In this document: positions 1 to 64,000 of the stretch, one piece after another | Numbering within the stretch: position 1 is the stretch's first letter | Layout: the number at the start of each line of letters is the position of its first letter | Source of the DNA: Stegostoma tigrinum | Lineage: Eukaryota | Direction of reading: 5' to 3' | Length of the DNA stretch: 64,000 nt | Assembly (NCBI RefSeq): GCF_030684315.1 | Contig: NC_081356.1 | Location: forward strand, 26,561,197 to 26,625,196 | Made by a program: the position numbers and the translations under genes | The notes under the pieces: generated by a model | Databases searched by the model: none | What the model saw: the letters and a program-made list of their open reading frames with translations, nothing else | What the model was told of the DNA's origin: nothing

Positions 1-194
1 ATTCCCTTTCTCTTCTGGTCATAACAAGTTCCAGAAAGTTGTGCATCTTAACACAAACTAGAGTCAAGGAATGGAGAATAAAAAATTACCACAATTTGCT
101 GAAGAGTGCTTGTTAAATTCAAATTAGTTTGCAAAATGTAGAAGTTTGTGTGACATATTATTGGTGTCATCTACCACAGGTCCAATACTGAAAG

Positions 195-440
195 GAAGAA
201 CTTGCATTTCTACAGATCCTTTTACAACTTTAGGATATCCCAAACCACTTTACAATTAATGCATTTGAAAATTACTTCAAAGGTTAATATAATACAGGAA
301 GTAAAATATTTATTTTGTACTCGGGATAGTTTCCTCAAAAAATGTGATAAATGATTGAATATTCTGTTTTAATAATGGTGGTTGAAGGGACTGTATCATT
401 CATTACAGTGGATAGGACTATGAGAGAATGTCCCCAGTAG
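195..440 (-). mobile_element. old Deu-domain SINE fragment (SacSINE/AmnSINE-like); related copies at ~32210-32440 (-), ~46935-47257 (-), ~58170-58480 (+)
   Basis: Recurring degenerate motifs AACTTGCATTT...CAGGATGTCCCAA...GTAGTCACTGT...TGACCAG...GGTTGAGGGA...CAGGAC shared among four loci. Family assigned from recalled consensus. Confidence 0.55.
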
Positions 441-640
441 GATGCATCCTTTACAAGACGAGAAAATTAATGACAGTACAATAGCCTCCAAGCAGTTGCT
501 TTAAATTCCGCCAATATGAACCTTGCATTTCCTGCAAATCCAACATAGAAGCAGGAAAGAGGAAGATTACCTCCCACTGCTTCAATTTTCAGTCTCAGCC
601 ACCTCTTAATTTTCCCTCTTCCCCCACATTCATCCAGAGG

Positions 641-944
641 TTAGATTCCCTACAGTGTGGAAACAGGCCCTTCGGCCCAACAAGTCCACACCGCCCCTTG
701 GCACATCCCACCCAGACCTATCCCCCTATAACCCACACACCCCTGAACACAATGGGCAATTTAGCATGGCCAATCCACCCAGCCTGCACATCTTTGGACT
801 GTGGGAGGAAACCGGAGCACCTGGAGGAAACCCACGTAGACATGGGGAGAATGTGTAAACTCCAGACAGTTACCTAAGGCTGGAATCGAACTCAGGTCCC
901 TGGCGCTGTGAGGCTGCAGGGCTAGCCACTAAGCCACCATACCG
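641..944 (-). mobile_element. tRNA-derived V-SINE (HE1-like)
   Basis: Minus strand has A box (TGGCTTAGTGG) and B box (GAGTTCGATTCC), the V-domain TGGAGTTTACACATTCTCCCCATGTCT..GTGGGTTTCCTCC, and a CR1-like tail AAGGGCCTGTTTCCACACTGTAGGGAATCTAA. Confidence 0.88.
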
Positions 945-1229
945 TTTGTTCTCACCCAGGAGCAGAGAGGTGGGGAAAGTTAGCAGGACTAAAAACCTCA
1001 ACCACAGAATATAAGGGAGTAGGACGAGGAAGAGAATTGTGCTCAAGAGAGGTGGCGATCTCATGTGATGGACCTGCATAGAGGGACTTAGGACTCCTGT
1101 TCGAATCTTGCCCAGCAACACATGTACAGCAATCACAGCAACCAAACTCTCACAACATGTGAGGCGACAGGAATCACAGTTTAGTTTACTGACAGGGATG
1201 TTCTGGCGTCATGCAACATGCTAAAAAAA

Positions 1230-1730
1230 TGTTATTCATGGAAGAGTCCACACTGCCATCCCTGGTTGCCCCTAAGGTGGTACTGGTGAGCTTTCTTCTT
1301 TAAACTCCATGTGATTGGGGTATTTCCAGCCTTATTAGGAGAACTCCAGGAATAACTGTTTTAAGGAAGTTCTAGGATATTCATCCAGCAGAGATATAGT
1401 TCTAATTCAGAATGGTATGTAGCTTAGATAGGACCTTGTAGATGGTGGTTCTCCCAAAAATCTTGTTCTTCTGGGTGCTACAGGTCATGGGATTGGAAAG
1501 CAAAGTTAAAACAGTTTTGGTGTGTTGCTGTAGTAGATCTGTCCTGCAAATGGTAGATAGGCTTTGAGGAGTAAGGATGGAATCAAGATACATGGCACAG
1601 AATTCCCAGCTTCTGACCTGTTCCTAGAGCCACAACATTCATATGGCTGATCGTTCAGTTCTGGTCAATGGTAAAGTCCCAGATATTGATGGCACTGAAC
1701 ATTGTACAATCTTCAACCGGCATTGCCACT
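1230..1730 (-). mobile_element. degenerate 3' fragment of the CR1-like LINE family represented by 22044-25140; further fragments at ~3680-4120 (-), ~16590-17545 (-), ~25240-25690 (-), ~35290-36160 (+)
   Basis: Shared motifs with 22050-22800 (GGTGGTG..CTCCC, GATGGTGGATAGGCTTTG, TTCTGGTCAATGGTAA). Boundaries approximate. Confidence 0.65.
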
Positions 1731-1734
1731 TATG

Positions 1735-3545
1735 CAAGAGGGAACTTAAAAGGGAAATTAGGAGACCTAAAAGGGAAGATGAAAGGATACTGGCAGGTAA
1801 AATAAAGGAAAATCTTCCATTGCTTTAAATACATTTTAAGGGTAAAAGGATATCGATAGAAAGTGTAGGGCCCACTAAGGAACTACAGTGGTAGTACGTG
1901 TGTAGAGCCACAGGATATAGGTGGCATTCTAAAGGAATACAGTGTGTCAGTGTTCACTACTGAGAGGGATGATGTCGGTATAGAAATCAGGGAGGTCTGC
2001 AATGAAATTAAAGAAATTAGCAGAGACAGAGAGGACATTATGAATGGTCTTCTAGGCTTAAAAGTAGATAAACCTCCAGGGGCCACATAAAATGTTTCCC
2101 AGTTTGTTGAGTGAGGAAGAAACAGGAAATGGCAAGGGTGCTTACAAGTTTTCAATTACTCTCCAGCCACAGGAGAGCTACCAGAGGACTGGAGGACAGC
2201 CAATAGGGGACCATTATTCAAAAAGGGAACAAGGGAACAAGCAATAAACTAAAAAAAGCCATAAGCCACTCATTCTAACCTTGCTGACAGAGAAACTATT
2301 AGAAGCAGTTCTGAGAGACAAAATTATTATGCATTTTGGGAGACAGGGATTAAGAACAGTCAGCATGATTTTATTGAGGGGAAATGATTTCTGACCAACA
2401 GGACTAAACTTTTCAAAGGACCAGGAATGTACAGGAGGGTGATGTTTTTGATAAGGTCGTGCATGGGAGCTGATAGCAAAGGTAAGAGCCCATGGGTTCC
2501 ATGGAGATTTGACAAATTGGAATCACAATGGGCTGAGTGGCAGGAAGCAAAGGGTGATGTTTGAGGGTGCTTTTCCAACTTAAAGTCGGAGTCCAGTGGG
2601 GCTCCACAGGGGTTAATTCTGGGGGGCCTTGTTGTTTGTGGCTTATACAAATGAAAATTTGAATAGAGGAGGGATGATCAGCAAGTTTGAAGATGATACA
2701 AAATGTGGTAATTAGTGAGGAGGATGGCCTCAGATGATAGGACATGGATGGGCTAGTCAGATGAGTGTTCAGTGGCAAATGGGATTCAATCTGGATAAAT
2801 GTGAGATGATGTGACTGGACAGACCAAACAAGCGAAAGGAATACATGAAGAATGGAGGAGTGCTGAGGATCAGAGGGACCTTGGCGTGCATTCATACTGG
2901 CTCCTTCTTATATCAGGACAAGTTGATAAAGTGGTTAAAAAGACATTTGGTATATTTGCCTTTATTAGCTGAGGCAGAATTTAAGATAAGGGAGACAATG
3001 CTGGAACTGTATGGAACATTGGTAAGGCCACAGCCAGAGCATTACGTGTATATCTACATTATAGGAGGGGTGAAATACCACTGGTGCAGATTAGATTAAT
3101 CTGGATGTTGCCAAGGCTGGATTTTCAGTTAAGAAACTGGACTGACCGGATGGGCTATTTTCCTTAAAGAGGGGGAGACTAAGATAGGATATGACTGAGA
3201 TGTACAAAATTATGAGGGACATTACAGGGTAGGAGTGAAGAAACTCTTCCCCTTGATGAGGGATCAATTACAAGGGCGCAAAGATTTAAGATAAGGAGCA
3301 GAAGGCTCAGAGGAGATAGGAGGAATAAACTTTTCTCAGCCCGAGAGTGGTGAGAGTCTGGAATTCACAGTCTATAAAAGGGTGGTAAAGACAGAATTCC
3401 TCATAACATTTAAGAAATATAGAGATGTACACTTACAATGCCAAGGCATACAAGGCTGTGGGCCAAGTGCTACAAAACAGGATTAGTAAACTTAGGTGGT
3501 TGTTTTCCATTTGTGCTGTAAATCTTTATGACTATGACCTTATGA
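1735..3545 (+). mobile_element. degenerate CR1 LINE (ORF2 3' half and tail)
   Basis: Remnant peptides KRELKREIRR and MLELYGTLVRPQPEHY, CCAGAGGACTGGAGG and CAGCATGATTT motifs, and a (CTATGA)n tail. Many stops and frameshifts. Confidence 0.8.
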
Positions 3546-5127
3546 TCAAAGGAAGATCTCTATCTCCCAAGCCTCCATTGCACAATTCCCTTCCTGCTCC
3601 TATGTTCTGTTATAAACATTTTTGTTCCTACTAATTTTTCAATCCTGGTCACACAGATGAACAGCAGGAAAGTGAAGATGCAGATGAAACTGTTTTTTGA
3701 AGCAGTTATTGAATGTCATTAGAAGATGGTTAGGTATATGTTGCTGATGGCTAGTTGCTACCACTTGTGCGGTGTGAATGTTATTTGAGAGTTAGCAGTC
3801 CAAAAATGAACATTATCTAAGCTTGCTATAATGGTTTCGGAGTTTTGAATGATGTGGAATTTTGTGAATTCATCAGTAAATATTTGATTTTATGGTAGAG
3901 AGAAAGTCATTGATGAAGCAGCCGAAGATGGTTACGCCTAGGCATTGCCCCAAGGAATTGGCTGAGTAATGTTCCAGGGCTGAAGTCATTGAACTGCATC
4001 AAGCCAACCATCATCTTTTGTGCTAGCTATGACTTGAATAAATGCAAAGTTCTCTCCTCTGATTCCCATGAAGTCCAGACTTGCTAAAGGATAAAGACAG
4101 TATGCCCAGTCAAATACCGTATTACAGATCTCAAAAAGAGCTTGAATTTATATCAACCCTAGTCTGGAGGATAGCATAGTGTACCATAGGCTCATTATGG
4201 CATCTCATCAATTTCCCAGCTGTCCTCTCAATTATGACACAATTAGTTAAATAGACCACGTGCTGTTTGAGAACGAGAAGCCCTTCCGGTTAGGAAGCTC
4301 AACAATCAACAGATAGAGCCCACATTCCACCCACAGTTCCTGTACTTCTACAAAACCAGCCAATTCTCACATTACTAAATAAATTAATTACTTCATAAAA
4401 TGGCATTTTATCACTAATCTGGTAAGTTTAGGAACTGAATATAGAACTAATAATGCAAGAATCTCTGGTTAGAGCCAGGAAGGAGCTAGAATAGCAGTCA
4501 AAATGAGGTCTGGTCCTTTGACTGCAACAACAGAGAGACGGCATACAGGTTTCCTGTACAAGATGGCACAAAGGCTTTCTTATTACGTATGTCTCTGGTG
4601 TCTGCAATATCAGAACAAAAAAGGAAAGATCACAACTTCACACAACATAATTGGTCATCCTATTATCCAAACAAATGACCTTCCACTACAGAAACTCAAC
4701 CATACCATTGTAACAGATGGAGAGCATAGGAAAAATTATTGTTTGCAGGAACACTTGATTAAGACAGGTGAAGGTAAAATTCAAATCAATCCACGAATAA
4801 AGACAAACATAAAAATTTTCAAGTAATATTCCCTTTAAAGTTTACTTCCACGAGGAAAAGCTGATTCTGGCAAGCAACTGTAACTGCTTCATACAGATTT
4901 TACAAGTTTTGGTCTGCTTTAGACTTTGCCCAAGTTTCGAATCATTAATATAATGTGAAGTGCAAATTGGTGACGTTGAAAAAATGTTAAAAGTACAAAT
5001 ATTGCATTAATCCAATGTTCTTTGGAATGCAAAACTGATGAGCAGCCAAATGAAATGTTACAAGATACAGACAGACACAGATGTATTCTGAATGACCAAC
5101 CAAATTGCTAGAGTAGGAAAGCTGAAC

Positions 5128-5133
5128 TTTATT
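5128..5133 (-). terminator. candidate polyadenylation signal of TMEM38B (alternative AATAAA at 5740-5745)
   Basis: AATAAA on the minus strand about 1.6 kb past the stop, followed by a GU/U-rich tract (TTTGGTTGGTC...TGTGTCTGTCTGT). No transcript evidence. Confidence 0.4.
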
Positions 5134-6773
5134 TGCATATCCTTCAGTCAAAAATGCACATTTTAAAAAAATTAGTGCCCATGGATCAAAAAATTTTTTA
5201 CATTCAAGTCACCATTAACCTAGAAATTATAAAAGTGATTGAGTAGCTAATCAGTTGTGTACAGAATGGTGATGGTAATTTCCAATAGTTCTCCCACACA
5301 AAGATTGCCTGAATTACTGTCATAGAACATTTGCTTCTCTAGACAAATCTTGACTCCTGGTGGGACATGGATTCAAGTTCATTATGGATTCTGATGTCAA
5401 ACAAACAACCATTAGATGATATTTCACATCGGAATATATAAATCAAACATAGAAAATAAATTCAGATATTCTCCTGCATCATAGGTTTCTGGAAAAGTTC
5501 CATCTGAAAATACACTATATAGTAATTTTTGTCTACCTCATTTTGCTGCAATTGCTTTTTTTGTAAATGTTCAAACACAGGCTTACAAAATCATTTGTGA
5601 AATGGTACACTTTTAAAACAGTGAACAAAGAAAGATTTGTGCCACAAAAAGTACACTGTTTAATCAATATTAAGTGAAAAAGGTCAAATTCACTTTGTAT
5701 AGGAACAAAAGTAAACCACTTCACATTCAATGCACAGTTTTTATTTTAAAGGTTGCAGTAAATTCCTAAGTTTTCAGCATACTAAAATACAAAAACAAAA
5801 TAGGTCCTCTATCAGAAAGTCAGAACCAAAAACCGAGTTTGACTATGCTACAAATTTTATCACCAAAATGTTTTACTTTTTTCCAAGTAAACTACATAAG
5901 AAGGTTACGGTCTTGAACGAACACGACTGCAATGGCTAACAGTTGACTTTGATATCAATGAACAAACCACTAACAGCAGGAAGAAGTCTATAAAATATGT
6001 TGTTTCAATAGTAGTATAACCTGAATAGGAAATTATTAGAAAAGAAGCCTGTCCAAGTTACCTTGCATCATCTTCCCTTCAAATTTACCAGACGTTAGTT
6101 AACAATTCCTCTCCCAGATATTTTGTTATCTAGAATATTGGTGGGTTGACCAGAGTGATGCAGTAATGCCAATCCAAACTGCATTACTGCATTTTTTCAC
6201 TAGTAATCTAATTGACTGCCAAATGAAATTGAGAATACCTAGGTTTCAATTTCAGGCTTCAGAGTTGGGTCAAGGTGTCCCTGACCATGGCTTAAAATGG
6301 TTGTTTTTCCCAATAATTTAGAAATTCATTCAAGAATAAAAATAGCAATTTGTGGAATGTATAATTTTAATATTTTCTGGCACTTGTAAGTCTTATAAAG
6401 ATGAATAGTTCTATAAGGTTTCCAAAATTGATTACAAAATTTGAAACAATATTTTAATCTTGTTTTCTATACATATTACAGCAACCTTCTCTATACAGCA
6501 AAAGATCCTCAAATGTTACATGCAAAGATCGAATGTACTTCCCACTTAAACCCACAGAAACATTGTAAAACAAAAAAATCCACTAACAAGAGTCATTAGA
6601 CTCTTTTGGGTCTATTTGAATTCTGCAAAACTCTTGATTCGTACCTCAGTACTTTTCATTTTGCAGATGACTATATGTCTTTTTGAATTTCAAGCCTCAT
6701 CCAGGGGATTTTCCTGGAACAGAAGTGCAACAGAAAGATAACCTTGAGAATCTTGCGATTCTTGATGAGCATC

Positions 6774-6998
6774 TTATTCCACCTTCTTTGTCCTCCTCCT
6801 TTTGATACCTTCACTTTCTTCAGGAGTTTCACTCAAGGGTGCAGAGCACTGCGTACCCCGTGTTTCCCCTGTATTAGAAGTTTCCGTTTGAAAATGTGAT
6901 TCAGTTGAAGTGGACTGCCAACTAAATGCCATATGGTACAAAGCAACTTCCATAGGTGCAAAAGGGGAATGACGAATGTTAAAGAGCACCATTGCAAT
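6774..6998 (-). CDS. TMEM38B: TMEM38B coding exon 6 (terminal, includes stop)
   Basis: Acceptor TTTGTATTTTAG|, IAMVLFNIRHSPFAPMEVALYHMAFSWQ...EGIKRRRTKKVE* with the basic KKxx-type ER-retrieval tail typical of TRICs. The six exons sum to 897 nt = 298 aa + stop. Confidence 0.92.
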   Translation of the reverse strand: MAMVLFNIRHSPFAPMEVALYHMAFSWQSTSTESHFQTETSNTGETRGTQCSAPLSETPEESEGIKRRRTKKVE

Positions 6999-8321
6999 CT
7001 AAAATACAAAATGATATATTTGCCAAATTGTACACAGCGGCCTGAACAATGCACAAAGAATATGAATAAAAAAACAGCATAACAATCAAAAAAGGATATA
7101 TGATCAGGTAACTCAAAATTAGTCACTTTCAAAAGTACCCTAGACTGGTCAATAAAGTCTCCAAATAAATCTAAGCAAATATTTTGGTGTTGAAGTCACA
7201 CACCAGATCTAAATTCAGCCTTTTTAATTTAAAAAAGGCTGAATAAAAGCTAGAATGTAAGCAAGTTTCTAAAAGTTTTAAAATTTTGCAGATGTACTAA
7301 AATGGGGAAGAAAAATGTAATTTAATATGAAGAATTACAAAATTTACTGATCAACAATTGGTTTCTGCCACCAATAAATAATGGTCACTTCATAAGCAAT
7401 ACTTAGTTTTTGTTGATAGCTGCTCAACCAGATTTAATAGATCATTCAAAATCTTATTTTATATAATTCAGGTCATTAAAAAAACAGCAAAAGATCATGA
7501 AACAAAAATTGAATGAATATATCATTAAGTCGGCTGAATAATACTTAACCTTTTAGGGGAGCATTTTCATGAATCTTGAACAAGTAAGCAGTTTATAAGT
7601 CATTCAGCCAAAATATGCTGAACCACTGTTCATGGTTCTTAACACTAGTTGTGTTAAACAAAGCTAATTTGTCTGTTAAAGAAACAAATGTATCTATTTG
7701 TACTGAGTAAAGAAAACACTAGACTTTGATTAAACTAAAGCAGTTTCTCTGATCATATCACTTATCCTTACAGCAAAATTGAGCACCACCCCCAAAGCAA
7801 GGGCACAACTTCCAGAATCACTAAAAAGCAACACAGTCTAAAGTTTCTGGTCTCTAAAATGCCTTGACATAAGTCAAATCATGTAAAGCCACAGAATGAA
7901 TAGGCAGGAAACTAAATAAGGAACGCCTGGTGTCCCACTGAAGTATCTCATTTTTTTTCTGCATGGATTTGTTGCAGCTAACAGGAAAACCCAGGGAGGA
8001 TCCAATTTTGATAACTTCATCTTTCAAGTTTTCTAAGTCTGAGAGAAATATCTTGTACATTTTAAATAGCAATACGCGTTCTCTTTGAAAATGACAGAAA
8101 AGAATTTTTCTAAAAGTCCTGTAGTCAAGCATTAGAAAATTTGAGCTTTTAAAAGCTATAACTAATCATGTAATTCAGAAAATACTGGCAAAACAAATGC
8201 ACAGAAATAATTAATTTTCAATTTGCTACTTATCCTTTAGTAAAAGCAGATACATTTGACTAGATCAGATTTTAAATACTTTTGTTTATTTCTCGCACAA
8301 TATTATATTAAATTATTGTAT

Positions 8322-9527
8322 TAAAATGATACTGTAGCCCTGCGTGATATATATTGATAAATCCGTCATTTATAGCAAGTAGCCATCATCTAAATGGTAG
8401 GCATTTCAGGAGTAAGGACACAACAGTAGCTTTAATTGTATTACTAGTTCGGCAAAATGTCATGTAACTCATATGGTAGCAGAGTGAAATGAATTTGGAA
8501 TATATATATAAAAATTTGTACAATATCATATGGGGCAAAAGCATGTAAACAAACATGCACAAGCTACCATATCTTAAAAACATCCCAACAGGCTTAGTTT
8601 TCACCTTGACTGTTTAAGTTTCCCTTCAAAATTTCACTTAAAATAAGGCATTCCTTTCCGTCCCACAAGATTGTCAGGCAGATGCCCGAGTGCAAAACGA
8701 AGGTTCTTTCCCAGTTGAAAGTGCTGTATCATGATGGCATGAAGAGAAACAAGATTTAAGCTCATCCAATTAGGAGTTTTATTGTCATAATCAATACCCT
8801 AACATTAAGAAAAATACTTTAATGTAATTTGCTTAAAAGGGCAGCAAAATTAAGCTTTCCTCTCCCTCCATCCTTAGCAGGAACAATTTCAACCAACTTA
8901 ACGTTGGTGACATGCTTATCACCTGGCTGCATTTTAAATAGAATTTAGCTGAAATCATAAACAGGAGGGGGAAGACATATCTTGAATTTTCTCTTGCAAT
9001 CTATTCTTGTTTTTCAAAGTAGTACGGCATGTATAGGAAACGAAACATGAACAATCTTCAGCAACCCAACAGAAGAAATTACAAATGACATTACAATGGC
9101 AGAGGTACAGGACAGTAATTAACGCTTGGAATATCCTTTATCACCCATTAAGACTTACTTCAGAAGGGCATTTGAGAGGGTAGGCTACTAAAGAAGATAA
9201 TACACGAAAGAATCCACACTGACATAAGAACAAAAATTCTGAACAGCTCATCCCAGCATTCATTATATCTGAACCATGTACATCAACCCTATATACACAG
9301 TCTGTTTTTCAAAGATCGAATAAGCCCTACAAGCACAAAATGCTACATCTCCAAATTCATTTCACTCTGCTACCATATGAGTTACATGACATTTTGCCTA
9401 ACGAGTAATACAATTAAAGCTACTGTTGTGTCCTTACTCCTGAAATGCCTACCATTTAGATGATGGCTACTTGCTATAAATGATGGATTTATCAATATAT
9501 ATCACGCAGGGCTACAGTGTCATTTTA
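8322..9527. repeat. long inverted repeat: 178-bp arms (8322-8499 / 9350-9527) around an 850-bp spacer
   Basis: The arms are reverse complements with about 4 mismatches by manual alignment. Confidence 0.92.
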
Positions 9528-9610
9528 TATTCAATTCAATACACCACTGATTATTTAGAATGTCCAGTGCAAAGCAATCGGACACAGACATGGAAAGGGT
9601 GGGCTGAGAA

Positions 9611-11363
9611 TAGAACATAGAACATAGAACAGTACAGCACAGAACAGGCCCTTCAGCCCACAATGTTGTGCCGACCATTGATCCTCATGTATGCACCCTC
9701 AAATTTCTGTGACCATGTGCATGTCCAGCAGTCTCTTAAATGACCCCCAATGACCTTGCTTCCACAACTGCTGCTGGCAACGCATTCCATGCTCTCACAA
9801 CTCTGTGTAAAGAACCCGCCTCTGACATCCCCTCTATACTTTCCTCCAACCAGCTTAAAACTATGACCTCTCATGCTAGCCATTTCTGCCCTGGGAAATA
9901 GTCTCTGGCTATCGACTCTATCTATGCCTCTCATTATCTTGTATACCTCAATTAGGTCCCCTCTCCTCCTCCTTTTCTTCAATGAAAAGAGACCGAGCTC
10001 AGTCAACCTCTCTTCATAAGATAAGCCCTCCAGTCCAGGCAGCATCCTGGTAAGCCTCCTCTGAACCCTCTCCAAAGCATCCACATCTTTCCTATAATAG
10101 GGCGACCAGAACTGGACGCAGTATTCCAAGTGCGGTCTAACCAAAGTTTTATAGAGCTGCAACAAGATCTCACGACTCTTAAACTCAATCCCCCTGTTAA
10201 TGAAAGCCAAAACTCCGTATGCTTTCTTAACAACCCTGTCCACTTGGGTGGCCATTTTCAGGGATCTATGTATCTGCACACCAAGATCCCTCTGTTCCTC
10301 CACACTGCCAAGAATCCTATCCTTAATCCTGTACTCAGCTTTCAAATTCGACCTTCCAAAATGCATCACCTCGCATTTATCCTGGTTGAACTCCATCTGC
10401 CACCTCTCAGCCCATCTCTGCATCCTGTCAATGTCCCGCTGCAGCCTACAACAGCCCTCTATACTGTCAACGACACCTCCAACCTTTGTGTCGTCTGCAA
10501 ACTTGCTGACCCATCCTTCAATCCCCTCATCCAAGTCATTAATAAAAATTACAAACAGTAGAGGCCCAAGGACAGAGCCCTGTGGAACACCACTCACCAC
10601 TGACTTCCAGGCAGTATATTTTCCTTCTACTACCACTCGCTGTCTTCTGTTGGCCAGCCAATTCTGTATCCAAGCAGCTAAGTTCCCCTGTATCCCATTC
10701 CTCCTGACCTTCTGAATGAGCCTACCATGGGGAACCTTATCAAATGCCTTACTGAAGTCCACATACACCACATCCACAGCTCGACCCTCATCAACTTTTC
10801 TAGTCACATCCTCAAAAAACTCGATAAGGTTTGTGAGGCATGACCTACCCCTCACAAAGCCGTGTTGACTGTATTTGATCAAGCCATGCTCTTCCAGATG
10901 GTCATAAATCCTATCGCTCAGAATCCTTTCTAACACCTTGCAGACGACAGACGTGAGACTTACTGGTCTGTAATTGCCGGGGATTTCCCTATTCCCTTTC
11001 TTGAAGAGAGGAATTACATTTGCCTCTCTCCAGTCCTCAGGTACGACTCCAATGGAGAGCGAGGACGCAAAGATCTTCGCAAGTGGCGAAGCAATTGCAT
11101 TTCTCGCTTCCCAAAGCAGCCAAGGACAAATCTGGTCCGGGCCTGGCGACTTGTCAATCTTAATGTTTGACAAAATTTTCAGCACATCAGCTTCCTCTAT
11201 CTCTATCCATTCCAGCATGCACACCTGCTCTTCAAAGGTTTCATTCACTACAAAGTTCGTTTCTTTCGTAAAGACAGAAGCAAAAAACTCATTTAGGACT
11301 TCCCCTACCTCCTCAGACTCCACACACAAGTTCCCTATGCTATCCCTGATCGGCCCTACTCTT
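9611..11363 (-). mobile_element. young CR1 LINE, 3' portion (RT domain and 3' tail)
   Basis: 558-aa ORF 9653-11329 with PGPD, NYRPVSLTS, QHGF, DFSKAFDKV, GVPQGSVLGPLLF and FADD motifs; (ATGTTCT)n tail at 9611-9630. Confidence 0.96.
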
Positions 11364-11369
11364 TTTTTT

Positions 11370-13402
11370 TGAGTGCGAGCAGCAGCGGAGGTAAGACGGA
11401 CATGGAAGACTGCAGCTAAGCGGGCAGTGGTGTTTTTCTCTTTCAGAGAAGGAGCGGGAGCAGCGGAGGAAGTGACGAGGACCAGTGGGGCAGCCGGGAA
11501 GGAAAGCAGGGACCATATATATCAGCAAGGCGGCTAAACCCGAGACGCTACAACTGTAGTGTCTCCCAACCGCCCTCCTCCTCTAACCTAGTTAATAAGG
11601 TAAGGTTCATTCTAAACTTTCTCTATTGAATATAAGTTTGTTATTAATTTGTTATTATTACTTGACGTAAGCTTTCTACTTTAGTACTGAGTGGGTGTTC
11701 AGATAAGTGGGGTATGGATGCTAGGGCAGTTGCTTGCTCCTCCTGCAGAATGTGGCAGTTGGGAGACGTGGCACACGTCTCCGCTGGCTACATCTGCGGG
11801 AAGTGCACCCAACTACAGCTCCTTGAAAACCGTGTTAGGGAAATGGAGCTGGAGCTGGATGAACTACGGATCATTCGGGAGGCAGAGGGGGTAATTGAGA
11901 GGAGTTACCGGGAGTTGGTCACTCCTAAGGGTCAGGACAAGGATAGATGGGTTACAGTTAGAGGGAGGAAAGGGGACAGGCAGACAGTGCAGAGATCCCC
12001 TGTGGGCATTCCCCTCAGCAATAAGTATACCGTTTTGGATACTGCTGGGGGGGGATGACCTACCAGAGGAAAGCCATAGTAGTCAGTTCTCTGGCACTGA
12101 GCCTGACACTGTGGCTAAGAAGGGAAGGGGGCAGAATAGAAAAGTACTCGTGGTAGGGGACTCGATAGTTAGGGGAATTGACAGGAGATTTTGTGGTCAG
12201 GATCGGGATTCCCGGAAGGTATGTTGCCTCCCTGGTGCCAGGGTCCGGGACGTCTCCGATCGGGTGTATAAGGTTCTAAAAGGGGAGGGCGAACAGCCAG
12301 AAATCGTGTTACATATTGGCACAAATAATATAGCCAGAAATAGGATTGAGGATATAAAAAGTGATTTCAGGGAGTTAGGATGGAAGCTGCAGAGCAGGAC
12401 GAACAGAGTAGTGTTCTCTGGTTTACTACCGATGCCACGAGATAGCGAGGCGAGGAACAGAGAGTGGGCGCAGCTGAACACGTGGCTACGCAGATGGTGT
12501 AGGAGAGAGGGCTTCAGATATGTAGATAATTGGGATGCCTTCTGGGGAAGGTGGGATCTGTACAAGAAGGACGGGTTGCATCTGAACTGGAAGGGGACCA
12601 ATGTCCTGGGTGGAAGGTTTGCTCGAGTAGTTCGAGAGGGTTTAAACTAGTATGGCAGGGGAGTGGGAACCTGAGCTGTATACCAGAGGTGAGAGTTGAT
12701 GCAGGTGAAGCAGTAGCAAGAGGTAGACTAGCTAGTGGGAAGGAACCAAGGGATCAGTTAAAGTGTGTTTGCTTTAATGCAAGGAGTATCAGGAATAAAA
12801 GTGATGAACTTAGAGCATGGATCAGTACCTGGTGCTATGATGTTGTGGCCATAACAGAGACATGGGTTTCTCATGGGCAGGAATGGTTGCTGGATGTTCC
12901 AGGGTTTAGAACATTTAAAAAGAATAGGGAGGGGGGAAAAAGAGGAGGGGGTGTAGCACTACTAATCAGAGGGTATCACAGCTACAGAAGCTTCCATTGT
13001 CGAGGAAGATCTGCCTACCGAGTCAGTATGGGTGGAAATTAGGAACAGCAAGGGAGCAGTCACGTCATTAGGGGTTTACTACAGGCCCCCCAATAGCAGC
13101 AGGGAGATTGAAGAAAGCATAGGTCGACAGATTTTGGAAAAGTGTGGACACAGTAGGGTTGTTGTAATGGGTGACTTTAACTTTCCTAATATTGATTGGA
13201 ACCTCCTTCGAGCAGAAGATTTGAATGGAGCTGTTTTTGTAAGGTGTGTTCAGGAGGGTTTCCTAACGCAGTACGTTGACAGGCCGACGAGGGGAGAGGC
13301 CATTCTAGACTTGGTGCTCGGAAACGAGCCGGGGCAGGTATCAGATCTTGTGGTGGGAGAGCATTTTGGTGATAGTGACCATAACTGCCTCACATTCTAC
13401 AT
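11370..13402 (+). mobile_element. CR1 LINE 5' portion in inverted orientation: 5'UTR, ORF1 (Zn-finger/coiled coil + SGNH esterase), ORF2 APE endonuclease
   Basis: ORF1 from 11714 (CxxC..CxxC + leucine zipper; GDS, GTNN, DGLH esterase blocks; frameshift in the G-run near 12050). Endonuclease motifs NARS, ITETW, YRPP, GDFN, LDLVL, SDHN at ~12760-13400. Confidence 0.95.
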
Positions 13403-13943
13403 GTAAAACAGATATAAATGTTAAAATTTCAAAATGAATACTTTCACGTTCTCAACACTGCTAATGATACTGCACATATTAGAAAAAAGAAATCAGCTAC
13501 TCTAAAATCAAACCATACATGCCTTGGGAAGAGATTCAAGTGCATTGAGATTTTAAATAAAAACAAAGTGGTATTTTCATTGGAAAACTTTAACTCTTGT
13601 GCAGCACTAAAGATCCAAATAATACTCAGTCTACGGAAGATTTAAGTAAATACAAATTCAGCAGGTACCATCTGTACTGTAAGGTGCAATAAAGAAAATT
13701 CGACACCAGCTTGACATCACAATTTGTTTGTTTGTTTGTTTCCTACCCCCCCAAAAATGCTAGAAAGTCAGACAGTACATTAGACTACATAAATTGCAAG
13801 TACTGCAGATAAAAAGAGAGTGTTAAATGGTCTCACACAAGTTAAAAAAAGTGTTTATCTAGTTATATTACTCCATATTTATTTTTCAAAAGAAAAATAT
13901 GTTCATCTATAGCAAAATCACACGTTTAATCACGTTTACATAC

Positions 13944-14061
13944 CTCTGTTGAAACTACAAACATAGTGTACAAAAAGATGAGGTTGTGTCTGGTAATAGG
14001 CAGATAATTCATCTGTTGAAAAGTAAAGAGTACAGCTCCTATCAGAGTTACCTTTGTTCCG
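13944..14061 (-). CDS. TMEM38B: TMEM38B coding exon 5
   Basis: Acceptor TTTCTGTTACAG|, 118 nt, (Y)GTKVTLIGAVLFTFQQMNYLPITRHNLIFLYTMFVVSTE, donor GAG|GTATGT. Confidence 0.95.
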
Positions 14062-15251
14062 CTGTAACAGAAAAAGTTTAATTAGTATACATATCAGAAC
14101 AGAAACTCTTCCAGTGTGACTCCACAAAGAGAACAACATAACTCTTCTGGTGCCCAACTCTGTCTGCTATTCAACATCAGTGTTAATAAGTTGGAGTTTT
14201 TGTGCCTAGTTACAAACTTGGACTAGGTATTACCAACATCCACAAGTGTGCATTGTCTGGTAGGAGCAGAATCCTCGTTAATCTTTTCCCTCCCTCTGTG
14301 GTTCTGAGAAATAAGATCTTTGGAGCATCTTGGAACACAACAGTACTACAAGTGCTTTCAATCAGCTCTCTAGGTGAGAAAATCATGCTCAGCAGAAGCA
14401 AGCATGCTTCTCTAGATCACCAGAAATACTCTATATTATGATCCAAAATTTAAAATAGCTCAACATTTTCCATATAAAGGTTCGCAAAGGTGTAGTTTTC
14501 TAACTGCTTTTTTGTAACATTTCTATCTTAAATATAATCTCAAATGAAATTATCAACATGCCAATCTACATTAAGCAGTCAACAACCAAGTGATGTATTT
14601 CAGCAGACAAAACATAAGTGTGCTCTTTTAAAACTATGTTCAAAGTCACATCCGGAAGTGGAATCAGCTTTAAAATTCCAGTAGAGTCATTTACTGGTAA
14701 CTGTTAATTGTGCAGAATTTCAGTAGTTGACAAAAGTCGAGAGACAATGGAATACCATGCTTGGAAAAGGGATGAGAGGAGCAATATAGATTAGGTAACT
14801 TAAAGCATGCAATATCTGAAGGCTAAAATGTAGCTGGAATAAGGTATAATGTCAAAATCTCAACATAGCAAAAGGTAACTTCCAAAAACCTTGTTATGTA
14901 ATATACAGTTTTTTTCAGAAAAACAAAAGATCAGACTCAAAACAATTTTTTTTGAATTAAAAAAAAGGTCTTGTATCTGTGTTGTTGTCTCTTCGTAAGG
15001 TGACAGGTTCTTCCATTCATACTTTGAAAAGTGGGATTGAACACGATATCTTTTGCACTGACCAGAGAGAAAGTAAATAATTTGTATATAGGTGTTGGAT
15101 CCTTACTATTCCAGGCTTGATATTAATTGATGTTTTCTAGCAATTTTGGATTTTCAGGCTCCAATCAAGCTTTTTCAATGGCTTCTTTTTCATCGTTACT
15201 TCAGTGCAGAACTGGTTAGAACGAATTAATAATTTTAAAACCACTACGTAC

Positions 15252-15339
15252 TAGGACATTCTCAGCAACTCATTTCTCTCAGGTATCCAGACACCCCGCA
15301 CTAGTTGTTCAAAGTTAGCTATTAGCCCAGAACCAGCAC
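15252..15339 (-). CDS. TMEM38B: TMEM38B coding exon 4
   Basis: Acceptor TTTTTCCACAG|, 88 nt, (G)AGSGLIANFEQLVRGVWIPERNELLRMS(Y), donor TA|GTACGT. Confidence 0.95.
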
Positions 15340-15664
15340 CTGTGGAAAAAGAAATTTTGTACATACTAAACCAGAAACATATCATTTGAAAAAAAAAACT
15401 TAATTGGAAATAGACTGCATTGATTCTCACAAAGAGGCGATATTAGCAGTGACAGTAGTGATTGCAGCATGGTAATTAATTAAAAGACTAATGTCATTCA
15501 GCAGTCCTCCTAATTTCTATCAGGTACAGGAGGCCATTGGTGCCAATTGAATGGTTGCCAGAACGTTAATTAAGTGCGTTAAGAACTGAAAGGCAGGGGC
15601 AAAAATAAACAAACAATAAAGTTCAAACCTGACGAGGTAGAGCCAAGAATGAAATGCTACGCAC

Positions 15665-15849
15665 CTTTTGCCCATCCAACAGCAATCACTGCAAGCCAAC
15701 CATTTCTGTAGCGACTATGTGCATCCATTACACCTGCAACAATTTTGCGGGCTCTTGTCACTTCTTTCATACCGGCAATAAATAACTTAGATGGTAAAAA
15801 ATTGCAGCATTTGTAGAACTTGTCATATGGACAGTAGAATATCAAATAC
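15665..15849 (-). CDS. TMEM38B: TMEM38B coding exon 3
   Basis: Acceptor TTTTTAG|, 185 nt, (W)YLIFYCPYDKFYKCCNFLPSKLFIAGMKEVTRARKIVAGVMDAHSRYRNGWLAVIAVGWAK(G), containing the TRIC KEVxR motif. Donor G|GTGCGT. Confidence 0.95.
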
Positions 15850-18159
15850 CTAAAAATATTTAAAAATATAAAGCAGGATGAGGACTGGAGATTTTATTCC
15901 CCCAGAGCACAATGTATAACTTGACAATGATTTTACTTCAAAATTGTAAAATTCAAGTGTGATTACATTTTCATAAGATTCATTTGACTCAATTTTTTTT
16001 CTCCTCACTCCCACTCTTTAAAACATCACCCATGCTGCAGTACTGATCCATAAGCACTGGTCATCTTTCCATAGACGAACCAAGCACACATTCATGAATT
16101 AGTCTCGGTTATGCGAAATGTTTGCCTCCATCAAAAAAGAAATGTGTACTTTTCTACAAGGATACAGAGAAGTAGCAGCAACTCAACTTGGATCTTTTCT
16201 GTCTGGCCATCTGGTAAGATAACTGACCAGTACAATGTAATGGAGCTCCTCCATTCAGTTCAGCGTAATTCAAAAAAATATAGTTTCATTTTCTGCTTTG
16301 CTACAGTTTCAAAAGAAAGCATACTGAAATCAAGCATTCAAGAATACATCTAGATTATTCAGGTGGATGGGTGACTGCTATAATTTATAAATGATCACAA
16401 ACCCAATGCCCTTTAAATCAGAGAGATCAATGTTGTTTGGTTTTAAAAAATCCAAAACAGTAATTAAACAAATACTCTAAATTATGGTCACCAAGCATAA
16501 AGTTAAAGAAAACGGAAAATCATCTCTTTAAAAATTAGTGTCCAGTGTGATCTCAGCTACTTCAAACTCCTCAAAGTGATATTTTAAAAATTATTAGTTT
16601 ATTGGATGTGGACATTGATGGCTAGGCCAGTATTTGTTGCTTGTTCTAATTACCCTGGAGATGGCGATAATGAGCCTCCTTCTTGACCTGTTGCAGTCTT
16701 AGAGAGAGGCAGAGACACCAGCATGCGGCTAATTTTTACCCAGCCTTAAATGAAGGAATAGCAATATAGTTCAGAGTCAGGATCAAGTGCGACTTGGAGG
16801 GTTCTTGCAAGAGGTGATGAATCTGCTACCCTGGCTCATTCCAGCAGCAGACGTCACAGGTTTATAAAACGCTGTTGGAGGAATCGTGATCTGCTGCTGC
16901 AGTACATCTTGAGTATGACAAGTGCTGTGCATCGACTTTTAAGGGGCTGAATGTTCAAAGCTGTGATTATGATTCCAATCAAGCGGGTTACTTTTCCCAG
17001 GATAGTGTCAAGCTTGAGTGTTGTTGGTGTTACTGTCGTACAAGCAAATGGAAAGTATTTTATCACACTCCTGAATTGAGCCTGTTGGTAGTGGAATGTT
17101 GCTGGGGAGACCAGAAGTGACCTGCTCATTTCAGATTTCCTAGCCAGTTTCGTGTTCTTGTAACCACAGCATTTTATGGCCAGTTCTGTTTCTGGTCAAT
17201 GGTAAGTCCTCAATGTTAATAGTGGGAATTCAGCAACAGTAATGCCACTGACCATCAAGATACACTGATTAGATTATCTCTTGCTGGAGACGGTCAATGC
17301 CTGTCACTTATTTGGCACAATTTTTACTTACTAGCCCAAGCCTGCATGCTGTCCAGATTTTGCTGCATATGGAAACTGGCTGCTTTAGTATCTGAAGAGT
17401 TGAAAACATCCCCATCTATAGCCTTATACTGGTGGGAAAGTCACTAATGAAGTTGGATCTGAGACTCTATCCTGAGGAACTCCTGCAGTGATATTCTTTG
17501 GTAAAGATGACTGACCTGTAACAACCACAACCGTCTTCCTTCCTTTCTTTTAGAAAATCCTAAAGGTACCCATCAGGAAATGAAGAGAATAATAAAAACA
17601 AACAAAATTCTATGGTACCCAAAGAGAATGCAAAAGTGGCTATGACAGTAATCGTTTTATCATCCTCAAAATGTAGAGGTTGTGCTAGACGTCTAAACCT
17701 TTCCCAGTGAGAGTCAGCTCCAGATACTTAGACTACTTCGGGAAATGACTCAAATCACAAAATCCTGTTTACAATTGAATCAGAGAAGATATCAATAGCA
17801 AACTTCCATTGGACATTTTGAGAAAACAAAAGCTGTTTGAAACAATTTGACGAGATGTTTATTGACAGTGTTAAAGATGTGCAGTATTAAGACAAGAATG
17901 CTTCGGAAGTTGGCCAGATGACAGAAAATAATAATGATGTGCAGATAGTCTGTGGACTTAAAAATGCTCCACAATACTTAAAACAAAAACAACTTGCAAC
18001 TGACATTAAAACACAGGGCACTGTAAAGACAAATACAGAAAACTGGAGAAGATGAACAGGTTGGTAGGTACAGCAAACAAGTAGTTCTGTAATACATTTG
18101 ATCCCTGAGTGCTATTACATTTTGAAAAGAACTGACAGATGATACATAATAGAGAATAC

Positions 18160-18812
18160 ATACAACCTCTAAACATTTTCCTCGGTGGCCGCGAGGGTTC
18201 CATTCCTGAAAACGCCTGTGAACGATGAACTCGCGAGCGTGGAGCTTAATAACTTATGGGAAAAATAGAATTAGGTTCTTGGACTTTAAGATTGTTACTT
18301 TTCGTCTATTACTTTTGGGATTTCTTTGTGTTCGAATAATAAACACTAAAACATCTGAAATAAGAGTTAAATATTAATAGAATAAAATGTTAGAAACAAT
18401 TCTAGTGAATTGAAACTTACCGATAAAGGCAAGACGTTCTCCGTGGCATGGCCAGGAGTTGTTGGGGTGAGGTTATGGTTGGCTACTGAGTGGGGGAAGC
18501 GGTGAACATTGCAGACTTGGCTCACTCGCAGCCATTCTCCCCCAATGATGCACCCTCATTTTCCTCCTTCATCCCACAAATGTCTTCAATCTATGCTTCC
18601 TCCCGAGCACCTAAGCACTTGTTCGTGGAGGATTGAAGAGAAGGGCTGCATAGTGTAAGGGGTCGGACAGCAAGAGCGAGATTGCTGCTCAAGTAAAATG
18701 GTTGCTGTTTGGTGAGCTTTGCTCATGGATTTTGAATGATTCGTTGCTTATTTTTTGGGAGAAGCATGCAAATTCACGATGTGAGTTTGTGGATGTGGAA
18801 AAATGGCTGTAT
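18160..18812. mobile_element. possible degenerate Tigger/pogo-type non-autonomous DNA transposon
   Basis: Begins TACAACC...GCGAGGGTTCCATTCC...CTCGCGA and ends GCAAATTCACGATGTGAG...GGCTGTA, with TA at both ends. The TIR match is poor. Confidence 0.35.
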
Positions 18813-19509
18813 ATGTACGCAGGTAATTTCCATTTCAAACCCACATCTCAAAGGTCGCACACAGACTACAACCTATTCAACCATGACAGTCACATCAACT
18901 TCACTGACACATTTGCCTTTCCCTTGCAGGACAGGGTGACAAATAACCAGAGATGACAGTACCTAATGTGTCCAAATGTCCGTGAAGAGGGTGCTGGCCT
19001 GTTGTGGGGTACCCGATGCTTAGGTCATGGCCTGCTGTGGAGTTGAAACTATTCAAGATGACAGTATTCTCGTACCTAATCCTCTTTCCCTTATCCTGCA
19101 CTCACTTTTATGTTACAAGCTACAGATGATTTAAACATCTCAAAACCCTCCTCTCTCAACCTACTCTTTTTTTTAGATTTTAGATATCCAAGAAGTGCCT
19201 CTTGACAAAGCAGAGAAGAAACACCAAGGTGGCAGTGAAGAAAGTACACTGGTCCTCAATTTCACTGTCACAGCAATCACCTTACATATTGATATTGTAT
19301 ATTATGTGCTGCACGTGCACCACTAACACAGGATTCTCACATAAAGCAACATCAGGCTTAAGGTATGCTGAAAGTGAGGCAAGAAGCCAAAATTACAAAG
19401 ACAGGGTGTCATCTCGGAATGAGAATTCTGCTGTAGACAATTCAAGTGAGAATTTCAACATGCAGCCTACAACGAACACCGACGGGGTAGAGATGAACCA
19501 GTAAATTAG

Positions 19510-20765
19510 ACTGTTGAGTCTCACAGCAGTAAACTAATGTCCCTTGAAAAGGCATGGGTTAATTAGGGGTAGTCAACATGGCTTTGTCAGTGGAACGTCA
19601 TGCTGGAAAATTTGTTAGAATTTTTTGAAAACGTGATCACTGTGAGGGAAGTTCAGTTGATGTGGTTTTCTGGATTTTAGCGAAGCTTTTGACGAGGTCC
19701 TACATGTGAGACTGATTGAGAAGGTTAAAGTAGATGAAATTGAGGGAAACTTGGTAGAAGATTGTTTGAGTGACTGATATACCGCAAGGATCAGTATTCA
19801 AACCCTTATTATTTGTTATATACACAGACACACACAAATGATATAGATGAAAATGTGGAGGGAATGTTAAGCAAATTTGCAGATTTCATGAAGATTGGTA
19901 CAATGGTTAATAGCAAAGATGGCTGCATGCTGCAGGAAGATATATTTAGGTTGGTCAGATGGGCAGACAGAATTTAATCCTAATAAGTGGGAGGTAACGC
20001 ACTTTGGAAGAAGAAATAAGATGTGGAAGCATTTAATGAACTAGCAGGACATTAGAGAGCTTAGAGGAACAGAGGGATTTTGGGATAATTACTCAGATCC
20101 CTGAAGTCAGCAGAGCACATGAATAGGATAGGGACGACAGCATATGGAACACTTGCTTTCATCAGTCGTGGCATACAGTATAAGAGCAAGGAGCTAATGT
20201 TGGGGTTGTACAGAGTGTTGGTCAGGCACAGTATTGAGTACTGGTCACTTCACTGAAGGAAGGATGTGACAGCACTAAAGCGAGGTACCGAGGAGGTTCA
20301 CCAAGACATTGTCTGGGGTGAAGAAATTGAGTTATAGGGAGAGATTGGATAAGTTTGAATTATTTTCTTTAGAGGAGAGAAAACTGAGGGGGGACATGAT
20401 TAAAGTGTATAATACTATGAGGGGTATGGACAGGTGAATAGACAGCAGCTGTTTCCTTGGTTCAGGGGTCAATCAGATGATGGCACAGCCTAGGATAAGG
20501 GGCAGGAGATTCAGATACAATTTGGGAAAAAAAAATCTTCACTCAGCAGGTGCTGAGAATCTGGAATGTACTGAGTAGGAAAGTAGCAGGAGCTGAAAAC
20601 CTTGCAAAGTTTAGAAAAAAAATGCGTACTTCTAAATATTGTAACATTCAAGGACAGGGGACAAGTACAGGAAATTTGGATCACCGCGCTTTTAATGGCA
20701 CTTATGTTGATGCAGACATCTCAGGTCAAAGGGCCTTTTCTGCACTATATGAATCTATGAATCCT
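19510..20765 (+). mobile_element. degenerate CR1 LINE 3' fragment
   Basis: CAACATGGCTTTGT (QHGF), GCTTTTGACGAGGT (AFDxV) and AGCAAATTTGCAGAT (SKFAD) remnants; tail TATGAATCTATGAAT. Confidence 0.8.
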
Positions 20766-22043
20766 AACTAAAGCACATTCCCCCATAATGTTCTTCTGAG
20801 GTTCAAGAAGGCAAATTATCCCCTGAACACACTAGACAGATGGTTGGTATCCAGGGCTCAAAATACATAGATAACAGCTGGCACATTTGTCCGCAAGAGC
20901 AGCAATAATAAGGGGAAAAAACATCCTCTGAAAAATCAAAGACAGGCTAGAAAAATTCAAAATAGAGAAAAGTCACCTAGTCTTTTGAATTCCAAATGGT
21001 GTTGAGCAATTGATTATGCAAGCATAAGAGAGAGATAAAATAAAAAGAGTTGTGGCTGGAGGAGCACTGAGCAAGGCAGAGTGAGGATCTACTCCTCTAA
21101 TCATAGTCTGTCTCTACCAGGCTTCTGGCTTCAAATTCTTCAGAGGTTCCCTCAATCCTGTTCGTCCAGAGAGGGAAGCTAAAACTGGAGGAGCAGTAAG
21201 TGCTGAAGAGATGGAACCAATAATTTGAAATCAAGCAACAGCCATTCCGGCTGGTCATGTATGGCTGTCACGTGGGAGACTTTCAGCTGTGTCATCGACA
21301 ATCACTTAGGCCACCTGCAGGATGATTAGTCCGACCTGATCCACAAGCACTAGAAGCAAAGCAGCAGCAGCAAAAACAAGATAAGAACTAAATAGGAGGG
21401 GCGGGGGGCAAGATGCAGCTAAAAATCATGAACGAGACCAAAAGCAGTTGCATGGGAATCATCTGTACTGAGAATAGAATAATGGGTAGTAGACAGCTGA
21501 GAGAAGGTCCATCCATTTGAATTTTCCTGTAATTCTGTGTTGGTGGTGTGTGGGGAGGCAATGACAAACGTGAATATAAATTATCAATCATGCATAAATT
21601 CATCCAGTGTGTTAATAACGTCAGTAAACCTGTCCATTTTCTGATTCATTACAAATTCTAATCATTTGACACAATGAGTCTTATCTTGGTTTATAATTGC
21701 AAATTGGCAATGTATTTAAAATTCACACTGCAGTGAAAATGTCAAGGAACCAAGAAACAATAGCATACTGAGCTCATGTCAACTTCTTTGAATGCCTGGA
21801 CTGAGCCACACTGCCTTCGTAAGTGATGAACAGAGACTCTTCAGATGGCAAGCTCAGCTTATGGCATGTGACACATTGTTACCATGGCCTTCATCCTGTA
21901 TTACATGTACTACCTGCATACACAGTCTGGCTGTTTGGTATTTGTAGTGCATAAAAAAGGAATTTCCCAAAACATGAAACACAAATATACAAAGTGGCAG
22001 TCACATAATGGCATCATTTAATAAAGGAATTGATGGAAAGTTT

Positions 22044-25000
22044 TGTTTTTATTTATTCATTTGTGGGATGTGAACATTTCTGGCTGGTCAGCATTAAATT
22101 GCCCATTCCTACTTGCTCTGGAGAAAGTGGCGGTGAGCTGCTGCAGTCCACCGAATGTGAGTTGACCCACAGTGCCATTAGGGAGGAAATTCCAGCATTT
22201 TGATCCAGCCAGTGAAGGAATGGCAATATATTTCCAAGTCAGCATGGTGAGCAACTTGGAGGGGAACTTGTAGGTGGTGGTGTTCCCATACATCTGCTGC
22301 CCTTGGCCTTCCAGCTTGGAGTGGTTGTGGGTTTGGAAGGTGTTGAGTATATTTGGTGAATTTCAGCAGTGTATTTTGTAGATGGTACACACTGTTGCTG
22401 CTGAGTGTCGGTGGTGGAGGAAGTGCCAAATCAAGCGACTGCTTTGTTCTGGATGGTGTCAAGCTTCGTAAGTATTGTCGGGACTGCTCTCATGGAGGCA
22501 AGTAGGGAGTATTCCATCACAGTCCTGACTTGAGCCTCACAGATGGTGGACAGGCTTTGAGAAATCAGGAGGTGAGTAATTTGCTGCAGTATTCCTAGCT
22601 TTTGGCCTGCTCTTGTAGTCACCATGTTTAAATGGTGAGTTGAGTTGAGTTTCTGGTCAATTGTAACCCCCATGATGTTGGCAGTGGGCGATTCAATGAT
22701 GGTTACACCATTGAATGCCAAGGGGTGGTGGTTAGATTATCGCTTATTTATGATGGTCACAGCCTGGCATTTGTGTGGCGCAAATGTTACTTGCCACTTG
22801 TCACCTCAAGCCTGATACTGTCCCAATTTTTTTGCATTTGAGCATGGAGTGCTTCATTATTTGACAAGTCGTGAATGACGCTGAACATTACGTAATCATC
22901 GGTGAACATCCCCACTTTGACCTTTGACGGGAACGTCATTGATTAAACAGTGAAGATGTTGGGCTGAGAACATGACCCTGAGGAACTCCAGCAGAGACGT
23001 CCTGGAGCTGAGATGATTGACCTCAACAGCCGCGACCATCTTCCTACGTGTGAGGTATGACATAAAACCACCGGAGAGTTTGTCCCCAATACCCACTGAT
23101 TCCAGTTTTGCTAGGGCTCCTTGATACCACACCCAGTTGAATGCCAAGGCTGTCAAGGGCTGTTATTCTCATCTCACCTCTAGAATTCACCTTTTTTCTC
23201 CATGTTTGAACTAAAGCTGTAAGGAGGTCAGGAGGTGAATGGCCCTGGCAGAACCCAAACTGTGCGTCACTGAGGAGGTGCTGCTTGATAGTGCTGTCAA
23301 TGACACGTTCCAGCACTTTATTGATGATCAGGTGTAGACTGATGGGACAGTAATTGGCCAGGTTGGAATTGTCCTGCTTTTTATGTACAGGACATACTTG
23401 GGCAATTTTTTGGCTAAGGGAGTAGCAAGTCCTGTAGCACAAATCTTCAGTACTATTGCCAGAATGCTGTCAGGGCCTGTGGCCTTTGCAGTATACAGCG
23501 TCTCCAACCGTTTCTTGAAATCACGTGGAGTGAATCGAATTGGCTGAATTCTGGTATCTGTAATGCTAGGGACCACTGGAGGAGGCAGAGATGGGTCATC
23601 CATTGGCGCCTCTGGCTGAAGGTTGCTGTGAAACCTTTAGCTGGGGTCTTCTCTTATAGAGGATAGGGATACTTGTGGAGCCTCCTCCTTCAGCGAGTTG
23701 TTTAATTGTCCACCACTATTCACGACGAGATGTAGCATGACTACAGAGCTTAGATCTGATCCTTGGTTGGGGGATCACTCAGCTCTGTCTATCACTTGTT
23801 GCTTATACTGTTTGGTGGCTCACCAGATTGACACGTCATCTTCAGGTATACCTGGTGCTGCTCCTGGCATACCCTCCTACACACTCCAACAAACCAGGGA
23901 TAGCCAATGGCTTGATGGTAACAGTTGAGTGGAGGATATGCCAGGCCAGGACTGTGCCCAGAGTAAAATTCTGCTGCTGCTGAAGGCCCATTGCACCTCA
24001 TGGATACGCGGTCTGGAGGTGCTAGATCTGTGTGAAGTCTGATCTATTCAGCGTGGTGTTAGTGCCACACAACACGATGGAGGTTATTCTCGATGAGAAG
24101 GCGAGGCTTCGTCTCCACAAAGACTCTGCGGTGGTCAGCCTTACTGATACTGTCACGGACAGATGCAACTGCAGCTGGCAGATTGGTAAGGATGAAATAA
24201 AGTACAATTTTTGTTCCCCCCTCTTGTTGGTTGTCTCTCCACCTGCTGCAGGCCCAGTCTAGCAGCCACGTCCTGTAGGACCCAACCAGCTCGATCAGGA
24301 AGACTGCTACTTTGTCACTCATGGTGTGGTCACTGAAATCCTCCGTCCACAGTACATTTTGTGCCCTTGCTATCGCCAGTGCTTCCTCCAAGTGCTGTTC
24401 AACATGGAGGAGTACTGATTCATCACCAGAGGGAGGATGGTGTGCAGTAGTCAGTAAGAGATTTCCTTGCCCATGTTTAACCTGAAGACATGAGACTTCA
24501 TGAGATTTAGCGTCAACATTGAGGACTCCCAGAGCTATTCCCTCCTGACTGTATACCACTGAGCTGCCATCTCTGCTAGTCGGTCCTGCTGGAGAGACAG
24601 GACATATCCAGGGATGGTGATGGTGATGTCTAGGACATTGTCTGAAAGGTGTGATTTTGTGAATATGACTATGTCAGGAGACATCTCTCACAATTTTGGC
24701 ACTAGCCCCTAGATGTTAGTGAGGAGGACTTTGCAGGGCTTTTTAGGGCTGTTTCCATTGTTGTGTTTTCTGCCTAGGTCTAAGGCAGGTGATCTGTCCG
24801 GTTTCAATTCTTTGAGACTTTGTAGCGAATGGTATAACTGAATGGCTTGCTAGGCCATTTCAGACAGCAAATGTGAGTCAACCGCACTACAGTGCGTCTG
24901 GAGTCATGTTTGGGCCAGATCAGGTGAGGATGACAGATTTCCTTCCTGGAAGGGCATCAGTGAACCAGAGGGGTTTTTCCGATAATCAACGATTTCATGG

Positions 25001-25140
25001 TGATCTTAATTCCAGACTTTCTTACTTGAATCAAATTCTAGCATCTACTGTGGTGGGATTTGAACCCAAATCCCCAGAAGATTAGCAGAGTTTCTGGATT
25101 AATAGTCTAGTGATGATACCACTAGGCTATCGCCTACCCT
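22044..25140 (-). mobile_element. apparently full-length, decayed CR1/Jockey-group LINE with tRNA-like 5' head and a single EN-RT ORF
   Basis: APE remnants (LLTNI*GLVPK, PDIVIFT, TIPGY, DH) from ~24730; RT remnants (KATGPD, PVHKK, NYCPISL, QFGF); 3' tail with A-rich end at ~22045-22060. Pol III A/B-box-like head at 25045-25140; possible AAGTTT TSD. Confidence 0.8.
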
Positions 25141-26049
25141 AAGTTTCAAGAAAATTAATCCAGGCAATTTCTTCATTACCACAAAAAAAGTTCACAAAAA
25201 GAAGTTTTTGACTCCTCCTTCCAACTTGTTAGTCTTAAAATTTGTTCATGTACCATGAATGTCACTGACTAAGCCAGAATTTATCCCTAAACAGCATTTC
25301 CCCCAAACTGCCCTACAGAAGTTGGAAGTGAGCTGCATTCTTGTGCCACTTCAATCCATGTTGTTAGGTACACCCACAACGCTATTGGGAAGAGAATTTC
25401 AGGATTTTGATCAGTAACAATGAAGAAACAGTGATATAGTTCCAAGCAAGGATGGTAGGTCACTGGGATGGAACTTGCAATTGGTGGCATTGCTATACAT
25501 CTGCTGCAGTTGTCCTTCATGTTGTAGAGATTAGAGGTCTGGGGCAAGTTGTTGCAGTGCAACTGATAGATAGTATATACTGCTGCCATTGTGTCACTGG
25601 TGAAGGGAGTGAAGGCTGAAGGGTGCCCATCAGCATACTGCTTTTTCCTGGATGTTGTCAATCTTGAGCATTGTAGGAGGTGCAATTACCCAATCACTTT
25701 TCGCCCAAACAGCCTTGGTTTATTCTCCAACTTCTTCACCTTCCCAAAGCAAGTACAGTTGGATTTGTATCAGAGCCCTGGCCTGAGCTGCTCAGCTTTG
25801 AAAGAAACAAGAGAGACTAACATCACAGGAAAATCGTGAGTTGCTTGGCAGTGCAGCAGCTGCAGTGAGGGACTGTGTTGTCATCCCCTGTAAATCTTGA
25901 AAAATGTAAGTTTCTAAAGCAGCACAGGGAAAGAAAGAATTTATGGACAAAGGAAAGTGAATGGACCTGGTCAGCAAGACCAACTTATTTTTACTTTCTA
26001 TTAGTCTATAATTTAGAGTTTAGTTAATAGGACTGAAGAAAAATATAGA

Positions 26050-28180
26050 AATTGCAAGGAGTTACTTAAAAAGAAATGATGAGTGAAGAGGGGCATGCAA
26101 AAACCACAGGACCTAAAATGAAGGAAAATCCAAAAAGTGCTTTCTATTTTAGGGATGAGATGATAACCAGACAAAGAATAGTGTCTGTTAGAGACCACAA
26201 GTGGCCAACTGTGCGCATAGCCCAAATATGGAAGTGAAGTTTTAAATTAATTCTTTGTTGTAAAATCTGATGCAAAGTAAGAAAGAAATAGAAATCAGGG
26301 ATGACTGTCACTGAGCAAATTAGTATTGAAAGAGAGAGAAAGTACTGGTGGTTTTAGCGGTTTCAAAATTGGACAAATCCCTGGACCCAGATGAGGAATA
26401 TCCCAGATTGATACGGAAAGCAAGAAGAAATTACAAGGGCCTGGATATTAATTTTCAAACCCTCTCTGGGCACAGGAGAGGTGCCAGAAGACTGGAGGAC
26501 AATTAATGTGGTACCATCATTCAAAAAGAGTGGTAGAGATAAACAAGGGAACTATACGCCAGTGAGTATACCATCAGTGGTAGTGTAAAGTTTGGAACAA
26601 ATTCTGCGAAGCAGAATTAACCTCTACTTGGACAGACAAGGATTAATCAATGATAGTCAGCATGGCTTTGTTAGGGAAATGCATGTCTGACAGGTGTGAT
26701 TGAGTTTTTCCAAGGAGTTAATTAGATGAGTGGATGAGAGTGGTGTAGCAATATAGGGACTCTGGGAAGGCTTTAGACAAGATGTTATGTGGGAGACCGG
26801 TCAAGATGGTAAGAGGTAATGTATTCAGGGAAATTTTTATTCAAAGGTGACTTAGTGGCAGGAGGCAGAGGGGTCATGGCCAAAGGCTGTTTTTTGTGAC
26901 TGGAAGTCAGTAATCAATGATAATACTGCAAAACTCGCTGCTGGGTCCCATATTGCTTTAGGGTATAATAATGATCTGAAAGCAAACACAGGAGGTTTCA
27001 TCAGTAAGACTACAGATGAAATGAAAATTGCTGGTGTGGTAAATAGTGAAGAAAAAGCCTTAGGCTACAGGATGATATAGACAGGTTGCTCATATTACTG
27101 GAACAGTAGCAAATGTTACTTAATCTTGAAAAGCATATGAAATAATCCATTTTGGGAGGATTACATGGCAGTATGTAATGAATTATTAAGACCCTAGGAA
27201 GTAGAGGATCAAGGGATCTTGATATGGTTGTCCATAGATCCTTGAAGGCAATTGGACAGGTGGATAAGGTAATTTACAAGGCAAATGGGATACTGGCCTT
27301 AAATTAGTTGAGGTACTGAATACAATAGCAAGTAGGTTATGACAGTGCTGTATAAGATGCTAGTTAGATCATAGCTAGAGTATGGTGTGCAGGTCTGGTT
27401 TCCATACCATTAGGTAGGATGTGATTGCACTAAAGAGGGTGCAAGAAAAATTCACCAGGATACGGGTGGCACAGTGGTTAGCACTGCAGCCTCACAGCAC
27501 CAGGGACCCAGGTTCGGGTGACTGTCTGTGTGGAGTTTGCACATTCTCCCCGTGTCTGTGGGGGTTTCCTCTGGGTCCTCCGGTTTCCTCCCACAGTCCG
27601 AAGATGTGTAGGCTAGGTGGATCGGCCATACTAAATTACCCATAGTGTTCAGAGGTGTGTGGGTTAGAGGGGAGATGGGTCTGGGTGGGATGCTTCAAGG
27701 GGGGGGGGTTGTGGACTTGTTGGGCCAAAGGGCCTGTTTCCACACTGTAGGGAACCTACTCTAATATTGTCTGTGCTGGAGTGTTTCAGCTACGAAAAAG
27801 GAACTAGACAGGTGGAGACTGTTTTCCTGAAAAGAGAGAAACTGAGCAGCACCCCAATTGCATTGTACAAAATTGAGGGCATATAGATAAGAAACTTTTC
27901 TCCTTAGTGGAAGGGTCAATAACCAGAAGGGCATAGATATAAGGTAACGGGCAGCACATTTAAAGGAGAATGGGTAGCAGGCATTTGGAACACAGTGCCT
28001 CAAAAGGTGGTATAAGTAGGAACCACAACATTTAAATATATTTAGGTGAACACTTGAAACATCACAGAACACAAAGCTACAGACCAATTACTGGAAAACG
28101 AGACTAAAATGCTTTATGACCACCATGGACATGAAGCCAAAGGGCCTTTTTCTGTGCTATAGAGCTCTATAACTCCGTGA
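26050..28180 (+). mobile_element. degenerate CR1 LINE, interrupted by a SINE at 27463-27762
   Basis: PGPD, GTGCCAGAAGACTGGAGG, CAGCATGGCTTTG and ALKRVQEKFTR remnants, plus a CR1 3' tail. Confidence 0.82.
27463..27762 (+). mobile_element. tRNA-derived V-SINE (HE1-like); older copy at ~47305-47615 (+)
   Basis: GGTGGCACAGTGGTTAGCACTGCAGCCTCACAGC head, V-domain TGTGTGGAGTTTGCACATTCTCCCCGTGTCT, and the same tail as the SINE at 641-944. Confidence 0.88.
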
Positions 28181-28922
28181 TTCCAGGTTATGATGCATTC
28201 CAAAGGGAATTGCTACCTAATGCATCCATATAAGGAAGGAGTTGATCTGTGTAGAAATCTTGAAACCAACAAAAATTCTTTACGATTTGTCACATCACTC
28301 CATGTAGACTTCTGCATCTTAAATAACTACAGACAGCTGCAAACACTTGTAAAATCTATCAACAGCTGGAAGAAAATTAGCCAGTAGCTAATCTGCAAAT
28401 AGTTGCTGATCCAATTAAGTAGTGATAGTGAGGGATTAGGTAGTCTTTTCCTCTGCTAAAATTGTGTTCAGCAATTGGAGATTAAGGGCAGTCATTAGCT
28501 AGAATTTTGAGTTCCAAAATGGAGCTGCTCTTAGTATGATCTGTCTGCCTTGCCTACTCTGGACAGCGGGTGCTGTGCACTAATACCCTCATAAATATGA
28601 AGCCCACAATTTATTTTCCCCAGAACGTGTGCACATAGGCTTTGAATGCCATGCACACATCCAAATCCCTCACAAAATCTCAACTTCGCATGTGCAACAA
28701 GGGCGGGGGTGGCGCAACTAGCATATACTAGATATTGTAGAATTTTAATTTCTCTGTTCTCCAACTCTATGTTTTGATTATGTAAATATTTTAAAAGACA
28801 AGTTAATAAATCTGTTTTAAAAAATGCTCATCAGTGCCAAGGATTCATAAATAGGAAAACAGAGAGCAAAACTAAGAAATGCCAATCTTACAAATGATTA
28901 CTTAGGGGTAGTACTTAGATTT

Positions 28923-29005
28923 CTGAAAGGGGGTCTAGGCCCGAAATGTCAGCCTTCCTGCTCCTCTGATGCTGCTTGGCCTGCTGTGTTCATCCAGCTC
29001 TATAC
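28923..29005 (+). mobile_element. solo Penelope-like pseudo-LTR fragment with decayed hammerhead; similar fragments at 43321-43408 (-, ATATAGCT TSD), ~44660-44765 (-), ~45495-45590 (+), 56537-56638 (+), ~61690-61790 (-)
   Basis: CTGA..GGGTCTAGGCCCGAAA.GTCAG followed by GATGCTGCTTGGCCTGCTGTGTTCATCCAGC, matching the 3' end of the PLE at 62810-64000. Confidence 0.75.
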
Positions 29006-29490
29006 CCAATCATTGCTTATGGCTTCTAAATATTTGAAATAAAGCCTAAGTTAGTGAGAATGTCAAGGCCATGAGGATGACAGCATTCACAAAGACGACC
29101 CCAGAAAATAGAGAAATCCAAGAGGAAATCCCATACTGTTTGCAATCATGCATGTGTTGAAGATTATTAACACTGTAGTACTAACACTGGTCTGTGTTTT
29201 GGTAACTACAGGGTATAAATTTACCAGTAAAAGGTGTGAAGGAAGAGATTAGGAGAACTAAATAATGCAGGGATATCAGGATATTGAAGGGCACTTCAGT
29301 AACTGCTATGGATGTAAAATTCATTCTTTAAAAAAAAGGCATAGGATTAATACCCAAACACAACATAAATGTTATTTGGGATCACAAGGTAACTCTTCCA
29401 GCTAGACTGCACAGATGAGGTGGACCAAATTGTTTCCTTACTTTTAAATGAGCCACTAACAGTCATTATATATTTATTTTCCACACTTAC

Positions 29491-29647
29491 CAAATTATGG
29501 AAGCCAGTATTATATTTCTGTTGTTTGTGAAAGGTTCAATGGGAGGTTCACCTAGAAGTGCAGATGCCAGAATTGCTCCACCAAAGCAGCAAAGCATACC
29601 ACTGAACCAACATGCAATTGGACTGCGATGTGCTACATCTACTGCTC
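29491..29647 (-). CDS. TMEM38B: TMEM38B coding exon 2
   Basis: Not in the ORF track; translated by hand. Acceptor TTGCAG|, 157 nt, (G)AVDVAHRSPIACWFSGMLCCFGGAILASALLGEPPIEPFTNNRNIILASII(W), donor TG|GTAAG. Phases match exons 1 and 3. Confidence 0.93.
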
Positions 29648-31892
29648 CTGCAACATGGAATATTGAAACAATTCTTTTTAGGATAAACTTAAATAATAAA
29701 GTACAACATTAGTTCAAAGTAGTCTGTTTCAATGACTGATCAATAATTTGTATAATTTTCTATGCCTATCATGGCTAAAGAAAGTGATATATTTGCTGTC
29801 ATTTTCCTAGCAAAAATTCACCAACATTGGGAGACATTTTAATGTTTGTACAAAGAAATATATCAGCAAATATTGGGGAATTTTGTACAGGCAAAAATGA
29901 TTAGAATTAACTCCAGGAATACAGGTGCCCTCAAGTTGTAACTTCTTTGGAACAAGAGGTGTCAACACAAAATGATACCTATATAAATGCATGGAAAATT
30001 TCAATTTTTGACACTAGCTCAAAAGGTAAAGCTAACCACAGACAGAGGCAGAAGATATCTCCCTTTGCTCTGCCTCAGCAGCGTTCTTGTAACCAACTTC
30101 TCATTATAGTTTAAAATAAAACTTAACACAGTAGTGTTTATATTTTATATTTCCTACAATCTACCTTTGAGGTCTCAGTCAGATTAGCAAAATATTCTGG
30201 AAAATTATGCACTAAGACATACTTTACCTAGGTCCATTCAACCAAAAGGTAATTTCTGCACAACTATTAAAAAAAAATCCAAATCAAATCTCAGATTAAA
30301 AGGCAAATCAATTGCGCTTTTATTACTCTCTATTGTAATGAGAGTTTGCCTAATACTTCAGAAAATAAAATCACTATTATTCAAATGTTAAAACTTGTAA
30401 ATTCTGTTATTTATTAAATAAATTTATAAAAATATTAATGGACCATTCTATTCTATATAGTGTGGTAGGAAAACATTCCTCAGTATGAGGATAGAGTGAT
30501 CTTCATGACTTTCTCATGTTCAATTGCCTTCTTCATTTACTATGTCAGGTTCAGAAAGAGTATTGACAGTCTCAATAACCGCACAATTTACACACTCATA
30601 TTATTAAACAAATGCCCACAAATGCTCTATCATACAGTGCTATACCCTCCAAACTTTCCACTGATGAAAGCTACTATCAATGCCTATATTTTTAGACAAC
30701 TGTGGATGAAATCTTATACGGGTGTGAATAGCATGGGCTATAATGAGAAATGTGTCAGAAGCAGGTGAGAAGGCCAGCAATGATTTCAGGAACAACTTGC
30801 TGCATCTTTTAAATAAGTTCCAGAGGTTGAGATAAGATCCTTGTGAGCCAATTGAGAGTGGTCTTTTAAAAACAGAGGTTATTGCTCACTAACAACCAAA
30901 TCAACAGCACATCCCACCTTACTAATGTGCAGCTTCCGATCCTAACATCCGCGGCGAGTAAACTAGCTGAGAATTCTCAGCATGGATGTTGAACAGGTGC
31001 TTAGCGACTTCATCTCACCGCTGGCCATGGACAGCCTCCAATTTGGTCACCATGCAACAACATTACAGGCACAGTTCATGGGCACAACCACATACACCCG
31101 TTGCCCAATGCAAATTGGCATCTGATATTGGTAAGCCTCTCTGGGTTCTCATGGGAACTCTCCAATTCACTTGCACAGAAAGCACAGTGCTGCACTGCAA
31201 CATGTGCCAGCAACCAGTATTGAAAGGCTTCTGCAAGGATACTTTGTGCACAGGAACATGCACCTCATTCATGGATTGGACCAGGCTGCTTGCTTTCTTC
31301 GCAGCTCTGTCACTTAGTTCCCACCCGATTGCTCCCTCCACCCATGCCTTGCCCTGGTATGCCCTGGCAAGCCATAGTTAAGGAGATGTATATTTTGCTA
31401 TATAGAATGTCAATCGGACTCCTGTACCATGTGCCAGCACCTGACACAGCAAACACACATGTGCAGCAAGCAAGCAGACATGTCTCGAAGTCTTATGAGA
31501 GTACTTCTCACCAAAATCTGCAGACACACCAGTCACAGAGTCCCAGCACAGAAAGTCAAATGCGGCTTCCAATCCCAGTCCAGGGGAATGGGCATAGTCA
31601 GGTGTCCAGTCAAGTTAACATGGTCAGGGCTCCATGCCTATGCAGTTCAGAGCGTGGGTGACAGTCGGTCTTGATGCTCCACAGTAGCCACTGTGCCAGT
31701 GGATGCAGAAGTACATGTAAAATCTATTGTGAATCGGAATAAATACAGCAGTTTAGGCACTTTTCATTTAGAGTCGCTCAGTTAGGTCAATCAAGGGGTG
31801 GACCACATTCAACCCATTGGGTCCTTCCAGAGAAATTAGAGTCACAGTCATACAGCACAGAAACAATTCCTTTGGTCAAACTTGCCCATATC

Positions 31893-32154
31893 AACTGGTG
31901 TCGGTGGGCTTGAAATAGATGTTGGTTTTGAGGCAGTCACCAGAGAGGTCCAGGAAAGAGAGAGAGGTATCAGAGATGGTCCAGGTGAACTTAAAGGTTG
32001 GGATGAAAGGAGTTAGCAAAGGTCATGAACTGAAGAAGGGTCCTGACCCGAAGCATCAACTTTCCTGCTCCTTTGATGCTGCCTGGCCTGTTGTACTCCT
32101 CCAGCTCCACACTGTGTTATCTCTGACTCCAGCATCGGCAGTTCTTACTGTCTC
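31893..32154. mobile_element. PLE RT fragment (-) joined to an inverted pseudo-LTR (+)
   Basis: Minus strand 31893-32030 encodes FANSFHP../KFTWTISDTSLSFLDLS..NIYFKPTD (PLE RT motifs). Plus strand from 32030 reads CTGAAGAAGGGTCCTGACCCGAAGCATC, the pLTR. Confidence 0.75.
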
Positions 32155-35100
32155 AAAGTTGTTTATAGCATGCTATTGATTTTATCTACCACAAGGCAAA
32201 TACTGAAAGAAAAAGACTTGCATTTCTACAGATCCTTTGACAACTTCAGTGTATCCCAAGCCACATTACAATCAAAACATTTGAAAACTATTTCACTGGT
32301 TAACTTAAAATAGGAATTAAAATATTTATGCTGTGCATAGGAAAGTTTTCTTACAAAAAAAGTGATGGATGATCAGATCTTCTGTTTTAAAAATGGTGGT
32401 TGAAGGGACTATATCAGCCAGGACACTGAGACAATGTCCCCAGTAGGATGCATGCTTCACAAGACAGCAAAATTAATGACAGTTCATCAGCCTCCAAGCA
32501 GCATGCTTTAAATTCCTGTCATATGGACCTTGCATTTCCTGTAGATCCATCACAGAAAAAGGAAAGAGGAGGATGGAGGAGATTAGTTACATCCCACTGC
32601 TTCAGTTTTCAGTTTCAGCCACCTGTTCATTTTCCCTCTCCCACACACTCATCCAGGGATGCTCACCAGGGATCAGAGAACTGGAGAAAGGTGAGAAGGA
32701 ATGAAAACCCCAGTCACGGAATATAAGGGAGTAGGATGAGTAAGAATTATGCTCAAGATGTGGAAATCTCAGCAGATGAACCTGCAGTCGGAGGCCTAGG
32801 ACTCTTGTGCCAATCTTCTTCAGCAAATCTAGGGGGAGAAAACAGGGAAATAAGCAGGCCCACTGCCAAAGGAAGGAGACTCAGGAGGTACAAAGTCTAT
32901 GGGATTCACAGGAATAGCTTCTAGGAAGGGAATCTGAATGTTCTAGGAACCTCGGACACATGGGGCAGAGGTTGAAAATCACTATCCCAAGAGCATTTCT
33001 TATGCCTTGTGTCATGCTGGAAATCGAAACTACCAATGGAGGGAAAAAATGGCTGTGACCACATGCAGTTGGTAGGGCAACTGTCTAAACCTAGGAGAGC
33101 AGATTCAAGTGAGACCCTCTAGAGGACATGAAAATTACACACAGGCATACTCTCTACACAGGAAACAGAACTGCTGGTGCCCTAATCCCTGGCAATCATA
33201 ATTCATTAGCTTCATGCATGCTGTACAAGTTCTCGCCCTAAATATCACAGGCCATTTCATTCACACCAACACTTTTGTACACAGAGAACAGGGAATGAAT
33301 ATGGATATTTGTCCATGAGGAACAACGGAGGAAGGGCAACCTAGTGCTCTATATACAACTGGTTCATTCCATTTCCACAGGCTGCAGCAGCCGTTCAAAA
33401 CAGTCAGATTCATGGTACAACCTACATGGACAAGAGGTCATGTATCATGTGGGCACAGTTACACTCAGGGCTATACAAAGATTTAAACAAATAGATATAC
33501 TGCAAAACAAGTAAAATTCAGGCAAACATGATACTTTATATATAGAGTTGTACTGTCACCCGTGCCATGAAAGTACCCTCAGAAAGGATTTTTTTTCTCC
33601 TTCTCAATATGTCTCAGTGTACTCTCTGGTGCCACAGGTACAGTGGAGTCAGTTGGCCTTGAAAGGGCAACCTCAGTACATGCATACGGTTAGCTCAGAC
33701 ATGGTGTGGGTCTTCTTCAGAAGACAGATTGGAGTGAGGACCAATGGCTGAGGCGATGGAGCACCAATAGGTGAGTGCTTCAAGTAGAGCTTGAGGTTGC
33801 TAAACCTGAGTCACCATGGCAGCCAGACAATCGATACTTGAGGAAGTTGGATCCCCATAATGTAGTTGTACTCCTTCAGCCTCTTAATTACGAGGGCCAT
33901 TGTCTCCCACGCACTTGGCTGCCAATCCTGCTCCTCCACATACATGTGGAAGAAGACCCCAATTCACAAAACCACAGGTCCTTCCTTGACAGGATCTGAG
34001 CAGGTGAGTGGTCTCAGCAGTCCTCCAATTGCCAGGTGTGTGGGCTATTTCTTCCTCAACTAACTGCAGAGACGTAGCAGTGAGGTGCTCACCAGCTTAT
34101 GGTCCAATATATTTTGAAAGGTGCGGAGCAATCAGGTTGTCAGTATCTAAGCTGGAGAGGAGTGCAGGAGGCACTCTTCAATGAGGTACTCTTCATCTAA
34201 AAGCCTCAGAACTCAACTTCAGAGGTACCTTCTGTCAGAACAGCCCATTTCCTCTAAGGGATCGTGGGCATCTCTTAAAACTTGCAAGACACAATAGAAA
34301 GAAGGTGTGAAGTGGTATGAAGTAAATGATGCTCACAGCGGGCTTAACGTATGAATTTCAGTGAAATGAAGAATGGTACTTACTCAGTTGGTGGGATATA
34401 GCTTGCTTGGCATTCCTGCAGGAGCAATCCCAACTGTCTCCAGTGAGGGACAGGATTGTCTCTTCATAGTGGGTGAGTGGCCTGACGCCGGGCACCATGG
34501 ATCCTGGCCTTTCTGCAGATTACTATAAAGTGGTGATTATCAGGGAATGGAGATTTGTAGGATGAAGCTAGAATCAAGTAAGAGTGTGATAGGGGTTGGG
34601 CAGATCGGTAATGAGGTGAGTTTGGAAGATACGGCGGGAGATCACACTAGGCCCTCCTGTGAGAAATCATCGGAGAAACTCACCAAAACTAAAAACTTAG
34701 CCAAACAAAACGCTTCAGATTCAGCGAAATAAGACTGCTACATACATTGTACACACTTTTTAAAATATTAACCAAATTGCACATTACTTTCAAAGTTGCC
34801 TGTTTTTTGGAAATCTTCAACCTTTGGATTGGCCACTATTTACTCTAGTTCCATCAGGGTAACAGCAATATGTAAACACCTTTAAAAGGCACTGTCAGCC
34901 CAATAGTCCTCCCTTTTCCCATGTTTCAGAAAAGCAGCTCCCTATCCCACACACACTTACTACAAAGGAAAAAATTCGTGTCATAATTCTATTAGACATG
35001 TATCAAATCACTGCCAAAATATTCTGCACAGTTTTGAACACCTTAAATAAACTTCTATAGCAGCCACAAATACAAAATCTGTTAAACTACCATGAACATT

Positions 35101-36377
35101 CTTTAGCTACTCTGATATATTTTAAAGTCACAGCAATATCCAAGTTAGTCTTTTCTGGTTAAGCAATTAGAATCTCTGGAAGAGTGACAGTACTGCTCTA
35201 CAATTGACTGAGTATGGTACTGGGCAAGCAGAGAAAAACCATAAGATACAATAATTAAAAAAAAATGAACAGGGGAAAACTCTCCATGCATTGACTCATA
35301 ACCAGTACGAAGGAAGATGGTTGTAGTTGCTGGAGGTCAATCACTTCCATACAAAATATTACCCTGAGACTCAGCCTAACCATAATATTAAAGCTGCTTC
35401 ATAAGATCAAGCGTGCGAATATTCGCTGACGATTCTCAGCCAAAACATTTATGTCCATCTCTACCACAACCTGGACAAAATTCAAGTCTGACTGCTGGCG
35501 GCAAGTGACATTTTCCTCCTGAACTGCCAGACAGTGAGAATCTCCAAACAGAATCTAACCATGATAATACTGCCATTGTTAATATCAACAACAAAGAGTT
35601 AGCATTGGACCAGCCATGTAAGTACTATGGTGACAAAACCAGGTCAGAGGCTGGAAATTCTGCATAGAATGGCTAATCTCCTGACTCCCCAAAGCCTGTA
35701 TGCCACCAATACAGTGCTAATCAGGAGTATGACGTACTGCTCTCTACTTGCCTAGATTAGTTGTGCTCCAATGATACTCAAGAATCTCAAACCATCCTGC
35801 TTAATAACACCTCATCCATTATCTTCAATATTCTTCCCTCCATCAATGACATACAATGGCAGCAGTGTGCACCATCTACAAGATGCACTGGAACAACTGA
35901 CCACATCTCATTTGATAACCCTTTCCAAATCCTCGATCTGTATCACCTAAGACAGTACAGGAGACTGATGCAACGGAATAACGCCACTTGCAAGTACACC
36001 TCCAAGCCATACCAACCTGACTTGGAACTGTTACTATGTCAAAACTCTGGAACTCCATCCCTAACAGCACTGAGAGTGTAGCTATATCAGAAACACGGTA
36101 GTTCAAGAAGGCAACTTACCATCATCTTACAAGGAAATCAGATGCTGGCCTATTTGTGAAAAAAAACCCCTCATGTTTATACTTGCAGAATATGCAAAGT
36201 ACTTTTGTATTATAATAGAATTAACATTAAACTTGTTACTCTTTAGTTTAATAACTGCTCATCAGTGACTGAAGCTTTACTGTTTTTGCAATTTATGTAC
36301 CTAGTTGAGAAGAAAGGAGTTCAGATAGCTGCTGTTTCAGGCAATGGTGAGCCTAATAATCATTTGTTAAGCAGCAG

Positions 36378-36392
36378 AGCGCCATCTATTGG
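36378..36392 (-). promoter_or_regulatory. candidate CTCF-binding site in intron 1
   Basis: Minus strand reads CCAATAGATGGCGCT, close to the CTCF core CCASYAGRKGGCRS, in non-repetitive sequence with the CpG retained. Confidence 0.5.
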
Positions 36393-37834
36393 TATCGAGA
36401 CACTTCCCATTATATTATGGGGCTACTAAATAAAATGACATACAATTGAAAAATTATGAAATTAATAAAACTAAATTAAATTAAAAGTATTCCAGTAATA
36501 AATAAGGAGTTAGAACATAGCCAGTATGTAAATCATTTTCCCGATCATTTTCAATTACTCCACTAATTCTAGTTTTTAAAAAATCCTTCAGCATAAAATA
36601 CTTTATTGTCGATTCTTTTGTCTCTTCTAATTTCATCTTTCATTCTCTATTTCACTTTCAATACTTGATTTAACACAAAATACTCTAACACTTCCTGGTT
36701 CAAACTCATTAGCTAATTAGCCATTCTTAAATTGACTGGCTAAGAAAATACAGTGATTTGCCCTGTTCAGACAGATTGCAGATGCTCTGTAGATGGCATC
36801 ATGCCATTTGGATGTTCCACTAATGGCAAATTGCCACACAAAGCCCTATAGTAAGTCTCTGGGCAATTACAAAACTAGCAGATGGCACAGTTCACACTAA
36901 AAATCCAGTCCAATGAATTAAAATACTCCTTCTGCCCACCCATTTCACCCTCATTCCTTACAAAAATTACAAGGACCTTGTGGGAATCTATCTTTAAGAT
37001 AACTACACATTCAGATGCCACTATTAATTCTGTTCCCTATTAATCAAATCTCTCCCATCGTCACCCTGAAATCTCGTCTCTCTAATCTTGCTCTATCTTT
37101 CTTCATTACTTCTCCAAGTTCATTTTATTTGAAACATTTGTTCATTGGCCTCATTCCCAATAAATCGTTAACCACCCTTCATGATCCTCATATGATCTTA
37201 GTATTGAAAACATTTGCTTTTCTTCAAGTACTGCTCCCCAAAATTGTCATCATCAATCCTTCTTACACGCTGACACCACAGCCTATACATCCTTGCCACC
37301 GATTCCAATTCCCTCTATAGACACACGCTGGCTCAACCAGTTTGAACCCAGATGTCCTGCCAACCCCAAATTCACTGCATCATATAATCCACTTGTTCAC
37401 TCCTCTATGCCATTGTCCTCAGAGTGTCTGCTGCTGAAATCTTCATCCACTCCTTTGCGACCTCCAGGCTCAGTTATTCTAATAATCTTCCAGCCACATT
37501 CAAATTTTTCTCTCTGACTTCAGCTCAACTAAAACTTCTCACCTATCCTATTATAACTCCCACTCACTCAATATTGCCACCTTAAATTGACTCCCACTTC
37601 CTCATTGTAGAACTTAAATATCAGTCTTCTTACTCTAAAATCTCCTCCTGCCCTACAACAGTCATGCTCCCAAACTCTCCATTCCTGCATCTCTGGCCGA
37701 TAGAGTATCCCCTTCTTTTCACATCATTATTGATGATCAAATTTCAATTACTAGACCCTAGTGTGGACAATATTCCTTAAACTCATAGGCCTTTCCTCCT
37801 CTCACCTTCTTTAAAAGGGATTCTTCAAAATCCA

Positions 37835-38052
37835 GAGACAACACAGTATGGAGCTGGAGGAACACAGCAGGCTAGGCATCATTAGAGGAACAGGCAAGTT
37901 GATGTTTCGTGTTGGGACCCTTCTTTTTGCTGAAGCAGGGTCCCGACCCAAAACGTCAACTTTCCTGTTCTTCTGATGCTGCCTGGCCTGCAGTGTTCCT
38001 CCAGCTCCATACGGTGTTGTCTGACTCCAGCATCTGCAGTTTCTCCTATCGC
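37835..38052. mobile_element. ORF-less PLE-derived insert made of two inverted pLTRs, 14-bp TSD
   Basis: TTCTTCAAAATCCA at 37821-37834 and 38053-38066. Arms ~37835-37925 and ~37930-38022 are diverged reverse complements. Confidence 0.85.
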
Positions 38053-40961
38053 TTCTTCAAAATCCAACTCTTTGACCAAGTCTTTGGAAGAGCTTCTAAC
38101 AGTTTCTTTGGATAAGTGTTCACTTTATCATTATGCCCCTTTAAAACATCTCAGGGCCTTGCTTCTAAATTGAAAAAGGTGCTATTATTCTTATATTGGT
38201 CTGTAAACATGTTTTTCCAAGGAGCTTAAATTACAGGAGGCAGACTGCTCACCACTCCAACTCCATTGGTTGACAGCTCCATTAAGGCCACAGGGTCTGT
38301 AGTGGACAGGCCTACAAAGAAGACAGTATGGATCCTGGAGTGAGGCAGCTCTATGGTTTTATATAAGGGAGGGTTTGGAAAGCTTAAAGAGGGGGATCTT
38401 CAGAGTTGGCAAGTGGTAAGGAAGAATATAACAAACGTGTGCACTTTGTGTGTACTTCAGATTTGAAGACATGCTTGGAAATGTTATGTCTGTGCCAAGC
38501 CAATTTTGATACGTGAACAATGTTATCAAAGTCAATTAAGCTTCAATTAGTTAGAATTGATGGTCAGACTGCCAATATTGGCAACCTTTCCTCCATAGTC
38601 TGGGGGTAAGCTGGGTGAATGGGAAGGTGATGGGCTAACTACCTACTACTTTACATGACGCCCACCAAAAACACACCTTGTCAGGGCAGGTAACATCCAG
38701 CCTACGATCCTCCTACAGAACACACTGAAACCATAATTTTGAGAAGAAAGGTGGAGGTGATTCGAGTGGAAAATTAAAACAGTCAAACCAAATTTGTTAT
38801 TCAGATTAAATAGGAGCTTGCTTGACAGAAGTTGTCAGACGAGACCTTAAATATGTTGATATGCTGGAACTAGCCATGACACATGGTGCAGTTATCATTG
38901 AAGATGAATAAAGATGATGCAAAGTTCAGTAATGTAAATCTTGAATTTTAAAAGTCCACAGTTTGTGTTTTAGAAATTTTTAGTTTGGATCATTAAGGAA
39001 AGGGTGAGGAAAGTAATATTTCCATAATTCTGAAAAGGATAAATTAGCATAATTGCAAAATCATTTCACTACTTCAACACAAAGATGGGAGGTACAAAGA
39101 TGAAAGCTCAAACAAGTCTAATAAAATAGAAGAACAATAAAATATACAAAGAGAGAATATGAAAACTTTTCACTGCAGTATAGGGACAACAAAAATAAAA
39201 CTGAATCACTGTGCTGAGAGACATGAAGATTGTGTGCATTAGGTCCCCAACTCAGGCAACATAATGACTGTACAACAGAATCATGAGACAGTAGACAGGG
39301 TTGAAAGAATAAAAAGGGAGCCACTGATGTGGAGCATCAGAGAGTAAGAGGAAAGAGCGCCAGAGAATCTTAAAACTCATGAACATATTGAGGCAGAGAA
39401 TGAGAAATTAGTTACAGCACGTAAGAAACAATTTGAGACAGTAGCTAGCATAGTCTTGTTGCAACAGTGTTCTTACTCAACATCAAATTAAACAGGCGGT
39501 AAACAATCCTTGCTACAGTTACCTTTCTCATTGTAACCAACAGAAGTGACTATTAATTACAAGATGGCTGTGCACCAGAGTCGTAGCCTAGTTAAGAAGG
39601 CCAAATCCAAGCACAAAGCATTGGAATCAGCATTTACGTAAACTGTACAGTTGCAGTGATGTGGCAGGGGAGGGGGGGGGGCGCGGTGTATGCTGCATTT
39701 TGATGCAAAAAGAGAACACTTCAGTTGTTAAGCATCAGTAACGAACCACACCAGTTTAAAACAGATTTCAAGTATTATAAAACAGAACACACGTCATTAC
39801 CAATAGTAAGACTTGATAAATATTTCAACACGTAGGCCTGATCACAATCCTTCCGTTCTGCTCTGCTCGTCTCACAACGAACTTTCGTATCTCACTTCTC
39901 ATAAGTATATATCCTGCACAAACTCTAGATACTATCACAAAAAGCTCCTAACCACCCAAAGCATAATGGACAGTCAATACTGACATTCCATCCTAGAGAA
40001 GATACGGTTATTGTTAGTAAACATTTGTTATGTAGGGAAGCTTTTCATAAGTCTTAGCTTCCAGATCATATGCAAATTGAGTAAATTTATCTTACAACAA
40101 TCGTTGCAGAACTATAACACGCTTCGTGACTTAATGTGCATTTGAGTATAAATTTTTAAAAAGTGAGGTATTATGTTGTAGTTCACTGCGATTAGTGGTG
40201 CTCGTTTCCTTCAATAGTTAACATATAATTGAAATATTGAGCTCTTGTGGCACAGTAGTTGTGTCCCTATCTCTAGAACAGGGGGGCTGTGTTCAGAACC
40301 CACTTTTTCCAGATGTGTGTAACAACATCTATGAACAGGCTGATTGGAAATATCTGTAATTGTAACTTGGAATAGTGTATATCATAGTCTTTTTGATGAC
40401 AGAACTTTGATAAAATTTGTAAATCCTGCAATAAAAATTCACTACAAGGCTCTCATTCATGGCAAGGCTGGAAAGCCCGTTACGGGACACTGGTGGAGGC
40501 ATAACAAGGACTGGAAAGCTCTGAGTGAGACTGCAGCAGTGGAAAGGAAAGTTGGAATCTCTTAAGAAATCTTTACTTTCTCATCTAAGTTAATGTGAAT
40601 GGCACCATGTATGTACGACAAAGGTGCATGCTTTTCACTGTATGTTTACATTGATTGAATCATTTATTGTCAAGTGTATTCAATCATCAGGCAACAGATT
40701 AAACAAGCAGCAGCTTCACTAAATCCACTGGGCTACGAAAAACCAATACCAGATGCTGTTTGAGATCATCTTGCACAGCATCTCACAGAAGTGAGCGATA
40801 TCCTGAACAAGAGACAGAGTCCCATTCTCAGGGATTTTTGTGGCACCAACATCATTAAAATCTTTACATTTGCTGTGCCTCTGAAGGACAAGCTAGTGTG
40901 AACTATCCTGATAAATCACAGGGAACCATACACTTTCCTGTAGAATTTCCTAAGGGCCACA

Positions 40962-41110
40962 TTAGGGGCATTTAAACAGTCCTTGGATAAGCATATGGAT
41001 AATGATGGGAAAGTGTAGGGGGAGGGGCTTAGATTAGTTCACAGGTCAGCACAACATCGACGGCCGAAGGGCCTGTTCTGCGCTGTATTGTTCTATGTTC
41101 TATGTTCTAT
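40962..41110 (+). mobile_element. short CR1 3' end
   Basis: GGCCGAAGGGCCTGTTCTGCGCTGTATTGTTCTATGTTCTATGTTCTAT tail. Confidence 0.85.
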
Positions 41111-41154
41111 ACATCACCAGAATCCTAAATTAATTCCTGACATCAAAAGTACAA

Positions 41155-42450
41155 AAAACAAAATATCACAGCATGGGGATAGGCCCTTCAGGCCAAGCCT
41201 GTGCTGACACGTAACATCTTTCTAAACTAAAATCCCCTTGCCTGTAAGCAATCCATATCTTTCTATGCCCTGCCTATTCATGTATCTTTAAAGATTCCAT
41301 GTAAATGTTGCTACCAGAAGCAAATGCTGCTTCTACAACCTCTGGCAATGCATTCCAGGCACTTGCCACCCCCTGTAAAAGAAAACTTGCTTCTCACATA
41401 TCCATTAAAAAAACTTTCCCATTTTCACATTAACTCTATGTTGTCGAATAATTGACATTTCTACCCTCAGAAAAAGACTCCAACTATCCATGCCTCAATG
41501 TTATAAAATTTCTATCCAGTCACCCCTCAGCCTCTGACATTCAAGTGAGAACAAGCCAAGTTTGTCCAATCTCTCCTCAGAGCTAATACCCTCCAAACTA
41601 GGCATCATCTTGGTCAACTTTTCTTGTACCCTCTCCAAAGCCTCACCATCCTTCTGTAAGAGCAGTGAACAGAACTGTACGCAATATTCCAAAAAGAAGC
41701 TTAACTAAAGTTCTATGCTGCTGCAACATGATTTGCCAATTTTTTGCTCTATGCCCTGACTGAAGAAGGTAAACATGCCACATGTCTTCTTGACTACTTT
41801 ATCCACTTGCATTGCCACTTTCAGGGAACTGTGGACCTGTTGGCCTGTACAGCTAGATCCCTCTATAGTTAAAGCATTCAAGAGTTTGGTCATTTACTGT
41901 ATCCTTCCAAAATGCATTATCTCGCATCTTCCCAAATTAAATTCCACCCAAGTTTCCAGCCTATCTAAATACTGCTATATCCTCTGGCAATACTCATCAC
42001 TCTCCACAGTACCCCCAATTTTTGTGTCATCTGCAAACATACTAGTCAGACCACCTATATATTTTATATAAAAGTAGTTCCAGTACTGATCCCTGCAGAA
42101 CACCAACGGTCACAGATCTCCAATCAGAAAAACACCCTTCCACCGCAACTGTCTATGATCAAGCCAGTTCGGCATCCATCCTACCAGCTCACCACAGATG
42201 CCAAGGTGAACTCTGTCAAAGACCTTGCTAAAGTACACATAGACAACATCCACTGCTCTGCCTTCAATCATCCTTGTCACGTACTCAAAAAAACTTAAAT
42301 CAAGTTTGTGAGGGTCAACCTCCCCTGCACAAAGCCATGCTGCCTATTGCTAATAAGTTCAGATTTCGCTAACCATGAGTGAATCCTATTGCCAAGAATC
42401 TTCCCTAATAATTTCCCCTCGACAGATGTAAGATTCACCAGCCTGAAATT
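41155..42450 (-). mobile_element. degenerate CR1 3' fragment; further CR1 pieces at ~42490-42820 (+), ~47683-48220 (-), ~56040-56535 (+), ~58750-59000 (+)
   Basis: Peptide remnants EYCVQF..ALERVQEKLTKMMPSLEG..LGLFSLE and MLPGLEGLNYRERLNGLGLF. Confidence 0.8.
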
Positions 42451-45400
42451 TTACATATTATCTATGTTGCCCTTCTTATACAAAGGAACAACATTGGCTA
42501 TTCTCCAGGGAATACTAATATTGAAGAACTGCTTCCATTGTTGGAATGTTAGAGAACAAAGACAACAGGTAAAGTAACTGGCAACATGAAAAAAAAACTT
42601 TTTTATTCAGCTAGTGTTCAAGATCTGGTTTGTCTTAGAATGTGGCAGAGTTAGGATCAGTCAAAGTTTTCAAGGGGGAATTGGATTGTTATCTGTGCAA
42701 AAATAATGTGTGCGATGACAGGGAAAAGGCGGGTGAGTGGCACTAGTTAAACTGCACCTACAGAGAACTGACAGATGTGTTGGTCCAAACGACATCCTCC
42801 TGTGCTGTAACAATTTCTATATTCCCTGAAGATTGAATTTTGTCACCATCTTGAATGCACTCTCCAAGCTGTTTGAAGTCACAGCATGATTATAAGGTTA
42901 GTCCACCATGTAAAGCAGATAAAGGCTCAAAAATGTAAACTTCATGATTAAGGCATTGGATGGGTGGGGATAGTAGTGCTAAGATAACAACTTTTAAAGG
43001 GAGAGAAAAATTGAAAATGCCATACCATGGATTAGTACACTGTTAAGGGAGAAACATAAATAGTGCCTAAGATGTAAATTATCTCAATATAAAGTCTAAA
43101 GTTAAACAGTTTCTTCGAATCTTCAATTTTTGATAAAACATGAACTGCCCTGGAAAAGTCTATTAATTTTCATCTATTTTGGTCACACCATATTACATCA
43201 GTATCAATGTGCACAACCTAATTTGTAGAAATGTAAAATTTAGTTTTAAAATTTACTGTGCTGTAATGTTCTATGTTAATATATGTTTAAAAACGAAAAA
43301 CAAAGTGCATGTATATAGCTGAGATAACAAAGTGTGGAGCTGGATGAACACAGCAGGCCAAGCAGCATCTTATGAGCACAAAAACTGATGTTTCAAAGCC
43401 TAGACCCGATATAGCTTCTTTCACTTCAGTAGGTTCCACACCACTATTCAACAAGTGAACAACTTGAGTACAGTCACAGTTGGAATGCAAGAACTACAAT
43501 ACAAACAGCAACATAATATGACCAAATAATCCTTTTCTTATGATGTTGGAACACAAACATTGCTCAATATAGTATAGAGGCCTCATTGCTCATCAAAACA
43601 GCGCAATGCCAAATGTGCTACTAGATGATTTTAGTACTAAGAACACTGGGAGACGATAATATCAAAGGGTATAATTCTAAAAGTAGCGCACAGACCCGAA
43701 AGGACAGATATGGTCTCAGATTAACATCTTAAACAATAGTGCAAAACATGCTTATTATGGCACTGGATTTATCAAAATGTTCCAGAGAGCAATGACATGA
43801 TGTAATTCATTTTCTTTGCCTAAAACGTGCATCTTGATATTGCACAATACATAGAATGGAAACAGGACTCTTTCATACAAATCATGAGATACAGTAAATA
43901 GTGAAACAATACGTATTTACTTATTAATATAGTTACTGTATCATGGCCAATAGTAATTAAATTGTAATCCTATAATGAAATTATTAGTGGATTATTAATG
44001 CTAATGAGAATGTAAATACTGTCTTAAATTCCCTTTAAAATTTCTTAGAACTTGACAGGTAGTTCGATTACAAGTAAAGTTCAGTATACTAAATTACATG
44101 AAAGGACAGGATCTAAAACTATGTGATGAACTGTGACTAACTCAGAACACATCTCATCAAAATGACTAACCATTGACTTCCAGGCTATTATTAACACAGG
44201 TCACCTACACTGAAAAATAAGGCATGCACATGTACATGCTTCCTCTAACCGTCAGTCTACAAAATAATGTCCATCTTTCAGGAACAAAAGAAACAGCAAA
44301 TGAATGAACTAAAACAGAAGAATGCATTTATTCAAAAATGACTACAAGAAATTTGTTAACTGACCATCAAAGACACATTTGCTCTACACATAGTTGGGCA
44401 TGGTACAAAACTGATCAAGTACAATTTCATGAACCAAAACAACTGTGTTAGATATGTCACTTCTTCCTTCATGGTAATTACCCACTTCTCCCTTGTTTCC
44501 TTGTTCCATTTGCTGGCAAGGGAAAAATGAGAGAGTGTGGTGCTAAGTGTTACAGGTGGGACCGAACTGAATACCTGAAGTTCCATTTGGATATACCTAT
44601 TTCCCTTCAGGCTCCTTACATTTACCAATCTTCCTTTTTCAAAAAGCAGAGCACTGTGAATGCTGAAATTTGAAATAAAAACAAGCACTTACTTAGAAGC
44701 TCAGACAGCATCCGTAGAAATAGAAGTGGTGCTAAATTTTCAAGGTGATGACCCTTCATCAGAACAGGTAGTGTTAAGACTGCACTGTTATCCAACCTAT
44801 TACAGACTTGACTTAGTCCCTATTAACCCATCCGCCCCTTTGCTGAAAACCATCACTCCCTACTCTCAAGCACTTTTATTAATGGTTATCAACTTTGATG
44901 CATAACTCTTTATTTTTCCATAGTTGCTGCCTGACCTCCTGAGTAATTGCAACCTTTTCAGAATTTTATTTCCTGGAAGCTGAATGCATTCTCCAGAGCT
45001 CTTTAACATAGAATAAGGGTGGTTTTACACTTTTCTAACAGAAATTGTAAGGCATAGGGGAGAAATGGGAATGCATGCCTGTAAGTTTTTCAGGTGGGAC
45101 CAAACCAAACTGAACATACGAAATGCCGCTCAAATGGACCAGTTGTTTCTAGACTTGAGGGCGAACACCTCATCTTCTGCCCAGGCATTTTACAGCTTTC
45201 AGGAGCAAATACAGTTTACCAATTCAGAACATGACTATCGTTCATGTTGTTATCCTCCCCAACCCCATTGGTCCTGTTTTGCATGTGTTGCTCCCAACAC
45301 AGCCATCCTGCTTTCAACCATTGTTACTTCTTGTTAACATCCTGCCCAGCATTTCTCTCCCTTAGCTTAATATCTGCAATCTCTGTTTACCTATCCTTTT

Positions 45401-46130
45401 TTCCATTCTCTCTCTCTCTCTCTCTGGGCACCCCACTCCCCTCTGCATCCTGTCATCAACATTAAAAAACACCCCTTCCTAGACTAATTTTAATTATGAC
45501 CATGGGTCACTGGACTCGAAATGACATTTTTTTCATTCTCAGATGTTGCCAGATCTGCTGAATTTCTCCAATATTTGTCAATTTTTGTTCTCCTCAAGCT
45601 CCTACCAATTACCACTGCGTCAGCCTTTTTTTTTATACTGCGGACGCTGGAAAACTGAAGAAGAGTTTCCTCATCAGGCCCGTAAGGAAGACTGCAGCAC
45701 GAATCGGGTCACCACCTCCAACTGAGACAGGTGAGGGGCACAGACAGGAACACGGAGACCCACGCTGCAAGGCGGAACCTCAAAGCCACGCCCCCTTCCT
45801 CACAATAGACTCACAGCGTCGCGCAAAAGCGCTTCGCTCGACTCCAGGTAACGTGGGAGCGCGGAGGGTTGGGCGTAACCCATTCCACACCAACATGTTG
45901 GGAGCAACACTGCACCCATCCCCCACCCACTTTCCTCCCCCACCACCATTGTCTCTGCCAATCACCTGCGCCGTGCTCGAGCCCGGACCACTCCTGGACA
46001 CTTGCAGGTTTCCCCCACGCTCAAAGTCACGCCCCTCCTTTCTTCCCTCCACCCCCGGGGGTGGCGCGGCCGTCCGTTGCGTCGGCTTGCGCCTCCACTT
46101 CGCCAAACCCCCCACCACCCTTTTCCTCAC

Positions 46131-46254
46131 CTGGCTGCTCCTTGAGCTTCATGATGGACAGGGTGTAGTGAGCCATGTCGAAGAAAGGGTACATGGAAAT
46201 CCGGGAAAATTGGATGACGAAATTGGTCAGCCCCAACGTCGATACGATATCCAT
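46131..46254 (-). CDS. TMEM38B: TMEM38B (TRIC-B trimeric intracellular cation channel), coding exon 1
   Basis: ATG at 46254; MDIVSTLGLTNFVIQFSRISMYPFFDMAHYTLSIMKLKEQP+G resembles the TRIC-B N-terminus (FSRxSMxPFFDxAHY...KxQPG). Donor CAG|GTGAG; 124 nt, phase 1. Confidence 0.93.
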
Positions 46255-46768
46255 TCTTAATTGTTAACAAACCCCTCTTTTTTTAAAACAATGTAGGTTT
46301 TTTTTAATGTATGAAAACAGACAGCTGTAAGGAAACTGCAGAGAGAGGCCGCAGCCGTATCGTGTTACCGGCGTTAATCCCCGAGTTTACACAAGTGGGT
46401 GTCGGATGTCTCTCTGAGCCCAGGCTGTGGCGATCGGGATGTAAGAGTGTTTGGACTAGATTGTTATGCCGACAGGGAAGCCCACCCCCGGTTCAACCAG
46501 CGATGTTGGAGAAACTGCCGCTTTTCTCTCTCTCGGGGGGAGGGAGGGTTTAAATGGAGAGCGGAGGCGCGCGCACCGAGCCTACCAGACGGGAAATGTG
46601 GAGTTGACAGTGCGCATGCGTGAGACGCCACACCGCCGGTTCAGCATCAGTATCGTTCCCATCCATTCATTCTCTGCACCCGGTCAAACACCGTCGAAGA
46701 AGAAAGTCCAGTCAGCTTTAATAGAAACAAAAATAGATAATTGGTGTGAAATCTCCACAGGTCTACTT

Positions 46769-46798
46769 CTGAAGACGGGTCACTGGACCCGAAACGTT
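46769..46798 (+). ncRNA. hammerhead ribozyme core motif (PLE pLTR-derived) at the upstream edge of the TMEM38B promoter
   Basis: CTGAAGA C GGGTC-ACTG-GACCC GAAAC GTT: CUGANGA box, perfect 5-bp stem II, GAAA box. Stem I pairing appears lost. Confidence 0.6.
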
Positions 46799-49058
46799 CG
46801 CTCTGTTTTCGCTGCACAGATGATGCCAGATCTGAGGTTTTTATTTCCTGCAATTTTTTTTAATTTCTGATTTCCTCCATCTGCAGTTCTTCAAGTATTT
46901 TTGTGGAGCCTTTATAAAGCGCTGGGGTAAATGTGCTTCTGTGTCACCTTTCATAATCTCAGGATGTCCCAATCTACTTTGTGGCTTATTATGTTCTTTG
47001 CAATTGTAGTCACTGTCATAATTTAAGGAATAGGTTGCTCAAGGAAAGCTTCCATGCCACACAATGTAATAATGACCAGGGAATGTGTGATCAAGGTGTT
47101 TGGAGGGATACGTATTGACCAGGACTCCAAGGTGACATTGCTCTTTTTCCAAATAGTGCAACAGGGACCTTGTAGGTTCACTTAAGAATACAGACAGAAC
47201 TTTAATTTAACAGCCATCTCACCTGACATATGTCATATTTGACTGTGCAGCACTCTCTATTTCAGAATTCTATGCTCAGATGCATACAGGGGCTTGAACA
47301 GCTGCATGGTTGGACAGTGGTCAGTACTGCTAGGGACCAGGGCTCGATTCCTATGTGGTGTTTGTACATTCTCTCCATGTCTGTGTGCTTTTCTGCTAGG
47401 TGATCCAGTTTCCTTCCATAGTCCAAAGATGTACAGGTTAGGTAGATTGGCCATGTTAAATTATCCCAGAGTGCCCAGGTTTGTGCAGGCTGGGTGGGTT
47501 AAACATGGCAAATGTAGGATCACGGAGATAGGGTGGGTCCAGGTGGAATGCTCTTCCGAGGGTCAGTGCAATTCAATGGGTTGAACAACTTCTATCTGCA
47601 TGGAGGAACTTACAATTCTGACTCAGGCAAGGATGTTACCTATTGAAGATGCTGAGTTACTAGTAATTCTTCTTCCTCCTATTAGAGTCATAGAGCTAAC
47701 AGCATGGAAACAGACCCATCTGTCCCACTCGTCCATGCCAACCAGATATCCTAAATTAATCTAGCCCCATTTGCCAGCATTTAGCCCATATCCCTCTTAA
47801 ACTCTTCCTATACATGACACCACCATCTACATGAAAAAGTTGCCCCTAGGTCCCTTTTAATCTTTCCCCTCTCACCTTAACCCTATGCCCTCTACTTTTG
47901 TACTCCCCCATCCTAGGGAAAAGACCTTGACTATTCACCCTATCCATGCCTCTCATGATTTTATAAACCTCTATCAGATCGCTTCTCAGTCTCTGACGCT
48001 GAATAGGAAATAGCCCCAACCCATTCAGCCTCTCCCTATAGTTCAAACCCTCTAACCCAGGCAACATCCTTGTAAATCTTTTCTGAGCCCTTTTAACAAT
48101 CTTGTTCCTATATCAAGGAGAATACAGTATGCCAAAAGTGCCTAACGAATATCCTGCTCAGCTACAACATCACCTCCCAACTCCCACACTCAGTGCACTG
48201 ACCAATGATGGCGAGTGTACCTCTCCCTGCCTCCAAATTTACTAGATCAGGTGAAATATTGATTTTACACCCTTTTGCTCTTTACTATTCCACTTCAACA
48301 TAACGTAAACTCTGGTAGGCTTTGAAAACAATATTGCCACCTATCTTAAAGTTAAACAATTGGGAAAAAGTAAATTTTAAAAAACCCTTTGGCTGAGTCT
48401 AATGTCAACAATTTGCATAAACATTTGCATTTTCCACCTTGTGAGTAAGGCCAAAGTTGTTTCTACAGTTCAAAAACAGGCCATTCAATCCACCTTTATT
48501 TCATGTTTACATTTATACTCTACAACATTCCGGTTCTATTCTACATTATTCCACACAATCAATATTTCTTCCTTTTTGCTTCATGTGTTTCTACATGTTT
48601 TCCCCCATGTGCATCTTTGCATTTCAATGTACAACGTCTCCAATTATGGTCTAATCAAGGTTCAACATGAGTTGAACATCTCTAATTCCATTTTATACCT
48701 CTAGAAATGAACCATTGTGGCTGTTTTAATAGCCTTATTATCACTGCTTTTAGTGATTTATAAATCAGTATGGCTCAATCCTGTATCAGTCTCTGACTTT
48801 TTGCCTAAAAAGCTGTTGTCTTTCTTATTCCTACCATCCTAAAGTTTGTATATTGAAATTCATTAGCCATTTACACATCTATTCTGCAAATTTATTCATT
48901 CATTTTTGTATTTTGTTACTTGCAACAAGTGGTTCTGCAACACCGATAGCTAGCTCCATGATAAATGAGGTAAAGTACTGACAGTATTTTCCCTTTCTGC
49001 ATTCTCCATTAGAAGCACATACCCTTGTTTTAATAGACTAATCCAAACCCTCACTGTT

Positions 49059-49100
49059 ACTACTACGACTACTACTACTACTGCTACTACTACAACAACA
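49059..49100 (+). repeat. (TAC)n/(AAC)n microsatellite
   Basis: Directly visible imperfect trinucleotide run. Confidence 0.85.
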
Positions 49101-49617
49101 CTCTATTGACTATTCTTCTATTTGTTCCTTCATTCTTATACCCGGTACTTTTAGATTCCTTCTTGCAGTTGTTGACTTAGAAATTCAAGTGATTATTTTC
49201 AAGCAATAGTTTGCACTTGTACATTATTTTTAAGTATTAAGGCAATTTGAAGGAGCTGTAATTAAACAGAATTTGTATAATTAAGCTGAATGCTGGATGT
49301 GAGTTTGCTCGCTGAGCTGGAAGGTTAGTTTTCAGACGTTTCATCACTTTTTTTATTTGAAAAAATATACTTTATTCATAGAATGTACAAAAAAAATTTA
49401 TACACATACCCAGTCATACAAGCCGCTCCGGGTTACCCGGGGGTACGTACACCAACTAAAGGCAAAAACAAAACAAAGAAAATAAACAAAGCAAAGAAAA
49501 TACCCCAGCAGTCGTCTCCCAACACAGTCCCCATTGGGCCCCCTGACCAGTTGGGAAAGGCGCCAGCTGGGCCCAGTTACCAGACAGGGCCCTTTTTTCT
49601 ATTCTGGACGAGGGGTT

Positions 49618-52600
49618 TCATACCGTGGTCTTTCCCCACCTCGTCTTGGCGGCGGCTGCCCCAAGCTTTAGTGCGTCCCTCAGCACATAGTCCTGGATCT
49701 TGGAGTGTGCCAGTCTGCAACACTCGGTCGGGGTCAGTTCTTTCAGCTGGCAGACCAGCAAGTTGCGGGCAGACCAAAGAGCGTCTTTCACTGCATAGAT
49801 GGTCCTCCAGGCGCAGTTGATGTTGGTCTCGGTGTGCGTCCCGGGAAACAGCCTGTAGAGCACGGAGCTGTTCGGGACGAACCTCGACAAATACCACTGC
49901 ATCCCCCTCCAGACCTCCTGCGCATAGGCACACTCCAGAAGGAGGTGATCGACAGTCTCGTCCGCCCTGCAGCCGCCTCGAGGGCAGCATGCGGTGGTGC
50001 AAAGATTCCGGGGATGCATAAAGGATCTCACTGGCAGAGCCCCTCTCACTGCCAGCCAAGCAATGTCCTTGTGCTTGTTTGAAAGCTCTGGCGATGAGGC
50101 ATTCTGCCAAACGACTTTGGCAGTCTGCATGGGGAACCACACGACAGGATCCACCCTCTCCTTTTCCCGAAGGGTCTCAAGGATAGTACGTGCAGACCAC
50201 TGCCTGACAGCCTTGTGGTCAAAGGTGTTTCCCTTCAAAAATTTCTCCACGAGGGACAGGTGGTACGGGACGGTCCAACTACTCAGAGCATTCCGCAACA
50301 ACGAGGCCAGGCCCATCCTTCGCAACACCGGGGACAGGTAGAACCTCAGTAAGTAGTGACACTTGGCGCACAGCCTGATGCAGCCGCACACAAAGGTAGC
50401 TGTCAGGGCGAGGGTGGCGTTCGGTGTGCTCTTTTCCCCATTTTCCAGGTCTTTGTACAATGTGTCCCAGCGGACCCGGTCCATCCTCAACCCCCAAATG
50501 AAGTGGAAGATGGCCAGGTGACCGCAGCGGCGCAGGTCCAGGGAATAGGCCAGGCCTGCACCACATACAACAGTACCGAAAGCCCCTCTCACCTGACAAC
50601 CAGGTTCTTACCCGCGATGGAGAGGGATCGGAGCGTCCACCTGCCCAGCTTCTGCTTCAGTTTGGTGATACGCTCCTCCCAAGTCTTAGTGCACGCCCCA
50701 GCTCCACCAAACCAAACACCCAGCACCTTCGGGTAGTCTGTCCTGACGGTGAAGGGGATGAAGGAGCGGCCGTCCTAGTTCCCGAAGAACATGGCCTCCC
50801 TCTTACCCCTATTGACTTTGGCACCCAAGGCCAGTTCAAATTGGCCGCAGATGTCCAACAGCCTACTCACCGACCGCCGATCGGTGCAGAAGACGGCGAC
50901 ATCGTCCATGTACAGGGGAGGTCTTGACTTGAAGGCCTCCACTGTCTGGGATAGTCACGCCCTTCAGGCTCACATCCTTCCTGATGGATGCGGTGAAGGG
51001 CTCCACACAACACACGAACAAGGCAGGACAGAGCAGGCAGCCCTGCCTGACTACAGATCTGGCGGGAAAACTGTCCAATTCCCACCCGTTGATCGAGAGT
51101 GCGCTAACGATATTGGTGTGGAGCAGCCGGATCCAATTGCGGATGCCCGCCCCAAACCCCAATTTGGAGAGGACGTCCCTCATGCAAGCATGAGAGACCC
51201 TGTCGAAGGCCTTCTCCTGGTCCAGGCTGACGAGGCAGGTGTCCATGTGCCTGTCCTGCACGTAGGCGATCGTATCCCTGTTGACTGTGAGGCTCTCAGT
51301 GATCTTCCTGCCCGGCACAGCACAGGTTTTGTCAGGGTGAATCACCGACTCCAGGACAGACCTGACCTGGTTGGCTAGGACCTTGGCCAGGATTTTGTAG
51401 TCCACGTTCAATATTGAAATGGGATGCCAATTCTTAATTTCTTCCCTCTCCCCCTTCCTCTTGTAAATGAGGGTGATGATGCCCTTCCTCATGGACTTGC
51501 ACATTTCCCCTGCCCGAGGCGCACTATCGTACACCTCCAGCAGGTCCTGGCTGACCAGGTCCCACAAAGCAGAATACAGCTCGACTGGTAAGCCGTCGCT
51601 CCCAGGAGTCTTATTCCTCTCCAAGGACTTGAGGGCTCTGGTCAGCTTGTCCAGGGATATCGGCAGGTCCAGCCATTCCCTCGTGTCGTCATCTAAGACC
51701 TCAATGATAGACGACAGGGACGACTTGGAGGCCGTGCTGTCCCTGGGCTTCGCGTCATACAGTCCGGCATAGAAGGATCTGCTGATCCTCAAAACGTCGG
51801 GCCGAGATGACGTCACCGAGCCGTCACCCTCCTTCAGCCGGCTAAGCGCAGAGCTCTCTTTGTGCACCTTCTGAAAGAAGAAACGCGAGCACGTCTCGTC
51901 CTGCTCTACGGAGCGGACCCTGGACCAGAAGATTATCCTGGAGGCCTCCGCGGCGAAGAGCAAGGCTTGCTGGCCCCTCACCTCACAGAGGTCCTCTGTG
52001 ACATGGACTCCCATCAATACATGAAGGAGCAGGTTCTGCACCCTTTTCTGGAGTCGTGACAGCTTTCCCCGCCTCTCTCTCTCCTTCCGAACACCCTGGA
52101 GGACAAAGAACCTCTTGATGTTCTCCATCACCGTCTCCCACCAGTCGCCCGGAGACCCAAAGAGGGGTTTCACGGTTCTCCAACCAGCGTACTCCCTCTT
52201 AAGCTCCTCGACGTTCTCTGGGGTCAACACAGTCGTATTGAGCTTCCACGTCCCCTTGCCGGCCGGCTGGTCGTCCTGTAAGTGACAGTCAGCCAGCAGG
52301 AGGCAGTGGTCAGAGAAGAACACCGGCTGTACGCTGCTGGACCTGACCGAGAATGCCCGTGACACAAACAGGAAGTCTATCCTTGAGCGAAAAGACCCGT
52401 CTGGCCGCGACCAGGTGTATCTCCGCTGCGTTCCGTCTGCAGGGGTGCTGAAGACGTCGAGCAGCTTGGCATCCTTCACCGTGCCCATCAGGAATCTGGA
52501 CATGACGTCCAGTTGACTCCCCCCACCCGCTGTCCCCACGCCAGATCTTCCATCTGCATCGATGATGCAGTTGAAGTCTCCACCTAGGATGACCGTCCTG

Positions 52601-53011
52601 GACGTAGCTAGCAGGGTGGAAGCCGCTGCAGGACGGCCAACCGCTCACTCCGTACCGCTGGGACGTACATGTTGATCAGCCTCAGGGGAGCGTTCCTGTT
52701 GGTGACGTCAGCCACTAGGAGGCGCCCCCCCCAACCACCTCCTGAACTTGAGAGATGGTGAAGTTACGCCCCCGCAGCAGAATAGCCAGGCCCGAGGAGC
52801 GACAGTCGTTACCCCCCCCCCCCCCCGACCAGATCGAAGGCCCACAGGTCCAGGCACCAGACCAATTACTGTACCTGCCAAGGTGCGGTATCCCGCACTC
52901 CTGCAGAAACAGGAGGTCCGCCCTGACGGTGGTCACGTAGGCCAACGTGGACACACATCTTCCGGTGGACTTGACACTGCGCACATTAATGCTCGTAACT
53001 CGTACCCCCAT
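49618..53011 (-). pseudogene. Tx1 ORF2: APE endonuclease + reverse transcriptase + C-terminal zinc finger, several frameshifts/stops
   Basis: MGVRVTSINVRS, FLQE, SRIDF, FSDH, GTWKLN, PGSDGLP, PISILNVDYKI, LDQEKAFDRV, VRQG, LYMDD (~50900), CPRGGC...ETVDHLLLEC. Confidence 0.93.
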
Positions 53012-54457
53012 TGTGGGCAGTGACCGCAGTACCCTCCCCAAGTCCAAGGTCCAGCCCCTCCATCTGTCCCTTCATGCCCATTGCCGGGGCTAACTGCTGG
53101 ACGCTCTCTGGGCTCAGGAAACCGTCCGTGCTGCCTTCTGGGTGGCATCCCCCCATCGGGGGTACGGAGGCAGGAGAGTCTGGCTCTGGGTCAGGCTGGG
53201 GACGTGCTGTTTCCTCCTTCCCACCTGGAAGTTCCGGGGGGCCCTCCAGGGCCCCAGCGGCACGTGGCTGGGTGTCGGAGGGAGCCTCAGGATGCCTCCC
53301 GTCACCTGGAAGCGGGGTGCTGCTTTCCTTCTCCCTTGAGATCTTTAGCTTCTGCTTTGGGCGGGCCTCCTCCAAATCTCCCTCGTCAGAGGAGCTCTTA
53401 TAGCCCCCCTGTAGCTGCCTCTTCCCACCTGATGGTTGCGGTGCCTGGGCCTGCCGGCGTGCCTTCCTCCTCGCTTTCCGGACCGTCGTCCACTCCCCTG
53501 GGTCACCTGTCGCCGCCTCCATCAACTCCGGGTTGTCGGGGGAGGGGGGGGGAGTGGAGCCTGCAGGGGCGCTTTGCTGGCCTTGGGTGCATCCTGAGGG
53601 GCTGGGCCCTCCTGCACGACCTGGCCCTCCTGCACATTAGTGGGGTCCTTGCAGGGCCCTGGTGCCTTCCTCTCCTCCGGGAGGGCTGGCCCTGCATTGC
53701 CCCTGCCGGTGACCTGGGCGTAGGTGGTCCCCCGCTGTGGGCATGCCCTATAGAGGTGGCCCGCTTCCCCGCAAAGGTTGCAGCTTTTCTCTTGTGGACA
53801 ATTCTTTGCAAGGTGTCCCTCCTCCCTGCAGTTCCTGCAGATGGTGGCTTTGCAGTCGGCCGCCACATGACCTGACCTACCACAGGCTTGGCAGACTTTA
53901 GGTTGCCCTGCATAGGTCAGATAGCCCTTGCTCCTGCCGATCGCGAAGCTGGACGGTGGGTGTACGACATTCCCGTCCGCACCGATCCTCAGCGTCACCT
54001 TGACCTGCCTCTTACTGGTCGAGATGCCAAAGGGGTCCATGATGTCAGTTAGGTCCCCTTCCACCTTCACGTACCTTCCAAGGAAGGTCAGGACATCAAC
54101 TGCTGGCACACGCGGGTTGTACATGTGTACAGTCACCATACGGCTCCTCTGTGCTGGCATCACAAACAGCGGGACAGCAGTCAACACAGAGAGGGGGCCC
54201 TCCCCTCCTTTCTCCTTGAAAACCTCCAGGAAGCGCTCGCAAAGCTTGGCACTCCTGAAGGTCACATCGTAAAAACCTCCTCCGGGGAAATCCTGCAGGC
54301 AGTAAATGTCCGCAGCAGCGAACCCGCAACAGTCCAACAGGACCCTCTTCACGAAGAAGGTGCGGTCCGCAGGTGCACCTTCATCCACCTTCTTTGCGGA
54401 AACACGGATGGTGTTCCGGACCCCCTGACCTGAGGCACGAGCACTTGCCGCAGCCAT
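52986..54457 (-). pseudogene. Tx1 ORF1, gag-like protein with three CCHC zinc knuckles (ZCCHC3-like); frameshift in the C-run near 53540
   Basis: MAAASARASG... with CQACGRSGHVAADC, CRNCREEGHLAKNC and CNLCGEAGHLYRAC. Continues in the 52986-53525 frame. Confidence 0.9.
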
Positions 54458-54657
54458 CGTTGCAGGTTGGCTGCTCCCCTGAATCAGCGTTAGGCCGAAG
54501 CCAGCATTAAGATCCACCGGTTGCAAGGGTGCACAGCCAACCCGACGTCTTCCTTTCAGCTCCAACACAGCGCTCTCCTCCTCTCGGTCCGCAAGAGAGT
54601 GGGTCTTTATTTTGTTCCGGATGTAAGCTGGTTCACTGAGCTTGAAGGTTTGTTCCC

Positions 54658-54698
54658 AGATGTTTCGTCACCTTTCTAGGTAACATCAACAGTGAGCC
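54658..54698 (-). ncRNA. hammerhead ribozyme motif spanning the PLE/Tx1 5' junction (mutated)
   Basis: GGCTCA CTGTTGA T GTTACC-TAGAAA-GGTGAC GAAAC ATC TGGG: 6-bp stem II and GAAA box intact. The CUGAUGA box carries an A>U change. Confidence 0.7.
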
Positions 54699-56752
54699 TC
54701 CGACAAAGCACTGGTGTTATGTCCCGCTTTCTATTTATTTGTTTAGGTTTCCTTGGGTTGGTGATGTCGTTTCCTGTGTTGGTGATGTCATTTCCTGTTC
54801 TTTTTCTCAGAGGATGGTAGATTGATTTGGAGCCAATGTGTTTGTTGATGGAGTTCCGGTTGGAATGCCATGCTTCTAGGAATTCTCGTGTGTGTCTCTG
54901 TTTGGCTTGTCCTAGGATGGATGTGTTATCCCAATCAAAGTGGTGTCCTTCCTCATCTGTATGTAAGGATACGAGTGATAGTGGGTCATGTCTTTTTGTG
55001 GCTAGTTGATGTTCATGTATCCTGGTGGCTAGCTTTCAGCCTGTTTGTCCAATGTAGTGTGTGTCACAATTCTTGCAAGGTATTTTGTAAATGACGTTCG
55101 TTTTGCTTGTTGTCTGTATAGGGTCTTTTATGATTGCTGAATGCTGCAATAATATTTTAAGACAGGATGCCTAAGTCTGATCCAATAAGTTAGTTTTCAA
55201 AAGTCCCTAAAAGGAAAAGTGGGAGCTTTAGGGAGGGCAAAGTAGTAGTTTTAGGCAGTGAATGCCAGAGCTTAGCATTGATCCAGTTGAATGTGTGATT
55301 GTCAATGTTAGGGATACAAAAAGCAAGAATGCAAAAATATCCAAATTTATGTAAGACCTGGCAATTAGTCCTCATGATTGTCAATTTCTTACATTATTTT
55401 ACTGGTATTTTGATTCAGGAAAAGTAGAATCCTGAATCAATTTGAATTATATGACTGAATAAAGAACAGTAGACTGCAGATGAAAGAGTTGGGCAGGTGG
55501 CAGCACAGATAGGAGAGTTGGCAAGTAGACATGTGTCTCAAGGAGTGAAACAGCCCATTCTAAAGTTGGGACACAGGTTTTATTGGCTCTGACAAGAAAT
55601 TATGCCAAATCATGACACGATGTATGTGCACAGGTCCTGTTGTATGAGCAGTGCTAAAGTGGAGTGTTGCTAAATTAGGCAACTTAAAATGAAGAGTTAC
55701 TCTAGGTACCATTAGTTTTGACACCCTTACCAAAGGAAACTGTTTCTACATCTACTTGATGAAATTATTTTAAGCTCTTTGATCAGACTGCCCCTCAATC
55801 TGTACATTCACAGGAATGCAAGACATAGGAATGCAACCCATTCTCATAACTTTCATAACATTCTCATAATCATTTCGGCCTGAGTATCATTTTAGTGAAT
55901 GTAATTTCCAGAATGAAACATCACTGTGCTCCTGTGATGTGGTGCTCTTAACTATATGCAATATTCTTGCTGGAATCTAACCAAGGTTCTCTACAGTTGA
56001 AGTGTAGTTTATTCCCCCTCGTATTCAGGCCACTTGCTTGTTGTGATCAATGTTAATGATTCGGACTTAAGTGTAGAGGGTATGATCAAGACATTCAAGG
56101 TGACATGAAAATTAGTGAGGTGGTAAACAGTGACGGAGATAGCCATGAACTGCAGAAGGATATCCACAGACTGGTCAGCTGGGCAGAGCAGTGTCAAATG
56201 TTGTTCAACCTAGCAAAGTGTGAGGGAGTACTCTGAGGAAGGAATAACAAGGCAAGGGACTGCACTATAAAATGATAGGATCTTGGAGAGTAATGAAGTT
56301 CATTGGGACTTGGCATGCATGTCCATAGATTCCTGAAAGTGGCAGGACAGGTGATGAGTTGATTAAGAAGACCTGTGGGATTTTTGCCTTTATTAGCCAC
56401 AGCATAGAATACTAGAACAGAAATAATGAGAGAACTGTATAAAATGCTGGTTAAAATAGAGTACTGTGTGCAATCCTAGTGACCAAATAATGAGAAGGAA
56501 TGTGATTGCTCTAGAGAGCGTGTGGAGGAGATTTACCCGGAACGTCAGCCTTCCTGCTCCTCTGATGCTGCATGGCCTGCTGTGTTTATCCAGCTTCACA
56601 CTGTGTTATCTCAGCATCTGCAGTTCCTACTATCTCTCAAAAATTTAATTCATTTAGAGGTATTTTGCTCCATTCAAAGGCCTACTGTAGCCATACAACA
56701 GACATCATGTCTGAACAATCTTGCCCAATGTATAATAATGGTGACATTTTAC

Positions 56753-57085
56753 ATAGAACATAGAACAGTACAGCACAGAACAGGCCCTTCAGCCCACGAT
56801 GTTGTGCTGACCATTGATCCTCATGTATGCACCCTCAAATTTCTGTGACCATATGCATGTCTAGCCGTCTCTTAAATGTCCCCAATGACCTTGCTTCCAC
56901 AACTGCTGCTGGCAACGCATTCCATGCTCTCACAACTCTCTGTGTAAAGAACCCGCCTCTGACATCCCCTCTATACTTTCCTCCAACCGGCTTAAAACTA
57001 TGACCCCTCGTGTTAGCCTTTTCTGCCCTGGGAAATAGTCTCTGGCTATCAACTCTATCTATGCCTCTCATTATCTTGTATACCT
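56753..57085 (-). mobile_element. young CR1 3' end (same subfamily as 9611-11363)
   Basis: Nearly identical to ~9616-9947; encodes MRGIDRVDSQRLFPRAE; ATGTTCT tail. Confidence 0.93.
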
Positions 57086-57094
57086 ACAACAAGC

Positions 57095-57165
57095 TGCGTG
57101 GGCCGGGAATTGAACCCGGGCCTTGCGCCTAGCAGGCGAGAACTCTACCACTGAACCACCAATGC
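57095..57165 (-). pseudogene. tRNA-Gly(GCC)-derived pseudogene
   Basis: GCATTGGTGGTTCAGTGGTAGAGTTCTCGCCTGCTAGGCGCAAGGCCCGGGTTCAATTCCCGGCCCACGCA, 71 nt, 8 differences from the recalled vertebrate tRNA-Gly(GCC). Anticodon GCT; mismatches in the acceptor and anticodon stems. Confidence 0.88.
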
Positions 57166-60100
57166 CAGAAGCTGTGGTTTTAAAAGTGGAATTTAAAACT
57201 GAATCAAATACAAAGAACCCATTGACAAATAAAAGATTTTTGTCATGCCATGTTTCCCGCCACTGACCTTGAACTAATTTGATTACTTAATGACTCTTTA
57301 ATGTGATCATCAGTTTTATTTCATATTCTCGTTTTAGTAAATTGTAAATAGTATTAAGTGCTATAACACCTGATGCAGGTTAAATGTCAGGAATTAGACC
57401 TATGAACATGATGCCATCTTGTGCAGTAGATGCTGATTTATTGAACTCATCCAGGAAGAGATGAAGCTCTTCCTGGTTGGGGCAGAGATCACCTTTCACC
57501 TTCACTGTTTGCCTGAATTTATCTCAGTAGCAAATGTATTCCAATAACAATATACAGCTTTTCACCCATGTTCTGCTTCTGGTTTATTTGCATTGACATA
57601 AGGGGCTAACATTTGTACTCTGCCAACATTTACATGTGTAGTGTGAACTAACCAGGTATTATCTGCTGAGATTATAATTAAAACTTTTAAATGGAAATAA
57701 TCTGAATCTGAGTCTTGAAGATTGAAAGTAATGGAGCTGTGAGTATTTTCTTTGGCAGCTTGTTTCATTGTGGAATTCATTGGAAAGGATGACTGTTGAT
57801 ACACTGTTTTGGAAACAAATGGTATTTGTAGTTTGTGTGGATAGCAACCTTATTTTGTTTTTTATTGCCGGAGGGTATGAAACACTTGACTCTGTCAAAT
57901 CCCAGAGTGCATTTCATACTTTGTAGAACATACGATTCTCTTTCCATATCTTTGATCCAGGCTACAATACCGTTATAAATCCCATACTGGCTGTGCAGAA
58001 TCATGTTGTAATTTTTTTAATCAATTCATTCTTCTGTCTGTTGCCATATAAGGATTTCACAATTTCATTATGCTGGATCAGTTGTACCAAGTGTTTGTTA
58101 CAGTATAACTCTAATATTTTTATTGTAGTAGCAATAATTCCTTTTTAGAAACTGAAGAAACTGTTCACTAGGCTGTTACAACAGTGCAGTACCAAAGGGA
58201 CACTGTACTGCCAGAGGTGTCATCATTTAGATGAGAAATGGTTGCAATCTCAAAAGTTCCTTCAAGTGGTCATGAAAAGATTGCATAACACTATTTCAAA
58301 GTGGAACAGTCGTGTACTCCAGTTGATTATTTATCCATCAAACATCATCATTAAAATGGATTATATCGTCGTTCCCATTTATGGGACTTTATTGAGTGCA
58401 AATTGACTTCTGTTTTTCCTACAACGCAACAGTGTTCAATGAAGTTCAGTTTGTAATATCTGTGAACACATGAAAATAACTCTAAAAACAAAATCTGAAA
58501 TTGAAGTGTCAAATTCAGGGAGTGTCATTGGAGGTTTTATCTCCATAAACTCAAGCACAATTGTCTAATGCAATTTTGTGCTGCTTACCTAATTAAATAT
58601 GCTTCACACCTCCACAATGCCAATCTCCTATCATCCGGCAGAAATGCCTCCTGCTGCTGGGACCTTCTGGGTTTTCTGACACCAGTGCATTAGTTGAAAT
58701 ACTGCAAGCCATTTATTAATTTATACTGTTAAAGTGTATGAAGAATTACTCAATGGACGGTCAAGAGAGTGGTAGAGGAGGGGGTGTGGAGGTAATCTGT
58801 GGAATTCTTTACGACTGTGAGTTATCAAGACAGAGTCACTGAGTAAATGCAAAACAGTATAGATTTTTTTTAATCACTAAGGAAATCAAGCGTGATGGGG
58901 TAAAGCAGGAGTGGGGAGTTGAGCATTATTCGATCAGCCATGATCTCATTGAATGGCAGAGCAGATTTGATGGGTCATATAGCCTTCTGCTCCTATGTTT
59001 TAGAATTTTAAAAGGTTCACAAATAAAATTTTGTGATTACAAATGCTTTTAGCCAGTACTGTGTAAGTGCCTGAGCATTACAATTGCCCATTGAAGGGCT
59101 TCACATCACTCACAAATAGACCTCTCCTTCAGGCAATTAAAAAGTACAGTCCATCCACCCCAAAGTAGTGGCAATCATTTTTTATTTCCATTGTGCATTT
59201 GTGATTTGGTTGAGGATAAAGGTAGCACTTCAAGAAAATGATTTGCAGGTTCAGCCTGTCAATCTTGGTGACTCTCCAAATGTTGATGTTCCTTTTTGCC
59301 TAACACTCCATGCCAACCCTATCAGCTTTGAGCCTCCTCATCTCTCAATCCAAACCTTATATTTGATTTTTCATATCTTCACTGTACACTGGAGCCCCAG
59401 GCCTAACATCATTTGCCAAACATCATTATGGCAGTGCCCCTCCTAAGGCAGTGACAGTCAATGACCCCATTTTGTGTTTTCACGCCATCACTGTCATTCT
59501 TGCACGTTCTTGGCCTTTTTACAGTTGTTGTCCTCTCTGCATCCTGGCATGCAGTCTCCAATTCATATTCTAATGTTCCCCAGTACCCTCAGATAAGAGT
59601 GGAAACTGTGATTGATAACTGATTGAACCCCTGACTCATTGATGCAGCTCCCCGGCTGACTTAATATGAAGCGCTAGACTGTTTGCGGTGGACCTGACCA
59701 TAGACAAACTGACCAGACCGTAACATAACAGATCCCAACTCTGAATGCTCCAAGTATGTCCACACCCCTGAACTGATATTAGATGTTGCCATTACTGACA
59801 GTGACATCAGCCCCCGACTGATGACAGTTGCCTTTGACATTACTAAAGATTTAAGCTTTGAGATATGGCCATTTGGTTGAAGCACGTTGTGTTTTTGTCA
59901 TGTAAGCTGCTGGCACATGGTGCAGGTGTGAAATTGAAATAACACATCCTGGTGCAGCAACATTTCTCCCTTTAACTGATTGTGGCTGGAGAACATGACA
60001 AGCTGTGTGGTTTTGTGTCTGCTTGAAGTAGAGGCAAGAAAGAAGTACTGTGGGTCTACAAGTTCTCAAAGAGTTGCAAATGTGCAAAAAGACAAGGGAA

Positions 60101-62809
60101 AACATAAATTTTGTTTGCATCTAAGCAGGCATAAATAAATGAGCACTAAGAATGCAAGCTAAGAGACCTGAGATGCACCCTGCTTCAATGCATGCAATTG
60201 ATGCCTGACCCTGTGCTCAAAGTGGTCTGGCAGCAGCATTGCAATGAAAGGCAACGTTGAACGCAAAAGAGAAATATGAATTGGTGAACTATTGTAAATT
60301 AAGTAGAGATGTGTCATGATGTGATGTCAATGCCAACACCTGCGTATGGATGATGCAAGCAACAACTCCCCATGGAGCAGGCTCTGAGATGTTGGGAAAT
60401 GTTAAACGCTAAATACCTAAGAAGATGTTGATGAGTTGCAACTGTCAAGTACCACTCTGACTTTAAAGTCAGGAATTGCCACTGCCACAATTCTCTCTAT
60501 TGCCTCCAAAAATAATAAACTGCAGATAAAGGAGGGAAATTGACTAATAATCGGATGTTAGGACATGCAAGTAGGCCCTGTACTAGTCAAATCTCATCAG
60601 ACTGTTGAAACGTGAGCAAAATTGGACAGTTTTCTCGATTGTGAGAATCTCATTTTTCATTCTCACCATATTTTCCCGATGGTCTCACCATTGCTCACAT
60701 TGTTCAAGGGTTGAGCAAATTCTATCCCAAGTGTTTCTGCCTCATTGGCTGAACTAAATTTGCCAAAGATCTGACTATCCATAAATAAGACCTGTTTTTG
60801 TTGCGGGATTGGTCAGCAAAGGGAAATGTCTTCATGGAGATGACATCAGACCATATGTTAAAGATTATACAATGAGGATAGGGGAGAGAACTTTGGAACA
60901 ACGTCTGAAGTATGAAAGGTTAAAGCAATTGAAGTCAGCAGTATTTCTGCCAACAGTAATGTTTGCTCATGTCTCTGTCAGCACTCACTGTACTCAGTGA
61001 TCTTTTCTTGCAGTGGTGTTCATAAGCAATCTTTCAATCCCAAGGTAAGATGTGGAATGATTATGACCAATATTTAGTATTGGAGTTAGCGGCAAAATAA
61101 ATATTTTCAATGGGAAAATGTTCCCTTGTAGTTGGAGGTTACAGAAAGTTTCAAGCCCTGAATTCTGTGCTGGAAACATTTCAAATTGTACCAACTGGTT
61201 GTTGCTGGATTTTTTTTTTGTGTTCAATTGATTCGGTACTGGAAAGTCCAGGTAGTTCATCAAAAATAGTTCACAGCTGATAAAACCTGGTAAAGAAATA
61301 AATGGAATCTCAATTCATCACTGATAAGTCATTCAATTCTATGAAACCTTATACTAATTATGGTGGACTCTTTTAGACAAAACCACACTTTCTGTCTGAA
61401 TAAGCTCACTAGGTCTATCACGCAGCTTTTTACAGCACTGGACTTTGACTCTCCCATTAAGGCATTGACAAAGACACTTCAATCGAGATAACACAACTTT
61501 CATTGCCCAGTGGTGAGCAGGTGTGTAACAAAGTGAAGCATCCTGACCTAAACAATATTTGCCATTTCTTCACTGCTTCTAGGTCAAAATCCTGAAGTTA
61601 TTGAATAAATTATCTACTTTGGCTTTGAGGCAGATCTGGCTTTTTCCCATACAGTAACAATGAATCCTCTGCCAAAAGATAACTTGAAGCAAACACAGAA
61701 AATGCTATAGAAATTCTGCAGATCAGGCAGCATCTGTGGAGGGAAAAACAGTGTTAAAGTTTCAAGTCCAGTATGACTCTTCTTCAGAACTACTCATCCT
61801 GGTTCCAGTCTTTGTTCATTTTTTGCCAGTGGCCACACATAGGTCACGAGAGAACCTAACATTGGATCATGTTCCTGGACACCGCTGAGGTTGGATAAGT
61901 TGATGGAGCAAGCAGTAAACCAAAAAGGATCAAAAGGTCAATGACATTTTCTTGTCACTGGGCACTTTGATCTTTGTGCTTGCAGGTTTTTAAATGTTTC
62001 TGTTCAGTCAGCCCATCATTAATGGACCCCTAATGGTTTCCTGGGTCTCAGCAACAATGTATAGTATCTTTAACATAAAATCTCCCAAGACACTTTGCAA
62101 GGGTTTTATCAAACAATATTTAGCATTGATCCACATATAGGGATATTAAAAATCTTATTCAATAAATTTAAGGACTATCTTTTAAAAATGATTTGGAAAA
62201 GCCTCTGAAGATAATCCCAGACTTCAAGGTCTAGGTAGACCATAGAGATTTCAGTTATGAGTATGTTACAGGGATAGAAAGGGATGAGGGCATGAATTAA
62301 TTTGAAAGTTTCTGTCAGAGGGCTGCAAGTCATGAATGTGCATCCGCACTTAATGTTGAATCTTCATTGAAGAACGATGCAAAATAGGGATTAGAATCAG
62401 CGCAGGATTAGTGGGCCAAAGGGCCTGTTCCTGTGCTGTATTGTGTTATATTCTAGAAACCAACTATATTTTTTCTGTTTCTTTAATGCTTTCCTACCAT
62501 GTTCTATGACTGACTGCTAGGATATGCTGAAAAATTATTAGGGTTGACCCGTCCTCCAATATTCTGCCCTGACTTCCTAGCAGAGACCAGGCTGTTTCAT
62601 TTTCCAATAAATGATGAATAAAGTCATGCTTGTGACGTATTTAAAGGTTCAATAATTTTGTCCATTTGATTTCACTATTCTCATAAAAAGAGCATTTTCT
62701 AAAAACACTTCTTATAAACCAGTTTGTCAGGATGAGCTAAAAAGCTGGCTGAGATGAAGGATTTTACACAAGAAGCAGGGAAAATCACAGTATCTTGTGA
62801 CCCTGGACA

Positions 62810-64000
62810 ATAAAATGTGAGGCTGGATGAACACAGCAGGCCAAGCAGCATCTCAGGAGCACAAAAGCTGACGTTTCGGGCCGAGACCCTTCATCAGAGA
62901 GGGGGATAGGGTGAGGGTTCTGGAATAAATAGGGAGAGAGGGGGAGGCGAACTGAAGATGGAGAGAAAAGAAGATAGGTGGAGAGAGTATAGGTGGGGAG
63001 GTAGGGAGGGGATAGGTCAGTCCAGGGAAGATGGACAGGTCAAGGAGGTGGGATGAGGTTAGTACGTAGATGGGGGTGCGGCTTGGGGTGGGAGGAAGGG
63101 ATGGGTGAGAGGAAGAGGTTAGGGAGGCAGAGACAGGTTGGACTGGTTTTGGGATGCAGTGGGTGGAGGGGAAAGGCTGGGCTGGTTGTGTGGTGCAGTG
63201 GGGGGAGGGGACGAACTGGGCTGGTTTAGGGATGCGGTGGGGGAAGGGGAGATTTTGAAACTGGTGAAGTCAACATTGATACCATTAGGCTGCAGGGTTC
63301 CCAGGCGGAACATGAGTTGCTGTTCCTGCAACCTTCGGGTGGCATCATTGTGGCACTGCAGGAGGCCCATGATGGACATGTCATCTAAAGAATGGGAGGG
63401 GGAGTGGAAATGGTTTGCGACTGGGAGGTGCAGTTGTTTGTTGCGAACTGAGCGGAGGTGTTCTGCAAAGCGGTCCCCAAGCCTCCGCTTGGTTTCCCCA
63501 ATGTAGAGGAAGCCACACCAGGTACAGTGGATGCAGTATACCACATTGGCAGATGTGCAGGTGAACCTCTGCTTAATGTGGAATGTCATCTTGGGGCCTG
63601 GGATAGGGGTGAGGGAGGAGGTGTGGGGGCAAGTGTAGCATTTCCTGCGGTTGCAGGGGAAGATGCCGGGTGTGGTGGGGTTGGAGGCCAGTGTGGAGCG
63701 AACAAGGGAGTCACAGAGAGTGGTCTCTCCGGAAAGCAGACAGGGGTGGGGATGGAAAAATGTCTTGGGTGGTGGGGTCGGATTGTAAATGGCGGAAGTG
63801 TCGGAGGATGATGCGTTGTATACGGAGGTTGATGGGGTGGTGTGTGAGAACGAGGGGGATCCTCTTTGGGCGGTTGTGGCAGGGGCGGGGTGTGAGGAAT
63901 GTGTTGCGGGAAATACGGGAGACGCGGTCAAGGGCGTTCTCGATCACTGTGGGGGGAAAGTTGCGGTCCTTGAAGAACTTGGACATCTGGGATGTGCGGG
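62810..64000 (-). mobile_element. Penelope-like element, Neptune-type (Cys-rich linker + GIY-YIG endonuclease + pLTR), runs off the window end
   Basis: PCNRRKCYTC linker; NVVYCIHCTWCGFLYIGETKRRLGDRFAEH...VANHF...EQQLMFRLGTLQPNGIN; RIPLVLTHHP upstream in another frame (frameshift). Confidence 0.92.
62870..62897 (-). ncRNA. minimal hammerhead ribozyme in the PLE pLTR
   Basis: CTGATGA A GGGT-CTCG-GCCC GAAAC GTC: intact catalytic boxes, GUC cleavage triplet and palindromic ACGT stem III, as in dimer-forming PLE hammerheads. Confidence 0.78.

Follow-up and report, generated by a model that had tools for sequence, protein, structure and literature searches.

A Tx1-like LINE family of Stegostoma tigrinum found at one site in the hammerhead-coding pLTR of Penelope-like elements

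When a Tx1-like LINE lies inside the hammerhead region of a Penelope-like element (PLE), is that region the target of its family? The locus that raises this question is within the window, a stretch of 64,000 nucleotides of Stegostoma tigrinum DNA (contig NC_081356.1, positions 26,561,197 to 26,625,196). Here a frameshifted LINE (49348-54672, minus strand) occupies a 5'-truncated PLE, and an 11-bp target-site duplication brackets the PLE-LINE-PLE unit, as had been proposed from the sequence alone. The features are as follows.

The composite locus and its target

55136..55146, minus strand: PLE target-site duplication, 5' copy (11 bp), GCTGAATGCTG, found by exact repeat search only at 49285 and 55136 in the window
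54693..55130, minus strand: 5'-truncated PLE body with the pLTR and the GIY-YIG part of the C-terminus, matching empty PLE copies at about 82-95%
54659..54692, minus strand: hammerhead-like motif at the 5' junction, with changes in both core boxes (CTGTTGA; GAAACATC) and with minimal-hammerhead features as given in the available part of PMC4209133
54686-54684, minus strand: PLE start codon within this motif, from the reading of the PLE N-terminus
54672-54659, minus strand: 14-bp duplicated site within this motif
54614..54672, minus strand: target-like LINE leader (~60 nt), which resembles the PLE tail at roughly 80% and has fixed diagnostic letters
52986..54457, minus strand: Tx1 ORF1 (RBD_ZCCHC3 twice, CCHC knuckles), one frameshift near 53560
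49618..53011, minus strand: Tx1 ORF2 (APE endonuclease, RT, zf-RVT), frameshift-broken in the window copy
49355..49617, minus strand: Tx1 3' UTR, used as the copy-search query
49348-49354, minus strand: A7 tail of the LINE
49335..49347, minus strand: 3' copy of the duplicated target (GTGATGAAACGTC), comprising the stem II 3' arm, GAAA box and cleavage triplet
49296..49334, minus strand: PLE tail, short form, terminating in CACATC; short and long tail ends also occur in empty PLEs
49285..49295, minus strand: PLE target-site duplication, 3' copy, an exact repeat

Past the A7 tail, the minus strand reads GTGATGAAACGTC-TGAAAAC...CACATC and then the PLE target-site duplication. Upstream of the LINE it reads CTGTTGA (54692-54686), GTTACC, the loop TAGAAA, GGTGAC, and GAAAC-ATC. 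The sequence-only reading had seen in this a pLTR hammerhead joined to the poly(A) within stem II. The hammerhead-like order and the position at stem II stand, but the loop TAGAAA is private to the window copy (the family loop is TAGAAT), and the usual junction lies one base further 5' than had been given. Excision of 49348-54671 does rebuild a PLE end, but not the true pre-insertion allele, because the 't' of CTGtTGA most likely came with the LINE. The window copy has its ORF2 in five pieces and its ORF1 in two. The seemingly fixed 5' boundary of the upstream PLE is an artefact of this copy's own truncation.

The target has the makeup of a PLE, with a pLTR bearing a minimal hammerhead, a tail of two lengths in empty copies, and inverted pairs. 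A long, frameshifted PLE copy (L191) carries, as in a single PLE ORF, an RT (RVT_1, above cut-off) followed by a C-terminal GIY-YIG domain (E 0.0013, below the curated cut-off). By sequence, empty sites have the hammerhead core of CUGAUGA, GAAA, and NUH, with G10.1-C11.1 closing stem II; the junction copy in the window lacks this core. Stem II forms in the predicted fold (z -1.3, not significant alone), and an Rfam scan of 44000-60000 returned no hammerhead, its one match being tRNA-like. The core is intact in 35/51 empty sites as against 2/60 LINE junctions, a difference that is inflated because part of the core served to select many of the empty sites; among unselected empty arms, 7/17 have it intact by eye. 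The LINE-borne copy of the hammerhead looks disabled.

The LINE family and its 3' flanks

The LINE has the domain makeup of the Tx1 clade. Its ORF2 encodes an N-terminal APE endonuclease, an RT, and a C-terminal zinc-binding domain (Exo_endo_phos, RVT_1, and zf-RVT), and its ORF1 a first and second RBD_ZCCHC3 domain and a zf-CCHC. Both an A-tail and a target-site duplication, the signature of TPRT, are present. In a FastTree phylogeny of 52 proteins, which omitted P0033, P0049, and P0054 and included neither typed references for Tx1L, Keno, Kibi, Koshi, or Mutsu nor an outgroup labelled as L1, the LINE falls in a clade of 32 (support 100) with a Danio 'transposon TX1' protein and Takifugu BAD04856. 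We take the latter to be one of the elements of Kojima and Fujiwara 2004; its identity to the LINE ORF2 is 36%. The nearest ORF2 relatives are unnamed amphibian proteins (45-49%), and Tx1L is not named among the ORF2 protein matches. A PDB sequence search with the endonuclease region gave 0 matches.

The last 26 bases of the 3' UTR have 2,289 exact matches in a genome search, and the family numbers thousands of copies. ORF2 is free of stops in 36 of the 40 best protein matches, 20 of the best protein-matched copies differ by a median of 1.1%, and the endonuclease motifs of one copy (L129) read as intact. Young copies carry ORF2s that are, to judge from their reading frames, intact, and their A-tails reach 20 or more A.

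Heterogeneous 3' flanks would have spoken against a family-wide specificity. None were seen: the same target lies directly 3' in 92/92 LINE ends picked regardless of flank (81 a PLE tail, 11 another LINE copy), with the reservation that related copies do not count as independent observations. The samples were best-match (30/30), position-ordered (30/30, and a further 12/12, one with a 7-base deletion at the junction), and protein-found (20/20). For crocodilian Tx1 families, the threshold for target specificity in the available part of PMC4494074 is more than 20% of flanks of one type. In the reverse direction, 30/30 A-tailed target sites hold the Tx1-like family. Among 122 distinct 3' ends the tail meets GGTGAC in 84, GTGAC in 37, and another sequence in 1, a tally in which 30 of the fetched loci were chosen on the GG form and a G may be ambiguous; a U2 snRNA flank, the mark of Keno-type insertion, occurs in none of the 122. 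The fixed 3' junction is TAGAAT/GGTGAC, sometimes one base later, which places the insertion site where loop II meets stem II in the pLTR hammerhead; in the PLE ORF this falls in codon 5.

A constant 3' flank, taken alone, would also be seen if the LINE's own 3' end were a PLE tail and the LINE inserted anywhere. That idea is barely credible and is largely refuted by the upstream flanks, since PLE sequence also lies upstream in 27/30 5' ends and in 28/32 full-length copies (the remaining four are tandem). Moreover, the A-tail precedes the PLE tail rather than following it, and the tail ends equal the short and long ends of the PLE itself.

The ribozyme had been named as the target; the site does lie within the hammerhead, but what would be recognised is the pLTR DNA that codes for the hammerhead and the PLE start codons. 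The label 'hyperparasite' is not borne out, since the targets seen are mostly the tails of PLEs that are truncated. Among 29 loci searched for a PLE 5' pLTR, of which 25 do not extend to the PLE start, there are only two independent 5'-complete PLE starts, neither occupied by the LINE. In four sequencing runs from other organisms, contigs cover relatives of the PLE and of ORF2, with the empty-site join in two runs, and no listed contig piece bridges a PLE-LINE junction. None of the sequencing runs listed as containing these sequences is of RNA.

Truncated copies, partner arms, and the leader

Six 5'-truncated LINE copies lie at the target (L055, L172, L235, L236, and L240, plus L220 behind a full copy), and PLE sequence flanks truncated LINEs on either side. 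Some truncation points are shared (L172 with L235; L055 with L220), so that the six loci may be only four events. L172, L235, and L236 have a clean 14-bp duplication ending at the predicted hammerhead cleavage base, and L236 shows no microhomology at this +14 junction. The 14-bp figure derives partly from a purpose-built pattern, 4 of whose 21 matches are LINE junctions; a 16-bp pattern gave 0/1 and an 11-16 bp pattern 2/13, both being 14-bp cases already known.

The exact stop at the cleavage base and the lack of microhomology in L236 are also what would be expected if targeting were real and the +14 junction were made in RNA, the hammerhead cutting PLE RNA after GUC and the piece being ligated or template-switched onto LINE RNA as a homology arm. 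We regard this as unlikely. A 14-bp stagger is an ordinary outcome of TPRT, and many copies have inherited leader alleles, at +7 to +12 and at -17, that break the ribozyme. Reads of an anole PLE never ended at the cut site, and cleavage was dispensable in vitro (available part of PMC11167929).

More far-reaching would be the spread of one old PLE-LINE-PLE composite by the RT and GIY-YIG enzyme of the PLE, with flanks inherited and not targeted. Units do end in PLE-type tails and keep whole-unit target-site duplications, A-tails are fairly uniform, truncated junctions recur as noted, and in three cases (L139, L150, and L151), two with related arms, two LINE-bearing arms are joined inside the LINE. 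However, 32/42 LINE copies in a position-ordered sample are full length, whereas most empty PLE copies are short, and neither the truncated LINEs with PLE on both sides and a 14-bp duplication nor the tails of 20 or more A in young copies fit such spread. Nor do the partners. Where only one arm of an inverted PLE pair is occupied (15 pairs), that arm tracks its empty partner over -105..-21 (permutation p 0.005 and 0.01), and site -70 is concordant in 12/14 pairs; compared more crudely over whole arms, the pairs give no signal (5.7%, against 5.0% for random pairings). Leaders often differ between tandem partners and between both-arm partners: L125/L126 and L131/L132 differ in this way and are no more alike than random pairs, while L133 and L137/L138 (2/4 tandems) are more alike, as are 2/5 both-arm-occupied pairs (L150 and L151). 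Double occupancy of inverted PLEs is more frequent than expected, and a hand count found 10 divergent both-arm pairs within 16 kb among the first 100 3' ends listed. Composite spread is thus very unlikely as a general account and may explain a minority of loci. That the copies arose by independent targeting is supported at the sequence level by truncated copies at the site, tandem partners of mixed subfamily, and inverted PLEs with one empty arm.

The target-like leader had been taken as a trace of earlier insertions at the same site. It is target-like, but it is more than a relic: the junction sequences indicate that about 60 nt travel with the LINE as an inherited part. Leader diagnostics at +17, +18, +38, +41, +43, and +45 are unlike the target in 51-59 of 60 5' junctions, and the leader co-varies with the LINE 5' body (Mantel, r 0.26, p 0.0005). 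For the downstream tail there is no such co-variation (p 0.65), a null that is weak because the positive control, LINE 5' body against 3' part, was itself not significant (p 0.37); upstream PLE against the 5' body is borderline (p 0.053). In these comparisons row L155 was mis-cut and row L150 left out. The leader rebuilds the target, and tandem LINE stacks sit behind it.

LINE-linked alleles extend at least 17 nt upstream of the insertion site. The T at -17 that makes CTGTTGA occurs in 34/60 5' junctions versus 1/51 empty sites, in 63 of 6,927 target-type sites genome-wide, and in 7/15 occupied arms of inverted pairs versus 0/15 empty partners. By these comparisons the 't', which had been read as the PLE's own base, is most likely LINE-borne, and the change was probably written into the target from LINE RNA, as in R2. 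It might instead mark a preferred older PLE subfamily, or later gene conversion among LINE copies. A few empty PLEs do have CTGTTGA (6/10 inspected matches read CTGTTGA and have a PLE tail), and -17 is the only upstream diagnostic site found. We consider this improbable, though less so than the alternatives above, given that the allele is present in under 1% of target-type sites, that empty partners of T-bearing arms have A, that both states occur inside one leader subfamily, and that truncated L055 and L172 retain A.

Proposed mechanism and comparison with known systems

On sequence grounds, we think it highly probable that the LINE inserts at one pLTR site, likely by TPRT with its own APE endonuclease, and that the 5' end is completed by a target-like RNA leader, likely through pairing with the target. 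Nicks would fall at the edge of loop II on the bottom strand and at +14 on the top strand. LINE RNA would start in upstream pLTR sequence, probably at the PLE promoter, and would retain its upstream arm because the hammerhead copy on it is mostly disabled. The cDNA end could then anneal to the target, overwriting it past -17 in roughly 60% of events; this would account for 5' junctions being uniform and for the large number of full-length copies. More tentatively, and with rather less than even confidence, the LINE may be a homing-like parasite of the Penelope ribozyme. Transcribed from the promoter of the PLE, it would retain a disabled hammerhead to serve as homology arm, would cut the top strand exactly where the ribozyme cleaves RNA, and would leave each target with a dead ribozyme while restoring a landing site for its descendants. 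Such an APE-type element would still be active and would place 5.3 kb, full length, at a site of 30 bp.

How LINE 5' ends join is an open question, which this shark family makes testable because it offers thousands of copies, marker alleles on both sides of the nick, empty control arms in inverted PLEs, and many young copies with intact ORF2. Site-specific, mostly full-length insertion is also of interest for targeted gene insertion.

R2 offers the closest parallel at the 5' end: the available part of PMC3774820 proposes that upstream 28S sequence on the RNA anneals to the target, thereby making junctions uniform and passing on junction variants, and duplications are taken up into the 5' end. 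The endonuclease of R2 is restriction-like and its own HDV-like ribozyme is active, whereas the shark LINE has an APE endonuclease and the hammerhead of its target, in a copy that looks disabled. The vertebrate genome data would thus point to an APE-type LINE whose 5' ends are joined with the help of homology, as in R2.

That Tx1 elements can target other transposons is already published. Tx1L of Xenopus laevis, likewise a two-ORF APE-type LINE, inserts into the piggyBac-type element Tx1D (available parts of PMC4494074, PMC6719617, and PMC1919474); the shark target is instead a retroelement pLTR with hammerhead and start codons. Crocodilian Tx1-Mar, Tx1-8_Crp, Tx1-4_AMi, and Tx1-9_AMi share the trait, preferring Mariner, LTR-retrotransposon, or Harbinger targets, and their partner SINE also inserts in tandem (available part of PMC4494074, whose main text has 0 occurrences of Penelope). 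Keno targets U2 snRNA genes rather than a PLE pLTR, and the shark ORF2 shares its well-supported clade with BAD04856. A literature search found no published PLE target for a Tx1 element, and the available parts of PMC11167929 and PMC4209133 describe no LINE insertion into Penelope/Poseidon PLEs. The list of LINE targets gains a retroelement's ribozyme and start-codon region.

The shark PLE shares with Penelope/Poseidon elements such as PAc of Anolis an RT with C-terminal GIY-YIG and two tail lengths (available part of PMC11167929), and with the minimal hammerheads in the available part of PMC4209133 a palindromic ACGT. Its ORF begins at stem II, and the cut site follows 28 nt further downstream, as compared with 26 in PAc (PMC11167929, same part).

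The nested element and its target site

In the window, the Tx1-like LINE (49348–54672, minus strand) lies within a Penelope-like element (PLE).

Features of the nested element, in order along the minus strand
55146–55136, minus: first copy of the TSD, 11 bp
Next after the first TSD, minus: 5'-truncated PLE, about 440 bp
54692–54659, minus: hammerhead-like motif
Before ORF1, minus: leader, about 60 nt, PLE-tail-like
49354–49348, minus: A7

The leader is followed by ORF1, ORF2, and the 3' UTR. After A7 the hammerhead resumes with its second half, and the PLE tail and the other TSD copy come next. ORF1 encodes ZCCHC3-type RNA-binding domains and CCHC knuckles, and ORF2 encodes APE, RT, and zf-RVT domains. 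The window copy is frameshifted, with ORF2 in five pieces, and shares about 92% identity with young copies that are intact.

The empty site has the consensus CTGATGA-T-GTTACC-TAGAAT-GGTGAC-GAAAC-GTC, numbered here from the first G of GGTGAC (+1, window 54672). The minimal hammerheads of PLEs, according to the available text of PMC4209133, carry one additional base following position 9 and have a long stem II closed by a G-C pair, as well as a palindromic step at 15.2–16.2. The empty site fits this type and is, from its sequence, a candidate ribozyme; Rfam did not detect the target hammerhead. The same DNA forms the start of the PLE ORF, and therefore LINE insertion splits codon 5. The S. tigrinum PLE is like the anole PLE PAc, whose ORF begins at stem II and for which two RT start sites are described (PMC11167929, available text); its short and long tail ends agree with those two sites. 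A long copy of the target family encodes RT, then GIY-YIG. At loci L267, L274, L275, and L121 the PLE 5' end lies ~15 nt before the site, immediately ahead of the start codon; the first three of these loci have a common flank and look like segmental duplicates. An older PLE family, about 70% identical, has its own hammerhead (L125 minus 6807; L229) and was the target at 0 of 122 ends.

Target specificity across the genome

Exact matches to the last 26 bases of the LINE family number at least 2,289 in the genome, and the 36-base empty site occurs at least 6,927 times; both counts are lower bounds, since in one sample of 30 copies just 16 retain the exact 26-mer. The specificity for the PLE site that the sequence-only reading proposed from one locus is borne out family-wide. 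Four samples of LINE 3' ends, picked regardless of flank and totaling 92, were compared. The target followed the A-tail in 30/30 best DNA matches (the window's own copy among them), in 30/30 and then 12/12 position-ordered copies on contig C1, and in 20/20 copies located with a fish protein. Flanks after the poly(A) were thus not heterogeneous, with the target at 92/92 ends (PLE tail in 81, another LINE copy in 11). In the reverse test, all 30 A-tailed target sites held this family. At the 5' side (n = 30), PLE lay upstream in 27, with two tandem and one rearranged. Among the 42 position-ordered copies, 32 were full length (PLE upstream in 28, tandem in four), seven belonged to inverted pairs that lack their centre, one was interrupted, and two were unassigned. 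The Tx1-like LINE is a real, family-wide, target-specific element, and its targeting of the PLE site is well supported.

The shared flanks could instead derive from one PLE-LINE composite spread by the PLE, but four results speak against this being how most copies arose. First, some LINEs at this site are 5'-truncated and have PLE flanking both ends (L055, L172, L235, L236, L240, and L220, the last behind a full copy); these six loci may be four events, because truncation points recur. The target duplication is 14 bases (+1 to +14) in L172, L235, and L236, ending at the hammerhead's predicted cleavage base in all three, and reads 16 in L055 and L220, where the last two bases may be microhomology. 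Second, inverted pairs are a frequent form of PLE insertion, and the -105 to -21 region of the LINE-occupied arm tracks its empty partner (15 one-arm pairs, p 0.005–0.01), with site -70 agreeing in 12/14 pairs. The case for targeting is weakened by a whole-arm comparison of inverted pairs, which gave no signal, and by a failed Mantel control (p 0.37). Third, different leaders are often found in tandem and both-arm partners: in five of nine such pairs the two copies resemble each other no more than random pairs do, whereas in four they are more alike, which favors a composite. Both-arm occupancy also lacks an explanation under targeting. Fourth, LINE copies are mostly full length, whereas empty PLEs are mostly short. 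Composite events may account for a minority of loci.

LINEs often occupy both arms of an inverted pair, and the resulting long inverted repeats frequently lack their centres (seen in the first 100 LINE 3' ends of the 26-base matches on G000:C1, and at L139, L140, L142, L150, L151, and L155).

The leader and the 5' junction

The target-like 5' leader was likewise confirmed: it resembles the PLE tail and rebuilds the target, which explains the tandem stacks. Between 51 and 59 of the 60 junctions have the diagnostic letters at +17, +18, +38, +41, +43, and +45, which empty sites and 3' flanks seldom show; because these letters are near-fixed and leader variation tracks that of the LINE 5' body, the leader is part of the LINE. 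The L216 3' flank is a PLE tail with leader-type letters mid-tail, possibly a PLE allele ancestral to the leader, or conversion. A 17-codon uORF begins at the PLE start codon and ends in the leader (window 54633–54686, minus), its stop made by T at +38 (59/60 junctions), and in several copies the ORF1 frame is open ~70 codons ahead of its ATG.

The 14-bp duplication and the sequence upstream of it also carry LINE-linked alleles. Of 60 junctions, 43 have A at +12, about 10 have a TGATT variant, and 34 have T at -17; this T is present in 1/51 empty sites and 63/6,927 target-type sites genome-wide. In one-arm inverted pairs, -17 T occurs in 7/15 occupied arms and 0/15 empty partners, and truncated copies L055 and L172 retain A. 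Each of these three changes alters the hammerhead core or its dimer helix, at positions that we take to be essential. Both core boxes are intact in 2/60 junctions versus 7/17 unselected empty arms, the latter scored by eye.

We infer, with support, a homology-arm and overwrite mechanism, in which the LINE RNA would start upstream of -17 and escape cutting by the ribozyme, and the cDNA end would anneal to the target, often overwriting it. The proposed 5' joining is like that proposed for R2, which offers a precedent (PMC3774820, available text).

Precedents, relatives, and other repeats

Insertion of Tx1 elements into other transposons is known, as in available text on Tx1L, which targets Tx1D (PMC4494074, PMC6719617, PMC1919474), and on crocodilian families targeting Mariner, Harbinger, and LTR elements (PMC4494074); the present LINE is like these in targeting another transposon. 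What appears to be new is the type of target, the PLE hammerhead/start-codon region. No published Penelope or hammerhead target of a LINE was found in the literature searched, though Repbase, Dfam, or supplements could contain one, and the available portions of PMC4640811, PMC6136364, and preprint 10.64898/2026.07.22.740005 describe none.

The family was active recently, because 36 of its 40 best protein matches have no stop and the median difference among 20 of those 40 is 1.1%. The nearest ORF2 relatives are amphibian proteins (45–49%), and the ORF2 clade includes a Danio 'TX1' protein and Takifugu BAD04856, in a comparison set without typed Tx1 references. PLE and ORF2 relatives are present on contigs of other organisms, on which no bridging PLE-LINE junction was seen. 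Named ORF1 relatives (proteins P0056–P0066) are from sharks and rays, several being annotated as ZCCHC3-like host genes.

Elsewhere in the window are a degenerate ACT microsatellite close to the 3' TSD (49053–49099); a tRNA-like Rfam match (40.9 bits, 57095–57165, minus) that may be a gene, pseudogene, or SINE head; and a degraded LINE RT region (10355–11350, minus) with 25% identity to ORF2 of the Tx1-like LINE. A different repeat (62897, minus) holds a further minimal-hammerhead-like motif, whose stem II is 3 bp long, and two related short repeats (45491–45521 and 46764–46794) are similar to it; all three are without a LINE.

Follow-up and report, generated by a model that had tools for sequence, protein, structure and literature searches.

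The window, a 64,000-nt stretch of the 3.2-Gb genome of Stegostoma tigrinum, contains a full-length Tx1-like APE/RT LINE of about 5.3 kb (49348–54671, minus strand, from leader to poly(A)) inside a Penelope-like element (PLE). Read on the minus strand, the order is truncated PLE, leader, 5′UTR, ORF1, ORF2, poly(A) and the downstream half of the PLE's pLTR, with an 11-bp direct repeat outside all of these parts. The 5′-truncated upstream half of the host PLE (54672–55135, minus strand) consists of a GIY-YIG-like C-terminus and the pLTR; a 150-residue fragment, with X at one stop, matched the GIY-YIG profile at E = 0.004 and 17.8 bits, which is under the Pfam cut-off of 22.6. The downstream half of the target pLTR, with a short 3′ end, is target-derived (49293–49347, minus strand). 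The 11-bp repeat around the composite, present as originally predicted, is the target-site duplication (TSD) of the PLE, with a left copy at 49285–49295, which overlaps the PLE end by 3 nt, and a right copy at 55136–55146 (both plus strand).

All parts of the LINE lie on the minus strand. The element-borne leader (54613–54671; +0 to +58 when site positions are counted relative to 54671) is a diverged copy of the PLE 3′ terminus and precedes the 5′UTR proper (54458–54612), which gave a fold z-score of −0.58 and no Rfam match, and in which no HDV-like ribozyme was found by eye. The first open segment of ORF1 (53522–54457) encodes two ZCCHC3-type RNA-binding domains and CCHC knuckles (PF23057, PF23058, PF00098), and ORF2 (49618–53011), spread across several frames, encodes an APE endonuclease, an RT and a zf-RVT domain (PF03372, PF00078, PF13966). 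The ORFs of this copy are broken by frameshifts. An ORF1 with such RNA-binding domains and CCHC knuckles is what we take to be a mark of Tx1, and Tx1 serves here as the presumed clade label of the LINE. The trio of APE, RT and zf-RVT was also found in most ORF2 homologues among the matches listed; the name Tx1 was attached to none of the 120 listed ORF2 homologues, in a listing without a named reference set. ORF1 homologues in named vertebrates were from cartilaginous fishes, with relatives in Heterodontus, Chiloscyllium and Mobula. Contigs of other organisms contain related PLE and Tx1-like ORF2 sequence, and none among the matches listed bridged a Tx1–PLE junction. In one sequencing run, the summed contig depth of ORF2 was several times that of the 3′UTR, which hints at related Tx1-like families with other 3′UTRs within a single organism.

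The sole Rfam match in the whole window was a tRNA-like sequence (57095–57165, minus strand; 40.9 bits), which has several non-standard pairs and may be a SINE head or a pseudogene. Inverted matches of 75 nt and 22 nt between 43256–43392 and 56541–56778, 13 kb apart, are probably SINE copies in opposite orientation. The GC-rich region 45562–46870, with overlapping open frames, is possibly a host-gene exon or promoter near the insertion. Five further loci (L001, L003, L010, L027, L068) share with the window a short inverted stretch of the pLTR region (54815–54835).

The empty target site fits a minimal PLE hammerhead by the criteria of PMC4209133, with CUGAUGA, a bulged U, a 6-bp stem II, GAAA and a palindromic ACGU helix III, and its cut is predicted after GUC; dimer cleavage is described in PMC6765202. 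The layout is that of Anolis Poseidon PAc, in which the hammerhead overlaps the ORF start and two 3′ ends lie about 40 nt apart (PMC11167929). A bulged base before stem II, a palindromic helix III and inverted pairs are likewise shared with PAc and other minimal PLE hammerheads (PMC11167929, PMC4209133). Moreover, the 3′ ends of the PLE copies were bimodal, with 111 of 267 at +52 to +60 and 134 of 267 at +85 to +97, and resemble the pair of RT start sites in anole Poseidon (PMC11167929). The accessible parts of these papers describe the host element and mention no LINE inserting there. The target site also contains a small DNA inverted repeat, GACG-AAA-CGTC (49330–49343 and 54657–54669), of which one lineage of the LINE, with a TGATT-type sequence, keeps the GAC/GTC arms.

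A pattern from the 3′ part of the leader matched 2,297 exact sites in the genome. Among the first 100 in genome order, the leader was followed by the Tx1 5′UTR in all 100 and preceded by the pLTR in 92, by Tx1 poly(A) in seven and by other sequence in one. The leader therefore does not belong to a second PLE subfamily, the alternative named beforehand, as none of the 100 continued into a PLE tail. With a leader-free query, the leader was present in all of the best 30 matches to the ORF1 start: 26 followed the upstream half of the pLTR, three followed the poly(A) of another copy, and one was rearranged with a partial leader. Conversely, the downstream half of the pLTR followed the 3′UTR in all of the best 30 matches to the 3′UTR. 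Both sets of 30 contain the window copy, and the 3′UTR set also contains duplicated loci. The first 30 poly(A) inserts at the target site all belonged to this same family, and poly(A) tails vary in length within it. The 5′ junction was still found in 16 of 20 3′-end loci without the exact 5′ pattern, so the majority of the family is full length. Priming of the 3′ end occurs at the target, where the poly(A) junction is fresh and the flanks are local, and two 5′-truncated copies (L087, L208) with a TSD inside the pLTR record independent insertion. The LINE thus has a single insertion point, which lies within the minimal hammerhead of a PLE. Its youngest branches are 0.4–0.7% long, and the family has been recently active.

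Each junction recreates the target, so that new copies stack upstream, as in the seven of 100 junctions that were re-targeted by a further copy. Self-immunity of the junction was unsupported (7/100 re-targeted versus a rough fill rate of 12–15%). Internal deletions of 0.1–3 kb despite intact ends, unusual for simple 5′ truncation, occurred in many copies (among them L096, L097, L103, L114, L119, L181, L188, L194, L254).

In structure, as judged from its sequence, the LINE fits the Tx1 families that target transposable elements (PMC4494074, PMC4640811). These include Xenopus Tx1 in Tx1D, crocodilian Tx1-Mar, Tx1-8_Crp and Tx1-4_AMi in LTR elements, and Tx1-9_AMi in Harbinger, all two-ORF APE LINEs inside another transposon that form sequential tandems, and for which transcription from the flank has been proposed (PMC4494074). 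In contrast to the present family, no PLE target, target-derived leader or upstream overwriting is mentioned in the accessible part of that paper; targeting here was 100% in our samples, whereas preference was defined there as >20%. Keno, of the Tx1 clade, and Utopia also use a fixed site in a conserved functional RNA motif, but their target is the host U2 snRNA gene and not the ribozyme of a mobile element (PMC4640811). In the open literature, we found no Tx1 element that targets a Penelope-like element; Repbase, subscription journals and supplements lay outside this scope, so a Repbase entry may exist. The accessible part of bioRxiv 10.64898/2026.07.22.740005 does not mention Tx1.

The leader was recognised in the original prediction from an ungapped match of 54619–54671 to 49295–49347, with 42 of 53 positions identical. 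We found the same value, and the next best 53-nt stretch on either strand of the 64 kb reached only 28/53. The homology extends further, to +58 (54613), with 46/59 identity, so that the leader is 22% diverged. It was predicted to be an inherited piece of pLTR that full-length copies share rather than a match to their own 3′ flank; essentially all full-length copies indeed carry it, and it mismatches their own 3′ flank.

Inheritance of the leader was assessed on a FastTree phylogeny of element bodies with CpG columns masked, built without branch support values from 61 elements with both ends after filters (80 fetched loci and the window). The mean non-CpG divergence was 2.4%, and the tree was nearly star-like and ladder-like. 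Leader and flank columns were compared with this tree by parsimony against shuffled labels. Leader positions +10, +17, +20, +25 to +28 and +41 tracked the body tree at P = 0.001, and +6, +8 and +52 did so at P ≤ 0.02; positions +4, +5 and +9 did not track it in the 61 elements. None of the eight polymorphic 3′-flank columns, nor the base at the 3′ junction or the PLE tail length, tracked the tree (P = 0.14–1.0). Hence, the leader is transmitted together with the element, whereas each 3′ flank belongs to the local target.

The first 15 nt of the leader differ from the target at two positions only, both CpG as had been noted, and had been read as a plausible true TSD of the LINE. That reading fails. 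The 15 nt were identical at both ends in only five of 53 full-length copies, and the base at +10 required seven changes on the tree compared with 13.7 after shuffling (P = 0.001). It was of the element type in 86 of 93 junctions of ACAUC-type haplotypes (~92%). These 15 nt come mostly from the element and do not constitute a TSD. TSDs sharing private bases, of 14–17 bp, were seen only in the two 5′-truncated copies; none of 30 loci found with the C/T pattern at +15, through which truncated copies were sought, was one.

Where the leader came from can be proposed from its far end. The homology stops at +58, at the short 3′ terminus of the PLE, so the leader is likely a whole PLE end that was captured: a PLE copy would have ended right at the 5′ end of the ancestral LINE, which thereby gained the promoter of the pLTR together with a PLE terminus of about 59 nt. 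Propagation of an unusually long TSD is a rather unlikely origin. It has a direct precedent in the 22-bp downstream duplication of the earwig R2 (PMC3774820), long staggers such as the 126 bp of R9 are cited in PMC6895275, and a few copies (L067, L074, L147, L243, L257) are target-like to +20 to +35. Yet the leader ends in the narrow peak of short PLE termini, and the two measured TSDs are only 14–17 bp. The two ideas merge if the target was a short-ended PLE copy.

The closest parallel is R2, which is likewise site-specific and co-transcribed with its target, and in which RNA-borne target sequence gives uniform 5′ junctions with propagated variants (PMC3774820); in earwigs, the 5′ end of R2 includes 22 bp of downstream target in which three bases are substituted (PMC3774820). 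R2, however, a single-ORF element, cuts its 28S target with a restriction-like endonuclease and brings an HDV-like ribozyme of its own, which is active, whereas the present LINE has an APE endonuclease and the broken ribozyme of its target element; it inserts into another retroelement, at whose terminus its 59-nt duplication ends. Membership of R2 was ruled out by the APE, the two ORFs and the absence of an Rfam ribozyme match in 54380–54800.

The element also changes DNA upstream of its junction. At −18 (54689), an A in the CUGAUGA core (A6) is replaced by T in many filled sites. Exact sites numbered 881 with the T form and 12,688 with the intact A form, and the element was present at 29 of the first 30 T sites versus one of the first 30 A sites. 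In the 92 genome-order junctions, a sample picked by the leader 3′ part, −18 was T in 37, A in 47 and another state in eight; BLAST-ranked first samples had overstated T (~65–70% versus 40% in the genome-order sample). A hand count of another sample gave T 42, A 55 and other 3 (n = 100), in which seven of 40 checked non-T sites were not full-length junctions. C or G was found at −18 in three of the 92 junctions, perhaps by misrepair of an A:A mismatch; these numbers are small. In contigs of three other organisms, A made up 95–99% of depth at the position corresponding to 54689.

The PLE copies often lie head-to-head, which allowed 92 pairs to be compared. The polymorphism at −71 was discordant in three of 24 empty–empty and seven of 38 filled–empty pairs, versus 49% expected if arms were unrelated, so the twin arms stem from one template. 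All 27 readable empty–empty pairs were A/A at −18. The 49 filled–empty pairs, a set enriched in T by sampling, comprised 28 T/A, one T/T, 13 A/A and seven other or unreadable cases; thus, of the 29 readable cases with T in the filled arm, 28 had A in the empty twin. This implies that the T is written in at insertion. T occurred in all nine named leader haplotypes, mixed with A in eight, and was not clustered on the tree (16 versus 18.3 changes, P = 0.17), a pattern compatible with partial transmission but no proof that all donors carried T. It was the only persistent element-borne change found in −1 to −40.

That T could instead be a pre-existing PLE variant, strongly preferred by the Tx1 endonuclease until T sites became saturated, is extremely improbable. 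The filling of 29 of 30 T sites would agree with it, as would three empty arms with T, but the empty twins of T-filled arms carry A, and T was unlinked to the PLE polymorphisms at −71, −32 and +20 (p > 0.7). Saturation would moreover predict many tandems, seen in only three of 25 T sites versus four of 30 A sites, and T-bearing empty sites make up ~0.2% (from one match in 30), near the single-base background (54 sites).

The same pairs bear on whether the PLE machinery copies PLE::Tx1 composites in one piece, for which three of 20 3′-end loci arranged head-to-head with the centre missing (L245, L249, L259) could speak, as could two arms of one locus that are sisters on the tree (L230/L231). 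The empty twin arms carry A, however, and paired filled arms differed by 2.6–8.2% outside CpG sites, about as much as random pairs do (median 4.3%). Furthermore, 3′ flank, junction base and tail length were random on the tree, two truncated copies had TSDs inside the pLTR, and tandems joined different leader haplotypes (L183). With the leader inherited and the 3′ flank local, hitchhiking is rejected as the main route, and we regard it as highly improbable. Head-to-head loci without a centre (L245, L249, L259, L095, L109), with one or both arms starting inside Tx1, may be long inverted repeats whose middle was deleted, or the PLE machinery may now and then copy RNA that contains Tx1. Leader-type letters also occur at five PLE ends that have no Tx1 behind them (L203, L206, L237, the L252 3′ flank and the L279 partner arm); these ends are maybe pop-out scars, from solo-LTR-like recombination between leader and downstream half, or conversion products; −18 was A in all four readable cases.

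The preferred reading is that insertion overwrites flanking target DNA from an RNA template. Element-derived bases made up ~92% at +10 and ~40% at −18, and −71 was mostly target-derived; at −32 the counts were 7/46 versus 2/28, and the tract end was fixed neither by −32 nor by binned mismatch rates. No upstream duplication occurred in 137 junctions. The gradient over +10, −18 and −71 would be the expected trace of a heteroduplex between cDNA and target, in which a mismatch left unresolved would be transmitted in about half of cases. The outcome at the 5′ end is thus observed, with bases overwritten to at least 18 nt upstream, and joining through such a heteroduplex is its probable mechanism; homology-guided 5′ joining, suggested beforehand as a possibility, has gained more support than was then supposed. 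The RNA would likely start in the upstream pLTR, where a TATA-like ATAAATAG at −67 (54731–54738, minus strand) is a candidate promoter element, and two GGAAAYGACATCA repeats at −103 and −124 (54762–54795, minus strand) are ETS-CRE-like by resemblance only (PMC3464117). Together they suggest a start near −40, fitting the tract limits. The top strand may be cut near +15, judging from the 14–17-bp TSDs of the two truncated copies. Four PLE copies (L272, L278, L280, L282) end at +15, at this putative nick and 3 bases past the nominal ribozyme cut; the DNA after their ends is unrelated, with no downstream half within ~1.5 kb.

In the window, the junction hammerhead (54659–54696, minus strand; criteria of PMC4209133) reads as originally described, including the lengthening of stem I from 3 to 4 bp: CUGUUGA at 54692–54686, with the element-borne T written into the target pLTR, is followed by an intact 6-bp stem II and by GAAACAUC at 54666–54659. 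Its nominal cleavage site lies after 54659. From the leader come the 3′ strand of stem II, GAAA, a dimer helix III that is broken by +10 G>A (54661), and a TGA that stops the PLE frame. With A6>U at 54689 and a C15.2·A16.2 mismatch, the ribozyme is predicted to be inactive. The original prediction also expected inactivity in this copy, which stands, yet the mutated core is not private decay, since it is a family trait found in all nine named leader haplotypes. No credible Rfam match was found at the junction (54380–54800). Monomer folds gave no hammerhead at empty or filled sites (z = −0.4 to −0.9) and are uninformative, because minimal hammerheads are expected to be dimeric.

Across the 92 junctions, CUGAUGA or CUGACGA was exact in 45, and GAAACGUC, which combines GAAA with the palindromic 15.2–16.2 pair for the dimer helix III, was present in eight. 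Both CUGANGA and GAAACGUC were intact in six of 92 junctions versus 21 of 63 empty arms (p = 2e-5), the empty arms being an incidental and not perfectly unbiased set. CUGANGA, GAAA and UC were kept in 26 of 92 when helix III was disregarded. Three breaks are inherited: A6U, +10 G>A, and, in a separate lineage accounting for ~15 of 92 junctions, replacement of GAAAC by the TGATT-type sequence through non-CpG multi-base changes. The +10 change places a C·A mismatch in helix III, which is predicted to protect the substrate RNA even from wild-type partners.

These counts contradict the idea that the junction rebuilds a working hammerhead, so that read-through RNA cleaves itself at +12 and the cleaved RNA serves as template. 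Its appeal lies in the 5′ ribozymes of R2 and other LINEs (PMC3774820, PMC6765202), in the longer stem I and in the six fully intact cores. Yet 86 of 92 cores are broken, and the intact junctions (L215, L218, L221) are scattered on the tree by eye. Moreover, four element-borne positions (+6, +8, +10 and −18) are situated on the 5′ side of the cut, so the template is mostly uncleaved RNA; a base 30 nt upstream of the cleavage site reaches new sites, which RNA freed at that site could not achieve. The route through an active hammerhead is therefore largely refuted as the main route, is at most minor, and has very little probability. The junction ribozyme has likely been switched off rather than rebuilt, to judge from the junction letters, and the RNA would likely run uncleaved through it. 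Taken jointly, we consider it quite probable that the LINE targets the PLE hammerhead, carries an inherited PLE end, and uses uncleaved RNA as the template for upstream overwriting.

Whether loss of the ribozyme was selected, because an uncleaved RNA retains its cap and the upstream homology, is a closer question, which we would answer with a cautious yes. A selective advantage would explain why T is the sole persistent element-borne change in −1 to −40 even though about half of the insertions receive A from the target. It would be at odds with the lack of enrichment in the core, the two CpG transitions, the intact stem II, the longer stem I and the removal of an upstream AUG. The same insertion with heteroduplex could also have come with neutral loss, through one or a few long-lived master loci that happened to have A6U and CpG decay, or with a benefit from the removed upstream AUG; we think this somewhat doubtful, yet a real contender. 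Leader changes hit one of eight core positions versus 12 of 51 elsewhere, drift suffices at +5 and +10 since these are CpG sites, and the ladder-like tree fits a master-gene model. In an empty PLE copy, an open frame runs from the hammerhead core; of the three in-frame AUGs of the PLE, the first becomes UUG through the T at −18, and in 50 of 61 copies a stop in the leader limits the PLE frame to 17 codons. PLE minimal hammerheads also cleave weakly (PMC4209133, PMC11167929), and for the anole element PMC11167929 reports, in its accessible part, no reads ending at the hammerhead site, so there may be little cleavage to avoid. Neutral loss, on the other hand, sits poorly with a T that alone persists in −1 to −40 despite a 22% diverged leader and an A-supplying target, that occurs in all nine named haplotypes, and that is accompanied by a separate lineage with non-CpG multi-base replacement of GAAAC. 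As for the upstream AUG, two AUGs remain, and the gain from removing one would seem small.

If the junction changes were indeed selected, the minimal hammerheads of PLEs must cleave in vivo, a debated point that thereby becomes testable. A tentative reading, to which we give slightly less than even credence, is that the LINE is a specialised parasite of the PLE ribozyme and promoter, with selected anti-cleavage mutations acting in cis and in trans and a ribozyme-killing change introduced in ~40% of its targets. If so, an APE-type LINE would in nature be editing the DNA beside its insertions from an RNA template, and this would provide genomic evidence for in vivo cleavage by PLE minimal hammerheads. 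For the 5′ joining of APE-type LINEs, whose second-strand steps PMC6895275 describes as an open question, some two thousand natural insertions here record the reach of RNA-borne overwriting, and in many of them the untouched twin arm serves as an internal control. The target range of Tx1 is extended to a Penelope-like element and to a ribozyme. As a recently active, mostly full-length and site-specific APE LINE with >11,000 empty repeat sites, the family is a candidate model for precise insertion.
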